Assembly (NCBI GenBank): GCA_965226795.1
Contig: CBDDDZ010000004.1
Coordinates: forward strand, 704,001-768,000
Source of the DNA: Candidatus Latescibacterota bacterium
Lineage (GTDB): Bacteria > Latescibacterota > UBA2968 > GCA-2709665
DNA: 64,000 bases
Direction: 5' to 3'
This document shows, one piece after another, positions 1-64,000 of the stretch. How positions within the stretch are numbered: the stretch's first letter is position 1; each line of letters starts with the position of its first letter. The notes under the pieces were generated by a model. The model saw only the letters and a program-made list of their open reading frames with translations, made no database searches and was not told the origin of the DNA. A program made the translations under genes and the position numbers.

Positions 1-2
1 TG

Positions 3-569
3 GTTCCTCTGGTGGAAGAGGTGGTGGGCGGGGCGGTTCGTCTGGAGGAGACGGAAGCGATTATCAATCGGCGGGATTCGAAGGCGGATCTGGATCAACT
101 TCGGAAACGCCGGACCAATCCTACGGGTTTTCACAGGGGTACTACGGCGACCTGGGGTTGTTATACGGAGCAGGATCGGTTTCACTGCATCTTTGTAAAA
201 ACGCTCGCCTATCTGACGGACGTGGAGCCGGATGACGGAGGCACCTGCCTGATTCCCGGCAGCCACCGGTTGACGTGGCCCCGCGAAGAGATGATCCGGG
301 CGGCCATGGACGACGAGAGGCTGATCCATCAGGTCGAGGCCAGGGCCGGTTCGGTACTCTTGTTCGGGGAGTCGCTGATTCACAGCACCACGGCCATCCG
401 GAGCGATAGGGAGCGGGTGATTCTGGTTGCGGGATACACGCCGCCGATGCTCCGGGAGTGGATGGGCAACGAAGTGAGCCCCGCATTTGTCGCGACCCTT
501 CCCGAAAAGATGCGGCCGCTGATTTCGGGCAGCGACAGCTGGAACTGGCGGCGGAACTATACACAGTAG
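3..569 (+). CDS. Phytanoyl-CoA dioxygenase (PhyH)-family Fe(II)/2OG oxygenase, 5'-truncated by window edge
   Basis: Frame open from window start; YLTDV..DDGGTCLIPGSH and AGSVLLF.E.LIHS....S...R motifs. Confidence 0.8.
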   Translation, partial: VPLVEEVVGGAVRLEETEAIINRRDSKADLDQLRKRRTNPTGFHRGTTATWGCYTEQDRFHCIFVKTLAYLTDVEPDDGGTCLIPGSHRLTWPREEMIRAAMDDERLIHQVEARAGSVLLFGESLIHSTTAIRSDRERVILVAGYTPPMLREWMGNEVSPAFVATLPEKMRPLISGSDSWNWRRNYTQ

Positions 570-596
570 CATCGATTCTTTCGAGGAGTTCTCTCA

Positions 597-1340
597 ATGT
601 CTGACTTGCGTGTGTTTGTCGGGGACCTGACCCGGACGGAATTTCGGAAGCGGATGGAGTCGGGTATGATTGAGGCGGGGATTGTGCCTGTCGGCGCCAC
701 GGAGCAACACAACGAACATCTGGAGATGATTCACGATGCGTTTCACGTGAGTCACGTCGCGGAACAGGCCGCCAAACGGCTTCATCCGCGGATCGTGGTG
801 GCGTCTCCCATATGCATCGGCGTGTCGGAGCACTGGATGGAACATATCGGAACGCTGACGGTGCGTGCGGAGATTTTTTGCGAGTACGTTTACGACGTGT
901 GCGATTCACTCAGGCGGGCGGGTATTCGGAATATTCTTATTCTGAATGGCCATGGAGGAAACGTGAAACCGCTTATGGGCCGCATTGACGAGTACCGGGA
1001 ACGGCTGGGTCTGAATCTCCGGTTTCAGTCTTACTGGGACGTGTACGATCCCGCGCTGGTTTTTTCGAGCATGGAGACCAACCGTCTTCCCGGACACGCC
1101 TGTGAATTCGAAACCTCCACGATGCTGGCGCTCGCGCCGGAACGGGTCCACGCTGCGGATATGGTCAACGAGGCTGCGGCGCTGGCAACGAGAGAAAAAG
1201 GGGAGCGGCTGATCGGGCCGGCGGTTGCGGGTGTGGCGGACGTGTTGAGCAGAATGATCGCCGGCGAAGCCGTGAATAAGCCTCCGGTCACGTTTGTGGA
1301 TGGACAGCGCATTCATATGGTAACCGGCGACCCGGTTTAG
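597..1340 (+). CDS. Creatininase-family amidohydrolase
   Basis: PVGATEQH..HL....D, NGHGGN and HACEFETS motifs; GAGGAG RBS. Confidence 0.9.
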   Translation: MSDLRVFVGDLTRTEFRKRMESGMIEAGIVPVGATEQHNEHLEMIHDAFHVSHVAEQAAKRLHPRIVVASPICIGVSEHWMEHIGTLTVRAEIFCEYVYDVCDSLRRAGIRNILILNGHGGNVKPLMGRIDEYRERLGLNLRFQSYWDVYDPALVFSSMETNRLPGHACEFETSTMLALAPERVHAADMVNEAAALATREKGERLIGPAVAGVADVLSRMIAGEAVNKPPVTFVDGQRIHMVTGDPV

Positions 1341-1354
1341 ACCACTGCAAAAAA

Positions 1355-1430
1355 TGGAGCCGCCCGGGGGACTCGAACCCCCGACCTACGGATTACAAAT
1401 CCGTTGCTCTACCAGCTGAGCTAGGGCGGC
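1355..1430 (-). tRNA. tRNA-Thr(TGT)
   Basis: Reverse complement GCCGCCCTAGCTCAGCTGGTAGAGCAACGGATTTGTAATCCGTAGGTCGGGGGTTCGAGTCCCCCGGGCGGCTCCA: 76 nt cloverleaf, TGT anticodon, TTCGA T-loop, encoded CCA. Confidence 0.97.
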
Positions 1431-1675
1431 TTGAATTCAGCGATTAACCACGATTCGGTATAAATCCGATGCCGAAGGACATCCGGAAAGCACCAACTTT
1501 CCGGATGTCGCGCCGAACTGGCGACTCCTCTTCAAACCCACTGCGAATGAACCGTCGATGGGAGTGCAGAACACCGTGCCCCTCCCGAGGATTGCCGGAT
1601 TACGCTCTCCGTCACGAGAACGGTAGACAGACGAAGCCGGGGCACTCATGCGGCCCGGAAGGCGCTCCCGATCCG

Positions 1676-3088
1676 TCAGGACCGCTTCCAGACCGTCCCT
1701 TCCGGTGTGTCCTCCAGCGTGTAGCCCAATTCCGTGAACCGATCCCGAATCTCGTCCGCCCGCGCCCAATTCCTCTCCTTCCTCGCCTGGTCGCGTTCCG
1801 TGATCAACGCCGCAAGATCATCTGGAAGTTCGTCCTCCCGGGCATCCTCTTTTGGCGAATGAAAAACCCCGAGCACCTGATCGATCTCATCCAGAAAGCC
1901 GTCAATCCTGTCGGCACCGTCCCGGTCCAACTGTTCCTCAAGAAGCAGATCGTCCACGGCATTCACCATCTCAAAGACGACGCTCATCGCACGCGGTGTG
2001 TTCAGATCGTCATCCATGTGCCGGATAAACCCCTCCCGCGCCTTTTCCAATAGCGACGCGGGTTCGTCCCCGCCGTCTCTCCGCGTAATCTCGCTCAGCC
2101 TGCGCCTGAAATTGTCCAGCCTCCGCATTGTATTCCGTGCGGCGTCGAGCACCTCCGCGGAGAAATTGAACGCGGTACGATAATGGTTGCTCACCACCAG
2201 GTAGCGGAAGGCACGTGCGTCATTGGGCGTATGCACGATATCCCGCACCGTCAGAAAATTGCCCAGGCTCTTGGACATCTTTTCGTCGTCTACGTTGATA
2301 TGCGCGCCGTGCAGCCAGTAATTGACAAAGCGCTTGCCCGTTACCGCCTCGCTTTGCGCGATCTCATTCTGGTGGTGCGGAAAAATCAGATCCACGGCTC
2401 CGGCGTGGATGTCGATGGTTTCCCCCAGATATTTGATTGACATGCAGGAGCACTCCATGTGCCAGCCCGGCCTTCCCTTGCCCAGGTCCGTCTTCCAGAA
2501 TATATTTCCGTCTTCCGGTTTCCACGCCTTCCACAACACGAAATCCCGCGCGTCTTCCTTGTCGTATTTGTCCGTATCCACACCGCTGGCGCCTGCCTGC
2601 AATCCGGAAACATCCAGTTGCGCCAGTTCCCCGTACGAGGGAAAGCTCCGTATCGAAAAATATACGGATCCTTCGTGTACGTATGCATGACCTTCTTCTT
2701 TCATCCGCGCGATCATTTCCACGATTTCGGATATGTGATCCGTTGCACGCGGATAGTGATCGGCAGGGAGCAGATTCAACGTTGCCATATCCTCGAAAAA
2801 GGCCGCCGTATACCGATCGGTGAGTTCCTTTAGCGTTGTCTCTTCGTCGCGCACTTTCCCGATAATATTGTCGTCCACGTCCGTGATGTTCATGACGTGG
2901 AAAACCTGATAACCCCGAAATGTCAGATAGCGTTTAATCAGGTCAAAGACGACAAATGTCTTGAAATTTCCGATATGGGAATAGTCGTGAACCGTCGGCC
3001 CGCAACTGTAGAACGTGACCTTGCCCGGCTCAATCTCCCTGAATTCCTCTTTTTCCCGGGTCAGACTATTGTAAAAACAAATGGCCAT
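1676..3088 (-). CDS. cysS: Cysteine--tRNA ligase
   Basis: CGPTV, HIGN, GRPGWHMEC, FPHHQNE, KMSKS. Confidence 0.97.
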   Translation of the reverse strand: MAICFYNSLTREKEEFREIEPGKVTFYSCGPTVHDYSHIGNFKTFVVFDLIKRYLTFRGYQVFHVMNITDVDDNIIGKVRDEETTLKELTDRYTAAFFEDMATLNLLPADHYPRATDHISEIVEMIARMKEEGHAYVHEGSVYFSIRSFPSYGELAQLDVSGLQAGASGVDTDKYDKEDARDFVLWKAWKPEDGNIFWKTDLGKGRPGWHMECSCMSIKYLGETIDIHAGAVDLIFPHHQNEIAQSEAVTGKRFVNYWLHGAHINVDDEKMSKSLGNFLTVRDIVHTPNDARAFRYLVVSNHYRTAFNFSAEVLDAARNTMRRLDNFRRRLSEITRRDGGDEPASLLEKAREGFIRHMDDDLNTPRAMSVVFEMVNAVDDLLLEEQLDRDGADRIDGFLDEIDQVLGVFHSPKEDAREDELPDDLAALITERDQARKERNWARADEIRDRFTELGYTLEDTPEGTVWKRS

Positions 3089-3133
3089 TGACAGTTCCCT
3101 CGTTGCCGCGTTCCAGAACCCCCTCGCACGCGG

Positions 3134-4237
3134 CTATACGGATGTCTTCAACCGCCGCTCCCGACCGTGTCGTTCAAACGCGAACTGAATCAGGCGGTCG
3201 ACCAGTTCCGTACAGGATATCCCGCTCGCCTCCCACAGCTTCGGATACATACTGATCCGCGTAAAGCCGGGAATGGTATTGATTTCGTTGATAAGTACCT
3301 CGTCTTCTCCGCGCAAAAAGCAATCCACGCGAGCCATGCCCTCACAGCATAGCACCCTGTAGGCCTGAATTGCCAACGCCTGAACCGTGTGTACAGTCGC
3401 CTGGGGAAGGTCTGCCGGAATCGCCAGTCCGGCTCCGTGTTCGTCGATATATTTCGCTTCGTACGTGTAGAACTCGTGATGCGGTATGATCTCACCAGGA
3501 ACGGATGCGATAGGATCGTCGTTGCCCAGGACCGAAACCTCGATTTCGCGGCCGCCCGCGTCAGCCTCGATCAGAATCTTGTGGTCGTACTGAAACGCAA
3601 ATTCGAGCGCGTCGACAAACATCGCCCGCCCGTCCACCCGGCTCACGCCCACCGACGAACCCAGATTGGCCGGCTTTACAAATACGGGCAATCCGAGCCG
3701 TTTCACAACCGCATCGAAATCAATTCTCGCACAGGACCGGAAAAATGCCAGAAAATCAGGGGTCGGAATGCCGGCTTCCCGCAGCAGGCGCTTCATGACG
3801 TCTTTATCCATCGCCACCGCCGAACCCAGGACACCGGCGCCCACGAAAGGAATATCGGCCAGTTTCAACATCCCCTGAATGGTGCCGTCCTCTCCGAATG
3901 GCCCGTGCAGAACGGGAAACACGACATCCAGCGCCTCCATCCGCTGATAATCGGAAGAACGGACGAGATGCGCACCACCGGTGTCCTGCGGCACCAGCGT
4001 CACGCCGACATCCGTGTCCTCTACCATCAGCTCCGGGAGTTCCGACCCCGCGGCCTCGACATAGAGACGAGAGGGAGCACTCAGGTGCCACTGCCCTCCA
4101 CGGTCGATTCCTATCAATACCACATCGTATTTGCTCTTGTCAATTGCCTCGACGACATTTCTTGCTGACTCCAGCGACACTTCGTGCTCGGCTGACTTTC
4201 CGCCGAAAAGCACGCCGACGCGGATCTTTTCGCCCAT
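3134..4237 (-). CDS. ddl: D-alanine--D-alanine ligase
   Basis: GGKSAEHEVS, LHGPFGEDGTIQG, GSSVG, YTYEAKY, NEINTIPGFT. Confidence 0.96.
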   Translation of the reverse strand: MGEKIRVGVLFGGKSAEHEVSLESARNVVEAIDKSKYDVVLIGIDRGGQWHLSAPSRLYVEAAGSELPELMVEDTDVGVTLVPQDTGGAHLVRSSDYQRMEALDVVFPVLHGPFGEDGTIQGMLKLADIPFVGAGVLGSAVAMDKDVMKRLLREAGIPTPDFLAFFRSCARIDFDAVVKRLGLPVFVKPANLGSSVGVSRVDGRAMFVDALEFAFQYDHKILIEADAGGREIEVSVLGNDDPIASVPGEIIPHHEFYTYEAKYIDEHGAGLAIPADLPQATVHTVQALAIQAYRVLCCEGMARVDCFLRGEDEVLINEINTIPGFTRISMYPKLWEASGISCTELVDRLIQFAFERHGRERRLKTSV

Positions 4238-4293
4238 CGACGTTTCCCCTGGTGAAAATTGGAGCCTGTCGCGCCTTTATTCGGTGAGTCCAT

Positions 4294-4995
4294 TCAATGC
4301 GGGGGGCCGTCAGGACGCCCGATATCAGGTGGTGTTGAATCCCCGGAATCGTCTGAATCTCTCCGGCCCTTCTTTCTCCACCACAGCCAGTACCCGATTC
4401 CGCCGGCCACCATCAGTACGAGAATCACCCGATTATAAGCCCGCAGTACATCGACCACCAGCCCCCAGTTTTCGCCCACCTTCAGCCCGAAATACACCAG
4501 CAGGCTGTTCCACAGAAGCGTGCTCAGGACGACATAGCCCAACATCCGAAGCGGATGAATGCGGCTGATCCCGGCCCCGATCCCGACAAATGCCCGCACG
4601 GTAGGCAAAAACCGGTTGAAGATCACAATCCGATCGCCATACCGCAAAAAACCCGCCTCCACGCGGTTCAGATTTTTCTCTGAAAAAATCCGGGAATTGA
4701 AACTCAGGATAAATGCACGCCCTTTCCAGTACGCCACCGCGTAAACCAGCAGACATCCCATTGTGCTGCCCAGCCACATTGCCACATATGCCGGCACCAA
4801 CCGGACAATGCCCACCCCGGCCAGATATGCGCCAAAGACGATTAGGGTATCTCCCGGAAGGGGCGGTACCAAATTCTCCATAAAGGCGCCGAGAAACAAA
4901 AAAAAACAGATCAATTCCGGTGGCTGATCGCCCAGAAACAGCAGAAACTGCTCCCATGCCCGCGACAAGAACACAAGATCGAACGAAAAATCCAA
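4294..4995 (-). CDS. DedA-family membrane protein
   Basis: EN..PPLPGD and RFLPTVR motifs; hydrophobic segments. Confidence 0.9.
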   Translation of the reverse strand: MDFSFDLVFLSRAWEQFLLFLGDQPPELICFFLFLGAFMENLVPPLPGDTLIVFGAYLAGVGIVRLVPAYVAMWLGSTMGCLLVYAVAYWKGRAFILSFNSRIFSEKNLNRVEAGFLRYGDRIVIFNRFLPTVRAFVGIGAGISRIHPLRMLGYVVLSTLLWNSLLVYFGLKVGENWGLVVDVLRAYNRVILVLMVAGGIGYWLWWRKKGRRDSDDSGDSTPPDIGRPDGPPH

Positions 4996-5004
4996 CCGCC
5001 CCCC

Positions 5005-6210
5005 TTAATCCCGGTTTCCGTTTACCGGGTCATGGACTGCTGCCCTTAGCGCAACCAGCGCGACGGCCTGTGCGGCGATTCCCTCTTCCGTCCCTACAAA
5101 TCCCAGGCCCTCGGTGGTCGTTGCCTTTATCGACATCCGTTCCGCCGCGATTCCAAGCGACCCTGCCATTTTTGCCCGCATATCTGAAATATACGGCGCA
5201 AGCTTCGGGCGCTGCGCAATCACTGTCGCATCCACGTTTATGATTTCGGCGGCGGTTTCGCGGGCCAGCCCCGATACCCGCTCCAGCAGAATCAGACTGG
5301 AAATACCGGCATAGGCCGGATCGGCATCGGGAAAATGCCTGCCGATATCGCCCTGACCCATCGCACCGAGAATGGCATCCGCGACCGCATGGGAAAGCAC
5401 ATCGGCGTCGGAGTGCCCCTGTAGACCCCGGTCGAACGGAACAGTCACCCCGCCCAGAATCAACGGCCGCCCCGAAACCAGCCGGTGTACGTCATAACCC
5501 TGCCCTGATCGTAATTCTGATGGCATGCCCTCCGCTCTGGATCTCAAGATCGATTCAGCCATCGCCAGATCCTCCGGCGCCGTGATTTTCAGATTGTCCT
5601 CACGGCCCGTCACGACGTATACCGGCGCCTTCAGTTGCTCAACGAGCGATGTGTCGTCCGTACCCACGTACCCGCTTCGGGCGGCTGCTCCATGCGCCCG
5701 ACGTAATAATGGCGCGCCGAACGCCTGGGGGGTCTGGACGCGCCACAACCGTGACCGGTCCAACGTGCGCAACACACGCCCGTTTTCGATCTCCTTGACC
5801 GTATCCGTTACGGGAGTACCCAGCACCGCCGAGCCCTTCTCACGCGCCAGATCGATGACAGCGTCGATCTGATCGGGCAGAATCAACGGCCGCGCCCCAT
5901 CATGGATCGCAATGAGCGTGGCGTCGGCCTGTACCGCCCGAAGTCCCTCCGCAACAGAATCCTGGCGCCGCACCCCTCCCGTCACCACGGCGGTTACCTT
6001 CCGTATTCCCCACCCGCGAACAATCTCCCTGCATCGATCCACGCAATCCGACAGCGTGACAAGCACAACGCGGTCGACCTGTTTTGCGCGCTCGAAGGCC
6101 GTCAATGTATGAACAAGCATCGGACGCCCTGCCAGGCAGATAAATTGCTTGGGCAGGTCGCCCCCCATCCGCCGGCCGGAGCCGGCGGCAAGCAGAATTG
6201 CGTAAACCAT
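5005..6210 (-). CDS. ispDF: Bifunctional IspD/IspF (MEP pathway)
   Basis: LAAGSGRRM...KQF and HDGARP (IspD); GQGYDVH, GHSDADV, KATTTE (IspF). Confidence 0.95.
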
Positions 6211-6236
6211 AGAGACTGACGAATCCAGAACACCAC

Positions 6237-7274
6237 CTATAGAATCAACATCGCGTCGCCGTAGCTGTAAAACCTATATCGTTTCCGCACCGCTTCCTTG
6301 TACGCCTCCAATATGAATCCTCGATCCGAGAATGCAGAAACAAGCATCAGCAGTGTCGAACGGGGCAGGTGAAAATTGGTGACCAGCGTGTCTATGAGCT
6401 TGAACCGGTACGGAGGATACACGAATAACCGTGTCCAACCCGACCCGGGATTCAGAATCCAGCCATAGGACGTTCGCGACGCCGATGCCTCGATCGCACG
6501 CACGGTGGTTGTGCCCACCGCAACAACGCGCCCTCCATTCCGCCGGCATGCGTTCACCTTCTCAGCGGCTTCGGAATCAATCTCGAAGTACTCTGCATCC
6601 ATTTGGTGCCGCCGGGGATCTTCCACTTCCACGGGCTTGAACGTGCCCGGACCCACGTGGAGCAGCACCGGGACGATCTCCACGCCGGACGCCCGGATCC
6701 GATCAAGGAGACCCGACGTAAAGTGCAGGCCTGCGGTAGGGGCCGCCACCGCCCCCAGGGTTCGCGCGTACACCGCCTGGTACCGGTCTCGATCCGTCGG
6801 ATGCTCCTCCCGTCTGATGTATGGCGGCAGGGGGATGCGTCCATGGCTTTCCAGAACCACTTCCAGAGATGCGCCGCCCTTGAACCGAACCATCCGACGT
6901 CCGGAGGGCAGAACCGCGGTCACTTCCGCAACAAGATCCACGTCCGGGAAGGCCACCTCCGCGCCCTCCCGCAGCCGGCGGCCCGGACGCGCGAGTACTT
7001 CCCAGCAATCCCCGTCGCAACGAACCAGCAGAAGCTCCACGGCCCCCCGGGTGCCGGGCCGGTACCCGTTGAGGCGGGCCGGAAAAACGCGCGTTTCGTT
7101 GACGACCAGGCAATCTCCGGGACCCAGGAAATCCGGAAACGACCTGAACACCGCATGATCAATACGCCCGGTTTTCCGATCCAGAACCATCAACCGGGCG
7201 CCGTCCCGTTCGGAGGCGGGGTACTGGGCGATCAATTCCTGGGGAAGCTCGTAATCGTAGTCGGCAAGGTTCAT
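6237..7274 (-). CDS. queA: S-adenosylmethionine:tRNA ribosyltransferase-isomerase
   Basis: [43 protein letters not shown]. Confidence 0.97.
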
Positions 7275-7465
7275 GGAACCCGATGTGCGAAATCACGACG
7301 ACACGTACATTGTTGCCGGCGTTTCGACCCGTATGGCGGGTTACCACGTCTGCTGGTTCCCGCAGGTAGATCGGCGAGCCCTTCACCCTCCGCGCCTGGC
7401 CGTCGGGACGGCCCTGAGGTCCACCTCAGGCCAACGCCGCCGCTGGCGGATTCGCCCGATTTACG

Positions 7466-7690
7466 TTACCGCCGGGAAATCAGGTTCAGGACCACGGTCA
7501 GGACGATGCTAATCACAATACACGTTACAATCGGAAAATAAAGCCTGAAGCCCTCCCGGCGAACGACAATATCCCCCGGCAGCCGCCATGACAAAGGAAA
7601 TTTATCTCCGACCCAGAGCAAAAAGCCCACCGAAAACACCAGAATCCCTACAATCATCAGGACTCTGGCAAAGCCGGAAAACTCGTTCAC
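7466..7690 (-). CDS. Small DUF2905-like membrane protein (74 aa)
   Basis: C-terminal part of ORF 7466..8257: RLPGDI......F.LYFPIVTCIVIS; GTG start at 7690. Confidence 0.8.
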   Translation of the reverse strand: MNEFSGFARVLMIVGILVFSVGFLLWVGDKFPLSWRLPGDIVVRREGFRLYFPIVTCIVISIVLTVVLNLISRR

Positions 7691-7944
7691 GACAACAACC
7701 CTTCGGAGAAGCCGAAACTTACAGAATTCTCGAACCGACGTCAAGGTATTGCGTTCCGAAATGAGGTTTCGGAACAAGCGGGCGAGAAGCTGACGCCGGG
7801 CGAATCCGGCTTTCCTGAACACCCAGGATGCTCGATCGAATCCGTAGCGACTCTCGCCGTGGTCCCACAAAAACAACAAACGTGAAACACGCCACACCGC
7901 AGCGGCGGGCCGTTTCACGTTTGGCATCTCGCGCGGGGCGGCCT

Positions 7945-8979
7945 TTACGGCGTAAACACGACCTTCAACGCCTCCATATTCTCCGCGGCCGTGAACCCTT
8001 TCTCCCAATCTGTAAGGGGCAACCGGTGTGTAATTATCGGATCCACCTCGATCTTGCCGTCGGCAATCATCCAGATGGTTTTGTCCCAACTCGCGTATTC
8101 TGTCGACATGTTGAAAAAGAGTGTCACGACCTTGGTCATTGCCGCATCCCAGTCCAGTTGCACGGGACGCTTGCCTGTAAGGCCAATGGCGCATATCCGA
8201 CCCCATTTGCAAACCAGATCGACCGCCTGGGCGATGGCCGGCGGCGCGCCCGAGCACTCAATCACCAGGTCCGCCCCCTTGCCGTCCGTCAGCTCCATGC
8301 AGCGCTCCACCGGATCCGCCTCCGCGAAATTCACAACGTGTTCGACGCCCAACCTGCGCGCCGTCGCAAGACGCAGTTCCTCGTCTGCCGGTGCGCCTAC
8401 GATCATCACTTCCCGCGCCCCCGCCACACGCGCCACCTGGGCCGCCAGCAGACCGATAGGCCCCGGCCCCAGCACCACCACAAAATCGCCCACCTCAATC
8501 GCTTGCCGATCGATGATATCCGTCACCGTATTGGCCGCTGGTTCAACCAGCGCACCCTGCTCAAAACTCATATGGTCCGGTATCCGGTGCAACAGGTTGG
8601 TAGGATATTTCATATATCTGGTGAACGCGCCATCGATACCCCAGCCAGGAGATCTCTTCTCCAGGCAGTTCTGTATATGCCCTTTCCGACAAAGGAAACA
8701 CTTGCCGCAGTGCAATGTATGGGGCTCGCCAACCACGCGGGCGCCGACCTTCCAATCCGTTACCGAATTTCCAACTTCGACGATCTCACCCGAGAACTCA
8801 TGGCCCAGGATCACGGGCGGCCAGTACGGAAACGTATCGTGTTTAACGTGTACATCCGTACCGCAGATTCCTGCTGCCTTTACTTCAATCAAAACCTCGT
8901 CGTCCGTAATTTCGGGCTCCGGCACGTCGCGCAGTTCCAGAAACCCAACGCCTCGTTTGGTCTTGACAACCGCCTCCAT
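7945..8979 (-). CDS. Zn-dependent medium-chain dehydrogenase (threonine/sorbitol DH-like)
   Basis: GICGTD, GHE, CGKCFLC...C, GPGPIG; AAAGGAG RBS. Confidence 0.92.
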   Translation of the reverse strand: MEAVVKTKRGVGFLELRDVPEPEITDDEVLIEVKAAGICGTDVHVKHDTFPYWPPVILGHEFSGEIVEVGNSVTDWKVGARVVGEPHTLHCGKCFLCRKGHIQNCLEKRSPGWGIDGAFTRYMKYPTNLLHRIPDHMSFEQGALVEPAANTVTDIIDRQAIEVGDFVVVLGPGPIGLLAAQVARVAGAREVMIVGAPADEELRLATARRLGVEHVVNFAEADPVERCMELTDGKGADLVIECSGAPPAIAQAVDLVCKWGRICAIGLTGKRPVQLDWDAAMTKVVTLFFNMSTEYASWDKTIWMIADGKIEVDPIITHRLPLTDWEKGFTAAENMEALKVVFTP

Positions 8980-9142
8980 AATCTGCTCCTTTTATGTTGG
9001 ATCGTCGCAATTACGCTTTGGTGGCCGGCGTAAAGCAAACTCGACGCTGCGCAACGTATACCTCAGGATCGCGGGTCCCCCGCTGAGCCCTGCACGACGG
9101 TGAAATCTCGCGAATACGGCACGCACAAGACACGAATTCCCC

Positions 9143-9171
9143 TTGAAATTCGGGGTTGGATAATGTATAAT
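9143..9171 (+). promoter_or_regulatory. Near-consensus sigma70 promoter
   Basis: TTGAAA-N17-TATAAT. Confidence 0.55.
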
Positions 9172-9231
9172 CAACTTTATAATGCGGTCGACCGGCGTTT
9201 AACCGGTCGGCTGATCCGATTGTAACCTGAA

Positions 9232-9423
9232 TCAACCGCAATCCAGACAACGCACTTCGTCGAAAATCCGATCCTGTTCATCCGGCTCGTCAATTGAAAA
9301 ATTAACGAGGCACCTTACGGCCTTGGAAGGGTCCTCCAGACGGTATCGGGCGGCGATCTCTTCCAGAAACGCCATCTGGTGTGTTTCCAGCAAGATCTCG
9401 AAAGTCTTCTTTTCCTTGAACAC
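9232..9423 (-). CDS. Small hypothetical protein (63 aa) with C-terminal CxxC
   Basis: AAGGGAGG RBS, GTG start, ends RCLDCG. Confidence 0.7.
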   Translation of the reverse strand: MFKEKKTFEILLETHQMAFLEEIAARYRLEDPSKAVRCLVNFSIDEPDEQDRIFDEVRCLDCG

Positions 9424-9619
9424 GCCAGCACCTCCCTTTAGAGTCGGATTCCACGGTGTAGCCGATAATATTCCCGCGTTTCCGCAGATTCATGATAGGG
9501 TTTCGGCAGTGTATTGTCAATGGGGATTCGTCTCCCCGCACCCGCATTATCCGGACCGGCCCGTACCCGATCCGGCAAATCGACAACAGGGCCTTTACTG
9601 ATCGCTGGCTCCCTAATTT

Positions 9620-12478
9620 ATGTCCATACTTGAATCCTTCATCGCCATTGACCTCGAAACCACCGGTCTGGAACCCCCGGGTGCCGAAATCCTGGAAATC
9701 GGCGCGGTACGGGTGGAAAACGGTCGAATAGTCGACCGTTTCCAGACCTACGTCAAGCCCAGGGGCGTCATTCCGGACGAAACCGTCCGTCTCGCCGGGA
9801 TCACGGCAGCGACGGTCCGGGATGCGCCGCCGGTCGAAGCGGCTTTCGGTGATTTTCGGAGTTTCCTGGCCGATCTGCCCCTCGTTGCCCACCACGGGCG
9901 CTTTGAATCCCGTTTCCTTACCGCCTTTGCCGATTTCCCCATCGAGAATTCGGTGCACAGCGTCAGGGAACTCGCCCGCGCCGCCCTCCCAACCCTCCAC
10001 GATCACCGCGTGGAAACCCTTGCCGGACACTTCTCCGTTCAGTGCGACGCGCCGTACAAGGCCCTGGCCGACGCGGAAACCCTGGCGGGGATCTACCTCA
10101 ATCTGGTAGAACTGCTCCGGTCCGTGTCCCTTCACCTGAAACAGCAAATGCTTCGTTTGCTGCAGGGCTCCAGGTCAGGGTTGCTTCCCATCCTGGTCGA
10201 CCTGGCCAGCGAAGGCGCCAGGAAAGAGTTCCTGAGCTCGAAGCCGGGCGGCCGGCTACCTGACACCCCGCTATTCAATGCAGGAGGGGAGACGCCTCAG
10301 AATCAGGGCGACCCATCCGATCAGCCGCTGGACGCAAAGGCGGTCTGCGACATGTTGGAACCCGGCGGATGCTTTGATGAGGGGATCTCCGGGTACGAAT
10401 ATCGTCCCCAGCAGGTCGAAATGGCGCGGGCCGTGACCGAAGCCATCAATAATGGGCGGCACCTGGCCGTGGAAGCCGGCACTGGCGTGGGAAAATCGAT
10501 CGCCTACCTCGCGCCGTCCATACTCTATGCCGTACAGAACAACGTACGATTCATCGTTTCGACCAACACCAAAAACCTCCAGGAACAACTCTTTTTTAAA
10601 GACATGCCCGTGCTGGCGTCGATCCTGGGCGTGCCATTCCGCTACGCGCTGCTCAAGGGGCGAAACAATTATATATGTCTGAACAGGTGGGATTCCGCTC
10701 TGACCAATCCGGACGCCAGCTTCACGCCGAACGAACGCATCGGTGCGTTGCCCCTGGTGCTGTGGGCGGAAACAACCGGCACGGGGGACATCACCGAGAA
10801 TACAGGATTCGACCCGGGACGAAATGCAAGCCTGTGGGCAAAAATCTGCTCAGACTCGGGCTTCTGCCGCAGCCAGCGTTGCCGTAACAACGGACGGTGT
10901 TTTGCCAACAACATTCGCAGAACCGCCGCAAAAGCGCATCTGGTGGTGATCAATCATTCATTGCTCTTCTCCGATCTTGTCACCGAAAACGCCATCCTTG
11001 GCGAGTACTCCCACCTGGTTTTGGACGAAGCGCACAATCTCGAGAAAGTCGCCGCGCACTACCTGGGCAAGGAACTCAGTATATGGCGGGTCAAGAACAT
11101 CACCGATCAGCTTTGCGGCCCGGGTTCGTCGGACGCGGGTACTCTGCCTGCCCTGAGACGCTGGATCGCCGTTGCGGATCCGGAACCGGCCACCGTCAAA
11201 GCCTTTGACGCCGGCATCAAATCGGCGACGCTTGCGGCACAGGACCTCTGGCTCCGGGCACAGACATTTTTTGAGGACCTTTCCCAACAACTTCTGCAAC
11301 GGGTGGGCGGGCCGGGAAATGCGTACATAGAAAAGATCCGCTATCGACCTGGGGAGTCCACCTTCGATACCCTGGCCGAATCGCTGATGCCGTTTTCGCT
11401 ATCCCTGGACGCGCTCTGCAGCCGCCTTAAAGACCTCTCAGACTGGCTTCGAGACCTGCCCGGGCACACCTTTGTCAACCAGGATGAGATCAGCAACGAA
11501 CTGGTCGGTTGCATCGAGACCACCCAGACAATTGTGGACGACCTGAACGACCTCGTCGCCGCCAACGATGAGAACGCCGTCTACTGGCTGGAATTGCCGG
11601 GGACGGAAAAAAGCGCCGACACCCGGCTTTTTTCCGCTCCTCTGGATGTATCAGAGATGCTGAACGGTGGGCTCTACGAAGGTAAATCCTCCATCGTTTT
11701 TACGTCCGCCACGCTGGGTATCCGCGGCAGGCTTACCTATTTCCTCCGGCGCATGGGCCTCGAAACCATGCCCGAGACCCGCCTGCAGACCCTGTGCCTG
11801 GGCTCCCCGTTCGACTACCGGAAACAGGCTCTCGTATGCACGCCACGCTTTATGCCGTCGCCCAAATCCGCCGAATTTCAGCAAGCCGTGGACACGCTGC
11901 TGCACGAACTCATGCTCAAGACAAAACGGGGCATGCTGGCACTCTTCACCTCGTACGGTATGTTGAACCGCACGTACGACGCCATTAAGCCAGACCTGCG
12001 CTCTAACGGCGTTCTCGTGCTGGGACAGGGCATCGACGGATCCCGCACGAATATCACGAACCGGTTCAAACTCGAAGAAACCGCCATGCTCCTGGGCACC
12101 GACAGCTTCTGGGAAGGCATCGACGTTCCCGGTAACGCGCTCCAGGTTCTAGGCATTGTACGTCTGCCATTCGCCGTGCCCTCGGAACCGCTTGTAGCCG
12201 CTCATATCGAAGAACTGGAAAAACAGGGCAAAGATCCGTTCCTGAATTACTCGGTACCCGAAGCCATCCTGAAGTTCCGGCAGGGATTTGGAAGACTGAT
12301 CCGCAACAAGACCGACCGGGGCGCGGTCGTCGTGCTGGACAGCAGGGTACTCAGCACCCGATACGGTCGGGCCTTTCTGCAGGCCCTGCCGGTGGGCCAT
12401 CACACTTTCAATACCCGGGAAGAGATGATCGGCGCCATCGCCGCCTGGTTTGAAGACACAAACGGAACAAACCATTGA
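9620..12478 (+). CDS. dinG: DinG-family SF2 helicase with N-terminal DEDD (DnaQ-like) exonuclease domain
   Basis: IDLETTG; YEYRPQQ, EAGTGVGKS, DEAH, TSATL, SFWEGIDVPG, QGFGRLIR. Confidence 0.92.
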   Translation: MSILESFIAIDLETTGLEPPGAEILEIGAVRVENGRIVDRFQTYVKPRGVIPDETVRLAGITAATVRDAPPVEAAFGDFRSFLADLPLVAHHGRFESRFLTAFADFPIENSVHSVRELARAALPTLHDHRVETLAGHFSVQCDAPYKALADAETLAGIYLNLVELLRSVSLHLKQQMLRLLQGSRSGLLPILVDLASEGARKEFLSSKPGGRLPDTPLFNAGGETPQNQGDPSDQPLDAKAVCDMLEPGGCFDEGISGYEYRPQQVEMARAVTEAINNGRHLAVEAGTGVGKSIAYLAPSILYAVQNNVRFIVSTNTKNLQEQLFFKDMPVLASILGVPFRYALLKGRNNYICLNRWDSALTNPDASFTPNERIGALPLVLWAETTGTGDITENTGFDPGRNASLWAKICSDSGFCRSQRCRNNGRCFANNIRRTAAKAHLVVINHSLLFSDLVTENAILGEYSHLVLDEAHNLEKVAAHYLGKELSIWRVKNITDQLCGPGSSDAGTLPALRRWIAVADPEPATVKAFDAGIKSATLAAQDLWLRAQTFFEDLSQQLLQRVGGPGNAYIEKIRYRPGESTFDTLAESLMPFSLSLDALCSRLKDLSDWLRDLPGHTFVNQDEISNELVGCIETTQTIVDDLNDLVAANDENAVYWLELPGTEKSADTRLFSAPLDVSEMLNGGLYEGKSSIVFTSATLGIRGRLTYFLRRMGLETMPETRLQTLCLGSPFDYRKQALVCTPRFMPSPKSAEFQQAVDTLLHELMLKTKRGMLALFTSYGMLNRTYDAIKPDLRSNGVLVLGQGIDGSRTNITNRFKLEETAMLLGTDSFWEGIDVPGNALQVLGIVRLPFAVPSEPLVAAHIEELEKQGKDPFLNYSVPEAILKFRQGFGRLIRNKTDRGAVVVLDSRVLSTRYGRAFLQALPVGHHTFNTREEMIGAIAAWFEDTNGTNH

Positions 12479-13947
12479 ATCCCCAGGGCGTGACATCCAT
12501 CAAGGAGCCCCTGGCGAAACTGCTCGCGCAGGTGCCCCAGGTGAACCATCCGCTGATCGGCCAGGCGTATCACCTCGCCAACGCGAGCCACGAAGGACAA
12601 CACCGGGATGAGGGGCAGCCGTTTATTACCCATCCCATCGCCGTGGCGCTCATCCTGGCATCCGAACTCGGCTTCGCCAGAGATACGGATATGATTTCCG
12701 CCGCCCTGCTCCACGACGCCGCGGAAGATTCCGTGCTGACCCCGGACGAGGACATCCTGCCCACGTTCGGCGCCCGGGTCACCGAACTGGTGAAGGGCGT
12801 AACCAAAGTGGACGAACCCGGCACCCGCAGCCGGTCGGCCCGCCGGTCCGCGACGCTCCAAAGGCTGTTCACGGCCGCACGCCGCGACCCGCGGGTACTC
12901 ATTCTGAAACTCGCTGACCGGATGCATAACATGCGCAGCATCGCGGGCATCAAGGAAGCCAAACGCCAACATCGAATTGCACAGGAAACCATCGACGTCT
13001 ACGCGCCGCTTTCCCGCCTGCTGGGCATGGACCGCATACGCAGGGAACTGGAAGACCGCAGCTTCGGCTGCCTCCACCCCAGGGTCTACGACCAGCTTGT
13101 CCGCCTGATGCAAGATGGTCCGCCACAATCCTATCTCGACTTTCAGACCGGGATGCGCGATATTTTCGCGGACCACGGAATCCGCACACGCACCCGGCTC
13201 CAGACCAAGACGCTGAGGAGTATCTACCGAAAAACCACTGGCACCCGATCCGGCGGTACGCCCCTGCCTGTAGACAGCGTCCACGACCGATACACCGTCA
13301 TCGTTATCGCCTCCAATCGTTACGCGTGCTACAGGACCCTGGGAATTATCCATCACCGGTTCACCCCTCTGGTGGATGGAATAAAGGATTTTATCGCCTC
13401 GCCCAAACGGAACGGTTACCAGGCGCTTCAGACGACCGTCATCGACAAAGGGCAGCGCTTTGAAGTCGTCATTCAGACCCCTTCCATGTACAGAATGGGT
13501 GAACTGGGCGTGGCGACCCTTCGCGGCGGAGAATTTCAGGAAGAGCGGCGGACCCGATGGCTTCAGGAACTGGCCGAATGGCATGAACACGGCGGTTCGG
13601 GCGTTCAATTCCTGGATGAGGTCAAACGCATGCTCTTTGTCCATGAAATGGCCGTATTCACACCCAACGGCGATCCCATTATTCTGCCCGAAGGCGCCAC
13701 TCTCACGGACTTTGCGTTTGCCGTCCACACAGACCTCGGCCTCCACTGCATCGGCGGGCGCATCAACGGCAAACCCGCATCGCGTTTTTCGGTTCTGAAC
13801 TGGGGCGACACGATCGAAATAGAAACCGCGCCCCACCAGCAACTTAAACGCAACTGGCTGCGTTATGTAAAGACCTACCGCGCCCGCCGCCTCATCCGGC
13901 GGCACATCACTCGCGCGGAATCGTCCGGCGAACAGATTATCGAGTAA
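12475..13947 (+). CDS. RelA/SpoT homolog: HD hydrolase + degenerate synthetase + TGS, no C-terminal ZFD/ACT
   Basis: HPIAVA, LLHDAAED, KLADRMHNMR; PKRNGYQ; VFTPNG....LP.GAT..DFAFAVHT.LG..C.G. Confidence 0.9.
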   Translation: MNPQGVTSIKEPLAKLLAQVPQVNHPLIGQAYHLANASHEGQHRDEGQPFITHPIAVALILASELGFARDTDMISAALLHDAAEDSVLTPDEDILPTFGARVTELVKGVTKVDEPGTRSRSARRSATLQRLFTAARRDPRVLILKLADRMHNMRSIAGIKEAKRQHRIAQETIDVYAPLSRLLGMDRIRRELEDRSFGCLHPRVYDQLVRLMQDGPPQSYLDFQTGMRDIFADHGIRTRTRLQTKTLRSIYRKTTGTRSGGTPLPVDSVHDRYTVIVIASNRYACYRTLGIIHHRFTPLVDGIKDFIASPKRNGYQALQTTVIDKGQRFEVVIQTPSMYRMGELGVATLRGGEFQEERRTRWLQELAEWHEHGGSGVQFLDEVKRMLFVHEMAVFTPNGDPIILPEGATLTDFAFAVHTDLGLHCIGGRINGKPASRFSVLNWGDTIEIETAPHQQLKRNWLRYVKTYRARRLIRRHITRAESSGEQIIE

Positions 13948-14048
13948 CCGGGAATCCACGTGCGAATCGCCGATGTCACACCCGGGTCGGTGTTTTCTTT
14001 CGACAATCCATCATTTGCATTTTCCGTAAATCACTGAGGAGTCAAGGT

Positions 14049-14390
14049 TTGAAATCCCACTTTTCCCTCTTAGCTGTCTTCCTGTTCCTCGTAGCCTGTG
14101 GCCAGGACGCCGGACGCGTACAGGCTGAAATCGCGGCGCAGGAAAAGAAGATCGTCCACGCAAAGACAGTTTTTGCACTCGAACAAAAGCGCCAGGTAGA
14201 GTTGCAGGACAGCCTCGAAATCAATATCCGGCAGAATATCGCCCTGAATATGGACACAACCGCTGCCATGTCGATCGAAAAAGACCGCCTGAAACTCCAG
14301 GAAACAATTGTCGAAACATCGAAACGCAACCTCGACAGCCAGGAGGAATTTCAGGCCCTCCTGAAAAAGCGCCTTCAAGCCCTCAGATAA
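14049..14390 (+). CDS. Putative lipoprotein (coiled-coil)
   Basis: GAGGAG RBS; signal peptide ending LVAC lipobox. Confidence 0.7.
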   Translation: MKSHFSLLAVFLFLVACGQDAGRVQAEIAAQEKKIVHAKTVFALEQKRQVELQDSLEINIRQNIALNMDTTAAMSIEKDRLKLQETIVETSKRNLDSQEEFQALLKKRLQALR

Positions 14391-14791
14391 CCCCTGTCAG
14401 CCCCCGGATCGATCAATCCGCTGCACAGGAGTATGGTCCCGCTCGGCGGAAAAGCCCGATCTGCCGTTCCCATGCCGCTGCGGAGCCATACGATCCGAAG
14501 ACGCTGACCGGGAGGCAACGCGACTGGCTTAAACAGATCAAGAGATACGCCCTTAGGGGAACCGAACCGGCATTGACTGCTGGCGGTACAAGCCCCACTT
14601 TCTTGTATTATAGTCACCCTGGACAATGCGAGCATTAAATGGGTCCGGGGCTACCACGCACTAATGTTCGACAACCCGCCTTTTGAATTTTTCCGCGTCC
14701 GGGCGCAGTTTCCGGCCCTTCATGCGATGCGCGGAAGCGGGGCCGCCCGGTCCGACAGTGCGGCCTCACGCGCCACTGGCAGGAGATCCCG

Positions 14792-16357
14792 ATGAACGAT
14801 GACTCAGCATTGATCGCACACTGGAAGTTGAACGGCGACTGCCGTGATCGTGCAGGCGTCAACCACGGAGAGAATCACGGCGTAGCCTTTTCCACTGACG
14901 GCGCCGGATTCGACGGTCGCGGCGCCCACGTCCTGGTGCCCTCCACCCGCTCGCTCAACTTCGGCACCGATGATTTCTCCATTTCCGTCCACGTTCATAC
15001 CGACGAAATCCTGGACGACGTGCCCGGAGACATTCTCAGCAAATACGACCCCGCCACCCGCACCGGCTTTAACTTTGGACTGGCGAACAGCGCGGGCGTC
15101 ACAGCAGCCCAATCCAACTACCGCCACCTCCATTTCGGTATCGACAGCGGCAGTACGTGTGAGTGGATGGACTGCGGTCGCCCCGGTAACAACCTGCGCG
15201 TCTACTCTCTGTGCGTTTACGATGGCGATCTCTACGCGGGTACGTTCGAAACCGGCGCGGACGAGTCGGGCGGCGTCTACCGGTACGACGGAGACGCCGG
15301 ATGGATCGACTGCGGGCACCCGGACAGGTGCAATACCATGGCATCGCTCTGTGTTTTCAGCGGAACTTTATACGCGGGATCCTCCCGCTACAAGGCCGGC
15401 GGTTCCGCCCTTCCCGAATCCGAAAACCAGAACCCGGGCGGCAACATGTTCAGGTACGAAGGCGGTTCCGACTGGACACCCATCGGCCACCTGGAAGGCG
15501 CGGATTCCTGTGCCGGAATGGCCGTCTACAGGGGCCGCCTCTACGCAATCCCCCTCTACAGCCAGGGCGTTTTCCGCTACGGCGGCGGTGACGTCTGGAG
15601 TCACTGCGGCACCCCGGGGCGACGCATGATGTCCCTGGGGGTATTCAACGGCCATCTGTACGGCGCAGGAAACGAAGGAGATGCAGACGGCGGCGTGTTC
15701 CGCTACGACGGCGGAACCGGGTGGGCGCACGCCGGCGGCCAGGAGGGCGTGAACCAGGTCTATTCGTTTGCCGCCCACAACGGCAGACTCCACGTGGGCA
15801 CCTGGCCGGAGGGCAAGGTCTTCCGGGACGACGGCGACGACACATGGACGTGCGCCGGACGCCTGGGCGAGGAACTGGAAGTCATGGCGATGGCCGTCTA
15901 CAACGGCAAACTCTACGCCGGTACCCTGCCTCTTGGCCAGGTCTACCGGTACGACGGGGGTGACACCTGGACCCTCACGGGCCAACTCGACACAACCCCG
16001 GACGCGAAATACCGCCGCGTCTGGTCCATGGCCGTTTACCGGGGGAAACTCTTTGGCGGCACGTTGCCATCCGGCCACGTCTACGCAATGGAGGCCGGCG
16101 CGAACGTGAGCCACGACCGCGAACTCGCGGCCGGATGGCGGCATCTCGTGGCGGTCCGCCAACGCAACCGGCTCCTTCTCTACGTCGACGGCAAACATGT
16201 TTCCACGTCGTCGACCTTCGATCCCTCGGTATTCGACCTCACGAACGACATGCCCCTCAGGATCGGCGCCGGTGGCGCTGACACCTTCAACGGGCGGCTC
16301 AGGGATCTTCGTCTCTATGGCCGCGCCCTCACCGGGGCGGAAATCGCGAATCGGTAA
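14792..16357 (+). CDS. LamG-like jellyroll protein with an inserted seven-repeat beta-propeller
   Basis: LIAHWKLNG..FDG..DFSIS and WRHLV..LYVDG..FNG.L.DLRLY.RALT flank seven W...G....(S/A)(L/M).V(Y/F).G.LYAG...V(Y/F)RY.G repeats. Confidence 0.8.
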   Translation: MNDDSALIAHWKLNGDCRDRAGVNHGENHGVAFSTDGAGFDGRGAHVLVPSTRSLNFGTDDFSISVHVHTDEILDDVPGDILSKYDPATRTGFNFGLANSAGVTAAQSNYRHLHFGIDSGSTCEWMDCGRPGNNLRVYSLCVYDGDLYAGTFETGADESGGVYRYDGDAGWIDCGHPDRCNTMASLCVFSGTLYAGSSRYKAGGSALPESENQNPGGNMFRYEGGSDWTPIGHLEGADSCAGMAVYRGRLYAIPLYSQGVFRYGGGDVWSHCGTPGRRMMSLGVFNGHLYGAGNEGDADGGVFRYDGGTGWAHAGGQEGVNQVYSFAAHNGRLHVGTWPEGKVFRDDGDDTWTCAGRLGEELEVMAMAVYNGKLYAGTLPLGQVYRYDGGDTWTLTGQLDTTPDAKYRRVWSMAVYRGKLFGGTLPSGHVYAMEAGANVSHDRELAAGWRHLVAVRQRNRLLLYVDGKHVSTSSTFDPSVFDLTNDMPLRIGAGGADTFNGRLRDLRLYGRALTGAEIANR

Positions 16358-16426
16358 AATCCGCGGGCCGTCCCGCCGCAGGGACAGGAGCGGAACCCGG
16401 ATACCAACACCTATTGGAGGACCGAG

Positions 16427-17752
16427 ATGTTAAAAGCAGGCGCATCCAGGGTCAACATTACCCCGTTTCTGGGCGGGCCGATGGCGGGTTACTCGGCGCG
16501 CAACCGGGGCAGCGAGAGTATCCACGACGAACTCCATGCCAAGGCGCTGGTGCTGGATGACGGCAGTACCGGCGTCGCGCTGGTTACCACCGACCTCATT
16601 GGCATAGATCGGGAGTTCGCGGAGAACGTCCGCGGCCTTGTCGAAGAGCGGGTCGGACTTCCGCCGGACCGGGTCTGGATGTGCGGGTCCCACACCCATT
16701 TCGGACCGGCCGTAAGCACAAGCCGGACGAACGACGGTAACGTCGATCCCTTTGACCGGGCCTACGGGGACGTCCTGGCGGCAAAGCTGGCCACCGCCGT
16801 ACAGTTGGCCCATAGCCGGTTGTGCCCTGCCCGCCTGGGGGCCGGCGCCACCCGCGCCGAAGGCATCAGCTACAACCGCCGGCTCATTCGCGACGACGGC
16901 AAGGTGGAAATGAGCCTCACGCTGCCGCTACCATATGAGGGCCTCAAGTTCGGTCCCGTGGACCCGGAAGTGGGCCTCCTCAAAATAGAAGGCGAAGACG
17001 ACGGCGACACCATCGCCTCGCTCGTCAACTTTGCCTGTCATCCCGTCTCCAGCACCGACCGCATGTATGAATTCACCGCCGACTATCCGGGTTACGCCAT
17101 GGACCTTATCGAGTCCGCAGAAGGCGGCATCTGCCTGTTCGCCCTCGGCTGCGCGGGCAATATAGTTCCCATACAGCGGCAGGGCCGGTCCAAACGCCAG
17201 GTGGGTCTGTCGCTTGGCGGATGCGCATTGAACGCACTCCAGTGGATTCGGACCACCGGTCAGGTACGCATCCGCGCCGCCAGAAAGTCGATCGAATTGC
17301 CCCTGCGCAAATTTCCGCCAGCCGCGCGAATGGAGCGGCAAATTGCAGACGCGGAGGCCGCGCTGAACAGTGCGATGAAAAGGAAAGCGCCGTCACGAGA
17401 AATAACCGAATGCCGGGAAGCACTGGGTCTTGCCAGAAGTCTACCCCGCTGGTCGGAACGTTTCGGCGGAAGGAAGACCCGTTCCACGGAAATCCAGGTC
17501 TTCTGGATCGGCGACGTCCCGATTATCGGGCTGCCGGGAGAAGTCTTTGTCGAACTCGGGCTCCGGATCAAGAAAGCCCTGGATGCCTACCCGGTTCTGG
17601 TTGTAAGTCTCAGCAACGACAGTGCGGGGTACATTCCGGTCCGCCATGCATACCGGCAGGGCGGTTATGAATCCAATGTGTCGGCCTTCGCTCCCGGCTG
17701 CGGCGAACACCTCGTGAAAGAAGCCCTCGACCTGGCCGAATCGATACGATAG
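16427..17752 (+). CDS. Neutral/alkaline ceramidase-like hydrolase
   Basis: AG....ITP, HD.L.AKAL, SHTHFGP, NRR, NFACHP, GCAGN, LPGE.F, GYE. Confidence 0.85.
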   Translation: MLKAGASRVNITPFLGGPMAGYSARNRGSESIHDELHAKALVLDDGSTGVALVTTDLIGIDREFAENVRGLVEERVGLPPDRVWMCGSHTHFGPAVSTSRTNDGNVDPFDRAYGDVLAAKLATAVQLAHSRLCPARLGAGATRAEGISYNRRLIRDDGKVEMSLTLPLPYEGLKFGPVDPEVGLLKIEGEDDGDTIASLVNFACHPVSSTDRMYEFTADYPGYAMDLIESAEGGICLFALGCAGNIVPIQRQGRSKRQVGLSLGGCALNALQWIRTTGQVRIRAARKSIELPLRKFPPAARMERQIADAEAALNSAMKRKAPSREITECREALGLARSLPRWSERFGGRKTRSTEIQVFWIGDVPIIGLPGEVFVELGLRIKKALDAYPVLVVSLSNDSAGYIPVRHAYRQGGYESNVSAFAPGCGEHLVKEALDLAESIR

Positions 17753-17807
17753 GCCATCGATCCACCAACCCGCGCCTCCGGGCGCGGCCCATGACAAGGA
17801 AACGCTT

Positions 17808-19112
17808 ATGTCGATACTCACGTGTCTGTTTCTCTTCGTTGTGGTCCTTCACTTCACCAGAACACGTGCGGCTGCCGCCGAAATCACACTCGCAGCCGGC
17901 GTGGCCAGAACCGACATCACACCCGATCCCGCGATGGTGAACTGGGTGGATGGCAGGCCCTATGACGGCGTTCTGGACCAGCTCACTCTGCGAGGACTCG
18001 TTCTTTCGGACGGTAACACCGAGTTCGCTTTGATCTGCTGGGATCTCATCGACGCGACGGAGGAATGTGTCATCGACGTCCGCAGGGCGGTTCGCGGCGC
18101 AACAGGCATCCCGGAAACGCACATCCTCGTGGCCGCCTCGCACACCCACTCGTCGCCCCGGTCCCCATTTGCCGGATCCACGTTTCCCGGCCGCGGGAGC
18201 GAACGCCTGAGAGCCATTCTGGACGATCCCGTCTTCCAGGCCTGGGGCCGGCGTCTCCCCGGACGATGCGCGGATGTCCTGAAACGAGCGCAGGACCGCC
18301 GGCAACCCGTCACCTTGAACATCGGCCGCGCGAATGTCTCGGAATGGTTATTCAATCGGCGGCCCCTCGATCCCGATGGCAACGTTGTTACGATGTTTCA
18401 ACCCAGAGATCCGCACACGCTGCCTGACGGACTGCGTTTCGGCTCGCTGGATCCCACCCTGACCGTCCTCGCCCTCCAAAACGCAGACAACACCAACGTT
18501 GCGACTGTCTACAGCGCGCCATGCCACCCCGTCTCCATCTATCCCTACCACCGCGGCGTTTCGGCAGACTGGCCCGGGCCGGCCAATGAGCGGATTTCCG
18601 AAGTCCTGGGAGGCGAAACCTTTTTTTTGCAAGGCTGCGCCGGAGATATCGTCCCCGCCACCCGAGGGGAAGCGGCGCGCACGGAAATGGCCCGTTTCTT
18701 TGCGGAACGGGCCATCGCGGCCGCGCGGAGTTCCCACCGCCTGCCTTCGTCGCCTCTGAAGGTCACGACCGGGGTTGTCGGCCTGCCGCTCGTATCCGAA
18801 GCACGAAAGGAAGCCGGCGCCGACATCCGACCGGTCGAGCTTCAGGTGTTTGTTTGCGGACCCTTGGGCCTCGCCGTGCTGCCCGGCGAACCCCTCAACG
18901 GACTCGCGCGTGAGATTCAGGCGCGTTCACCCCTCCCGCACACGCTTGTTATCGGCTACGCCAATGGCCGCGGGGTGAGTTACGTTGGCCTTCCCGGAGA
19001 AAAGGCCAGAGGCGGATACGAAGCGGGCGCCGGCCCGGGTACCGAAGAAGCCGGCGACTTTCTCGTCCAGACCGCTATTCGGCTGCTTCGGGAAGCGGTT
19101 GAAGATATCTAA
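17808..19112 (+). CDS. Second neutral/alkaline ceramidase-like hydrolase, possible signal peptide
   Basis: DITP, ASHTHSSP, NRR, CHP, SADWPG, QGCAGD, LPGE, GGYE. Confidence 0.85.
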   Translation: MSILTCLFLFVVVLHFTRTRAAAAEITLAAGVARTDITPDPAMVNWVDGRPYDGVLDQLTLRGLVLSDGNTEFALICWDLIDATEECVIDVRRAVRGATGIPETHILVAASHTHSSPRSPFAGSTFPGRGSERLRAILDDPVFQAWGRRLPGRCADVLKRAQDRRQPVTLNIGRANVSEWLFNRRPLDPDGNVVTMFQPRDPHTLPDGLRFGSLDPTLTVLALQNADNTNVATVYSAPCHPVSIYPYHRGVSADWPGPANERISEVLGGETFFLQGCAGDIVPATRGEAARTEMARFFAERAIAAARSSHRLPSSPLKVTTGVVGLPLVSEARKEAGADIRPVELQVFVCGPLGLAVLPGEPLNGLAREIQARSPLPHTLVIGYANGRGVSYVGLPGEKARGGYEAGAGPGTEEAGDFLVQTAIRLLREAVEDI

Positions 19113-19245
19113 CGGGAACGGCGAATCCTGTTTAAATACGGCCCACGCGTTTTTGTTTGATCACCTGTCGGGGGACAACGGCTCCGTTGAACCTCGTTCC
19201 GGTGCGACGATAGCCTTTACCTCCCACCTCGTTTTTTTCCTCTTC

Positions 19246-19410
19246 GTCCTTTTTCTTGTGCGCTGGGAAAAAGGACCAAAGAAAAGCCCGCCGGAGACAT
19301 GATTTTCAAAAAAAGATGGGCCGTTCGCCGGGCCCATCGAATTCTTTTCCTTCTTTCTCTTTGTTTTTTATTATTTTACGCCCTTTTTCTTTCTCGCAAA
19401 GGAAAAGGGC
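19246..19410. repeat. Two 31-nt hairpin repeats around a GC hairpin
   Basis: GTCCTTTTTC..GAAAAAGGAC (19246-19276) and GCCCTTTTTC..GGAAAAGGGC (19380-19410); GATGGGCC..GGCCCATC (19315-19338). Confidence 0.7.
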
Positions 19411-19680
19411 CAAAAAGAACGGCGCCGCTCGGCGCGGTGCCGGTTTTTCCGTGAATCACCTCAGTGGCACAAATGGAAATCGGGTGGCCTACAAGCCCTC
19501 CTTGAACTCCCGACCTACGGAGTTTTACGGAATGACACGGAAAAACCCCCATCCCACCTCCGGCCGGTCGTGAGTATTCGAGGCAAGGACCCCGGTCTGG
19601 ATTTGGGGTTATACCGGCTTTTTCTGAACACTGCTTTTCCCTTTGTGCCTTCGTGTGAGGCCGGCTTTTCTGGTTTTTCT

Positions 19681-19717
19681 CCCCCTCTCCCCTGGGAGAG
19701 GGGGCCGGGGGGAGAGG
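19681..19717. repeat. REP-like palindrome
   Basis: CCCCCTCTCCC-CT-GGGAGAGGGGG-CCGGGGGGAGAGG. Confidence 0.65.
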
Positions 19718-19974
19718 TCTGCGCCCTTCGCGGTCGTCCACATAATAGCGCTGACGTCAACTGATTCGGTTTTTGGTTTTGGCTGACAGCTGACCACTGA
19801 TAGCTCTTTCTACGGGGGCCAGGAGGAGAGGTCCCGCGCGTCGTTGAGCGACTGTGTCGCGACGATGGCGATGGTTTTCCCGTATTTGTGCAGCAGTGAT
19901 ATCATCGGTCGTCTCGAAAAAAAAGACCGCGAACAACAGGCCCGCGGTCTCTGAAAGTCATAAAAAAGCCAGCA

Positions 19975-20937
19975 TCATGTCCCCGAGATGGCGTCGATCA
20001 TCTCCATCGTCTTCACCGCGTCGTCCAGACTACAGGCCGGGAACGGAAGTGCGCCTCCATTCTGGACCCATCTCAAGAACGTGCGATCCTGCTGATAAAA
20101 TCCTGGTTTGTAGCGGCGATCAATGTCATTCCCTTCGACGTTCTCCGGCTGTCCGCCTCTGCGTCTCAAGGTTGCGGCTTGCCCAAGAGCGGACGTGAAG
20201 GTAACCCCATTGCCGCGCACTTCCACGCGGTGCCCTCCCGGAGCGAACCAGTCCATAGAGGCACGCCCGACAGCCCCGCCTGTGAAGGTCAACAGCGCCG
20301 AACAGCAGTCCGGCATGGGACCTTCCACAGTATGGTGCATCGGCTGGACGCTCATCACGTCACCGCCGAAGAATCGCAACAGGTCCAAGGCGTGGATGCC
20401 GTTTGCTACGCTCCAGCGTTTCAGGACCTTTTCAGGAAATTTCGGGTTTTCCCGGACCCGCTGGATATCTTCGTGGGCGTCCACAGTGACGCTTTGTACC
20501 GGCCCGGATTCGAGGATCAGCTCCCTGCCCTTGAGAAGCGTGGAATAGAACCGCCGATTTACGCCCACCATCGCCGGCGTACCCACCGCTCGCGCCAGAT
20601 CGGCCAGCGCACGGGTCTGGCACGTATAGAGGCCAGGAGGCTTTTCCAGAAAGGTCGGGATACCGGACCGAATGAAGTCTGCGGCGACCGCAGCGACCTG
20701 GAGGACACTCACGAGAACGAAAACGGCGTCGGGCCGATCCCCTTCCAGCAGGCTCTCGTGCAAGTTCAGGCGATTCGACACGCCGAACCGCGCTCCTGTC
20801 TCTTCCAGAACGCGGGGGTTGCTGTCCACAAGCGTCGTCACACACCCCTCGCGAAGGTCGGTGAGTACTTTCAGGTGCCTCTGCGCTATGTTTCCGGCTC
20901 CGACTACCGCAATGTTCAGCATTTCGTCCTGTTCCAT
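19975..20937 (-). CDS. Gfo/Idh/MocA-family oxidoreductase
   Basis: VVGAGNIA, LEKP, G.NRRF, GIHALD. Confidence 0.92.
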   Translation of the reverse strand: MEQDEMLNIAVVGAGNIAQRHLKVLTDLREGCVTTLVDSNPRVLEETGARFGVSNRLNLHESLLEGDRPDAVFVLVSVLQVAAVAADFIRSGIPTFLEKPPGLYTCQTRALADLARAVGTPAMVGVNRRFYSTLLKGRELILESGPVQSVTVDAHEDIQRVRENPKFPEKVLKRWSVANGIHALDLLRFFGGDVMSVQPMHHTVEGPMPDCCSALLTFTGGAVGRASMDWFAPGGHRVEVRGNGVTFTSALGQAATLRRRGGQPENVEGNDIDRRYKPGFYQQDRTFLRWVQNGGALPFPACSLDDAVKTMEMIDAISGT

Positions 20938-20981
20938 GTAAGCATTGCACGCCTTGAAGTAACGAATCTGTTCCTCTGGGC

Positions 20982-21380
20982 TCAGATCTCTCGTTTTGAG
21001 CCCGTCGGCAAGGGGTGATACTTCACCTCAACTTCCACATCTGTGACTCTCAGCGGTCTCACCAAATCGTCCGGTCGCTCCACCAGCGGATCTCCAAACG
21101 GTTCGCCCCCTGATGTGGCCGCACCCGCTGCAAGTCAAATATCAGCCACATGCTCTGGTACGGAGCGACCTTATAGCCGTATTCCCGGCGGCATATCTCC
21201 CCTTGCAGCGACTGGCCGTTGAGCGCGATTTCCAAGCGGTCGTCCGAGACCAGATCGACGATCTTGATCCGCAAGAGCACCTGACTGACGCGGCCTTCTT
21301 GCGCGTCGTCGACCAAGTAAAAGGGAATGGTATGCTGTGCCCGGTCGTCGGCTGCGATCTCCTCCGGCAGCGGGTGACCT
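20982..21380 (-). pseudogene. Orphan C-terminal gene fragment with frameshift
   Basis: HTIPFYLVDD..LRIKI..LNG..WLIFDL....P.QG.NRLEI then frameshift to VERPDDLVRPLRVTDVEVEVKY; no start or N-terminus. Confidence 0.5.
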
Positions 21381-21630
21381 GTTGTTCCATTGGTTTATCG
21401 GAACAACAGGGGACGCCTGTTTCTGACGTCCGAGGCTGCTGGTGAGCGGCGCGTCTTCTGCCGCGAACAAACCCCCAGCCCCCAGACCGGACGCGCCGTC
21501 GTTGCATTATTCGGGGCGACCGCCGCGCGCCCCTACGAAGAACAGGCATTCGCGAATCGAAATCCGATGGGCGAAGGGGGGTCTTCTTACGTCTCCCGTC
21601 TCCCCTCTCCCCGCTCTTTGCTGATTGCTT

Positions 21631-21780
21631 TTATTCCTTTTCATCTTCGATTCGATGTTGTCGATCGATGGATTCGAAGAGGGATCTGACGTCGAAAAAG
21701 CCGCCGATGCCGACGATAACGGTGACCACTGCGAAGATTAGCAGTCCGATGAGGAGCACGGCGCCCGCACAATGGCTTGT
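21631..21780 (-). pseudogene. C-terminal fragment of a small membrane protein
   Basis: LLIGLLIFAVVTVIVGIGGFFDVRSLFESID; 5' part abuts the REP/RAYT remnant. Confidence 0.45.
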
Positions 21781-21806
21781 CGAGCTATTGAGGAAGCGTG
21801 TCTGAA

Positions 21807-22110
21807 GGTGGGGCAGACATTCCTGTCTGCCCTTCTCATCGTCCTTCTGTCGTAATACAGACAGAAAAACGGCTTGCACCGCCTTTATGGAGCCAATAGC
21901 CCTGGCGGTTCTTGATCCGCAGCATACGCGCATTCTGTAAGCCGCGGCGTTTGCCCCGGGGGATTGCGTCATCGAGACGAAAGGTGATCCAATAGATAGC
22001 GCCGTCCTTTTTCCAGTGTGGGAGACGGCGGCGAATCGTTGGGTTCCCGGAGACAGGATTCAGAGATTTTGGTCTAAAATACGTGAGCAGACAGGAATGT
22101 CTGCTCCACC
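21807..22110 (-). mobile_element. Internally deleted REP-associated tyrosine transposase (RAYT) remnant flanked by inverted REPs
   Basis: RRRLPHW...GAIYWITFRL.D; GGTGGGGCAGACATTCCTGTCTGCC (21807-21831) and GAGCAGACAGGAATGTCTGCTCCACC (22085-22110). Confidence 0.7.
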
Positions 22111-22178
22111 CTTTCAAGCTTTTGCGTAACCATAATAAAGCGAGTTGAATAAAGAAACGACCGTATGGATCATTCAGA

Positions 22179-22796
22179 TTACGGCCATGTAGGGCGTTCC
22201 ATCGAAAAAGATCCGGTGACGCACGCATAGTCCAGGTACCCGAGACGCCCCACCGGTTTCAGGGCTACGGTGTCGACAAGGCCATCCTTTATAGCCCGGT
22301 CGGCAATATGGATGCCAACCACCTGACCGAAAACAACCGTGTTCGGATCGTCCTGATTGTCCGTTGGCAGATCCACGGTGCGGGTATGGATACACTCCAG
22401 ATGCACCGGGCTTTCCGCCACACGGGGAGGCTTTACAAGCATTGAAGGCGCCTGTGTGACGCCCGCGTATTCGAACTCGTTGACGTTTCCGGGTGCAGGT
22501 ACAGCGGTCGCGTTCATCTGTGTTCGAAGCTCCCAGGTGGCGAGGTTTACCACGAATTCGCCCGTTTCCTGCGCGTTCTTTATGGAATCCTTCAATCCTC
22601 CGTGGGTGTGTGTGGTTGTGGCGGCGAACATGACCTGCGGCGGGGTATAGGCCACGGCGTTAAAGAACGAGTACGGGGCCAGGTTGAGCGTTCCCTGCGC
22701 GTCTATCGACGAAATCCATCCTATCGGTCTCGGCACAACGATGGCGTTGAAGGGATCGCGACGCAGGCCGTGGTGTTCGGACGTCCTGTAAAACAT
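22179..22796 (-). CDS. Flavin reductase family (DIM6/NTAB) protein
   Basis: VVPRPIGWIS, NLAPYSFFN, KDS..N...TGEFVVN, RLG..DY. Confidence 0.92.
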   Translation of the reverse strand: MFYRTSEHHGLRRDPFNAIVVPRPIGWISSIDAQGTLNLAPYSFFNAVAYTPPQVMFAATTTHTHGGLKDSIKNAQETGEFVVNLATWELRTQMNATAVPAPGNVNEFEYAGVTQAPSMLVKPPRVAESPVHLECIHTRTVDLPTDNQDDPNTVVFGQVVGIHIADRAIKDGLVDTVALKPVGRLGYLDYACVTGSFSMERPTWP

Positions 22797-22928
22797 GCTC
22801 GGGGCCTCCCTTTCCGGAGGTTATGCCGCGTTCTCTGTAGATTGTACCGTGGATGTGCAGTCAACAGCCACCGCGAGGTCCATATTCCGTTACGAACCCA
22901 CCCGATCCTCCGGGGCAGGACACCAGGC

Positions 22929-23930
22929 CTATTTCCACTTGAACACAACACCCAGTGCATCACTCGGATCGTCGGCGAGCATCGTATAGATTTCCTCGCA
23001 CTGTTCCGGCTCCGCCACGTGGGTGATGAGGTCTTCAACGGGTAATTTGCCCTCTCCCATCAGGCGCATCACCAGCCGGCGGTCCCGTTCCTTTGCCCAT
23101 CGGTAGTAGATGTGATCGGCCTCCGGCGTTTTGGGCTGGTGGGCGCCCAGGATGCTGACTTCCCTAAGATGCACATCGGCCAGGAAATCCATATCGACGG
23201 TGCCGCGCGGGGAACCCAGCGCAACCACACGGCCAGCCGTGCACGCAAGCCGGACGGCGGTGGGATATACCGAGGGCTTTCCCGTCGCTTCGATAACGAC
23301 GTTGGCGCCGTCATCCACGCAGTGTCGGCCAACCGCCTCCCGGATGTCGTCCACATCGCCGGGATTGATGCAAAGGTCGATGCCGCGGCTTCGCGCCTTG
23401 TCCAGACGAAAGTCGTCGAGATCGATAGCGATTGCCGGCAGGGCGCCGGAGAGTCCCGCAAGCGTCGACGCGAGTTGGCCTACAATCCCCAGGCCGATAA
23501 CGACGACAACCTCGCCCAATTCGATGCGCGCCACCCGGATTCCGTGGATGGCGATAGCGCCCATGACCATGAAAGCGGCGGCTTCGGACGACACGGAATC
23601 CGGAACTCTCTGGTGGAAGGACCTGGGGCCGGAGAGGACGCAGTGGCTGGCGTGGTTTCCCTGTCCGGCTACGCGATCGCCAGGACGGATGCCCTCAACG
23701 TCCTTGCCGACTTCCAGGACCGTTCCGACGTTGCAATAGCCGGTGGCGCGTGGAAAACGAACAGGGTTTCCGGGTTCGCCTCCGTGGGTCCAGCCGTGGA
23801 TCTCCGTTCCGACGCTGACGGCGGTGTACTGGTTTTCGATAAGGATACCGTCATCTGGTACTGACCCCGTCTCGAAGGACGCCAGTTCCATCCGACGGAT
23901 ACCGGGAATGAGGAAACGTGTGGCTTTCAT
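22929..23930 (-). CDS. Medium-chain dehydrogenase (YcjQ-like subgroup)
   Basis: VS.GTE, GYCNVG, G.HASH, GLGIVG, EATG. Confidence 0.85.
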   Translation of the reverse strand: MKATRFLIPGIRRMELASFETGSVPDDGILIENQYTAVSVGTEIHGWTHGGEPGNPVRFPRATGYCNVGTVLEVGKDVEGIRPGDRVAGQGNHASHCVLSGPRSFHQRVPDSVSSEAAAFMVMGAIAIHGIRVARIELGEVVVVIGLGIVGQLASTLAGLSGALPAIAIDLDDFRLDKARSRGIDLCINPGDVDDIREAVGRHCVDDGANVVIEATGKPSVYPTAVRLACTAGRVVALGSPRGTVDMDFLADVHLREVSILGAHQPKTPEADHIYYRWAKERDRRLVMRLMGEGKLPVEDLITHVAEPEQCEEIYTMLADDPSDALGVVFKWK

Positions 23931-24000
23931 CGGGAAGACCTTTCAGGTTGTTCGACGGCGGAATGGAGCGGGTAATCGAGACAGACGCCGGGCGTGGTCT

Positions 24001-25038
24001 CTACGCCTGCCCAAGGTCCAGGGTCTCCCGGAAGAGTCGAAGGAAGTTGCCGCCCCAGACTTTCCGGATTTCGTTTTCGGAAAGGCCGCGCGCGAGCATG
24101 GCGCGGGTGAGATGCACGAGCTTTGAGACGTTCTTGACGACGGGTGTGAGCGAACCCATGCCGTCGTAGTCGGACCCGATGGCGACGTGGTCGATACCGA
24201 CCAGGTCCGCCACGTAACAGATATGGTCGACCAGCCGGTCGACGGACGGATTCCCCGGATCGATGAAACCTGGCACGAAGGCGATGCCCATCACCCCGCC
24301 TCCGCCGGCCAGGGCCTTAAGTTGATCGTCAGTAAGGCAGCGCCAGTGGTTGCAGACGGAAAAAACCGCGGTGTGGGTCATCGTCACCGGGAGCGAAGAT
24401 CGTTCAAGAACCTGGAAGAAAGCCCTGTCGTTAACGTGGGCCAGGTCGGTGATGATACCCAGCCGGTTGCTCTCCCGGAGCACGGCTTTGCCGAAGTCCG
24501 TCAGACCGCTGGCGTTCCTGCGTTCACGGTCACGGTCGTCAGGCGTGCACGGTCCAAATGGACTCCTGCTGCCCTGAAGGTAGGCCGGGGCGTCCCCGCC
24601 TTCGCCGTGGGTAATCCCCACGCAGCGCACACCCAGGCGGAAATAGAGACGTAATACATCCATCTCCCCTTCCAGCCAACGACCCGCGCCTTCGATTGTG
24701 AGAAGGATGCCGACTCTGCCGGATTCTTTCGCCCGTTCAACGTCCTGTGATGAGAGCACCAGCATCAGGTCGTCGGGATAACGATCCACCGAAGCCAGGG
24801 TTTGCTCGAGGGTAACCCGAACATTTGCCGTGGGACCGTTGCCGACCACGAAGAAACCGGCGTCGAATCCGCCTTCCCCCATCCGGAGAATGTCGATATG
24901 ATACGCATCGTCCGGTTTTTTCAGGTCCATCGGGCGCTCGCCGCGGTGCACATGTTCCACGGGCGTGTCGTTGTGTCCGTCGACGATAAGGCAGCGATGG
25001 TGGACTGCCTGCGCTTCTTCAAGGGTGATGTCCGGCAT
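24001..25038 (-). CDS. Membrane dipeptidase (peptidase M19)
   Basis: VDGHND, IEG, DLAH, TH, GIDHVAIGSDYDG, GGNFLR. Confidence 0.93.
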   Translation of the reverse strand: MPDITLEEAQAVHHRCLIVDGHNDTPVEHVHRGERPMDLKKPDDAYHIDILRMGEGGFDAGFFVVGNGPTANVRVTLEQTLASVDRYPDDLMLVLSSQDVERAKESGRVGILLTIEGAGRWLEGEMDVLRLYFRLGVRCVGITHGEGGDAPAYLQGSRSPFGPCTPDDRDRERRNASGLTDFGKAVLRESNRLGIITDLAHVNDRAFFQVLERSSLPVTMTHTAVFSVCNHWRCLTDDQLKALAGGGGVMGIAFVPGFIDPGNPSVDRLVDHICYVADLVGIDHVAIGSDYDGMGSLTPVVKNVSKLVHLTRAMLARGLSENEIRKVWGGNFLRLFRETLDLGQA

Positions 25039-25109
25039 GGGAATTGGGTCCTCTGCTGTGGGATAACGGTGTGCCCTTGCGGGTAGGTATGATGCGCTCT
25101 CAGGTCGGT

Positions 25110-26432
25110 CTACGGAGGGTCGACCGGTACGTTCTGGTTCTTGCGGACCAGGGGATCGTATGTAAATCCGTCGGACCGTTTTTCGAACTCGGCGCGCACC
25201 TGTTTCATGTTCTCCGGGCTCCGGCAGAGGTCAACTGCGGTTCCTGCGAAGACTTTGGCGGTCTGCTGGATCGCATGCTCGGCGAAAGGCAGGGCGGCCT
25301 GCGCGGCCATTTCCCGGTGATGGCCAGGCGTTCCCTTTGCATAACAGACCATCTGGAAGCGTCCCAGAGGGGCCAGCCAGGAAACGTTGTCTTCGTCGGA
25401 GGAGCCCCGGCCCTGCGAGCCGCCGCCCTTGCCGATCTTCGTATTGAACCCCTTTTTGTAGCCCAGGGCTTCCACGCGCTTCACGTCAGCTTCCGTCGGT
25501 TCGGGCGGTCCGAAGAGTTTCAGATTTTTTCGAACAATCTCACACATTGACTTGTTGGGCAGACGCGGGTACACGGCGGTGATACGCGACCATTTCATCC
25601 TCGTGTCCGTGGCTCCGGCGGCGCCCCGGGCGCAGGCGGTGAGGCGTTCACGCACTTCGTCTACCTGCGCGCGGTCCTTGCCCCGTACGAAGTACCAGAT
25701 TTTGGCATAGGCCGGCACCACGTTGGGGGCGTCGCCTCCGTTGCGAATGACGGAATGAATCCTGACGTTTTCGGGTACATGCTCCCGGAGGTAGTTGGCG
25801 GCAATATCCGTGAGCATCACCCCGTCCAGGGCGCTGCGGCCCCGGTGAGCCCACGCGCCGTGGGCGGTACGGCCGAAGAATTCGTAAACGACGGAGTCCA
25901 GCGACGATCCCCCGAAATTGTTGACGCCGGAAGAACTCCCCGGATGCCAGGCGAGGCAGGCGTCCAGGTCCCGAAACGCGCCGTCGCGAGCCATATACAC
26001 TTTGCCCGCCAGGGTTTCCTCCGCCGGACAGCCGTAGTAGACGATTTTGCCCGATGTTCCGGTTGATTCGAGGATTTTTGCAGCGGCGACCGCACCCACG
26101 GCCGGGGCAACGCCCAGCAGATTGTGGCCTCAGCCATGCCCCCAGTCACCTTCCTCGGGACCGCAGTTCGGGAGCGCGTCGTATTCCCCCAGCATCCCGA
26201 TCGCCGGTTCTCCGTTGCCCCGGGTCGCTCGAAATGCCGTGGGGATTTTCTTGAAAGAGAATTCGACCTCGAAGCCGTGCGAAGCCAGGTAGTCCGCGAC
26301 CGCTCCCGAGGATTTGACCTCCCGGAAGGGCCGTTCCGCCCAGGCGTGCACCCGCCTGGAAAGGTCCACGGCGCGTTTCGACTCATCCGCTACGGTGCGA
26401 TCGATGAGGTCCTTTTTTTCTTTCGAGGTCAT
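25110..26432 (-). CDS. AbgB-like M20D amidohydrolase (440 aa) with in-frame TGA at the conserved Cys; candidate selenoprotein (or nonsense pseudogene)
   Basis: ORFs 26130..26432 and 25110..26099 are one frame: EYDALP..GHG*GHNLLG..GCPAEE..WHP..GRTAH..NYLREH..PNVVP..TPGH. Confidence 0.8.
26094..26129 (-). promoter_or_regulatory. Putative bacterial SECIS element
   Basis: UGA-GG-CCAC-AAUCU-GCUGGGC-GUU-GCCC(C)GGC-C-GUGG; G-first apical loop 18 nt after UGA. Confidence 0.55.
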
Positions 26433-26543
26433 GACATATCCCTTCTGTAAAAAAACGCCGGTCCACGGTTACTGGAATTGCCGCGTTGGATCGTCAACTG
26501 TTCCGGATCGATCTTCGCCCCGAGTTTTCGAACGGTACATCTT

Positions 26544-26705
26544 GCAGTCCGTTGATAAAGTCGCTCTGCAGGCGGGACCGAGTCATTGTGGCCGAAGACA
26601 AGGCGCGCGACCGAGGCGAATCGGGGGATTCGAGGAGCGAGCGCAACGCCGTAAGTCGGCCACAAGGGCCGGACGCAGCCCGGATGGACTTTTCCAACGG
26701 GCTGC
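26544..26705. mobile_element. MITE-like element (~162 bp)
   Basis: Terminal IRs GCAGTCCGTTGATAAAGTC / GACTTTTCCAACGGGCTGC (16/19) and internal perfect IR TTGTGGCCGA / TCGGCCACAA. Confidence 0.65.
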
Positions 26706-27793
26706 TAGGGATTAACGATGGCATCAACGACCGCGTCGGCCACCTCCGGAGTCGCAGCTGCCCCACCCAGGTCCGCCGGATGGTTTGCCGGATGGACAAG
26801 CGTTCGATCGACGGCGCGGTCAATGGTCTGCGAGGCGGCGGCGGCTTCCGGATCGTTATGGCGGCTGCCCAGCCAGGACAGCATCATCCCCGCGGAGAGG
26901 ATCTGGGCTATGGGGTTGGCGATGCCCTTCCCGGCTATATCGGGGGCGGTACCGTGGGAAGGCTGGAAGACGCCGTAACGATCGCCTACGTCGGCCGAGG
27001 GCGCCATACCCATCCCGCCGATAGTAGCTGCGGCCAGGTCCGAAATGATGTCCCCGAACATATTTTCGGCAACGACAACGTCGTACCACGCGGGGTTGCG
27101 TAACTGGTACACGGTGAAGGCGTCCACGTAGGCATAATCCCGTTCGATGTCGGGATAGGATTCTGCAACCTCGTCGTAGATCTGCCTGAAAAAGGCCATG
27201 CTTTTCAGAATGTTGGCCTTGTCCACCGAGGTGACGCGACTCTTACCGTCGGCGGGCGCCCCCTTCCGTTGCTTCGCGATTTCAAAGGCGTACCGTACAA
27301 TCCGCTCGGTACCGGCGCGGGTGATGACCATATTGTCGACGGCGAGACTGTCGCCGAGGCGAACCCCGGCGCCGCGGGAGGCGTAAAGGCCTTCGGTATT
27401 CTCGCGCATAATGACGTAGTCGAGCGGCGGATTCCCTTCGAGAAGCGGAGGCACGCCGCGATATTTTTTGATGGGCCGGATCCCGGCGTAAAGGTCGAGT
27501 ACGAAGCGCAGTGTCAGTTGCGGAGCGATTTCCGTGCCGTCCGGAAATCGGATATCGGGATCGCCCGCGGAACCGAAAAGGACGGCATCGGCCTGCTTGC
27601 ATGCATCGAGCGTGGGATCGGGCAGGTCATTACCGGTTTCGGCGTAACACCTGGCGCCCACCGGGTGTTCCGAAAAGGCGAATCGGAGATCTGGAAGCGG
27701 CTCCTCGAGCGCCAGAAGGACTTTGAGTGCTTCCGCGACCACTTCCGGGCCGACGCCGTCTCCGGGGAGTACGGCGATGTTGTACGTTGGCAT
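26705..27793 (-). CDS. Isocitrate/isopropylmalate dehydrogenase-family decarboxylating dehydrogenase
   Basis: PGDGVGPEV, RENTEGLY, VDKAN, NMFGDI.SD, HGTAPDIAG..ANP; ATG at 27793. Confidence 0.92.
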   Translation of the reverse strand: MPTYNIAVLPGDGVGPEVVAEALKVLLALEEPLPDLRFAFSEHPVGARCYAETGNDLPDPTLDACKQADAVLFGSAGDPDIRFPDGTEIAPQLTLRFVLDLYAGIRPIKKYRGVPPLLEGNPPLDYVIMRENTEGLYASRGAGVRLGDSLAVDNMVITRAGTERIVRYAFEIAKQRKGAPADGKSRVTSVDKANILKSMAFFRQIYDEVAESYPDIERDYAYVDAFTVYQLRNPAWYDVVVAENMFGDIISDLAAATIGGMGMAPSADVGDRYGVFQPSHGTAPDIAGKGIANPIAQILSAGMMLSWLGSRHNDPEAAAASQTIDRAVDRTLVHPANHPADLGGAAATPEVADAVVDAIVNP

Positions 27794-27828
27794 GCACGCC
27801 CTCTCAAGGTATGTTGAACGTTGAAAAC

Positions 27829-27915
27829 AGCGAAACGCGGGCATTTCGACAAGCTTGCTTCGACAAGCTCAGCACAGGCAATGACCACGCTTCGACAGGC
27901 TCGTTTCGACAGGCC
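27829..27915. repeat. TTCGACARGC repeat cluster, dispersed family copy 1
   Basis: Four units at 27845, 27859, 27891, 27905; matches 57781-57818 in reverse orientation. Confidence 0.75.
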
Positions 27916-28051
27916 GTTTCAACCGTTGCCAAACTGACAGTTTGCGCAACCTGATCGAGCGCCTTCACCTCCCCATCACCCCCGCCTCCGGGGGAGTCAC
28001 CGCCAAGGGTGGCGGTGGAGGGCCTCCATATCGTCAGCGGCGGCGGGTAAC

Positions 28052-29194
28052 CTAGCGATCGTGGATCCCGATACGGAATCCACCTTCGGATTTCACGCAA
28101 CGTTCCAGCATGTCCGGCTCGACGTCTAATCCCGCGCCGGGCGTATCGGGTACGATCAGCTTGCCGTTTCGCATCTGCCATCCGTCCAGGACGATGCCCG
28201 GCATTTCCGCGGGAGCCGCTTCCAGGAGGCTGAAGTTGGGAATGGCGGCGGCGAAGTGGGCGTGCGCGTAGCGTTCGATGATACTCCCCCAGCTATGTGG
28301 CGCACACTTCGCGCCCCATAGCTGGATACGATCCGCGGTGGCTTTCCACCAGGTCAGTCCCATGTATCGGAAGTCGTGTTGCACAACGTCGATCCATCCA
28401 TTTTCGACCATATCGAAGAAGTATGGCGGAGGCGGCCCGGATTCACCGTCGGCCACGAGCGTGTTGTAGCCTCTCTGTTCGATGGCTTCCTTGAAGGCCG
28501 GGTTGAACGCCCGGTCTTCGGGAAACGGTTCTTCGAACCAATAGACCCCCACGCCGCGGCAGCGTTCGAGAATATCCAGAGCGATATTGAGCGTGGTTCC
28601 GTTGTTGGCGTCAACGAGGATCTTCGCGTCCGGTCCCGCTGCTTCCCGGACGGCGTGGATCACCAGCACGTCCCTGTCCGTTCCTTCCCGGACGGGCATC
28701 CAACGCGCGCCACGGCCGATTTTAATTTTGAAATTGCGATAGCCGTGGTTGTATCCGGTACGGACCTCTTCGTGAAAGATGCGCCGGGCCTGGTCGTCGG
28801 TTGCTCCCAAATCGTCGATATAGATGGAGCCGTCATAGAGTTCCACTTCGCGGGAGCCACGCCCTCCCAGGAGTTGATAAAGAGGCGCCCGTTCACATCT
28901 GGCGGCCAGATCCCACAGGGGCAGGTCGATGGCCGCACCGGCCCCCTTTGACCCGTGGGGAAATTCAAACAGGTCCGCGGGTCGCATTCCGAGTAGCGAT
29001 TCGGCGCGCTCCCTGTCAAGGGAAGACCAGCCGATACCGACAGCGCCGCCCTCGGTACAGATGCGCACAACCGGGTCGGTGACGGCCTGGCCATGCGCTC
29101 CGATACGGGCATTCAAGCCGATACTGCGCGGACGTTTCCCCCGGAGGACAACCTTTTCGATCTTGACGATGGGGTCGGAAAAAGTGCTGGACAT
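28052..29194 (-). CDS. Enolase-superfamily (mandelate racemase/MLE-like) enzyme
   Basis: ID..LWDL, KIKIG, VDAN, W.EEP, DGE, PHSWG. Confidence 0.88.
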   Translation of the reverse strand: MSSTFSDPIVKIEKVVLRGKRPRSIGLNARIGAHGQAVTDPVVRICTEGGAVGIGWSSLDRERAESLLGMRPADLFEFPHGSKGAGAAIDLPLWDLAARCERAPLYQLLGGRGSREVELYDGSIYIDDLGATDDQARRIFHEEVRTGYNHGYRNFKIKIGRGARWMPVREGTDRDVLVIHAVREAAGPDAKILVDANNGTTLNIALDILERCRGVGVYWFEEPFPEDRAFNPAFKEAIEQRGYNTLVADGESGPPPPYFFDMVENGWIDVVQHDFRYMGLTWWKATADRIQLWGAKCAPHSWGSIIERYAHAHFAAAIPNFSLLEAAPAEMPGIVLDGWQMRNGKLIVPDTPGAGLDVEPDMLERCVKSEGGFRIGIHDR

Positions 29195-29315
29195 CGTGGG
29201 AACCCAGAAGCCAGGATGGATGCGCGGGGAGGTAAAGTAAACCAAAAATCGACGATTGGAAATCAAAAAAGCCGGTGTCGCAATGCCCTCCGTTTTTGCA
29301 CGCTGGTATTAGGTC

Positions 29316-29344
29316 TTGACCGACGGTACAAGATGTGGTATTTT
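29316..29344 (+). promoter_or_regulatory. Probable sigma70 promoter for smc
   Basis: TTGACC-N17-TATTTT with extended -10 TG. Confidence 0.4.
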
Positions 29345-29570
29345 TCAGGCATTGCAACGGATTTTCCCCCAATTTGTTGCGTTATCCGCACCTCCCGAAC
29401 CTTCCCCGATTCTATTTATACTCGCTATTCCGGACCAATAGCGAACGTCCGCACAGTCCGGATGACGACACGACGGATCGCAACGCCTGTCGTTCCCTCG
29501 CGACCAGGGTGTCGGTCACGTGTATCCGTACTGACATGCCGGATGTTTGTGTATTTCAGGAGGCGATGCT

Positions 29571-32500
29571 TTGCATCTTTCCCGACTGACGGCACTGGGC
29601 TTCAAATCCTTCGTACAACAGCTGGATCTTTCACTTCAGAAGGGCATCACATGCGTTGTGGGCCCCAACGGTTGTGGCAAATCGAACGTGGTGGATGCGT
29701 TGCGCTGGGCGCTGGGAGAGCAGCGGGTACGGTCGTTGCGCAGCACCAATATGGAAGATGTGATTTTTTCAGGCACGCGGAACCGGAAACCGCTCGGGAT
29801 GGCGGAAGTTTCGATTACCATTGACAATGCGGAACGGATTCTGCCGGTTGACTATACCGAAGTGACCGTTACCCGCCGGCTGTTTCGATCCGGAGACAGC
29901 GACTATCTGCTGAACAGGGTCCCCTGCCGGTTGAAGGATATCCAGAATCTGCTCATGGATACGGGACTGGGCGCTCACGCATATTCCGTAATAGAGCAGG
30001 GGATGATGGATGAAATCATCAGCGACAAACCCGAGGAACGCCGTCGGCTCTTCGAAGAGGCCGCCGGCGTAACCCGGTATAAGGTACAACGGCGGGCGGC
30101 GTGGAACCGTCTGGAGTCTGTCCAGAGGGATCTGGTGACCTTAGACGCTGTCATGGGTCAAATCGAACGCCAGGTGAACACGCTCGCACGGCAGGAGCGG
30201 AAGGCACGGCTTTACAGACAGCTTTCAGACCAGATGAAGGACCTCGAGGTCCGGCTTGGTCGCTACCGGTTCTTTCAGATGTCCGAAAGATCCCGGCCGG
30301 TTGCGGATGAGGTGGCCTTTCTCAAAGAGGACGTGGAGTTGGCCTCGGGAGATATCGCTCGCCTGGAGGCTCGTCTGGAGGCGGTTCGAACGGAACTGAC
30401 CGAACGGGATCATGCACTCACGGAAGCCAATGCGGCAGTGAGCAGGCAGAGTGGACTGGTGCATCGGAAGCAGACAGAAATCGCGGTAGCGCAGGAGAGA
30501 GTCCGTTCAACCGACGCATTCCTCGAACAGGCGGACCGGCGTCAAGAGGAACTGGCCAGACGGCGGGATATGGCAAGGGAGGAAGCGGCGGCTGTTGCGA
30601 GGCGCGGGACCCAGGCCCAGGAGGCATTGCAACGCGCGGAAGCCGCATTGGAGACGGAACGCAGCGCACTGGAAGCGACGAACCGGGCGCTCGACGAACG
30701 GCGGACCCGCGCCGATGAACAGAAGACGCAATTGTTCCATGCCCTGGGAGAAATCAATCAGCGAAACGGCCGGTTGGAACGCGGACGGGAAAGGCTTGAA
30801 GGAATATCCCAACGCCAGGCCCGGCTGGAAGCCGATGCAAAACAGTCGACGCTCCGTAAAGAGGAGGCTGACGACACCGGTCGGGACGCCGAACGGCAGA
30901 TTGATCGCCTGGTACGGGAGGTTGCCGAACAAAGCGGGCTGAGGGAGACTTACGCGGCTGAATACAGGCGGCTGCACGAAGAACAGGAAAGCATGACGGA
31001 AAAGCGCAGCCTGCTACGGGCTCAACGGGAGGCCGACGGTGCGCGGGTTGGCCTTCTGAAAAAGCTTCGGGAAGGATTCGAAGGGTATTCGGGCGGTGTA
31101 CGCGCGCTGGCGGTCGATTCTCCGTTTGGGGATCGTGTGCGCGGCGTGGTTGCGGACCGGATTGAAGTGGATGTGCGGTATGCGACCGCCATTGAAGCGG
31201 CTCTTGGACGCGCGCTGGAATGTCTGTTAGTGGACGAACCCGCCGATGCGGTGAAGGCTATGGACTACCTGAGATCGGGCGACCGGGGATCGGCGGCGTT
31301 TCTGCCTCTGGATTCCGCTTTCAACGGTAACGGCGTCTCCTGGACGCCGCCGGACGCCGAAGGCGTGGTGGGTAGAGCGTCGGATCTCCTGCGCGGCGAA
31401 GATTCACCCGTTCACGCACTGCTTCACCGGACGCTCGTGGTGGACAACTCGGATAACGCGCTTCCACTTCTTAAAAGAATGCGGCCGCTGGGCGTGGACC
31501 TGGTTACCGAGAAAGGCGAACTGTTTTCGGCCGACGGTACGATATACGGCGGGACGACGGCCGATGGCGGCACGGGACTGATCGGACGCAGGCAGGAGAT
31601 CGAAACGCTGGAAATAAATCTGAACGCCGCCGGCGTCGAACTGGCAACGTTGGATACGGGACTCGAGAACGTCGCCGCATCGATACACGAATTGCAGACC
31701 CGGATCGACGACACGGACGGTATTCTGGCGGACCTGAACAATCGTCTGGCCCAGCATCGCCGGGATCTTCAGGTCGCGCAGGCCGAAGAACAGCGACAGG
31801 TGCGTTTCGAGGCGGAACTACGCGGTGAAATTGCGACGTTGATGGCCGACGAAACCGGACTGAGGGAATCGAACGCTTCCGAGGCCGCGGAATTGGACGT
31901 ACTGGAAAAACGTCGGGAACATTTGGAAACGGCTACGCGTGAGGCGGATGTGGCGCTGCGGGACCGTGATTATCGGCAGCGGGCGGAACAGGACGCGGTC
32001 TCCAAACGGCAGGTCGAGATCGCTTCACTGAAAGCCAGCGTGGACCGGCACGGAGACGAAGCGCAGAGATGGGCTCGGGACCGGTCCGAAACAGACCGGG
32101 AAATCAAACGCCTGGCCGCCGATTGCAAGGAACGGCAGAAGGAAAAGATCGACCTGGAGATATCCGCTCGGGCTGCCGCGAAAGAACTGGAGAACCTGCA
32201 TCGCAAACAGGACGAACTGGAGGCAACGCGGGACAGGCAGGCGCAGCGCCAGCAGGCATTGTTGACGGATATCCGGCAGTTGGAAGGGAAAGCGCGGGAC
32301 AAGAACCGGCGGGCGAACCAGAACCGGGATCGATTGGGTCAATTGCAGGTCGAGATGGCGGAGCTGAGAACGAGGGCCGAGGCGTTACGTGCTCGAATTC
32401 TGGATGAATACGAGGTGGATGTCAGAGAGACGGGAGCATTGGACGATCCGGAATTCAATGAAGACGTGACTGACAGGCGGACAAGCGAGCTTCGCGAACG

Positions 32501-33167
32501 GCTCCGGCGGATGGGTCCGGTCAACCTGGGCGCCGTGGAAGAGTATGAGGACCAGAAACAACAGTACGAGTTTATGTCCAAACACAGGAGTGATTTGCTG
32601 GAGGCGGCGGAAATCCTCCAGCGGACCATATCGCGGATCGACCGAACGGCCCGCGGCCGGTTTATGGTTACGTTCGATCAGATCAAGGGGAATTTCCGGA
32701 AGACGTTCGAGGCATTTTTCGAAGGGGGCCAGGCGGATCTCCTGATGCCCGCGGATCAGGACCCGCTGGAGGCGCCGCTGGAGATTATCGCACGGCCGCG
32801 TGGCAAACGGCTGCAGCATATCAACCTGCTTTCCGGGGGAGAACGGGCGCTGACCGCGATTGCACTGCTATTCGCTATTTACCTCGCCAAGCCGAGCCCG
32901 TTCTGTATTCTTGACGAAGTCGACGCCCCTCTGGACGATGCCAACGTCGCCCGTTTCGTGCGGGTGCTCAAACGGTTCGCGGCTGACACCCAGTTTATCG
33001 TGGTTACCCACAACAAGGTCACGATGACTGCGGCGGACTGCCTGCACGGTATTACTATGGAGGAGCCGGGGGTGTCCAGGCTGGTATCGGTCAGGCTGGA
33101 TCACGAAGCACACGGCGGCAACGGACAGGCGGAGGCGATAGCGGAAACCACGGCCGCGGATGATTGA
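29571..33167 (+). CDS. smc: Chromosome segregation protein SMC
   Basis: GFKSF, GPNGCGKSN, hinge GV.G, LSGGE, LDEVDAPLD; AGGAGG before TTG 29571. Confidence 0.97.
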   Translation: MHLSRLTALGFKSFVQQLDLSLQKGITCVVGPNGCGKSNVVDALRWALGEQRVRSLRSTNMEDVIFSGTRNRKPLGMAEVSITIDNAERILPVDYTEVTVTRRLFRSGDSDYLLNRVPCRLKDIQNLLMDTGLGAHAYSVIEQGMMDEIISDKPEERRRLFEEAAGVTRYKVQRRAAWNRLESVQRDLVTLDAVMGQIERQVNTLARQERKARLYRQLSDQMKDLEVRLGRYRFFQMSERSRPVADEVAFLKEDVELASGDIARLEARLEAVRTELTERDHALTEANAAVSRQSGLVHRKQTEIAVAQERVRSTDAFLEQADRRQEELARRRDMAREEAAAVARRGTQAQEALQRAEAALETERSALEATNRALDERRTRADEQKTQLFHALGEINQRNGRLERGRERLEGISQRQARLEADAKQSTLRKEEADDTGRDAERQIDRLVREVAEQSGLRETYAAEYRRLHEEQESMTEKRSLLRAQREADGARVGLLKKLREGFEGYSGGVRALAVDSPFGDRVRGVVADRIEVDVRYATAIEAALGRALECLLVDEPADAVKAMDYLRSGDRGSAAFLPLDSAFNGNGVSWTPPDAEGVVGRASDLLRGEDSPVHALLHRTLVVDNSDNALPLLKRMRPLGVDLVTEKGELFSADGTIYGGTTADGGTGLIGRRQEIETLEINLNAAGVELATLDTGLENVAASIHELQTRIDDTDGILADLNNRLAQHRRDLQVAQAEEQRQVRFEAELRGEIATLMADETGLRESNASEAAELDVLEKRREHLETATREADVALRDRDYRQRAEQDAVSKRQVEIASLKASVDRHGDEAQRWARDRSETDREIKRLAADCKERQKEKIDLEISARAAAKELENLHRKQDELEATRDRQAQRQQALLTDIRQLEGKARDKNRRANQNRDRLGQLQVEMAELRTRAEALRARILDEYEVDVRETGALDDPEFNEDVTDRRTSELRERLRRMGPVNLGAVEEYEDQKQQYEFMSKHRSDLLEAAEILQRTISRIDRTARGRFMVTFDQIKGNFRKTFEAFFEGGQADLLMPADQDPLEAPLEIIARPRGKRLQHINLLSGGERALTAIALLFAIYLAKPSPFCILDEVDAPLDDANVARFVRVLKRFAADTQFIVVTHNKVTMTAADCLHGITMEEPGVSRLVSVRLDHEAHGGNGQAEAIAETTAADD

Positions 33168-33231
33168 ACGCGGCGGCAGGAATTCGCGCAAAGGGGCTCG
33201 AAATTTACCGCAGTAACAACCCGATAAAAAT

Positions 33232-33270
33232 AAAGGATCGGCCGCGTAAAAGCTGCCGATCCTTTTCTTT
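33232..33270. terminator. Bidirectional intrinsic terminator
   Basis: AAAGGATCGGC..GCCGATCCTTT with A/T tracts, between convergent genes. Confidence 0.75.
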
Positions 33271-33341
33271 CTTGTGATCGCCCCGTCGATGGCGTCCGTC
33301 GCCGTAAGCCTGACATTTGGGTTGACACAATCGGGTTATAT

Positions 33342-35414
33342 TTAAACGGAACCCAGGCTTTTCAGGATCTTCGCAACAATGGCATCCGGATCGTGTACCC
33401 CGGACAACCGCTCGACGATTATTCCCTGCGGATCCACCAGGAAATAGGCCGGTATGGCCCGCACGTTATACGCGCTGGTGGCGCCGGAACTCGAGGTCTC
33501 CGAGCGCACATGTACTCCTTCGATCCCGTGTTTTTCGATGGCCTTGCGCCATGCGGCGTCGCTGGAATCCAGTGAAAGGTTGACGAAAACCACCGGTAGT
33601 TCGGCGGTTTTTTTCTTTATTTTTCTGAGATAGGGCAAGTTACCGATGCATGGCCCGCACCAGCTTGCCCAGAAATCCAGCAACACGACCTTGCCCCTGA
33701 ACTGGCTCAGCGACACGGGTTGGCCTTCCAGATTCCTCAGCGTGAAATCGGGTGCCGGACGCCCGGTTTGCAGCTCCATCGCCTTGTCCAGGGCCGCCCG
33801 GACCGCCGCGTTGTATTCCGGGTAAGGATTCGTCGCCTGAAAATCCCGCCACATGCGGTTGGTCGACGCAAAGCCGTCACCTCCGTGTTGAAAACTACTG
33901 ATCAGTTGTTCTGCCAGGTACCAATAGCGCACTCTTCCGCTCAGTTTCTGCTCGGCCAGATCGTACCGTCTTGTCTGCGAGGAAATCGTCCGATTTTTTA
34001 TTGCATAGATCGAATCGAGCTTTGCCTGAGCCGCCTGCGACAGGCCAAGGCTCGCCAAGTCAAGCTTGTCGGACAGCCTGGGAGGTTTGCGGTTTTCGTA
34101 CAGGGAGTCCAGTTGCGCGCCGATCTCCGGCGATATATCCAGGCCCGCCAGATCGACCAGATCAGACAACTTGCGTTTCTTCTTTTTGAAGGACCGCAAC
34201 CCCTCCATAACGTCTGCGCCATCCTGTGCCGGTAGCCGGAAAACAAGCGCGCCGCCCGTGGTATCGATCTCAGGCTTTTCCAGTTTGCTTGACATGGCAG
34301 TTCTGTACAATCCATCACTCTTTTCGTAAAAGGAATCGAGCCGGGCCTGGGCCGCTTTTGATAGCCCCATCTTTGCCAGATCGAATATCTCAGATAGCCG
34401 GGGTTTTCCTCTGCTGGCGTACAATGAGTCGAGTTTAGCTGTGATCGCATTTGGCAGGCCTAACGTCGACAGATCGGTCATTTTCGATAGTTTGGGATGC
34501 CGCCCGAACCGCGCATAGAGTGAATCCAGTCTGGCGAGGGTCTCCTTTGACAGGTCTAAGCTTGTCAGATCGTACATGTCGGAAAGACTGGATGACGTGG
34601 GCACATTCATCAATCCCCAATCCAGTGTCCGGACGAGAAAGGTATGATAGGGGTCCACGCCAATGGCCTTTTCGTCGACCAGGGGCACCTCCTTGAGGAA
34701 TTCGTAGTATTCCGGCGTGATATTTCTGTTCTCACGGCCCGTGGCAAACCGGTAGTTGGTAGGATAGGAGATCATCATGTAAGCGTACGTGTAGTTAAAG
34801 TAGCGCGACGCATACTCCACAAATCCTGGAGACAGCGCATAAACCGTGCGCCGTCTGTCCAGGTATTCCAACTGATCGGTTCGCCACCGATCCGCCATGC
34901 GGGTAAAGTATTCCACCTCCATTTCCCTGGAGTCCCTGATTTTCCCCTGGAACGCCTGAAATCGTGGGAACCACTCAGCGATGAAGCGGCTGTTGTCCGC
35001 GTTTTGGCCGCCGAACCGGAAGGAGGTGTAGAAATAACCGGGATGGATGGAAATGTGAAGGCTGTCCCCCGGTTCGACGAAGAAAACCAGCGGACTGGGT
35101 TTCAAGAGGAAGGCCACCGCCTGCCGCACCGGTTTCCACGTGATTCCCCCGCTCTTGTAGCTGCCCCGGACGAGGGTCCCCCGGACGACCGGGATCTCGA
35201 GGGTGAAGCGGTTCCGGCTGTCCAGAGCGACGCGCTGCTCGGCCTTCTTCCCCAACGCCACCGGCGAGTCGTAACTGAACGTGATCTCCCGCGAGGTCGG
35301 CTCCCGGATCTCGCCGGTGATGATCGCCACCGATGGCTCGCCGCTTTCTGCTGAAAAACAGACGGTCGACATGACGAGTATGGCGGCCAGGACACTACCG
35401 TATACGTTTTTCAT
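33342..35414 (-). CDS. Secreted TlpA/ResA-like redoxin with large N-terminal region and five internal repeats (paralog 1)
   Basis: Signal peptide; APDFTL, LLDFWASWCGPC, IPAYFLVD. Confidence 0.88.
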   Translation of the reverse strand: MKNVYGSVLAAILVMSTVCFSAESGEPSVAIITGEIREPTSREITFSYDSPVALGKKAEQRVALDSRNRFTLEIPVVRGTLVRGSYKSGGITWKPVRQAVAFLLKPSPLVFFVEPGDSLHISIHPGYFYTSFRFGGQNADNSRFIAEWFPRFQAFQGKIRDSREMEVEYFTRMADRWRTDQLEYLDRRRTVYALSPGFVEYASRYFNYTYAYMMISYPTNYRFATGRENRNITPEYYEFLKEVPLVDEKAIGVDPYHTFLVRTLDWGLMNVPTSSSLSDMYDLTSLDLSKETLARLDSLYARFGRHPKLSKMTDLSTLGLPNAITAKLDSLYASRGKPRLSEIFDLAKMGLSKAAQARLDSFYEKSDGLYRTAMSSKLEKPEIDTTGGALVFRLPAQDGADVMEGLRSFKKKKRKLSDLVDLAGLDISPEIGAQLDSLYENRKPPRLSDKLDLASLGLSQAAQAKLDSIYAIKNRTISSQTRRYDLAEQKLSGRVRYWYLAEQLISSFQHGGDGFASTNRMWRDFQATNPYPEYNAAVRAALDKAMELQTGRPAPDFTLRNLEGQPVSLSQFRGKVVLLDFWASWCGPCIGNLPYLRKIKKKTAELPVVFVNLSLDSSDAAWRKAIEKHGIEGVHVRSETSSSGATSAYNVRAIPAYFLVDPQGIIVERLSGVHDPDAIVAKILKSLGSV

Positions 35415-35614
35415 AAAGAGATCCCTCCCTAAGTTCAAGTTCCGCTACACAGGCAACTCAAAAACCATCCGAACCCTGAGTCTCGGCTTGCCCCGGACGG
35501 ATGTAACAAATCTCAAGCGCTTGCAATAGGCACTACGCCCGAGCGTCGCTTTTATGAGATATCGCCTTTCTCGTCCGGTTATTGCAATAATTGAGCGCCA
35601 ATGGACAAGATCGA

Positions 35615-37462
35615 TCAACCTATGTGCTCAAGTGTGAAATTGACCAATGGATCTTCTGTTTCCTCATACTCGAATAGTTCCTCCGCCTTCGGTGAGATAT
35701 CCGGCAGTGTGCCGCGAGTTTCATCGCCCGCTTGAGGCATAGCCGCATAATACATCATTGCTGAAACGCCAAACCTTATCCCGCTCACGGGAAGCAAACC
35801 AGTCAAAGCATCGCCGGTGCTTTGCCTTCTCCCGCCCGTCTCTTCACCTATAAGCTGGCCCAGTCCGTAATCCTTCACAACAGCGGCAAACTCGGCTGCC
35901 GCCGAAAAGGTACGCGGACCAATCAGCACATGGAGATCGCCCTTAAACAAGTCCTCTCGCCGCTTAGGTATTACCAAGTCGTCCGACTCCGAGATAATCA
36001 ATCCGGTCAAGTCGCTATAACGGGCGTAATGTGGATGTTGCTCGATCAGTAGGTCCGACAGTTTAATATCGACGCGAGACCACATCTTAAACGGCTTCTC
36101 TGTAAGAAACTCAAGTAGAAAAACGACAAGGTCTGGATTTCCACCACCATTTTGGCGCACGTCTATTATGAGGCGGTGGGTTTTCTTCGCCCTCAATTCA
36201 CTAAATAGACCTGCTATATACGTCCTTCTATCGTCGGTATCAATGAAACTATCGCAATTGTAATAGCACGTATTTTCGTCATGATGGAAACGATGGAAGC
36301 CATCTGACTCCTCTTTTTCAGGCAAGAGGTCGTCATATTCGCTTATCGATATCAGGTCAATTCGGTGTGTTGAAGTCCTCCCCTTTTCTACAAATCGCAT
36401 CGTTACGGGACTTTCCGTGAACATCGCACTCCACGCTCCATAGAATCGTTGGCTATCTACGAATTGCACCAGCCGGCGAGTATCCGATTCCCCGGAAATC
36501 CTGCACAACGCTGGCTGAAGAAACTCGTTGATCGGTTGATCATCTACGGATACGAGTGATTTCCATGTCAAATCCTCCAAACGCGGAATGGCATTTTCTA
36601 CTACCAAATCGTCAAAAAACCGTTTCAACCGAAACGGAAACATAAGTACATCGGGAATGGCACCATCAATGATATCACCAGCAGGCATGATCTCGGTATG
36701 ACCATCCTTCAAACGGGCGGCAGCTTCAGCCAGTATACCTGACAGTTCGGCGTACGAGATATGGCCGCGCGATGCTTCTTGCCGCTGCAAGCGATTGCGA
36801 ATGGATTTCTTTAGATCCAGATAGTCGTCTCCGGAAATATGACGCAACGGATAGGGGTGTACCCTCTCAAGTGTTGTAAAGAAATACTCTGCGTCGACTT
36901 GGCCATCATCGGCGGAGAAGACCAGAGGAGCGAAATCATGATCCAAATTCCCACCATTGATGACTTGATCTTGTAATGTGACAAAAAACGTATAGTTCAA
37001 CCTTAGACATTTCTTCATGCCTGTCAGGACTGTAGGGCTAGGGGCACAGAAGGCCGATATATGCCCGTCTCCCAAGGGATTGTGGCCGACAGATGCGAAC
37101 CCAATTTCGCCCATCCCGCCTTCGAAAAGAAACTTCTGCTCCTCTTCTGACAGACCAAATGGCGTATCATTAAACGCTGCAAAGACAAGGTGGTTGGGCT
37201 TCGGGTCGAACAAGCCGTAAACCACATAATTTCCTTTCTTTAGTTTGAGACGTGGGAGACCTTCATTATCGTCCGTGCACCAAAAGGATACGCGTTGTAT
37301 TGAATGACGCTCCGACCATGCCCACCAGTATTCCTTTAGAGCCTGGATCTGTTTTTCCCATCCGGCACAGCTAAAATCAAATACGACAACAAGCGTATCG
37401 CCTGATGATTCTAATACGCGTTCCATTGTCAACGCGGACTGAGTTGCCGATGAAGACTTCAT
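35615..37462 (-). CDS. S41-family peptidase with N-terminal extension
   Basis: L...HP, DGHT, IIDVRQNGGG, TFSAA, IGEETGG, G..PD; AT-richer than flanks. Confidence 0.85.
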   Translation of the reverse strand: MKSSSATQSALTMERVLESSGDTLVVVFDFSCAGWEKQIQALKEYWWAWSERHSIQRVSFWCTDDNEGLPRLKLKKGNYVVYGLFDPKPNHLVFAAFNDTPFGLSEEEQKFLFEGGMGEIGFASVGHNPLGDGHISAFCAPSPTVLTGMKKCLRLNYTFFVTLQDQVINGGNLDHDFAPLVFSADDGQVDAEYFFTTLERVHPYPLRHISGDDYLDLKKSIRNRLQRQEASRGHISYAELSGILAEAAARLKDGHTEIMPAGDIIDGAIPDVLMFPFRLKRFFDDLVVENAIPRLEDLTWKSLVSVDDQPINEFLQPALCRISGESDTRRLVQFVDSQRFYGAWSAMFTESPVTMRFVEKGRTSTHRIDLISISEYDDLLPEKEESDGFHRFHHDENTCYYNCDSFIDTDDRRTYIAGLFSELRAKKTHRLIIDVRQNGGGNPDLVVFLLEFLTEKPFKMWSRVDIKLSDLLIEQHPHYARYSDLTGLIISESDDLVIPKRREDLFKGDLHVLIGPRTFSAAAEFAAVVKDYGLGQLIGEETGGRRQSTGDALTGLLPVSGIRFGVSAMMYYAAMPQAGDETRGTLPDISPKAEELFEYEETEDPLVNFTLEHIG

Positions 37463-37802
37463 TATAATCGTCTCAGGTAGAGTCTATCCGAGATATTGTC
37501 AAATGTTGTGGATGGCGGCGAGCGCATCCTGATGGATTAAGCGGCGACGTTGATGTTTCCATCCTGGAACTGAACCCGTAGGACAGTGAGTTCAATAAGT
37601 TTGTAATTGTATAATCGGTGGCAGCGATTTTGGGTTTGCGTTGCAAGTGGCAATTGCGCCGTTTTCACCGGACACTATCCCGTCCTCCCCGGCGCCCAAA
37701 AGATAGCCAATCTGCTGTTTACAAGCGAACAGAAATGTCCGACCGACGGAATGTACATATCCAATGGCACGTCGCGGCGCCGGTTGGCGAATCGAACAGG
37801 AA

Positions 37803-39881
37803 TTATTCGGTCTTTCTGGGGTTCTCGAAGATAGCCAGCTCGTTGTTCAGAAGGGCATAGATATGTTCGCCCACTGGAATAAACATATCTCGCGCCAGGT
37901 GACTAATTCGAGTCTCGCGGGGAAAAATTCCGATATTGCGCAAATACTCTTCATAATCTCTAACAAGCTTCTCGCGCCGCGAAAAGGCGCCGTAGCCGGT
38001 TTTGACATAGGTCTGGATCGCTTCCCCATTCAGGGCGTAGGCGGACTCTCCCGAAATGGTCATTCGTCGGGGAAGATGCGTCCAGGGTATGTAATCAACC
38101 TCGACTGGTTTCCGCGGATCGCTGATGTCCACCACGGCAATTTCCCGTGGCAGGTGTCTTTCGATATACGCCATGTCATTCCCAACGGTGAGTGGCCCCA
38201 ATGCAGGCGGTGCAGATGCTCTGTAAGTGCTCAGCGCGTCGGTTCCCAACAACATCCCGCGCAGTATTCTCCTTTTCGAGCCAGCCGAATCCATTTGCGC
38301 GACACGGGCCCAGGGACCACTTGAAGTCAGCTTCTGTCGGAACTCCTGGACCAACTTCTCGTAGTGAATGGAGCGTCCGAAACGCCGCAGCGGCGTCCGG
38401 CTCAATACTTGTGGTCGGCCGGGATCGGCCAGATCAAGGACTACGAAATCGTGTCCAAGAGTCAGAAACCCGTGGGGGCCCACAATCCGTATCTCCCATC
38501 CGTTGTTCCAGGCATGTTTCGTCGCCTCTTCAATCGGCAAAACTTGAACTCGTCGGGGCAAACCGCCATCCCGTACGTCGAAACTGTGTAATTCCAAGAA
38601 TCGATCCCTGATTATGCCGCCGTACAGAAAACCATCCCAAACTGCCCAACCCACGAGCCGGGGAATGCGCCGAAGCCACGGACTAGGACCCTGCTCGATT
38701 GGAAAAAGCAAGCTATGGGCTCGCAGTCGCGGGTGTTCCGGGCGGCTGAGGTCGAACACGGCCACCCCAGCACTGTCCTGGGCCTCACCCCAGACATAGG
38801 CGTTGGTGCCCGACATGGCCAACCTATCGAGCCTCCACCCCTCACATTCCACCCTGCCTACCTCTTCGGGCGCAATTGGGCTCGTCACGTCAACTACGCT
38901 CAAGCCATGATCGAAAAGCACCACCGCCAATCCATCAGTCAACGCCATGTCCGCCACATCCATTTCGTACTGCAGGGTTCCCACCGGCGGTACTGGCGCA
39001 ACTGGGGCGCGGCTATGGCGTGAACGGTCGACATTCAATGCAACGGCGACAATCGTACCCAATACAGCGAGGGCTACAACGGCCCACTGAAAACGTCCAC
39101 TCGCTCGTTCTCTCAACACCTTGCAGGCGCAAAGTAAAGCACCCCCTGCCAGTAGGGCGGTGACGCCGGCCCTGATGAGTAAAAGGGATGTGTCGAAAGC
39201 CTGGCGAGCGATTCCGGCGTCGGTCATTATCTTTAGTACGAACAACAGTTTAAAATAGAACTTGGCTATCGGTGGGCTCAGCGTCCAGACGACTATAAAT
39301 AGAACAAACGCGACCCAGACCGACAAAAGGCTGGTCATCGCTGCCTTCAGAGGGCGGTCGGCGAGAGTCGAGGCCAGCATGGCAACGCCGTACGGGATCA
39401 GATAAACCAGGAACCATAGCGACACAACCCGAACGTATCCGATATCCGATAGTACTACGGTTTCAGGAATGACATTTCGTATAGAGAAATCCCCGTAACG
39501 AATCTGACCAGTTATAGAAACTAGATCCCCGCTTGTGGCAATCATAATGAATACGCCGCCCCAATACGCGGCCAGCACCGCTAGTAATCCGATAGCTCCC
39601 ACCGCGAATTTTACCACCAATATCTTCCACGACTCCAGCGGGCGGCACAACAAGTACGGTAGCGTCATCCGGCTGCGTTCCCGCGCGATCGCGTCCATGC
39701 CCATCAGGACCGCCCCGAAGAGACCCACCAGGTGGCTCAGAATCTGAATTTCTGAGTCGGGGAACTCCTGCTTGCCTGCGGCGCAGACCAACCCGACAAC
39801 CAGCGCCAGGCCAGCGCCCGCGGCAATTTTGTAGGCGGCTTCGCGCCCTTCTTTCCAGAACAGAGCTCGAATCGGATTCAC
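37803..39881 (-). CDS. ABC-2-type permease fused to LVIVD-like beta-repeat domain
   Basis: ALFWKE.RE, A.ER...TL.YL...P; repeats LSVVDVTSP, VAVFDLSRP, FVVLDLADP, IAVVDISDP; AAGGAGG before GTG 39881. Confidence 0.8.
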   Translation of the reverse strand: MNPIRALFWKEGREAAYKIAAGAGLALVVGLVCAAGKQEFPDSEIQILSHLVGLFGAVLMGMDAIARERSRMTLPYLLCRPLESWKILVVKFAVGAIGLLAVLAAYWGGVFIMIATSGDLVSITGQIRYGDFSIRNVIPETVVLSDIGYVRVVSLWFLVYLIPYGVAMLASTLADRPLKAAMTSLLSVWVAFVLFIVVWTLSPPIAKFYFKLLFVLKIMTDAGIARQAFDTSLLLIRAGVTALLAGGALLCACKVLRERASGRFQWAVVALAVLGTIVAVALNVDRSRHSRAPVAPVPPVGTLQYEMDVADMALTDGLAVVLFDHGLSVVDVTSPIAPEEVGRVECEGWRLDRLAMSGTNAYVWGEAQDSAGVAVFDLSRPEHPRLRAHSLLFPIEQGPSPWLRRIPRLVGWAVWDGFLYGGIIRDRFLELHSFDVRDGGLPRRVQVLPIEEATKHAWNNGWEIRIVGPHGFLTLGHDFVVLDLADPGRPQVLSRTPLRRFGRSIHYEKLVQEFRQKLTSSGPWARVAQMDSAGSKRRILRGMLLGTDALSTYRASAPPALGPLTVGNDMAYIERHLPREIAVVDISDPRKPVEVDYIPWTHLPRRMTISGESAYALNGEAIQTYVKTGYGAFSRREKLVRDYEEYLRNIGIFPRETRISHLARDMFIPVGEHIYALLNNELAIFENPRKTE

Positions 39882-40205
39882 ACACGTCCTCCTTACGCAT
39901 TGCTCCCGAGCGCCAAAACGCCGTCCTCCAGGACCTGTTCCACGAGGTCGACGATCCGTACGCCACCCAAAGAGATTCCCCAACTGCGCCGGGCGGCATG
40001 CAACGATGGTTTATGTAGGCTGCGCATCTCTCCGTCGGTCAATCGCCTGGCAGGGACCCTAATCGGCTCCCTCGCCCGGGAGGCCTCACAGATGACAGGG
40101 CGGCCATACAAAACGGTGTCGAACTTGATGACCGCTGGCATGCGAGTGCCGGGGTGCGGCAACTGCACTTATTTGTGGATTGTTGTAACCAAGCCTTCGG
40201 AGAGA

Positions 40206-42272
40206 TCAGAGGCTCTCCTTGATCTTTGCCGTAACCTTATCTGTATCCATCAAGTCCATTTGGGTCAGCCGCTCCACAATCCGTCCTTGCGGATCCACGA
40301 GGAAATAGGAAGGCACACCGCGGACGTTGTACATCTTGCCCACGTCCGAGCCTGTTGTACGCACGTGTACGCCTTTGATCTTGTGCTTTTTAATAGCGGT
40401 GCGCCAGGCCGTCTCATTGGCGTCTATCGAGAGGTTCAGGAAGACCACCGGCTGATCGGCCGTTTTTTGTTTGATTCTTCGGAGATAGGGCAGATTGGCG
40501 ATACACGGCCCACACCAACTCGCCCAGAAGTCCAGCAGAACCGCCTGGCCTTTGTACTTGCTCAGTGAGACCGGCTGGCCGTCCATGTCATGGAGTGTAA
40601 AATCCGGGGCCAGCCGCCCCGGTTGCAGCGTCATCGCCTTATTGAGGGCCGCCTGAACTGCCTCCGTGTATTCGGGATACGGGTTGATCGCCTTGAAGTC
40701 TTCCCACTTGCGAAAGGCCAACGCAAACGCATCGCTGCCGAGCTTGACGCCATCGATCAGCTGTCCTGCCAGAAACCAGTAGAGCACCCTCCCCGACAGT
40801 TTTCGCTTGGCCAGATCGTACAACCTGGGAAAAAGCCAACCCCGCTGGGGGCTATTTGCATAGATCGAGTCCAGATGGGCCCGGGAGGCGTCCGTTAGGC
40901 CCAGGCTCGAGAGATCGACCTTCTCGGACAGCTTGAGCGGTTGGCGATGTACATAAAGGGAGTCGAGTTGAGTCCGGACCATCGGCGGCAGACCCAGGCT
41001 CGACAGGTCGACCTCTTCGGACAATTTCAGCGTCCTTCTGAGGGATCTCATCAGTTCACGAGGATCCGCCTTCTCCTCTATCGGCAGATGCAATACGAGC
41101 GCCCCGCTCGTCGTATCCAACTCAGGTGTGCTGATTTTGTAAGACGTAATCATGGTCAAGCCTCGCCCACTCTTCGCGTAGAACGAGTCAATCCTGGCAT
41201 GGTCCGCCGGCGCCACGCCCATCTTCGCCAAGTCGTACCGCATGGAGAATTTCAGCTTTTTCGTCCGTTTGTGCATCGAGTCGAGCCGCGCCTGAACGGC
41301 TGGCGACAGACCAGCCGATGAAAGATCGACCATTTGCGACAGCCGGGGCTTCCGGCCCGTCTTTTCGTACAAAGAGTCGAGTTGGACTTGTGCCTCCGCC
41401 GGCAATTCCATTGACAATAGATCGTACATCTCTGACAACTTGAGCGGTTTGCGTTCCTTACCTAACTCCCATCCCAGCGTCCGCACCAGAAAGGTGTGGT
41501 AATTGCTCACGCCAATAGCATTCTCGTCGACCAGAGAGATTTCGTTCAGAAAGTCGTAGTACTCCGGGGTGATTTCTTTGTTCCCGTAGCCGTTAGCAAG
41601 CGAGTAATTGGTCGGGTAGGAAATCATGAATCTACCCCACCCGTAGTTGAAGTAGGTCGTCGCAAAGTCGATGAAGGCTGGGGACAACGAATATTTCTGG
41701 CGTCCCTTGGCCAGGGATTCGAACTGCTTGCGGCGCCACCGTTGTATCTTCCGCGTAAAGTCCGCCAACTTGAGATCCTTGTAGTCTAGATCCCGTTGGA
41801 ACCTGCGAAATCGTGGGATCCACCAAGACATGAAGCGGCAGTTGTCAGCATTCTGGCCGCTGAACCGCAGGGAGGAGGAGAAATAGCCTGGTTCGACGAC
41901 AACGTGAAGGCTGTCTCCGGGTTCAATAAAAAGGGCTATGGGACTGGGAGGTCCGAAGACGTAGAATACGATCCACCCCATCCATTTCCACGTCGGTCTT
42001 CTGGTTGGATAACTGCACACAACATAGTTCGCTCGTGAGAGAGGCACGGTGAGTGCAAAGCGATTGTGGCTATCGAGGACCACGCGCTGCTCGGAGCTTC
42101 TTCCCAGAGCGAGAGGCGACTGGAAGTTGAACGTGATCTCCCGCGAGGTCGGCTCCCGGACTTCGCCTGTAATGACCGCAACCGACGGCTGGCTTTGGGG
42201 ACTTTCCGCGGCCAGACAAGCGCTTGAGGCCATGAGAAACGTGACCAGGACATGAAAGTATGTGTTCAACAT
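40206..42272 (-). CDS. Secreted TlpA/ResA-like redoxin with five internal repeats (paralog 2)
   Basis: Signal peptide; LLDFWASWCGPC; colinear with 33342..35414. Confidence 0.88.
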   Translation of the reverse strand: MLNTYFHVLVTFLMASSACLAAESPQSQPSVAVITGEVREPTSREITFNFQSPLALGRSSEQRVVLDSHNRFALTVPLSRANYVVCSYPTRRPTWKWMGWIVFYVFGPPSPIALFIEPGDSLHVVVEPGYFSSSLRFSGQNADNCRFMSWWIPRFRRFQRDLDYKDLKLADFTRKIQRWRRKQFESLAKGRQKYSLSPAFIDFATTYFNYGWGRFMISYPTNYSLANGYGNKEITPEYYDFLNEISLVDENAIGVSNYHTFLVRTLGWELGKERKPLKLSEMYDLLSMELPAEAQVQLDSLYEKTGRKPRLSQMVDLSSAGLSPAVQARLDSMHKRTKKLKFSMRYDLAKMGVAPADHARIDSFYAKSGRGLTMITSYKISTPELDTTSGALVLHLPIEEKADPRELMRSLRRTLKLSEEVDLSSLGLPPMVRTQLDSLYVHRQPLKLSEKVDLSSLGLTDASRAHLDSIYANSPQRGWLFPRLYDLAKRKLSGRVLYWFLAGQLIDGVKLGSDAFALAFRKWEDFKAINPYPEYTEAVQAALNKAMTLQPGRLAPDFTLHDMDGQPVSLSKYKGQAVLLDFWASWCGPCIANLPYLRRIKQKTADQPVVFLNLSIDANETAWRTAIKKHKIKGVHVRTTGSDVGKMYNVRGVPSYFLVDPQGRIVERLTQMDLMDTDKVTAKIKESL

Positions 42273-42358
42273 GAGACTCTCTCCTGAATAAAGGTTTCGC
42301 GCACCGGAAAGCTCCTAAAGAACCCGTCGCTTTCAGCCGGGTTGGAGTATGAATCGCC

Positions 42359-42481
42359 CTAAGTCGCGATCGTGATGACCGCGCAGATCCGGGCTATCGC
42401 ACGTGCAAGCCAATGCAACCATGCGCTCGCCTGCGTTCTCAACACCAGGCTGGCCCACTGCAGCTCTCGGGGTGAATTCAT
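42359..42481 (-). pseudogene. 40-codon remnant of a deleted permease paralog
   Basis: ATGA overlap with ATPase stop; WASLVLRTQASAWLHW resembles CACKVLRERASGRFQW of the permease. Confidence 0.5.
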
Positions 42482-43377
42482 GGCTGTCCTCCTGAGTCCG
42501 GCTGGACATGGGCTACGAAGGCCTCCTCCAGCCCCACGTCCAGCACGTCCACGATGCGTCCGCCCTGCGCCTGGATCCGGGCGGCCTGTTCCTCGCCGTA
42601 TTCCGCCACGGTCAACAGCCGATGCGGCCCCTCTCCCTGCACCTGCCGCAGTCCGCCGATTTCCGTCAATTCATCCACCCCATCGGGCAGCCGTACCGCG
42701 ACCCGCTTGACCGACTGTTTCACCTCGTCCACCATGCCCTCGATCACCAGGCGGCTCTTGTCGATAATGGCCACCCGGTCGGCTACGCGCTCCACCTCAT
42801 GGACGAGGTGCGAGGACAGGAAGACCGTGCGGCCCTCCTCCTGGATGAGCCCGATGATGCTCTCCAGAAAGTCGCGCCGCACCAGTACGTCCAGCCCCGA
42901 GGCCGGCTCGTCCAGGATCAGCAGCCGCGGTTCGTGACCCAGGGCCACGGCGAGGGCCAGTTGGGCGTTCATCCCGCGGGAGAGGTGCTTGACCTTCTGC
43001 TCCGGGTCCAGATCGAACCGGTGGATGAGCGCATCCACCCTGTCCTGGTTCCAGGTTTCGTAGAACTGTCGGTTGAACCAGATGAGTTCCCGCACCCTCA
43101 TCCAGCCGTACATCACCCGATTCTCGGCCACGTATCCCACCTGCCTCCGAAGCGCCAGCGAATCCCTTTCCGGATTCAGCCCAAGGACCTCTACCTTCCC
43201 TTCCGTGGGCTGCAACAGGTTCATGAGTATCTGAATCGTCGTGGTCTTGCCGGCGCCGTTGCGGCCGAGGAAACCGCAGACCGTACCAGCGGGCACGTCG
43301 AGCCAAAGATCGTCCACGGCAGTGAGCTTGCCGAAGCGATGGGTCAATCCTTCAATCGAGATCGCTGAACCGTTCAT
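42478..43377 (-). CDS. ABC exporter ATP-binding protein (YtrB-like)
   Basis: GRNGAGKT, LSRGM, LILDEP, SSH. Confidence 0.95.
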   Translation of the reverse strand: MNGSAISIEGLTHRFGKLTAVDDLWLDVPAGTVCGFLGRNGAGKTTTIQILMNLLQPTEGKVEVLGLNPERDSLALRRQVGYVAENRVMYGWMRVRELIWFNRQFYETWNQDRVDALIHRFDLDPEQKVKHLSRGMNAQLALAVALGHEPRLLILDEPASGLDVLVRRDFLESIIGLIQEEGRTVFLSSHLVHEVERVADRVAIIDKSRLVIEGMVDEVKQSVKRVAVRLPDGVDELTEIGGLRQVQGEGPHRLLTVAEYGEEQAARIQAQGGRIVDVLDVGLEEAFVAHVQPDSGGQP

Positions 43378-43396
43378 ATCGACTCCTTACTCCCTG

Positions 43397-43786
43397 TCAA
43401 TCTTCTTTCCGAAACCGGTCAAGGCGTTCCCGGATGACCTGCTCCATCTCCTCCGGGCTCAGTTCCAGTTCGACGCCCTGCACCAGCGCCCTGTCCAGCA
43501 ATTGCCGCACGATCTCCAACTTTTCCTCGCGAGATATGGTTACGTCCCGCTCTCCGACGTACGTGCCCATCCCCCGCTTCTTGTAGATGAAGCCCTCGCG
43601 CTCCAGTTCCAGGTAGGCGCGCGCCACGGTATTCGGGTTGATCAGGTACTGGCTGGCGAGATCCCGCACCGAGGGCAACTCTTCGTGCGCCTTCAGCACC
43701 CCCCGGGCCATCTGGTACCTGATCTGCTCCATCATCTGCAGGTAGATGGGTACCCCGTTGGCGGAATTGATGCGCAAGGGCAACAT
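43397..43786 (-). CDS. GntR-family regulator, YtrA subfamily
   Basis: PIYLQ, LPSVR.LA, INPNTVARAY..LE.EG, RG.GT.V; short C-terminus. Confidence 0.93.
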   Translation of the reverse strand: MLPLRINSANGVPIYLQMMEQIRYQMARGVLKAHEELPSVRDLASQYLINPNTVARAYLELEREGFIYKKRGMGTYVGERDVTISREEKLEIVRQLLDRALVQGVELELSPEEMEQVIRERLDRFRKED

Positions 43787-43912
43787 GAAGTCACTTCCAG
43801 TCTATCGCAGAGCGGCGCGACCGGTGACGGGACAGCAAGATCCCGCCGTCCTGCAACCGAGGGCCGGTCAGCGGTGGGTTCCGAATCGCGTCCTCGTCGG
43901 ACGCCAACAGAG

Positions 43913-43972
43913 TATTACTGTATGGGTGAACCGATACAGTAATATACTAATTAATCCACCCCTGTAAATCAA
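43913..43972 (-). promoter_or_regulatory. Promoter plus palindromic operator of the GntR operon
   Basis: TTGATT-N17-TAGTAT (minus strand) directly followed by TATTACTGTAT-N10-ATACAGTAATA. Confidence 0.7.
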
Positions 43973-44210
43973 GTACTTTTTCGCAACCAGGTTAAACAAA
44001 GGTCCGGTACGTGATACCGATATGTAGATAATTTATAAAAGAATCAATATGTTAGTGGAGGGGCTTCTTATTCTGGCGGGAACAAAGAAGCATTTTGGAG
44101 GGGCCGAACGATGTAGGGCACGAGGCAAATCTCGAAAATGTGGTCGAGCACAAAGAGGCGGAAGCATTGTGCAACATTTGTATTTCAACGTCTAACGCGA
44201 CCTTAAGAGT

Positions 44211-45404
44211 TTAGAATAAGTCCCGTTGGTTCGACGTTAGTTTGTCTGGGGGCTTCGATTCCTCATCGACTCGAATTGCCTCAGATAGACTATCTGCTGA
44301 TTCGAATATTTCCTCATCACATTCATCGTACAATCCACGGTATTTCTCCTGCGGATTCCGATCATAGATCAATTCGATTTTCCGGTTTGACAGCATCCTG
44401 ATTTCCCTGACGTCATTGACCAATATCCCCACCTCCTGTTTTGTCATAACGGGAAATCCGTAGTTTTCGTTTCTGTATTTCAGCGTACCCCCTGAAGCTG
44501 TTCTTTTCCTTACGAACTCCATGTGTCTCGCCAGCCGCTCACCGATATACCGATTAGATGATGCCACAATGTCGGCTGTTCGTTCGGCTACCGCATCTGC
44601 GAAATTAGGGTCAATTTCATAGCCTACGCTGTCTCTGCACGAAGCCATCGCAGCCAACATTGAAGTGCCGGTCCCCAGGAATGGATCCAAGATTAAATCG
44701 CCTTTCAAGGAGAACATATTTACTAGCCTGTACGCAAGTTCAAATGGAAAAGCAGCACTTCTCTTGCGGAGTTTCTCGTCATCCAGGTTCTGCTTGGCTC
44801 CCTTCAAATCCATCCAGACATCCGAAAACCATATATTCCTTTCTTCCCAGAAAAAGCCGCTTCTCTTCCTTTGAAGTTTATCCTCTTCTCGTTTGAACCC
44901 CCTCTTGCCACCCTTTCTCAATACAAGGATAAATTCATGCTCCAAGGTTACGTAAGCCCCGGGCGGCAACATTCCACTACCCATAAATTTATTCGGTGCG
45001 TTCGTCTGTTTTCTCCAAAGTATCTCCGGCAAAGCCTGAAATCCCGTTTTCAAACACTGACTCAATATTCTTGAATGGCTGGGATAGAGCTTGAAGTTTC
45101 CGTTTATCGTTCGTGTGGCGTCGCCCACGTTGATGCATACAATGCCCCCCGGTTTGACGACTCTGTAGACTTCGTTCCATACCTTATCGAGAAGCTGATT
45201 CATCAACTCGAATGCGCGATTACCATCTTTGCTCTGCAATACTTTCCCTATTTCAGAATTCTGCTGGGTAAATACTCCATCCCACATTTCAATCATAGGA
45301 TAGGGCGGCGACGTAATCATCAAGTCCACTGACTCGTCCCGGAGTTCTTTCATATTATTGGAATCTACGTAAAATACCGTGTGCGTTGTTTTCAAGTCGC
45401 CCAT
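44211..45404 (-). CDS. Beta-class amino-methyltransferase, probably N4-cytosine
   Basis: TSPPY (motif IV) precedes DPFLGTG (motif I). Confidence 0.92.
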   Translation of the reverse strand: MGDLKTTHTVFYVDSNNMKELRDESVDLMITSPPYPMIEMWDGVFTQQNSEIGKVLQSKDGNRAFELMNQLLDKVWNEVYRVVKPGGIVCINVGDATRTINGNFKLYPSHSRILSQCLKTGFQALPEILWRKQTNAPNKFMGSGMLPPGAYVTLEHEFILVLRKGGKRGFKREEDKLQRKRSGFFWEERNIWFSDVWMDLKGAKQNLDDEKLRKRSAAFPFELAYRLVNMFSLKGDLILDPFLGTGTSMLAAMASCRDSVGYEIDPNFADAVAERTADIVASSNRYIGERLARHMEFVRKRTASGGTLKYRNENYGFPVMTKQEVGILVNDVREIRMLSNRKIELIYDRNPQEKYRGLYDECDEEIFESADSLSEAIRVDEESKPPDKLTSNQRDLF

Positions 45405-45491
45405 CTTGGCCCATCATCCTCCAGTCTTGTCCTCTCGTTCAATTGCCACATCCAGTTTCTCTTCCAAATTGACGTGAATTTGACTTTCCCG

Positions 45492-46091
45492 TCAAAATAG
45501 TGTCGGCGGGTTTTCATCTGGAATTTCTATTGTAATGCCGTCTTTCTTCTTATCATAGTAGACGATAGTTACGTAAATTGAATCTGCCAGACTCTGCTTT
45601 GATTTAAAAGTGATTGGTTTGATTGAAAACGGCTGGTCGCCAACAAATCCATCGATTCCTTGTGCCTCTTCATACGGATGTGCCAGACGGTAGTCACAAC
45701 CCTTCAACTCAGCCAGCCTCTTTAAGATCGCCTCTTGAAACCGAAGGCCAACAAACGTCTTCACAAGCACTAAATCCTCGACCCATCTCTTAACAAGCTC
45801 CCGACCAATAGCCGGCAATGCTGTCTGTAATTTCTCCAACATAGATGTAATTCGTTCAGTCGCGTGATCAATGGTCTCGGGGTTGTTCTCAAGATACCAC
45901 TGAACCCATTCCTGATATGTTCTGCCCGGAAACTGCTGAATCAGTTCACTCATCTGCCCGACGACTTTCGGTCTGGTTCCCTGCGCGTTTTGATTAGCCA
46001 GATTAATTATCTGGGTTGTGTACTTTGGAAACTCCGAAACTGGGGCTTCCAAGTATTCCTGAATCTCTTCGTTCTTGAGTTTAAATTTCAC
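45492..46091 (-). CDS. MjaI-family type II restriction endonuclease
   Basis: FPKYTTQIINLANQNAQGTRPKVVGQMSEL, E..GIDG......SIKP; adjacent to the MTase. Confidence 0.82.
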   Translation of the reverse strand: MKFKLKNEEIQEYLEAPVSEFPKYTTQIINLANQNAQGTRPKVVGQMSELIQQFPGRTYQEWVQWYLENNPETIDHATERITSMLEKLQTALPAIGRELVKRWVEDLVLVKTFVGLRFQEAILKRLAELKGCDYRLAHPYEEAQGIDGFVGDQPFSIKPITFKSKQSLADSIYVTIVYYDKKKDGITIEIPDENPPTLF

Positions 46092-46389
46092 CTATTACCT
46101 CGCAGAATCATAGCCTCCACTATCAATCTCGCCCAAAGTCTCCGGAAGCTTATACGATGCTGGCGAACGCCGATTTTCTGTTGCCTCTTGTGCGTCCCAA
46201 CGTTGCGAGTCCCACCCAAGCGTTCGCTTTCACCAATTTGCAATATTTCCAACTATTTGTACTATCTCCAAGGTTCTCCTATTGAGAGGCGTCAACGGGT
46301 TATGGAGAATTGATAACATGTGAATTGGGGTGTTGTAAATGGTTTTTTGGGAAATTTAACTTGACATCGTGGCGTGGTCGTACGTGATG

Positions 46390-46926
46390 TCAAAGGGAAC
46401 AAAACAACAGCGCCTCCGCGATCTTTTCTGCTTTTTGGTTGATGTGGGCTCGCGCGCTGGGATGGATGCACTTGACGTGAGACGCATCAGCATGTCGGCA
46501 GGCCAGTGCTGCGCGGTTGCCCAGAGCTATGGCTTATCGTGCTGTAATTTCGTGTCGTGTAATGTACTCAAATGATCGATAAACGTACTCCCTCGGGATC
46601 TCTTCGGAGCGTCCTCTTGGAAGCAGGTAAAACGCTTGTGTGATGTATATATCCGAACGCTTCATTCCCGCAATGTCGAGGGCGTGGTCAAGCACAATAT
46701 TGAACGGGATGTGAGGCAGGTAACCCTTTTCCTTCAGCGTGTCTCGGTGCTCAATCGCGGAGGGCCAGTCCAACCAGTGGTATGCAACCAAAAGGGGGCC
46801 GGTCTCGTTGTTCGAAATTTTCTAAATGGGCGCAACATAGTCTCCGTCAAGTCCAACATCGGTGAGTGTCTTATATCCCCGAATCGAGAATCGGCGGCGT
46901 CGAGCGATAATGTCGGACCTTGTCAT
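46390..46926 (-). pseudogene. Uracil-DNA-glycosylase-like pseudogene with two in-frame stops
   Basis: One frame with TAG at 46822-46824 and TAA at 46534-46536; IYITQA, IALGN.A, HPSAR. Confidence 0.6.
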
Positions 46927-47385
46927 GTTCGCGTCCTTTGTGTCTAAGTGGTTACGTCCATGCGGTGTACATACCCAAAATTCTTGACAACTTCTTGCTT
47001 CTTCAGTAGACTGCCGAAATAGAAAGCCGCTAAACGTTTGGGTCCGTACATCCAGTTCCGGTATCCGAATGGGCGTGTAGCTCAATTTGGGAGAGCATGC
47101 GTTGTTAAATTTCGTTGTGCTAAGCTTATTGCCCCCGGAGGATAGCATTCTCCGGCCAACGCTTCTGTCCGTGGCAGAGGCGTTTCTTTTGTATACAACA
47201 TCAATCATAACATATAGTTATTGATCAGTCAAGGAATTACTCGGGGCGCAGGAAGCGGGTGCTGCATCGCGGCGTGACCGGTAGAACGCGGCCCCGCTTG
47301 ACATCTCCAGCATGGCCTATTTCTACCCGTCCGTCACTGACTCACGAAAAGACTATCGGCCGATTCCCCCGGGAGTCGGCTTCTG

Positions 47386-48078
47386 ATGGAGTTGGATGTC
47401 TTGTTGACTTCCGAAGAGTGGATGGTTCTGGCCCTGTCGCTGCGCGTGGGGCTGGTCTGCGTGTTGTTGAGCCTGCCTCCGGCGGTCATTTTGGGATGGG
47501 TGCTTGCCCGGTGTGAATTCAAGGCCAAGATGCTGCTGGACGGCTTGTGCCACCTGCCCCTGGTGCTGCCGCCCGTGGTGACCGGCTACGTGCTGCTGAT
47601 GCTGTTCAGCCGTCGTGGCATTCTGGGTGGTTTTCTGGAGGAGTCGCTGGGAATCCAGGTGGCGTTTACGTGGAAAGGTGCGGCGCTGGCGTCGGCTGTG
47701 GTCGGATTCCCCCTGGCGTTGCGCGCCATCCGGCTGGCCATTGAAGAGGTGGACCCCCGGCTGGAACATGCAGCCCGGACCCTGGGTGCTGGACCGATCA
47801 GGGTTTTTGTTACGGTAACGATGCGGCTGGCCGCACCCGGGCTGCTGGCAGGCGCGTTGCTGGCATTCGCAAGAAGCCTGGGAGAGTTCGGCGCGACGAT
47901 CACCTTTGTGTCGAATATCGCCGGGGAGACCCGGACACTGCCCCTGGCGATCTTCACGTTTCTAAACAGACCCGGCGGAGACACGGCCGTAGCCCGCCTG
48001 GCGATCCTGTCAGTGATCCTGTCATTTACAGCGCTGGTGGCCAGCGAAGCGGTGGCCCGCCGAATGAGGAGAAACTGA
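47386..48078 (+). CDS. modB: Molybdate ABC transporter permease
   Basis: LPLVLPPVVTGY.LL, AARTLGA, FARSLGEFGATI, TRTLPLAI. Confidence 0.95.
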   Translation: MELDVLLTSEEWMVLALSLRVGLVCVLLSLPPAVILGWVLARCEFKAKMLLDGLCHLPLVLPPVVTGYVLLMLFSRRGILGGFLEESLGIQVAFTWKGAALASAVVGFPLALRAIRLAIEEVDPRLEHAARTLGAGPIRVFVTVTMRLAAPGLLAGALLAFARSLGEFGATITFVSNIAGETRTLPLAIFTFLNRPGGDTAVARLAILSVILSFTALVASEAVARRMRRN

Positions 48079-48079
48079 A

Positions 48080-49159
48080 GTGCTATCCATCCGCGTGAGG
48101 CGGGCGCTGTCGTCATTTTCGCTGGACGTAGCGGTGGATTGCCGCTATCCGGTGACGGCGATTTTCGGTCCCTCGGGCGCAGGAAAAACCACGCTTTTAA
48201 ACCTCGTGGCAGGCTTGATGCTGCCGGACGCCGGAGAGATCCGGCTGGGCGACCGTGTGCTTTTTTCGTCCGAGGAGGGCATCAACCTTCCGCCTGAAAA
48301 ACGCCGCGTGGGCTACGTATTTCAGGACGATCTGCTATTCCCGCATCTGACGGTGGCGGAGAATCTGCGATACGGGTACGATCTGTTGTCTCCGGATTCG
48401 CGCCGGTTCGAGGTGGAACCGATTGCGGACCTTCTGGGATTGACGGGGTTGATGGACAGGTATCCGACGCGATTGTCGGGCGGCGAGCGGCAGAGGGTGG
48501 CGCTGGGGCGGGCGATTCTGGCCTCGCCGGAGTTGCTCCTGATGGATGAGCCCCTGGCTTCGCTGGATCAGGAACTGAAAGATCGCATTATTCCGTACCT
48601 GCGGCACATCAGGTCGGACCTGGGCATTCCGATTCTCTACGTGAGCCACTCGGTCGCGGAGATCCTGGAATTGACGGGGCAGGTGATTGTCCTGAAAGCC
48701 GGACGGGTGCTCGCGCACGGGGATTTTTTTCACGTCGCCCATCACCCGGAGGTGCTGCCGCTGGCCGAGGCGCACGGGTTCGAAAACGTGTTACCGGTGG
48801 AGGTGGTGGCACAGGACGGGGTTCGAAAGGGCTGCCTCGTGCGCTTTGGAGATCAGGATCTTCGGGTGCCTCCCTGCAACAGGCCGGTGGGAAGCCGGAT
48901 TTTTATCGGCATTCGCGCAAACGACATCATCCTGAGCAGGAAACAGCCCGAGGGGTTGAGCATTCGCAACGCTATGCGGGGCCGGATCCTCGACGTGGCG
49001 GACGTGGAAGGAAAACAGCTGGTATACGTTGACGTGGGAAAACGTCTGGCGGTGGAGGTCACCCTGGAGGCTGTGGAAGAGTTGGACCTTAAGGTTGGCG
49101 ACCCGGTGATGTGCCTGGTGAAAGCCCACTCGATCCGGATCGGCCCGAACGTGGATTGA
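48080..49159 (+). CDS. modC: Molybdate ABC transporter ATPase
   Basis: GPSGAGKT, LSGGE, S.RN, C-terminal TOBE/Mop ..VKA. Confidence 0.95.
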   Translation: MLSIRVRRALSSFSLDVAVDCRYPVTAIFGPSGAGKTTLLNLVAGLMLPDAGEIRLGDRVLFSSEEGINLPPEKRRVGYVFQDDLLFPHLTVAENLRYGYDLLSPDSRRFEVEPIADLLGLTGLMDRYPTRLSGGERQRVALGRAILASPELLLMDEPLASLDQELKDRIIPYLRHIRSDLGIPILYVSHSVAEILELTGQVIVLKAGRVLAHGDFFHVAHHPEVLPLAEAHGFENVLPVEVVAQDGVRKGCLVRFGDQDLRVPPCNRPVGSRIFIGIRANDIILSRKQPEGLSIRNAMRGRILDVADVEGKQLVYVDVGKRLAVEVTLEAVEELDLKVGDPVMCLVKAHSIRIGPNVD

Positions 49160-49309
49160 AGGACGACTGGCGTTCAGGCACCTGCCTGCCGCGCGTTGCT
49201 TGGCGCAGGCAGGCCGCCCGGGCGTACCCCGTCATGAGTCTGGCGGGACCCGCAAATCGCGACGTCCCGCCTTTTCGCTAAAGAGCTGCGTGAATCAACA
49301 GGGTGTCCT

Positions 49310-50266
49310 TCATCGTTCACCGGCTTCTTCACCTTCATATAGCAATCTGAGAAGGGCGAGGAAGAGCCGGTCCCTCCGGTTTCGTTCTTTATCGATGGAT
49401 TCCGGCGTGTACTCGTGGAAACCGCGGCCGGTCTTCGCGCCGTAGTGCCCCGCGTCGACCAGCTTCCGGACGTTCCCGGGGAGTTCGGTGTCGGATCGGA
49501 TTTCAGGAACGAGGATCTGGTAAACGAGGGCCGAAACGTCGAGACCCGCGAAGTCTCGAACCGACAGGGGACCGGTTGCGGCCAGGCGAAAGCCGACGCT
49601 GGCTCGAACCGCGCGGTCGATGTCCTCTGGCTCGGCGACGCCACGGTCCAGGAGATCCCATATTTCGCGGGACATGGCCACCTGGATGCGGTTGATCAGG
49701 AAACCCGGAATCTCCTGCTTGAGGCGCACCGGCAGTTTACCGATCCGCTTCAGAAGGTCGACGGCGTTCTTCACGGTTCGCTCGGTCGTACGTTCTCCAG
49801 GTACGACCTCCACGAGTGGTACTATATGCGGGGGATTGAACCAGTGGGTAACCACGGCTCGCCCGGGATTTCGAAGGTCCCGGGCGATGTCAGTCATGGG
49901 AAAAGAAGAGGTATTGCTGGCCAGAATGGTCTCCCGCGAGACAATGGTTTCTATCCTGGCGAAGAGTTCCCGCTTAACGTCGAGGTCCTCCCGGACGGCT
50001 TCCGTAACGAACCGAGCCGTTTCAACCGCCTCTCGCTCGCTGTCGAACACGGCAATGCGTCCGAGCGTTTCCCGGACGGAATCCGGCGTATCCATCCCGG
50101 CCAGAATACGTTGCCGCAGGTTTGTCTCTATCCGGCGATGCAGGGATTCGCGGGCCGCAGAGGATTCGTCGTAGCAGCGGACAGGGTGTCCTGCCGCGGC
50201 GAATGCCTGCGCGATGCCATGGCCCATTGTGCCCAGGCCGATGACCGCAACTGTCTGGAGTGCCAT
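49310..50266 (-). CDS. 3-hydroxyacyl-CoA dehydrogenase family
   Basis: GLGTMG.GIA, EAV.E, ASNTS, HWFNPP..PLVE, GFLINR. Confidence 0.92.
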   Translation of the reverse strand: MALQTVAVIGLGTMGHGIAQAFAAAGHPVRCYDESSAARESLHRRIETNLRQRILAGMDTPDSVRETLGRIAVFDSEREAVETARFVTEAVREDLDVKRELFARIETIVSRETILASNTSSFPMTDIARDLRNPGRAVVTHWFNPPHIVPLVEVVPGERTTERTVKNAVDLLKRIGKLPVRLKQEIPGFLINRIQVAMSREIWDLLDRGVAEPEDIDRAVRASVGFRLAATGPLSVRDFAGLDVSALVYQILVPEIRSDTELPGNVRKLVDAGHYGAKTGRGFHEYTPESIDKERNRRDRLFLALLRLLYEGEEAGER

Positions 50267-50319
50267 TTCAGTCTACCATAGTGGTCGGGTCAAATTGTGC
50301 GAGCCTTGAAGTGCCCATA

Positions 50320-50392
50320 CACAGGGATTCTGAGGTTTCGGTTTGACGTATGTGAGCAGACAGGAATGTCTGCTCCACCTTTTCAAGCTTTG
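50320..50392. repeat. Solo REP copy with ~70 bp similarity to the RAYT remnant flank
   Basis: GAGCAGACAGGAATGTCTGCTCCACC identical to 22085-22110. Confidence 0.8.
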
Positions 50393-50502
50393 GTTCGAGG
50401 TATCGCTTGAGCGCGTCAACCATCCGAGACAAATCGCCTGTACTTGCTTCCACTTCCCGATGCAGCACGGTGCCGCTGTCACCTGTGTGCGCGCAGTATC
50501 GG

Positions 50503-51243
50503 TTATATTGTCTTACCGCCGTCCACAACCATCACCTGTCCGGTGACGTATTCATTCGTGACCAGGCTCAGAATCGCATTGGCGATATCCTCGGGTTCCG
50601 CGACACGCTTGAGGGGGGTGGCTTCACGGTTTACGCGGACGAATTCGTCCCAGCCTTTCACCCAGCGGGTGTTCACCACGCCGGGGGCCACGGCGTTTAC
50701 CCGAATACGCGGCGCCTGGCTGATGGCCAGGGATTTGGTGAGAGAGATCATCGCCGCCTTGGACGCGCAATATGCAATGGAACTGCCCTGACCGCAGGTA
50801 CCCGCGATGGAGGCCACGTTTACGATCTGTCCTCCCGTTTCGGGCATTCTGGATATCGCCGCCCTGGCACAGTAGAAGGCGCCCTTGACGTTGACGTCGA
50901 AAACCGGATCCCAGGCTTCATCGGTAAGGGCCTCGAGGTCGGCCAGCGGCACGAAGACGGTGGTACCCGCATTATTGACCAGGATGTCCAACCCGCCGAG
51001 TTCGTCAGCCACACGTTCCACCATCTCACGAACCACGCTTTCGACCGCCACATCTGCGCAGACGGCGATCGAATTTCGGCCGAGGGCGTGAACATCCGCA
51101 ACCGTGGCCTCCGCTTCGGGTCCGGACCGCGAGTAGTTGACCGCCACGTCGGCCCCTTCCGAGGCGAAGAGCAAAGAGGTCGCCCTGCCAATTCCCGTGC
51201 CGCCGCCGGTCACAAGCGCGACCTTTCCGTCTAAACGGCCCAT
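50503..51243 (-). CDS. Short-chain dehydrogenase/reductase
   Basis: TGGGTGIG, NNAG, YCASK. Confidence 0.95.
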   Translation of the reverse strand: MGRLDGKVALVTGGGTGIGRATSLLFASEGADVAVNYSRSGPEAEATVADVHALGRNSIAVCADVAVESVVREMVERVADELGGLDILVNNAGTTVFVPLADLEALTDEAWDPVFDVNVKGAFYCARAAISRMPETGGQIVNVASIAGTCGQGSSIAYCASKAAMISLTKSLAISQAPRIRVNAVAPGVVNTRWVKGWDEFVRVNREATPLKRVAEPEDIANAILSLVTNEYVTGQVMVVDGGKTI

Positions 51244-51285
51244 AAAGATTCCTTTCGATTTAGTTTATAAGGGTTGTGCTCAGGA

Positions 51286-52566
51286 TTACAAGCAGGAAAA
51301 CGGAATGGCGACGACGTCGCGGATGTGCTTTGCGTCGGTAAGCACCATCAGCAGCCTATCAACGCCCAGGGCAATGCCGCCGGCTGGCGGCATACCGGCT
51401 TCGAGGGCCCCCAGAAATCGTTCGTCTATGGGGTAAGCCGTCCGACCGCCGTGTTCTCGCTGCGCCGCTTCGTCTTCCAGGCGGACTCTCTGTTCAATTG
51501 GATTGTTCAGTTCCGTAAAGGCGTTGGCGAGTTCCACGCCCGATACATAGAGTTCGAACCGTTCCGCGATGCCGGGGGCGTTCTGTTTCAACCTGGCGAG
51601 AGCCGCCATTTCCGCCGGGTAGTCCACGAGAAAGGTGGGACGCCCCGCGCCGAGGTGTTTTTCCACGGCGTCCAGAAACACCTTGAAGTAAGCAATCTCA
51701 AACGAATCGCCCGGTCGGACCGAACGGTGGCCCCGCTGGCGGGCGTCGCGAATAAAAGCGTCCGGATCCTCGGCGGGATCGGTTTTCACGCCGGCGTACC
51801 TGGCAAATGCCTCCCGAACGGTCAGGCGCTCCCACGGGGGGGTGAAATCGACGGTGCGGCCCCGGTACATAACCGAAGATTTCCCGGTGATTTCACATAC
51901 CAGAGCGTGAATCAGGTTTTCCGCATCTGCCATTATGGCGGTGTAATCGGCATAGGCCCTGTACCATTCGAGGAGTGTGAATTCGGGGCTGTGCATCGGG
52001 CCGGGCGCGTCCTGCCGGAAGGATTTGCAGATCTGGAAGATGCGTTCGTATCCGGCCGACAGGAGGCGTTTCATCGCGTATTCGGGGGATGTCGGTAGGT
52101 AAAGGCGCTTAACGCGGCCATTGCCGCTGTAAAGAGTTTCGAAGGCATCCAGATGAGGTTCCATGCCGGGGCTGAGGACGAGCAAAGGGGTTTCGACTTC
52201 CAGGAAGCCGGCGTTCTCGAAAAAGCGCCTGACAAACGAAAGAACCCGCGCGCGCGTACGCAGGTTGCGGGGTGAAGGCCCGGATTCCAGCGGGCGCAGG
52301 GCCGGCGCCAGAACGCGATGGCTTCGGACCTGAAATGTCGGAGGCCGCCAGATTCCCCGCACCTCCACGACGTCTCCCGTGCGGAGATTGTCCGATGTCT
52401 GGCCGGATGCAAGGGACACTTCGCCGGATTCGTCAACCAGTCGCGGCCTGTCCGTTGCCTCGCCGGCTACAATTCGACCGGCCAATATTGCATCGCCCCC
52501 GGGCTCAAGGTTCTCGATGCGGTGTGTACGGGCGCACCGGGCGGGATAGGCGGCGGAATCTGGCAT
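51286..52566 (-). CDS. epmA: EF-P lysine aminoacylase EpmA (GenX) with N-terminal OB-fold-like extension
   Basis: EVETP, TSPEYAMKRLL..G, H.PEFTLLEWYR, ERFELY..G.ELANAF.EL, GIALGVDRL. Confidence 0.85.
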   Translation of the reverse strand: MPDSAAYPARCARTHRIENLEPGGDAILAGRIVAGEATDRPRLVDESGEVSLASGQTSDNLRTGDVVEVRGIWRPPTFQVRSHRVLAPALRPLESGPSPRNLRTRARVLSFVRRFFENAGFLEVETPLLVLSPGMEPHLDAFETLYSGNGRVKRLYLPTSPEYAMKRLLSAGYERIFQICKSFRQDAPGPMHSPEFTLLEWYRAYADYTAIMADAENLIHALVCEITGKSSVMYRGRTVDFTPPWERLTVREAFARYAGVKTDPAEDPDAFIRDARQRGHRSVRPGDSFEIAYFKVFLDAVEKHLGAGRPTFLVDYPAEMAALARLKQNAPGIAERFELYVSGVELANAFTELNNPIEQRVRLEDEAAQREHGGRTAYPIDERFLGALEAGMPPAGGIALGVDRLLMVLTDAKHIRDVVAIPFSCL

Positions 52567-52869
52567 TGGCGGATCCGGACATTCCGGGCATTCCCGGTAT
52601 GATGTTGACAGACATTGGCCCCAACGCAAACGATTGCGCGCAAAGTGCGCTGGACCGAACTCGTGGAAGCGGCCCGTCCGCATCGGCGAACGTACGCACG
52701 TTGTGATCGACGCACCTCCGCTACACCCTAACTAATTGACGGGCGATGAGGAATATAGGATAACCGCTTCCGGGGAGCAATAACCATCCTGACGGGACCG
52801 GGGCCCCGACGGAAAAATCCCTTGCCGCCGGTTCTTTTCCGGTCATATATTGCGCCCGGCACGTTATAC

Positions 52870-53033
52870 TTCGACACCTATCGCCGACCCTTCAACACCC
52901 TTCGACAAGCTCAGGGCGAGCGTCCAGGGAACGGCTCAGGGTCCGTGGGCTTAGGGCACGGCCGGGGAATCCCGTTCACGGCGCAATGACGTGCGTTGCC
53001 TGTGTTCGGTCTGTCGAAACCAGCTTGTCGAAC
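52870..53033. repeat. TTCGACAAGCTCAG family copy 2
   Basis: CCCTTCGACAAGCTCAGGG at 52898; inverted AGCTTGTCGAA at 53022. Confidence 0.65.
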
Positions 53034-53096
53034 ATATTTCGGCAATCCATTTCCTCGACAAAACACTTGGCACTTATTCCGGAGAACCTGGCCGAC

Positions 53097-53678
53097 GTGA
53101 GACGTCGAACAACCCGGCATCCGCTTTTACTGCCATTCGCCCTTTTTTCGGCAATGGCGGCTCTCTTTCTTAGCTCTCCGGCTTCGGCCGGGTCTTTCAA
53201 GGCGGGCGGCGGGATGTTCTTCAACAATAATGAACCAGGGGGGGGCATCTCTGTCGACCTGGGCGATGAGGGGTTGGCGCTTTCGCCGTTTGTGGATTAT
53301 TTCGGCAAATCCGGCTCCCGATTTTTCAGCGGCGGGCTTAATATCGTCGCTAAACGCGCCGGGGGCGAGCAGTCGAAACTCTATATCGGCGTTGGCGGAG
53401 GCATCGCCTCCGTTGATGTGGAAGAAAGCTCGGCCGGCATTACCGGTTCCGCGTCGAAGACACAGGCACTGGCGGATTTCGTGCTGGGCATCGAGTTCGA
53501 CTTGCACGACAACATCGGAGGTTTCCTGCAGGTAAAATGGCTGGGGACCTTCGGCGGCGGCCGGGTGGACATTACGGGTCAGGTTGAAGGGAGGACGGTT
53601 ACGATTCCGGACGCGATTGACCTGGAACTCAGAAATTTCGCCACCCAGGCCGGCATTTCCATCGATTTCTGGCGCTGA
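53097..53678 (+). CDS. Outer-membrane beta-barrel protein 1
   Basis: Signal peptide ending ASA; alternating strands; YIGVGGG; QAGISIDF. Confidence 0.7.
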   Translation: MRRRTTRHPLLLPFALFSAMAALFLSSPASAGSFKAGGGMFFNNNEPGGGISVDLGDEGLALSPFVDYFGKSGSRFFSGGLNIVAKRAGGEQSKLYIGVGGGIASVDVEESSAGITGSASKTQALADFVLGIEFDLHDNIGGFLQVKWLGTFGGGRVDITGQVEGRTVTIPDAIDLELRNFATQAGISIDFWR

Positions 53679-53984
53679 CGGGGATTTCCCGCGGGTGGCC
53701 AAATCGGTCGACGATGTCCGGCAATCGGGCTCCGGTTCAGGCGGGAGACATTAAGCGAACCATCGATCTGTACCGCATCAAGCTATCCGTTTCGGTGGGA
53801 ATCTCCGTTAAGGATAGTGCTGTATGGGAGAAGCCCGTTGGAAGACACCGGTTGATTCCGATAAGTCTGTCCAGCGGTTTTTTGTTGATTTTTGGCGGTA
53901 TTTTGGCGATTATTGTTGTTGTCGAATCGTTCTTGTATCCTACCGATCCAATAGTCAATGCCCACCGGACCCAGGGAGGCTTGA

Positions 53985-54587
53985 ATGCACGCGTTGATCC
54001 GCGTTTTCTTTGTCGCTTGCTTAACTGCAACGTTCGCCACTTCTACCGCGTGGGCGCAGCATGCGCTCAAGCTGGGCGCCGGTATACACCTTGACGAAGA
54101 AACGCCGGGCATAGGACTCGCGTACGATTTCAATGCCTCGGAAGGGCTGGTCGCGTTTTCACCATTTCTCGATTTTTTCTCCAAATCCACCAACAGGGTC
54201 TTCGGGGGCGGGTTGAATTTAATCGTGAAACGTCCCGTGGGTGAAAAAGGCATATTCTACTTCGGAGCCGGAGGCGGAGTAGGCAGCGTGACGTCTACGA
54301 GGGAATTTGATGTTGATATTGGCGAAACCACCGATGCATCCCTTGAGAAGATCGAAGCTTCAAGAACGCAGGCGATGGTCGATGTGCTGATCGGCATGGA
54401 ATTTGCCACGACCGAGAGGGCATCGGTTTTTCTGCAGGCCAAGTGGATTGGCATGTACAGTGGAAAACCCGATGTCATAGTTCTATCCAGTGGCCAGGAG
54501 GTGGCGCCCGCACTGGACGTGAAGAGTTTCGCATTTCAGGTCGGCCTATCCATCAATATCGGCCAGTCGCAATTTGAAGATTACTAG
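53985..54587 (+). CDS. Outer-membrane beta-barrel protein 2
   Basis: Signal peptide ending AWA; FSPFLDFF.KS, YFGAGGG, FLQAKW; paralog of protein 1. Confidence 0.75.
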   Translation: MHALIRVFFVACLTATFATSTAWAQHALKLGAGIHLDEETPGIGLAYDFNASEGLVAFSPFLDFFSKSTNRVFGGGLNLIVKRPVGEKGIFYFGAGGGVGSVTSTREFDVDIGETTDASLEKIEASRTQAMVDVLIGMEFATTERASVFLQAKWIGMYSGKPDVIVLSSGQEVAPALDVKSFAFQVGLSINIGQSQFEDY

Positions 54588-54750
54588 CCCATCCGATCGC
54601 ATCTGAAAATGCGATCCTGGCGTGCTTGACGGCGTGCCGCCTGCCGTCAAGAGCCGAACGTGGTTTGCAGCGGTCCGCCTTAAATGTGTTTCCGCTGGAA
54701 ACGGCATGGTTTATTTCTCGCGGTTCCCAGGGGGCGTATTCATTGGAGGC

Positions 54751-55257
54751 ATGATGAGACTTCGAATATTGGCTTTACTGTCAGGCTTTGCCTTATTGGC
54801 GGCCACGCCCGTCGCGGCCAGGGACTTCGCTGTGAATGCGGGCGGGGGGACGCTGTTCGACCCGAGCAGGCCGGGCGGTCACTTTTCGTTCGAGATGTCG
54901 CTGAGCGACGAGTATCCCACCCACCTCACGCCATTCTGCGAGTTTTACGGCAAATCGGGCACATGGATTATCCCAATAGGCATCTCGCTGCTTTACAGAC
55001 CGCCCCTTTCGGAATACGGCGGCACGATATATTTCGGCGCCGGCGCCGGCGCGTTGCTGGTTCGGGGTCAACCCGCTCAGGGCCTTCCAACAGGTACCGA
55101 CGGGATGATCTCGGTGGCGGGCGGGTTGTCGTTTGACGTGGGGCCGAGTGCGGGGATGTTTGTGCAGGTGCGCTGGTTCAGATCCTTCGAAAATCAGTCG
55201 GCAGAAAACGAAATCGGCATTCAGGCGGGCGTACGCTTCAATCTGACCGGAGGTTGA
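54751..55257 (+). CDS. Outer-membrane beta-barrel protein 3
   Basis: GGAGG RBS; signal peptide; PF.EFY.KSG, YFGAGAG, FVQVRW, QAGVRF. Confidence 0.75.
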   Translation: MMRLRILALLSGFALLAATPVAARDFAVNAGGGTLFDPSRPGGHFSFEMSLSDEYPTHLTPFCEFYGKSGTWIIPIGISLLYRPPLSEYGGTIYFGAGAGALLVRGQPAQGLPTGTDGMISVAGGLSFDVGPSAGMFVQVRWFRSFENQSAENEIGIQAGVRFNLTGG

Positions 55258-55293
55258 TTGCCGGACAAAGGACGGGTGAACATCGGGAATTGG

Positions 55294-55332
55294 AAAGCGC
55301 CGGATACCCTCTTCAGGGTGCCGGCGCTTTTT
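55294..55332 (+). terminator. Intrinsic terminator
   Basis: AAAGCGCCGG.ACCCT-CTTC-AGGGTGCCGGCGCTTTTT. Confidence 0.8.
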
Positions 55333-55416
55333 GTTTGAATCGCCAATAACCCGTGGATATTCAGACACGCTGCCGCGGGGAGGCGTGCGGCGCCTGATTC
55401 CTGTTGCGGCGGAAAA

Positions 55417-56916
55417 TCAACCCCTGTTTCGGAGCAGATCAACCAGGAGACGCACTCCCACGCCCGTGCCGCCCTTGGGGATGTGCGGCAGGTCTTTGTG
55501 CGCCCACGCGGTGCCGGCAATGTCCAGGTGGGCCCAGGGAAAGTCCTGCACGAAGGCTTCGATGAACGCAGCGCCAGTGATGGCGCCGCCGGCGCGGCCG
55601 CCGGTGTTCTTCAGATCGGCAACATCGCTCTTCATCTCTTCCCGGTGGCCGTCCAGGATGGGAAGGCGCCACGCGATCTCGCCCGTTCTTTCACCGGCGG
55701 CGGCAATTTCGGACGCCAAAGCGTCATCGTTGGAGAAGAGGCCGCTGGCCTCGTGTCCCAAGGCGATGATGCACGCGCCGGTAAGCGTGGCCAGATCGAT
55801 AGCGGCAGACGGTTTGAAACGGGCGGCATAGGCCACGGCGTCGGCCAACACCAGGCGGCCTTCGGCGTCCGTGGACCGGATTTCGATGGTTTTTCCGAGC
55901 AGCGAGCGGATAATGTCGCCCGGCTTGAGAGCGCGGCTGCCAGGCATGTTTTCCGAGGCGGCCACCAGGCCGACCGTGTGTACCGGCAGATTCAGCCGCG
56001 CCACGGCCTCCATGGCGCCGATGACGGCAGCGCCCCCCCCCATGTCGAATTTCATATCCCACATGCCCTCGGAGCCCTTGATGGAGATACCGCCGGAGTC
56101 GAAAGTGATTCCTTTGCCGATCAGCACCACGGGGGCCGTCTCCGGATCGCGCCCGTCGTGTTCGAGAATGATGAACCTGGGGGGTTGCGCGCTGCCCTGC
56201 GCCACCGCCTGGATGGTGCGCATGCCTTCCCTGGCAATCCGCGCTTCGTCGAAGACCTCGCACCTCAGGCCCGTTTCGAGGGCCATCGTTTCGGCTCGTT
56301 CCGCGAGTACTGCGGGCGTCATTTCGTTCCCCGGATGACTGCCCAGATCCCTGGCAAGACAGGCGGCTTCGGCGATGATTCGCCCTGCATCCGACCCCCT
56401 TTCAACGTCGGTCCGCTTGCCCGCCTCGAATTCGACCAGCGTAAGCCCTTCGAGTTCGTTGGTTTCGTCTTCTTCCCCGCTCTTATACGGCGTAAAGCGG
56501 TAAGTGCCGAGAATGGCGCCTTCGACAACGGCCTGCGCGGCGGCGGCAACGTCCATGCCGCCCGCCCCGCCGCCGTGAACCACGGTGGCCAGGTGTCCCG
56601 CGCCGAGACTTCGGGCACGCTGCGCCGCAGCCGCGGAGACCTGCCGGACCCGGTCGATGGTGAATTCCTCTCGTTTGCCCAGACCCACAAGGAGGAGGCG
56701 CTTTGCGGAAATGCCACTCTGCGGATAAAGAACGGCAATCTGTTTGAATTTGCCGGTGAAGTCGCCGTCGGAGATCAGATTTCGGATCTGGCCGTTCAGC
56801 GCCCCATCCGCGGCACCCGTAGCGCCGCCGGGTTCCGTGACACCCTCGAAGAGATTCAGCACAATAGCTTCCGCTTCCCGTTCCAGAATGTTATCGATCG
56901 CAACAGATATATTCAC
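55417..56916 (-). CDS. pepA: Leucyl aminopeptidase (M17)
   Basis: GKGITFDSGG, MKFDMGG, TDAEGRL.LAD, ATLTGA, HLDIAG. Confidence 0.95.
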   Translation of the reverse strand: MNISVAIDNILEREAEAIVLNLFEGVTEPGGATGAADGALNGQIRNLISDGDFTGKFKQIAVLYPQSGISAKRLLLVGLGKREEFTIDRVRQVSAAAAQRARSLGAGHLATVVHGGGAGGMDVAAAAQAVVEGAILGTYRFTPYKSGEEDETNELEGLTLVEFEAGKRTDVERGSDAGRIIAEAACLARDLGSHPGNEMTPAVLAERAETMALETGLRCEVFDEARIAREGMRTIQAVAQGSAQPPRFIILEHDGRDPETAPVVLIGKGITFDSGGISIKGSEGMWDMKFDMGGGAAVIGAMEAVARLNLPVHTVGLVAASENMPGSRALKPGDIIRSLLGKTIEIRSTDAEGRLVLADAVAYAARFKPSAAIDLATLTGACIIALGHEASGLFSNDDALASEIAAAGERTGEIAWRLPILDGHREEMKSDVADLKNTGGRAGGAITGAAFIEAFVQDFPWAHLDIAGTAWAHKDLPHIPKGGTGVGVRLLVDLLRNRG

Positions 56917-57055
56917 AAAACCTCCCCTCGATGACGTTTGCCTGGCCTCGGCATTGGATTCCTTCGGTCGCAACTGCCTTTGCGGTTTGTTCGTATGGCG
57001 GTCTCTCCGTACTCAGCGACGCGTCCGGACCGGTGCTGTCGCTGGGCATCCGAAA

Positions 57056-57694
57056 CTACCACACGCCTGTATGCCCCACGAGAAACGGATTGCTCACTCT
57101 CTCACGCCCCACGGTGGTGAAGGGGCCATGTCCAGGATAGACCCTCGTCTCGTCGTCCAGAATCAGAATCTTCTCCCGTATTGATCTGAGCAGAAGGTCC
57201 ACGTCGCCGCCGGGAAGGTCGGTGCGGCCGATCGAGCCGGCAAAAAGGGTGTCCCCTACAATCGCATGCCCCGGCCACTTGAGGGTGATATTGCCGCGGG
57301 CGTGGCCCGGCGTGTGGACAATCTCGAGGATTTCTCCACCCATCTTGACCACATCGCCCTCTTCGAGAAACCGATCGATGCGCGGCGGCGGATCGGCGTC
57401 CATACCTATGGATCCAGCGATTTCAACCAGGTTCTCGACCTCGTAGCGGTCGGCCGGATGAATGGCAAAAGGAGCGCCGGTTTCACGGACCACGGAGGCG
57501 GCATGCGCAATGTGGTCGTAGTGCCCATGGGTGGCTATGACTTCCACAACGCGGATGTCGTCTTCCAGGACGAGTTCAATGATTTCCGGAATGTTGTCGC
57601 CAGGATCGACGATGATGCCCTCGAGGGTATTTTCGCAGGCCAGGACGAAACAGTTTACCTTCAGCGGACCGACCACGATCGACTTGAAAATCAA
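57056..57694 (-). CDS. MBL-fold metallo-hydrolase (glyoxalase II-like)
   Basis: THGHYDH, TPGH, GDTLF.GSIGRTD, PGHG. Confidence 0.93.
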   Translation of the reverse strand: MIFKSIVVGPLKVNCFVLACENTLEGIIVDPGDNIPEIIELVLEDDIRVVEVIATHGHYDHIAHAASVVRETGAPFAIHPADRYEVENLVEIAGSIGMDADPPPRIDRFLEEGDVVKMGGEILEIVHTPGHARGNITLKWPGHAIVGDTLFAGSIGRTDLPGGDVDLLLRSIREKILILDDETRVYPGHGPFTTVGRERVSNPFLVGHTGVW

Positions 57695-57780
57695 GAAACA
57701 CCTCTACAGAAAGATACAGCGGGAGCGGCGCGGTAGTACTCGTTTCGCTGCGTTGCGGTCGCTGCCTGCGCTGCTTGCGT

Positions 57781-57856
57781 TGCCTGTGCTGAGCTTGTCG
57801 AAGCGCCCGCGTTTCGCTACCCTTCGCCGACCCTTCGACAAGCTCAGGGAGCGGCT
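57781..57856. repeat. TTCGACAAGCTCAG family copy 3 (inverted pair)
   Basis: CTGAGCTTGTCGAAG (57789) / CTTCGACAAGCTCAG (57833). Confidence 0.75.
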
Positions 57857-57882
57857 CATGGTGCAGGACCAATGTCGCTTCC

Positions 57883-59211
57883 TCATGCCTCCAGGCCTTC
57901 CTCTCCCGCATGGATGGACGCGAGGACCCACGGATCCCGGGTTCCGACCCGGAACGCCTTTACCTTTCGCCGCATCGCCTCAGCGACGTCCGCGACCTCC
58001 GGATCGTGAATTATATTGGTCGACTCCGCCGGATCGGCTTCAACGTCGAACAACGCTTCTCCATCCTGGTGCAGGAAACGCTCCGTGGGCCGCTGCCCCA
58101 TCATCCCGATTCCCTCCGCCAGGACTGACTGCCACGTCGGGGACGCCCACAGATCGCCCGGTATCGGCGTTGTCAACTCGGGATAGAGATTGCGCACGTA
58201 TTTGTACTTTCGTCCCCTCAACACACGATACGGATAGTAGTTCGTCACCTCGTGAAACGAATGCGAAAAGAACGTCTCTTCCCATCCTTTCGGTTGCGTC
58301 TCGTCCAAAATCGGGAGCAGCGAGCGTTCCGGAAGCCCTTCCGGCGGTTCCACCCCGCACCACTCCAGAACCGTCGGTGCGATATTGCACCAGTTCACAA
58401 GCGCATCGCTCCGCACGGGCGCCGCGTCCGGCCGCACCAGGATTAGCGGACAACGATGCCCGGAGTCAAACGACGACCCCTTCGCACCGGGAAACGGCAT
58501 CCCATGGTCGCTCATCACGACAATCAACGTATCCTCCGCCCGGCCAACGGCCTCCAGTGCGTCCACCGCCATCCCGATACCCTGATCCAGCCTGGATATA
58601 GACTGGTAATACTCCGTCAGCTCCCGCCGCACAGCGGGATGGTCGGGCAGGAAATCGGGCACCACTACCTCTTCCGGCGAATAATATACCTCCTCCACCT
58701 GGGGATAGGTCCCCCGATTTCCGAAATCCCGATGCGGATCCCCGAATCCCATATGCAGATAGAAGGGCCTGTCGCCGGTCTGCGACAGGAACGCCCCGGC
58801 CTGCCTGGCCATCTCCGCCACGTTCCGCGTTCCGCCGCTCACCCGTTCGCCGTCATACGTCCACGGGTATACCTCGCTGGGTTGCACGTGCAGCTTCCCC
58901 ACGATCCCGGTAGCGAACCCCGCCGATCCGAGGGTCCGGGGGATGGAGGGCATGGACAGATGCGTATGGAAATTGTGGATCCCATGCGTATGCCCGTACT
59001 GCCCGTGGGTATGGCTGTAATGTCCCGTCAACACGCACGCCCGGCTGGCCGCGCAGGATGGCGTGGTACAGAACGCCTGGGTAAACACCGTTCCACGAGA
59101 CGCAAGTGCGTCCACGTTCGGCGTCCGGATCGCCGAATTCCCGTAACAACCGGCAATAGGGCTCCAATCGTCCGCAATCAACAGGAGTACGTTGCGATGT
59201 CGTGTCGCCAT
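57883..59211 (-). CDS. Cys-type sulfatase (N-sulfoglucosamine sulfohydrolase-like)
   Basis: IADD, CAASR...LTG, GKLH, DPHR, SDHG.PFP.AK. Confidence 0.9.
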   Translation of the reverse strand: MATRHRNVLLLIADDWSPIAGCYGNSAIRTPNVDALASRGTVFTQAFCTTPSCAASRACVLTGHYSHTHGQYGHTHGIHNFHTHLSMPSIPRTLGSAGFATGIVGKLHVQPSEVYPWTYDGERVSGGTRNVAEMARQAGAFLSQTGDRPFYLHMGFGDPHRDFGNRGTYPQVEEVYYSPEEVVVPDFLPDHPAVRRELTEYYQSISRLDQGIGMAVDALEAVGRAEDTLIVVMSDHGMPFPGAKGSSFDSGHRCPLILVRPDAAPVRSDALVNWCNIAPTVLEWCGVEPPEGLPERSLLPILDETQPKGWEETFFSHSFHEVTNYYPYRVLRGRKYKYVRNLYPELTTPIPGDLWASPTWQSVLAEGIGMMGQRPTERFLHQDGEALFDVEADPAESTNIIHDPEVADVAEAMRRKVKAFRVGTRDPWVLASIHAGEEGLEA

Positions 59212-59275
59212 GGCGGTCCCTCTGTAATTTTCCCGAGAGTGAATCGGCTTGTCAGGCCAGGTGAGATCGTTTATC

Positions 59276-59719
59276 TTAACCACAGTCCGGCGCAGGTACG
59301 GGGGACCCCAGCATCCTGTTTTTCAACGCCGCGTTTTCCCCGGTTCTGATTTTCCACAACAGATAAGCCATCAGCAGAACGCCGGCGGCGTCATACAATA
59401 CGTCGGTCCAGGTTCCCATGCGCTCCGGCACGGAATTCTGATGGATCTCGTCGGTCACAGCATAACAGACAGAGAGCACCGCGCTCCATGCCAGGCATGG
59501 GCCGAACCGCCGCGGCTCTGTCCGGATTGACCGCAGCCAGAGATACGTCAGAATCGCATATTCGGTCAGATGAGCGAGCTTGCGAACCGCATAATTCAAG
59601 ACGCCCAGATATTCCCCCGTGGCATCCGCGGACATCCCGAATGCCAGCCATCTGCTCGACATCAGAAAAATCAGCCCCATCCAACCCGCCAGCGCAATTC
59701 GCCATCGTCTGACTGTCAA
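59276..59719 (-). CDS. VanZ-family membrane protein
   Basis: RKLAH.TEY, DE.HQ..VP.R.....DV..D. Confidence 0.9.
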   Translation of the reverse strand: MTVRRWRIALAGWMGLIFLMSSRWLAFGMSADATGEYLGVLNYAVRKLAHLTEYAILTYLWLRSIRTEPRRFGPCLAWSAVLSVCYAVTDEIHQNSVPERMGTWTDVLYDAAGVLLMAYLLWKIRTGENAALKNRMLGSPVPAPDCG

Positions 59720-59871
59720 TCTGACCTCGATTCGCCGTTTAGCCGGTTTGCCTCTTGAATTGATCTCTAAGATCGCCTTTTGACAAATTCACGTCAAGCA
59801 CAAACCCGGCCGTTAACCGATTTCTCGGGCCGCTTCTACCGGCCGGGTACCATCAATCCGGAGTTTGCGCA

Positions 59872-60546
59872 ATGCACGCCTATCAGCAAGAATTCATGGA
59901 CTTCCTCATCGAGACCGGCGCCCTCCGCTTCGACGAATTCACGCTGAAAAGCGGCAGAAGGTCCCCCTACTTCTTCAACGCCGGACAATTCAACACCGGT
60001 GCGGAGATCGAGCGGCTCGGCTATTACTACGCCTGCGCCATCCGGGAGTTCGACGTTGAACCCACGCTTGTTTTCGGCCCTGCCTACAAGGGCATCCCCC
60101 TCTGCATCGCCGCGGCCATTGCGCTCCGACAGCGGTTCGACATGGATACGTATTATGGCTTCGACCGGAAAGAGATCAAGGAACACGGCGAGGGGGGTTG
60201 GCTGGTGGGCAAGGAACCCGACGGGCAGGACCGCGTCGTACTGGTAGACGACGTCGTCACCGACGGCGCCACCAAAATTCAAATGATCGACAGACTGAAG
60301 GCAACCTGCAGCGCCCGGATATCGGGTCTGGTCATCGCTCTGGACCGCAAAGAAAAAAACACCGAAGGCGAAGACGCCGTGGCGGCTCTCCAGACTGCCA
60401 CAGGCGTACCCGTCCGATCCATCATCACCGTCCACGACATCCTCGAATACCTGCCCGGCCGCAGCATCAACGGCCGAATCGCCCTCACACCCCAATTAAA
60501 AAGACAGATCGAAGCCTATCTCGACGAACATGGGATTCCTGCGTAA
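59872..60546 (+). CDS. pyrE: Orotate phosphoribosyltransferase
   Basis: FTLKSGR.SPYFFN, FGPAYKGIP, RKE.K.HGEGG, VDDVVT.G. Confidence 0.96.
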   Translation: MHAYQQEFMDFLIETGALRFDEFTLKSGRRSPYFFNAGQFNTGAEIERLGYYYACAIREFDVEPTLVFGPAYKGIPLCIAAAIALRQRFDMDTYYGFDRKEIKEHGEGGWLVGKEPDGQDRVVLVDDVVTDGATKIQMIDRLKATCSARISGLVIALDRKEKNTEGEDAVAALQTATGVPVRSIITVHDILEYLPGRSINGRIALTPQLKRQIEAYLDEHGIPA

Positions 60547-60608
60547 ACGGAACCGGCAATTGTGGACCGAAAGACAAGGGACGCCGGTAACGGCGGCGTC
60601 CTTTCAGT

Positions 60609-61811
60609 TCACGTTCCGGTTGTATATCCGCTCCCACAGTATTCTACCGCCGTCATCGCATACACCCGCGCCACCCGAACCAACTCGTCCACGGCCACCG
60701 ACTCGGACAACGTATGCGCTCCCCTCGCATCCGGACCGTGGGTAAGCGCCGGAATACCGGCAAGGGCAGCGTAGGCATTGCCGTCGTCCACGAACGGCTT
60801 GCCGCCCAGGGGCAGTTCTCTACCCGAAACAGCCGCGTGTGCTGCCTGAAACGCGTTGACGACGGCGTCTTCGGGGGAGATCCTGAACGCGTCTCCCTGA
60901 ACATGGAACTCAACCGTCACCGACGTCCCGGACTCCAGCGCGAGTTCGTCGACCAGCGCGCGAAACTCCCGCTCGACGACCCCCGTGCGGTCGGGCGTGA
61001 CCCATCGCCGCGTGCCGTGAACGCTGCACGCTACCGGCGCCTGATTGTAGATCTCACCCGACTCCATGCGCCCCACGAAAACCGTATCGCATCCTGAATA
61101 AGGGTCGGAAGTCCTCACCAGCGCCCTGTTCAGGTTCCGAAGCCGGCACACCAGTTCGGCGCCGGCACCCAGAACGTCGGGCGTATCCGGCGCCCGAAGA
61201 ACCTCGTGTACCGGATCCCCTTCCCTGCGCAACGAAATCTCGAAAATGGCCATTCCCCGTCCGGCCATAGGCAATCGATCCGCCAGATACTCCGGGAGCA
61301 TCACAGCGTCGCCCACATAACCCTCCGCAACGAGAGCCCGTACCTGGCGCCGGTCTCCCCAGGGGCCTTCGTGATGGTCGTGCGCGGTGAGCAGAACGCC
61401 CCCGCCCGTAAGTGCTCCGGTCTCGCGCAACGCCCGGAGCGCCTCGACCGCGGCCGCGATTCCACCCTTCATATCCGAGGCGCCGGAACCGTACAGCACG
61501 CCGTCTTCCAGCCTGGGCGGCACAAAGGGCAAATGCACCGTATCCAGATGGCCGTCGAACTGCAGGGTACGTCCCTGCCGGCCTGTTTCCAACCGAACCA
61601 CAACAGCAGGCGCCTCCGGCCAGTCTGCGTCCGGTCGTTCCACCTGAAATCCATCGTTGGCCAGTATCTCCGCCAGGCAATCCGCCGCGGCGCCGGCGCT
61701 CCGCGTGGGGCTGGGCAACGCGATCAGCGCCATCGCCGTTTCCGCAAGCCGTTCCCGATTCACTGCGGATCGAATTTCGTCCAGCCGGCCCGCATCCGAT
61801 GTGTCGTCCAT
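60609..61811 (-). CDS. M20 (ArgE/DapE-like) metallohydrolase
   Basis: GHLDTV, G.GASDMKGG, HDHHEG, AHT..E. Confidence 0.88.
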   Translation of the reverse strand: MDDTSDAGRLDEIRSAVNRERLAETAMALIALPSPTRSAGAAADCLAEILANDGFQVERPDADWPEAPAVVVRLETGRQGRTLQFDGHLDTVHLPFVPPRLEDGVLYGSGASDMKGGIAAAVEALRALRETGALTGGGVLLTAHDHHEGPWGDRRQVRALVAEGYVGDAVMLPEYLADRLPMAGRGMAIFEISLRREGDPVHEVLRAPDTPDVLGAGAELVCRLRNLNRALVRTSDPYSGCDTVFVGRMESGEIYNQAPVACSVHGTRRWVTPDRTGVVEREFRALVDELALESGTSVTVEFHVQGDAFRISPEDAVVNAFQAAHAAVSGRELPLGGKPFVDDGNAYAALAGIPALTHGPDARGAHTLSESVAVDELVRVARVYAMTAVEYCGSGYTTGT

Positions 61812-62063
61812 GAAACCCTCCCGGGCCCAACGCCCTTACGACTCGTACCGCGTATGCAAAACAGATGTTCAGTGATAGAGAAACCGCAAAAATGGTTGCG
61901 TCGTACGTAGCAAATATGGTATACATATACCCGTCCGGCGGCGTGCCGCCGGGAGGGCGAAAGAACAATATAGAGCAACTCCGGTGCACTTCAAGTACAC
62001 AAACGAGAGCCGCCCGGCGGATCGTCGGGCCGGCTTCGCATTTTTCCGATCCGAGGATGTAAA

Positions 62064-63017
62064 GTGACGCAGGGCAGAAGCGAGGACCCCCTTGCGATAA
62101 CGCTCGGGGTCGAGGAAGAATTCTTCCTTATAGATCCGGACACGCGCGATCTTCTACCGGACCCGGACCGCCGGATTTTCGAGGATTGCGAGAAAAACCG
62201 GGGGCCGCACAAGGTCGTGGCCGAGTTCCTCCGATCTCAGATAGAAGCCACGACCAGAGTCTGCCAATCCGTGGCCGAGGTGCGCGAAGCCCTGGTGGAG
62301 ACCCGACGCTTCGTCATCAATGCGGCCGTAAATCACGATGGCGCTGTCCTGGCCGCCTCCACACATCCCTTTGCGGCCTGGCACAACCAGGTCGTGACCG
62401 CCGGACGCCGCTACGAGCAATTCGCGATGACCTATCAACAGGCGGTTCGGGAACTGCTCGTCGGCGGGATGCACATCCATGCCGGATTCGGCGACGCGGA
62501 CAGCCGCGTGAGGGTGATGACGGCACTGCGGCAGCACCTCCCGTTACTTCATGCGCTTTCGGCCTCATCCCCGTTCAGCAGCGGGCGGGAAACGGGTTTC
62601 AAGTCCAACAGGATCACCCTCTTCAGCAGTCTGCCGCGCACGGGCCTTCCCGGACCGCTGTGCACCTGGGACGAATTCGACCGCCTGGTGGCCGAGAACT
62701 GCTGGCTCGCGCAGCGATACGGCGTCCTCGCCTTCCTGGGCAATACCGGCGGAGAGGGACGCACGGATATCGACGAACTCGCTCACGCGCTCGTGGACGA
62801 ACTTACCGAAGACGCGCGGGCCCTGGGTTGCGAGGCGGAACTGCGGCATACCCTGGACGTCATACGGTTCGGTACCGGTGCTGACCGGCAGATCGATCAT
62901 TTCCGCTTACGCCAGCTGGAAGGCGATTCGGAACCGGACAGACCAGCGCATCCGTTCGCTCCCGAAAGGCGCGGCGAATACACATCACATCCGCTACAGG
63001 ATTTGGCAGCAACGTGA
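62064..63017 (+). pseudogene. YbdK/GCS2-like carboxylate-amine ligase, apparently internally deleted
   Basis: TLGVEEE, E....QIE, G.HIH, ALSASSPF, PRTG.P, then directly EN.W.A.RYG with no WWD.RP..PT.E.R segment. Confidence 0.7.
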
Positions 63018-64000
63018 CGAACTGCGAAACAGTGAAACTGAAAACGGGCGAGCCGCTCGTCATCAGCGAGGTCGAGCCGCCTCTCGGCCGCTTCGCCGAC
63101 AGCGTGGGATGCTGGTGGGAAGCGGTGGAAGAGGATCTTCTCGTGGGCACGCTCGCGCCCTGGCTTGATTGCCCTTACTATATCGGAGAGATAGGCGGGG
63201 AAGTTGCAGGGTACATGACCTGCCTCACGTCCGTGCGGAATCCCGAGGTGGGCCTCGTGGAGTTCGTCAGCACCGCGAACGAACACCGGCGCAAGGGCGT
63301 GGGGACGGCGCTGCTGCGGCAACTGATCGCCCGCTTCGAAGCAAACGGAGGACTGGCCCTGTACCTGTGCACCACGAATCCGGTGGCCGGGCAACTGTAC
63401 GAAAACTGCGGGTTCGACTACTCTGTCGGTGACGGTATGCGTTACCTGTCTGCCACTGCCGGTGACTTCGATGCCTGGTATCTGGCACGCAAGGGCGAGG
63501 CGATTGCGCGTGAGGCCCACTGGGGAGACCTGCCGGGCGCCACTGTCCTCTTCTGTCACCGGCAGCCGGCCTGGGAGATCAAGGAATACCTCAGCCACTG
63601 TTTCCGCGACACCCGTTTCGAGGGCCACTACGTGAAGCTGATGCGCCGCGTCGAGGAGGACCGCGGCGTCATTATGGTGCTTGAGAACCGGCGGCAACGG
63701 GTGGTCGGCTGTGCCATCATCGAACGCCTGCCCACGTTTCAACAGCAGCACGTGGCACACTTGAGCGTCCGCGTCGCCCCGGAATACACCGACCAGACCG
63801 TGGCGCTGCTCGACGATGCCGCCTCCCGCGCTCACGGGATCGGTATTTCGGTTCTGCAGACATACGTCTCGGACGGAGACAAGGACGCTGGAAGAAGGCT
63901 GGAGGAGGCCGGGTTCGAATGCGAGGCGGTCCTGCCCGGCCGCCTGCGAACCGCCGGCGGCCTGACCGGAGTCGCCGTGTACGGCAGGCATCTCGGTGAG
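63014..64000 (+). CDS. Tandem GNAT acetyltransferase, 3'-truncated by window edge (absent from ORF track)
   Basis: GTG 63014, frame open to end: EFVST..EHRRKGVGTALL, LYENCGF, second domain ..LEEAGF. Confidence 0.8.
   Translation, partial: MTNCETVKLKTGEPLVISEVEPPLGRFADSVGCWWEAVEEDLLVGTLAPWLDCPYYIGEIGGEVAGYMTCLTSVRNPEVGLVEFVSTANEHRRKGVGTALLRQLIARFEANGGLALYLCTTNPVAGQLYENCGFDYSVGDGMRYLSATAGDFDAWYLARKGEAIAREAHWGDLPGATVLFCHRQPAWEIKEYLSHCFRDTRFEGHYVKLMRRVEEDRGVIMVLENRRQRVVGCAIIERLPTFQQQHVAHLSVRVAPEYTDQTVALLDDAASRAHGIGISVLQTYVSDGDKDAGRRLEEAGFECEAVLPGRLRTAGGLTGVAVYGRHLGE

Follow-up and report, generated by a model that had tools for sequence, protein, structure and literature searches.

A probable selenoprotein gene of the M20D amidohydrolase family in Latescibacterota, with an in-frame UGA at a predicted metal-ligand position

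The window examined here, a stretch of 64,000 nucleotides from a Candidatus Latescibacterota genome, contains on its minus strand two open reading frames that share one frame, resemble the two parts of a single amidohydrolase and are separated by a TGA. The question raised by this locus is whether the gene is broken or whether the UGA is read as selenocysteine (Sec) at a position where related enzymes have a cysteine predicted to bind metal. The explanation we strongly favour is an intact selenoprotein gene, with Sec101 acting as a metal-bridging ligand of an M20D hydrolase.

Translation of the frame from 26432 to 25110 gave 440 residues with a single internal stop, the TGA at codon 101, around which the translation reads EYDALPNCGPEEGDWGHG*GHNLLG. 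Standard ORF calling leaves the gene in two pieces, of 100 aa and 329 aa. The initial annotation, made from the sequence alone, had described two pieces joined by a lone TGA at codon 101, and the 440-residue translation bore this out. The motifs it listed (PAEE, WHP, AH, PNVVP and the C-terminal GH) are all intact in the read-through translation, and its statement that there is no further lesion holds more widely, as no second stop was found in any of the 55 TGA-containing genes described below. The features of the gene are as follows.

25110..26432, minus strand: M20D (HmrA/PM20D2/AbgB-like) amidohydrolase gene, 440 aa with the UGA read through (TIGR01891, PF01546, PF07687, structural model and fold search)
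26130..26132, minus strand: in-frame TGA, codon 101, putative selenocysteine, in the column of HmrA Cys93 and PM20D2 Cys142 (alignment; PM20D2 numbering as in the PDB sequence file)
26437..26445, minus strand: purine-rich stretch resembling a ribosome-binding site and preceding the ATG (read from the sequence)

Four of 22 listed public runs (X3, X7, X8 and X9) were compared with the window. Single contigs from three of these, belonging to three studies (X3, X7 and X9), span codon 101, and no difference at 26130–26132 was among those listed for them; X8 had no listed piece over the codon and counts neither way. The TGA, which was to be verified in read data, is thus kept unchanged in contigs of three independent runs. 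Contigs from RNA libraries also cover the gene, though this is not taken as showing transcription.

The read-through protein scored above the cut-offs of TIGR01891 (184 bits; cut-off 153.75), PF01546 and PF07687, with both the M20 catalytic domain and the dimerisation domain matched (PF01546 and PF07687). The best match in a fold search with a metal-free AlphaFold2 model (pLDDT 94.8; 75-row alignment, Cys at 101) was the M20D enzyme HmrA of Staphylococcus aureus (PDB 3RAM; TM 0.83, rmsd 1.9 A, E 1e-35), and the human M20D enzyme PM20D2, a beta-alanyl-lysine/Xaa-Arg dipeptidase (PDB 7YH4), has the same fold (TM 0.79). The likeness extends to the predicted ligand set, which comprises H-x-C-G-H, PAEE, HP and a C-terminal H. 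The protein differs from both in having UGA/Sec for Cys, in its low identity (24–26%) and in a 7-residue insertion that carries Cys90. In the M20D motif GH-x-C-GH, the TGA codon falls at the position of HmrA Cys93, and the other predicted active-site residues, with HmrA numbers counted along the printed alignment, are listed here together with Cys90.

26163..26165, minus strand: Cys90, invariant in the subfamily (75/75 and 55/55 sequences) and absent from HmrA and PM20D2 (alignment gap)
26124..26126, minus strand: His103, predicted metal ligand, equivalent to HmrA His95 (alignment; His in 55/55 Sec genes)
26016..26021, minus strand: Glu138-Glu139, predicted general base and metal ligand, equivalent to HmrA Glu128/Glu129 (alignment)
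25944..25946, minus strand: His163, predicted metal ligand, equivalent to HmrA His156 (alignment)
25320..25322, minus strand: His371, predicted metal ligand, equivalent to HmrA His341 (alignment)

His103, Glu138, Glu139, His163 and His371 are kept in all 55 Sec genes, in which the Cys column is UGA, and Cys90 is invariant in Sec and Cys forms alike. In HmrA, we take Cys93 to bridge the metals with His95, Glu129, His156 and His341 as ligands, and the counterparts of His103, His163 and His371 are presumably metal ligands there. According to the accessible text of PMC11511702, water is activated by a Glu in M20 enzymes, which bind a pair of divalent ions, and a Cys bridges two zinc ions in the M20D enzyme CsAga. 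The roles of Glu138 and Glu139 as base and ligand are predicted, partly by analogy with that account. It is highly probable that Sec occupies a ligand position in an M20D hydrolase.

The enzyme is one of uncultured marine bacteria; relatives 67–94% identical to the protein are recorded as Candidatus Latescibacterota and, for some, as Gemmatimonadota. A survey of 168 genomes of the phylum (threshold E <= 1e-60) yielded 76 matches in 73 genomes. One TGA and no other stop was present in 55 of the 56 matches with at least 67% identity, and this TGA was at codon 101 in every one (55/55). The 55 genes are 68–100% identical to the gene and come from 13 genera in three families of a single class. The matches free of stops were one in genome G154 (67%) and 20 others at 35–43% identity, and all 66 distinct non-TGA loci compared have TGC or TGT at that column. 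The same residue is Cys in all 103 motif-bearing proteins among the best 120 database homologues, the others being 15 fragments that begin past the stop and two full-length proteins outside the motif pattern. The alternation of TGA and Cys codons that had been suggested as a check in relatives was therefore found. The Cys-type sisters (AbgB-like; Latescibacterota, Planctomycetota and others) belong to the gene's own family, with 55–76% identity and equal length and motifs; they have TGC/TGT or Cys in place of the TGA, and the Cys genes for which DNA was examined are without the RNA constraint downstream that is described below.

A motif scan of metagenomes produced 71 loci, 33 of them M20D genes, and the TGA pattern was repeated in 32 M20D loci with 68–89% identity and the same downstream DNA. 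The remaining 38 loci were rejected as they are not M20D genes and the alignment never exceeded 200 residues; three matches from soil look like chance overlap with other genes. A distant M20D gene (L203:1510, 33% identity) has a TGA as its sole stop, again in the Cys column, and lacks the hairpins; this TGA could be either an independent gain of Sec or a nonsense mutation. Two genomes have a second, distant stop-free M20D gene (G116:C231 and G120:C148, 36–37% identity) alongside the Sec form, and tblastn found one distant M20D paralogue (27%) elsewhere in the source genome.

The initial annotation had also asked for the Sec machinery, and selA, selB, selC (tRNA-Sec) and selD are all present in the genome, which is 95.9% complete. 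The selA (563 bits), selB (370 bits) and tRNA-Sec (73.6 bits, TCA anticodon) genes adjoin one another on contig C5, while selD is on C4 and has its own single TGA in a UxxK motif. Only one tRNA with a TCA anticodon was found in the genome, and it scores as tRNA-Sec. Among the genomes that carry the TGA form, selA is present in 54 of 55; the exception (G032, 91% complete) has a tRNA-Sec, a selD containing a TGA and, where a contig ends, an incomplete selB. No match to selA, selD or full-length selB was found in G154 (86% complete), which has the Cys orthologue, or in its congener G155 (90% complete), and the tRNA-Sec search gave only weak tRNA matches in both. The carrier genomes are related rather than independent, so this tracking of the TGA form with selA amounts to a pattern rather than to a statistical test.

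Profile searches, which were used for the selenoprotein inventory as two ab initio coding-potential scans were too noisy for use, revealed more in-frame TGAs in fdhA, in four of 18 AhpC-TSA matches and in two of three Rdx matches. The seven loci (four AhpC/TSA-type genes at C3:20364-20852, C3:27942-28328, C4:882455-882940 and C5:1051929-1052276, together with fdhA and two Rdx/SelW-like genes at C5:1515183-1517186, C5:46284-46502 and C5:3015859-3016071) are probable selenoprotein genes. Each has a hairpin with a G-U loop after the UGA, and the copy at C3:20364 contains a further TGA that no such hairpin follows. The TGA scan also picked up one short sequence in several spaced copies at C5:3031697-3034289, which suggests a CRISPR-like repeat array.

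The RNA downstream of the UGA was compared across the 55 genes. The consensus fold consists of two hairpins side by side (positions counted from the UGA):

26105..26115, minus strand: candidate SECIS hairpin A, +15..+25, with a GGGC/GCCC stem and a 3-nt loop whose first base is G at +19 (paired in 55/55 genes)
26087..26104, minus strand: hairpin B, +26..+43, with a 7-bp stem and the loop RGGU at +33..+36 (99.7% of cells paired, 55 genes)

The initial annotation had drawn one hairpin, with an apical GGGC-GUU-GCCC part whose loop lies 18 nt past the UGA and a lower CCAC/GUGG stem. The apical hairpin is present and paired in all 55 genes, and hairpin A may reach +13..+28. The lower stem fared less well, with only 64% of cells paired, and the outer pair G12-C29 forms in just 9 of the 55. 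A single long minimum-energy hairpin was also rejected, with 93% of cells paired and a break at +26:+33 in 38/55 genes.

The strongest indication of an RNA element is the pattern of synonymous change. Of 139 four-fold degenerate sites scored across the 55 genes, only four are invariant (codons 107, 109, 111 and 114, 18–39 nt past the UGA), and the eight with the lowest entropy are all within codons 100–114. The seven four-fold sites in codons 107–114 changed eight times in total on the tree, against a median of 11 changes per site, and none of 20,000 shuffles was as low as this run of sites. Low synonymous change after the UGA is repeated in the 32 metagenome loci. The same sites change freely in 20 Cys genes (45–67% identity), in which codons 107 and 114 changed seven and eight times, respectively, where the median was six. 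The VAPA peptide encoded by the hairpin is also found in the protein records of close Cys forms, so part of the constraint acts on the protein, and the peptide is either older than the SECIS or a remnant that survived it.

Published criteria for bacterial SECIS elements, in the accessible text of PMC13188914, are a loop of 3–9 nt, a stem of 4–16 bp, a G at loop position 1 or 2, a loop 16–37 nt past the UGA and an energy of -7.5 kcal/mol or lower. Both hairpins fall within these limits, hairpin A with its loop 17–18 nt past the UGA and -9.6 kcal/mol, and hairpin B with its loop 32 nt past the UGA and -9.7 kcal/mol. These criteria are loose and the synonymous constraint is the stronger evidence. 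Compared with shuffles, the folding energy of 40–78 nt stretches was not unusual (z = +0.6 to +1.2) and that of the whole element did not stand out (z = -0.9); hairpin B by itself gave z = -2.7, for a stretch picked after the alignment had been inspected. Covariation is sparse: change on both sides of a pair, from G-C to A-U, was seen in one pair of 11, in hairpin B (3/23 rows), and the score was matched by 8 of 500 shuffles; most pairs, including all those of hairpin A, are invariant. Two wobble sites of hairpin B, +30 and +39, form a pair and are invariant.

In the selD, fdhA, AhpC-type and Rdx genes of the genome, G-U or G-G-U loops are found +18 to +23 after the UGA. Hairpin A is the likelier SelB site, since the position of its loop matches these other Sec genes. 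In one Sec gene of the 55 (L116, 2467-2520, minus strand, in genome G083), and in no other, loop A is ACA, with Val108 changed to Thr; the G of the loop is lost and both stems are retained. As this gene is without the loop A G, hairpin B may contribute, possibly as a part of the conserved element that makes a second contact with SelB.

The relationship between Sec and Cys forms was examined in a FastTree phylogeny of 98 rows and in an IQ-TREE analysis of a 36-row subset (17 Sec, 19 Cys; LG+G4) in which the bootstrap had not fully settled. In the 98-row tree, the Sec forms other than L203 all fall in a single region of weak support that also contains Cys forms. On the 36-row tree, the Sec/Cys label requires five changes, at least three of them forced by well-supported branches, and two Cys proteins (P0003 and P0012, the Cys state of such rows being taken from protein records) are nested in a supported group alongside 11 Sec forms. 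A Sec-only clade was rejected (AU p = 0.0007, 36 rows), and with it a single origin without loss on this tree. Most simply, Sec would have been gained once in this Latescibacterota class and then have reverted several times; there may instead have been several separate gains of Sec. The Cys gene of G154 was also considered as a reversion, which is unsupported as it groups with Cys forms.

Our proposal for how the gene works begins with SelB and the Sec-tRNA, which would bind the RNA element just 3' of the UGA. The contact is most likely with hairpin A, and hairpin B would belong to the same SelB-bound element. Codon 101 would then be read as selenocysteine to give the full-length protein, a dimeric or tetrameric M20D hydrolase. 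In its active site, the bridge between two divalent ions (Zn, Mn or Co) would be a selenolate instead of a thiolate, the remaining ligands being His103, Glu139, His163 and His371, and Glu138 would activate a water for cleavage of an amide bond. The substrate is probably an N-acyl amino acid or dipeptide from a small-molecule breakdown pathway, and no redox turnover by the selenium would be involved. Sec has a lower pKa than Cys and resists irreversible oxidation, and the likeliest benefit would be a fully ionised metal ligand resistant to overoxidation.

Several other explanations were weighed against this proposal. An error in assembly or base calling has some precedent in the window, where a base at position 25046, in the spacer between the M20 gene and the adjacent M19 gene, is absent from the contigs of all four runs compared and is probably an assembly insertion. 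At codon 101 itself, contigs of three independent runs read across without a listed difference, and the TGA recurs in 54 other genomes; the retention of TGA in this column by 55 genomes of 13 genera is not chance. TGA is the commonest stop in the genome, ending 812 of 1582 long ORFs, or about half, and where it does so the median distance to the next stop is 27 codons, similar to that after TAA and TAG, which argues against a genome-wide alternative code. We consider the chance of either an error or an alternative code to be negligible. The frequent use of TGA as a stop, and the existence of both pieces as database proteins, would fit a true stop that leaves a pseudogene or a split gene with functional pieces of 100 aa and about 330 aa. 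A split would remove two predicted ligands, at residues 101 and 103, yet His103 and its neighbours change only synonymously, and codons 102–105, with only such changes, must be translated. No further lesion occurs in the 55 genes, the most divergent of which is 68% identical. On these two points both the split gene and the pseudogene fail, and the RNA constraint sits exactly 3' of the TGA. A true stop is thus extremely unlikely, and we regard the gene as almost certainly a real selenoprotein gene.

The amino acid inserted, and its role, could also differ from those proposed. The UGA might be decoded as Cys in a SelB- and SECIS-dependent way, or partly as Cys under selenium shortage, given that non-canonical selC*-type tRNAs can insert Cys at UGA and that many close relatives, some of them nested among Sec forms, work with Cys here. 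The only tRNA with a TCA anticodon scores as tRNA-Sec and is beside selA and selB, and the TGA form tracks selA, making this very unlikely. If Sec is inserted, its role could be redox or regulatory, such as a reversible Se-S bond with Cys90 or Se-dependent expression, instead of or besides metal bridging. Redox enzymes make up most of the known selenoproteins (PMC13188914, accessible text), and Cys90 is invariant in the subfamily and missing from HmrA and PM20D2. It is, however, just as invariant in the Cys forms, and residue 101 is in the column of HmrA Cys93 with every other predicted ligand kept. A redox or regulatory role is therefore rather unlikely, and Sec101 as a metal-bridging ligand remains the reading we prefer.

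Sec is a metal ligand in FdhA/FwdB (Mo/W) and in [NiFeSe] hydrogenases, and it is predicted to be one in SaoB, SaoC and MbdU (PMC13188914, accessible text). FdhA/FwdB and the [NiFeSe] enzymes likewise have Sec in place of a metal-binding Cys and a bacterial SECIS just past the UGA. All of these are oxidoreductases or metal-handling proteins, in which the reported partner of Sec is Mo/W or Ni, whereas the M20D enzyme would be a Lewis-acid hydrolase with Sec as the bridge between two ions. The initial annotation had called a Sec ligand in a hydrolase unusual, and this stands only in part. The bridging position would be new, but Table 1 of PMC13188914, in its accessible form, already includes predicted hydrolase-like selenoproteins, namely a glutamine amidotransferase related to the CTP synthase C-terminus (GxUxG) and two UshA-like families. 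These also have Sec in a hydrolytic family without a redox name, and have different folds. The Cys of the amidotransferase family is a nucleophile and not a bridging metal ligand. As hydrolase-like selenoproteins had been predicted before, the new point would be Sec at a dimetal-bridging position and not a non-redox setting alone. On balance, this would probably be the first natural enzyme with a genetically encoded selenolate bridging both metal ions of a Lewis-acid hydrolase.

The terms M20, peptidase, hydrolase, amidohydrolase and Latescibacter are absent from the 119 prokaryotic families in the accessible Table 1 of that 2026 review (PMC13188914). None of them was found in the main text or four supplementary files of deep-Sep (PMC12013277) or in the main text of a 2022 review (PMC9312934), and a search that took in little of the subscription literature found no papers on a selenoprotein amidohydrolase, a selenoproteome peptidase or a selenoprotein AbgB. 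Among the five NCBIfam 20.0 models that match the protein, none is Sec-specific. The M20D selenoprotein family is thus apparently uncatalogued so far, an absence that is not proven, and it adds to the prokaryotic selenoproteome a family missing from the catalogues checked. Public databases carry both pieces of the gene as separate proteins, the NCBI names being 'peptidase dimerization domain-containing protein' or 'amidohydrolase', the former a misnomer.

If selenium bridges the dimetal site, its behaviour as a ligand is set apart here from its redox chemistry, a distinction relevant to the open question of what Sec is for. The Sec and Cys versions are 70–76% alike and, if they have indeed switched several times, form a natural pair for comparing selenium with sulphur outside redox chemistry, so that ordinary kinetics, measurement of metal content and assays of resistance to oxidation could address the ligand question. 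With its near-total synonymous constraint, the pair of hairpins offers a clean case for mapping SelB recognition in this lineage.

The neighbouring genes were compared across families f1, f2 and f4:

26705..27844, minus strand: upstream neighbour, a LeuB/tartrate-dehydrogenase-like beta-decarboxylating dehydrogenase, often adjoining the gene in families f1 and f2
24001..25038, minus strand: downstream neighbour, an M19 dipeptidase-like gene, adjoining the gene in family f1 only
22929..23930, minus strand: downstream neighbour, a zinc-dependent (MDR) dehydrogenase, at most f1 and several f2 loci

None of the LeuB-like, M19 and MDR neighbours is present at f4 loci. The neighbours suggest small-molecule catabolism and name no substrate. 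Close Cys homologues carry the automatic JGI label 'aminobenzoyl-glutamate utilization protein B'. AbgB has AbgA as its partner and AbgT as its transporter in PABA-Glu hydrolysis, and inspection of the neighbours noted no abgA or abgT at the loci examined. Upstream of the gene, at 26540-26710 of the window, is an intergenic inverted repeat of about 165–170 bp. It has 29 blastn matches in the genome, many near full length and 87–95% identical, has high depth in the compared runs and looks like a MITE or REP-type repeat.
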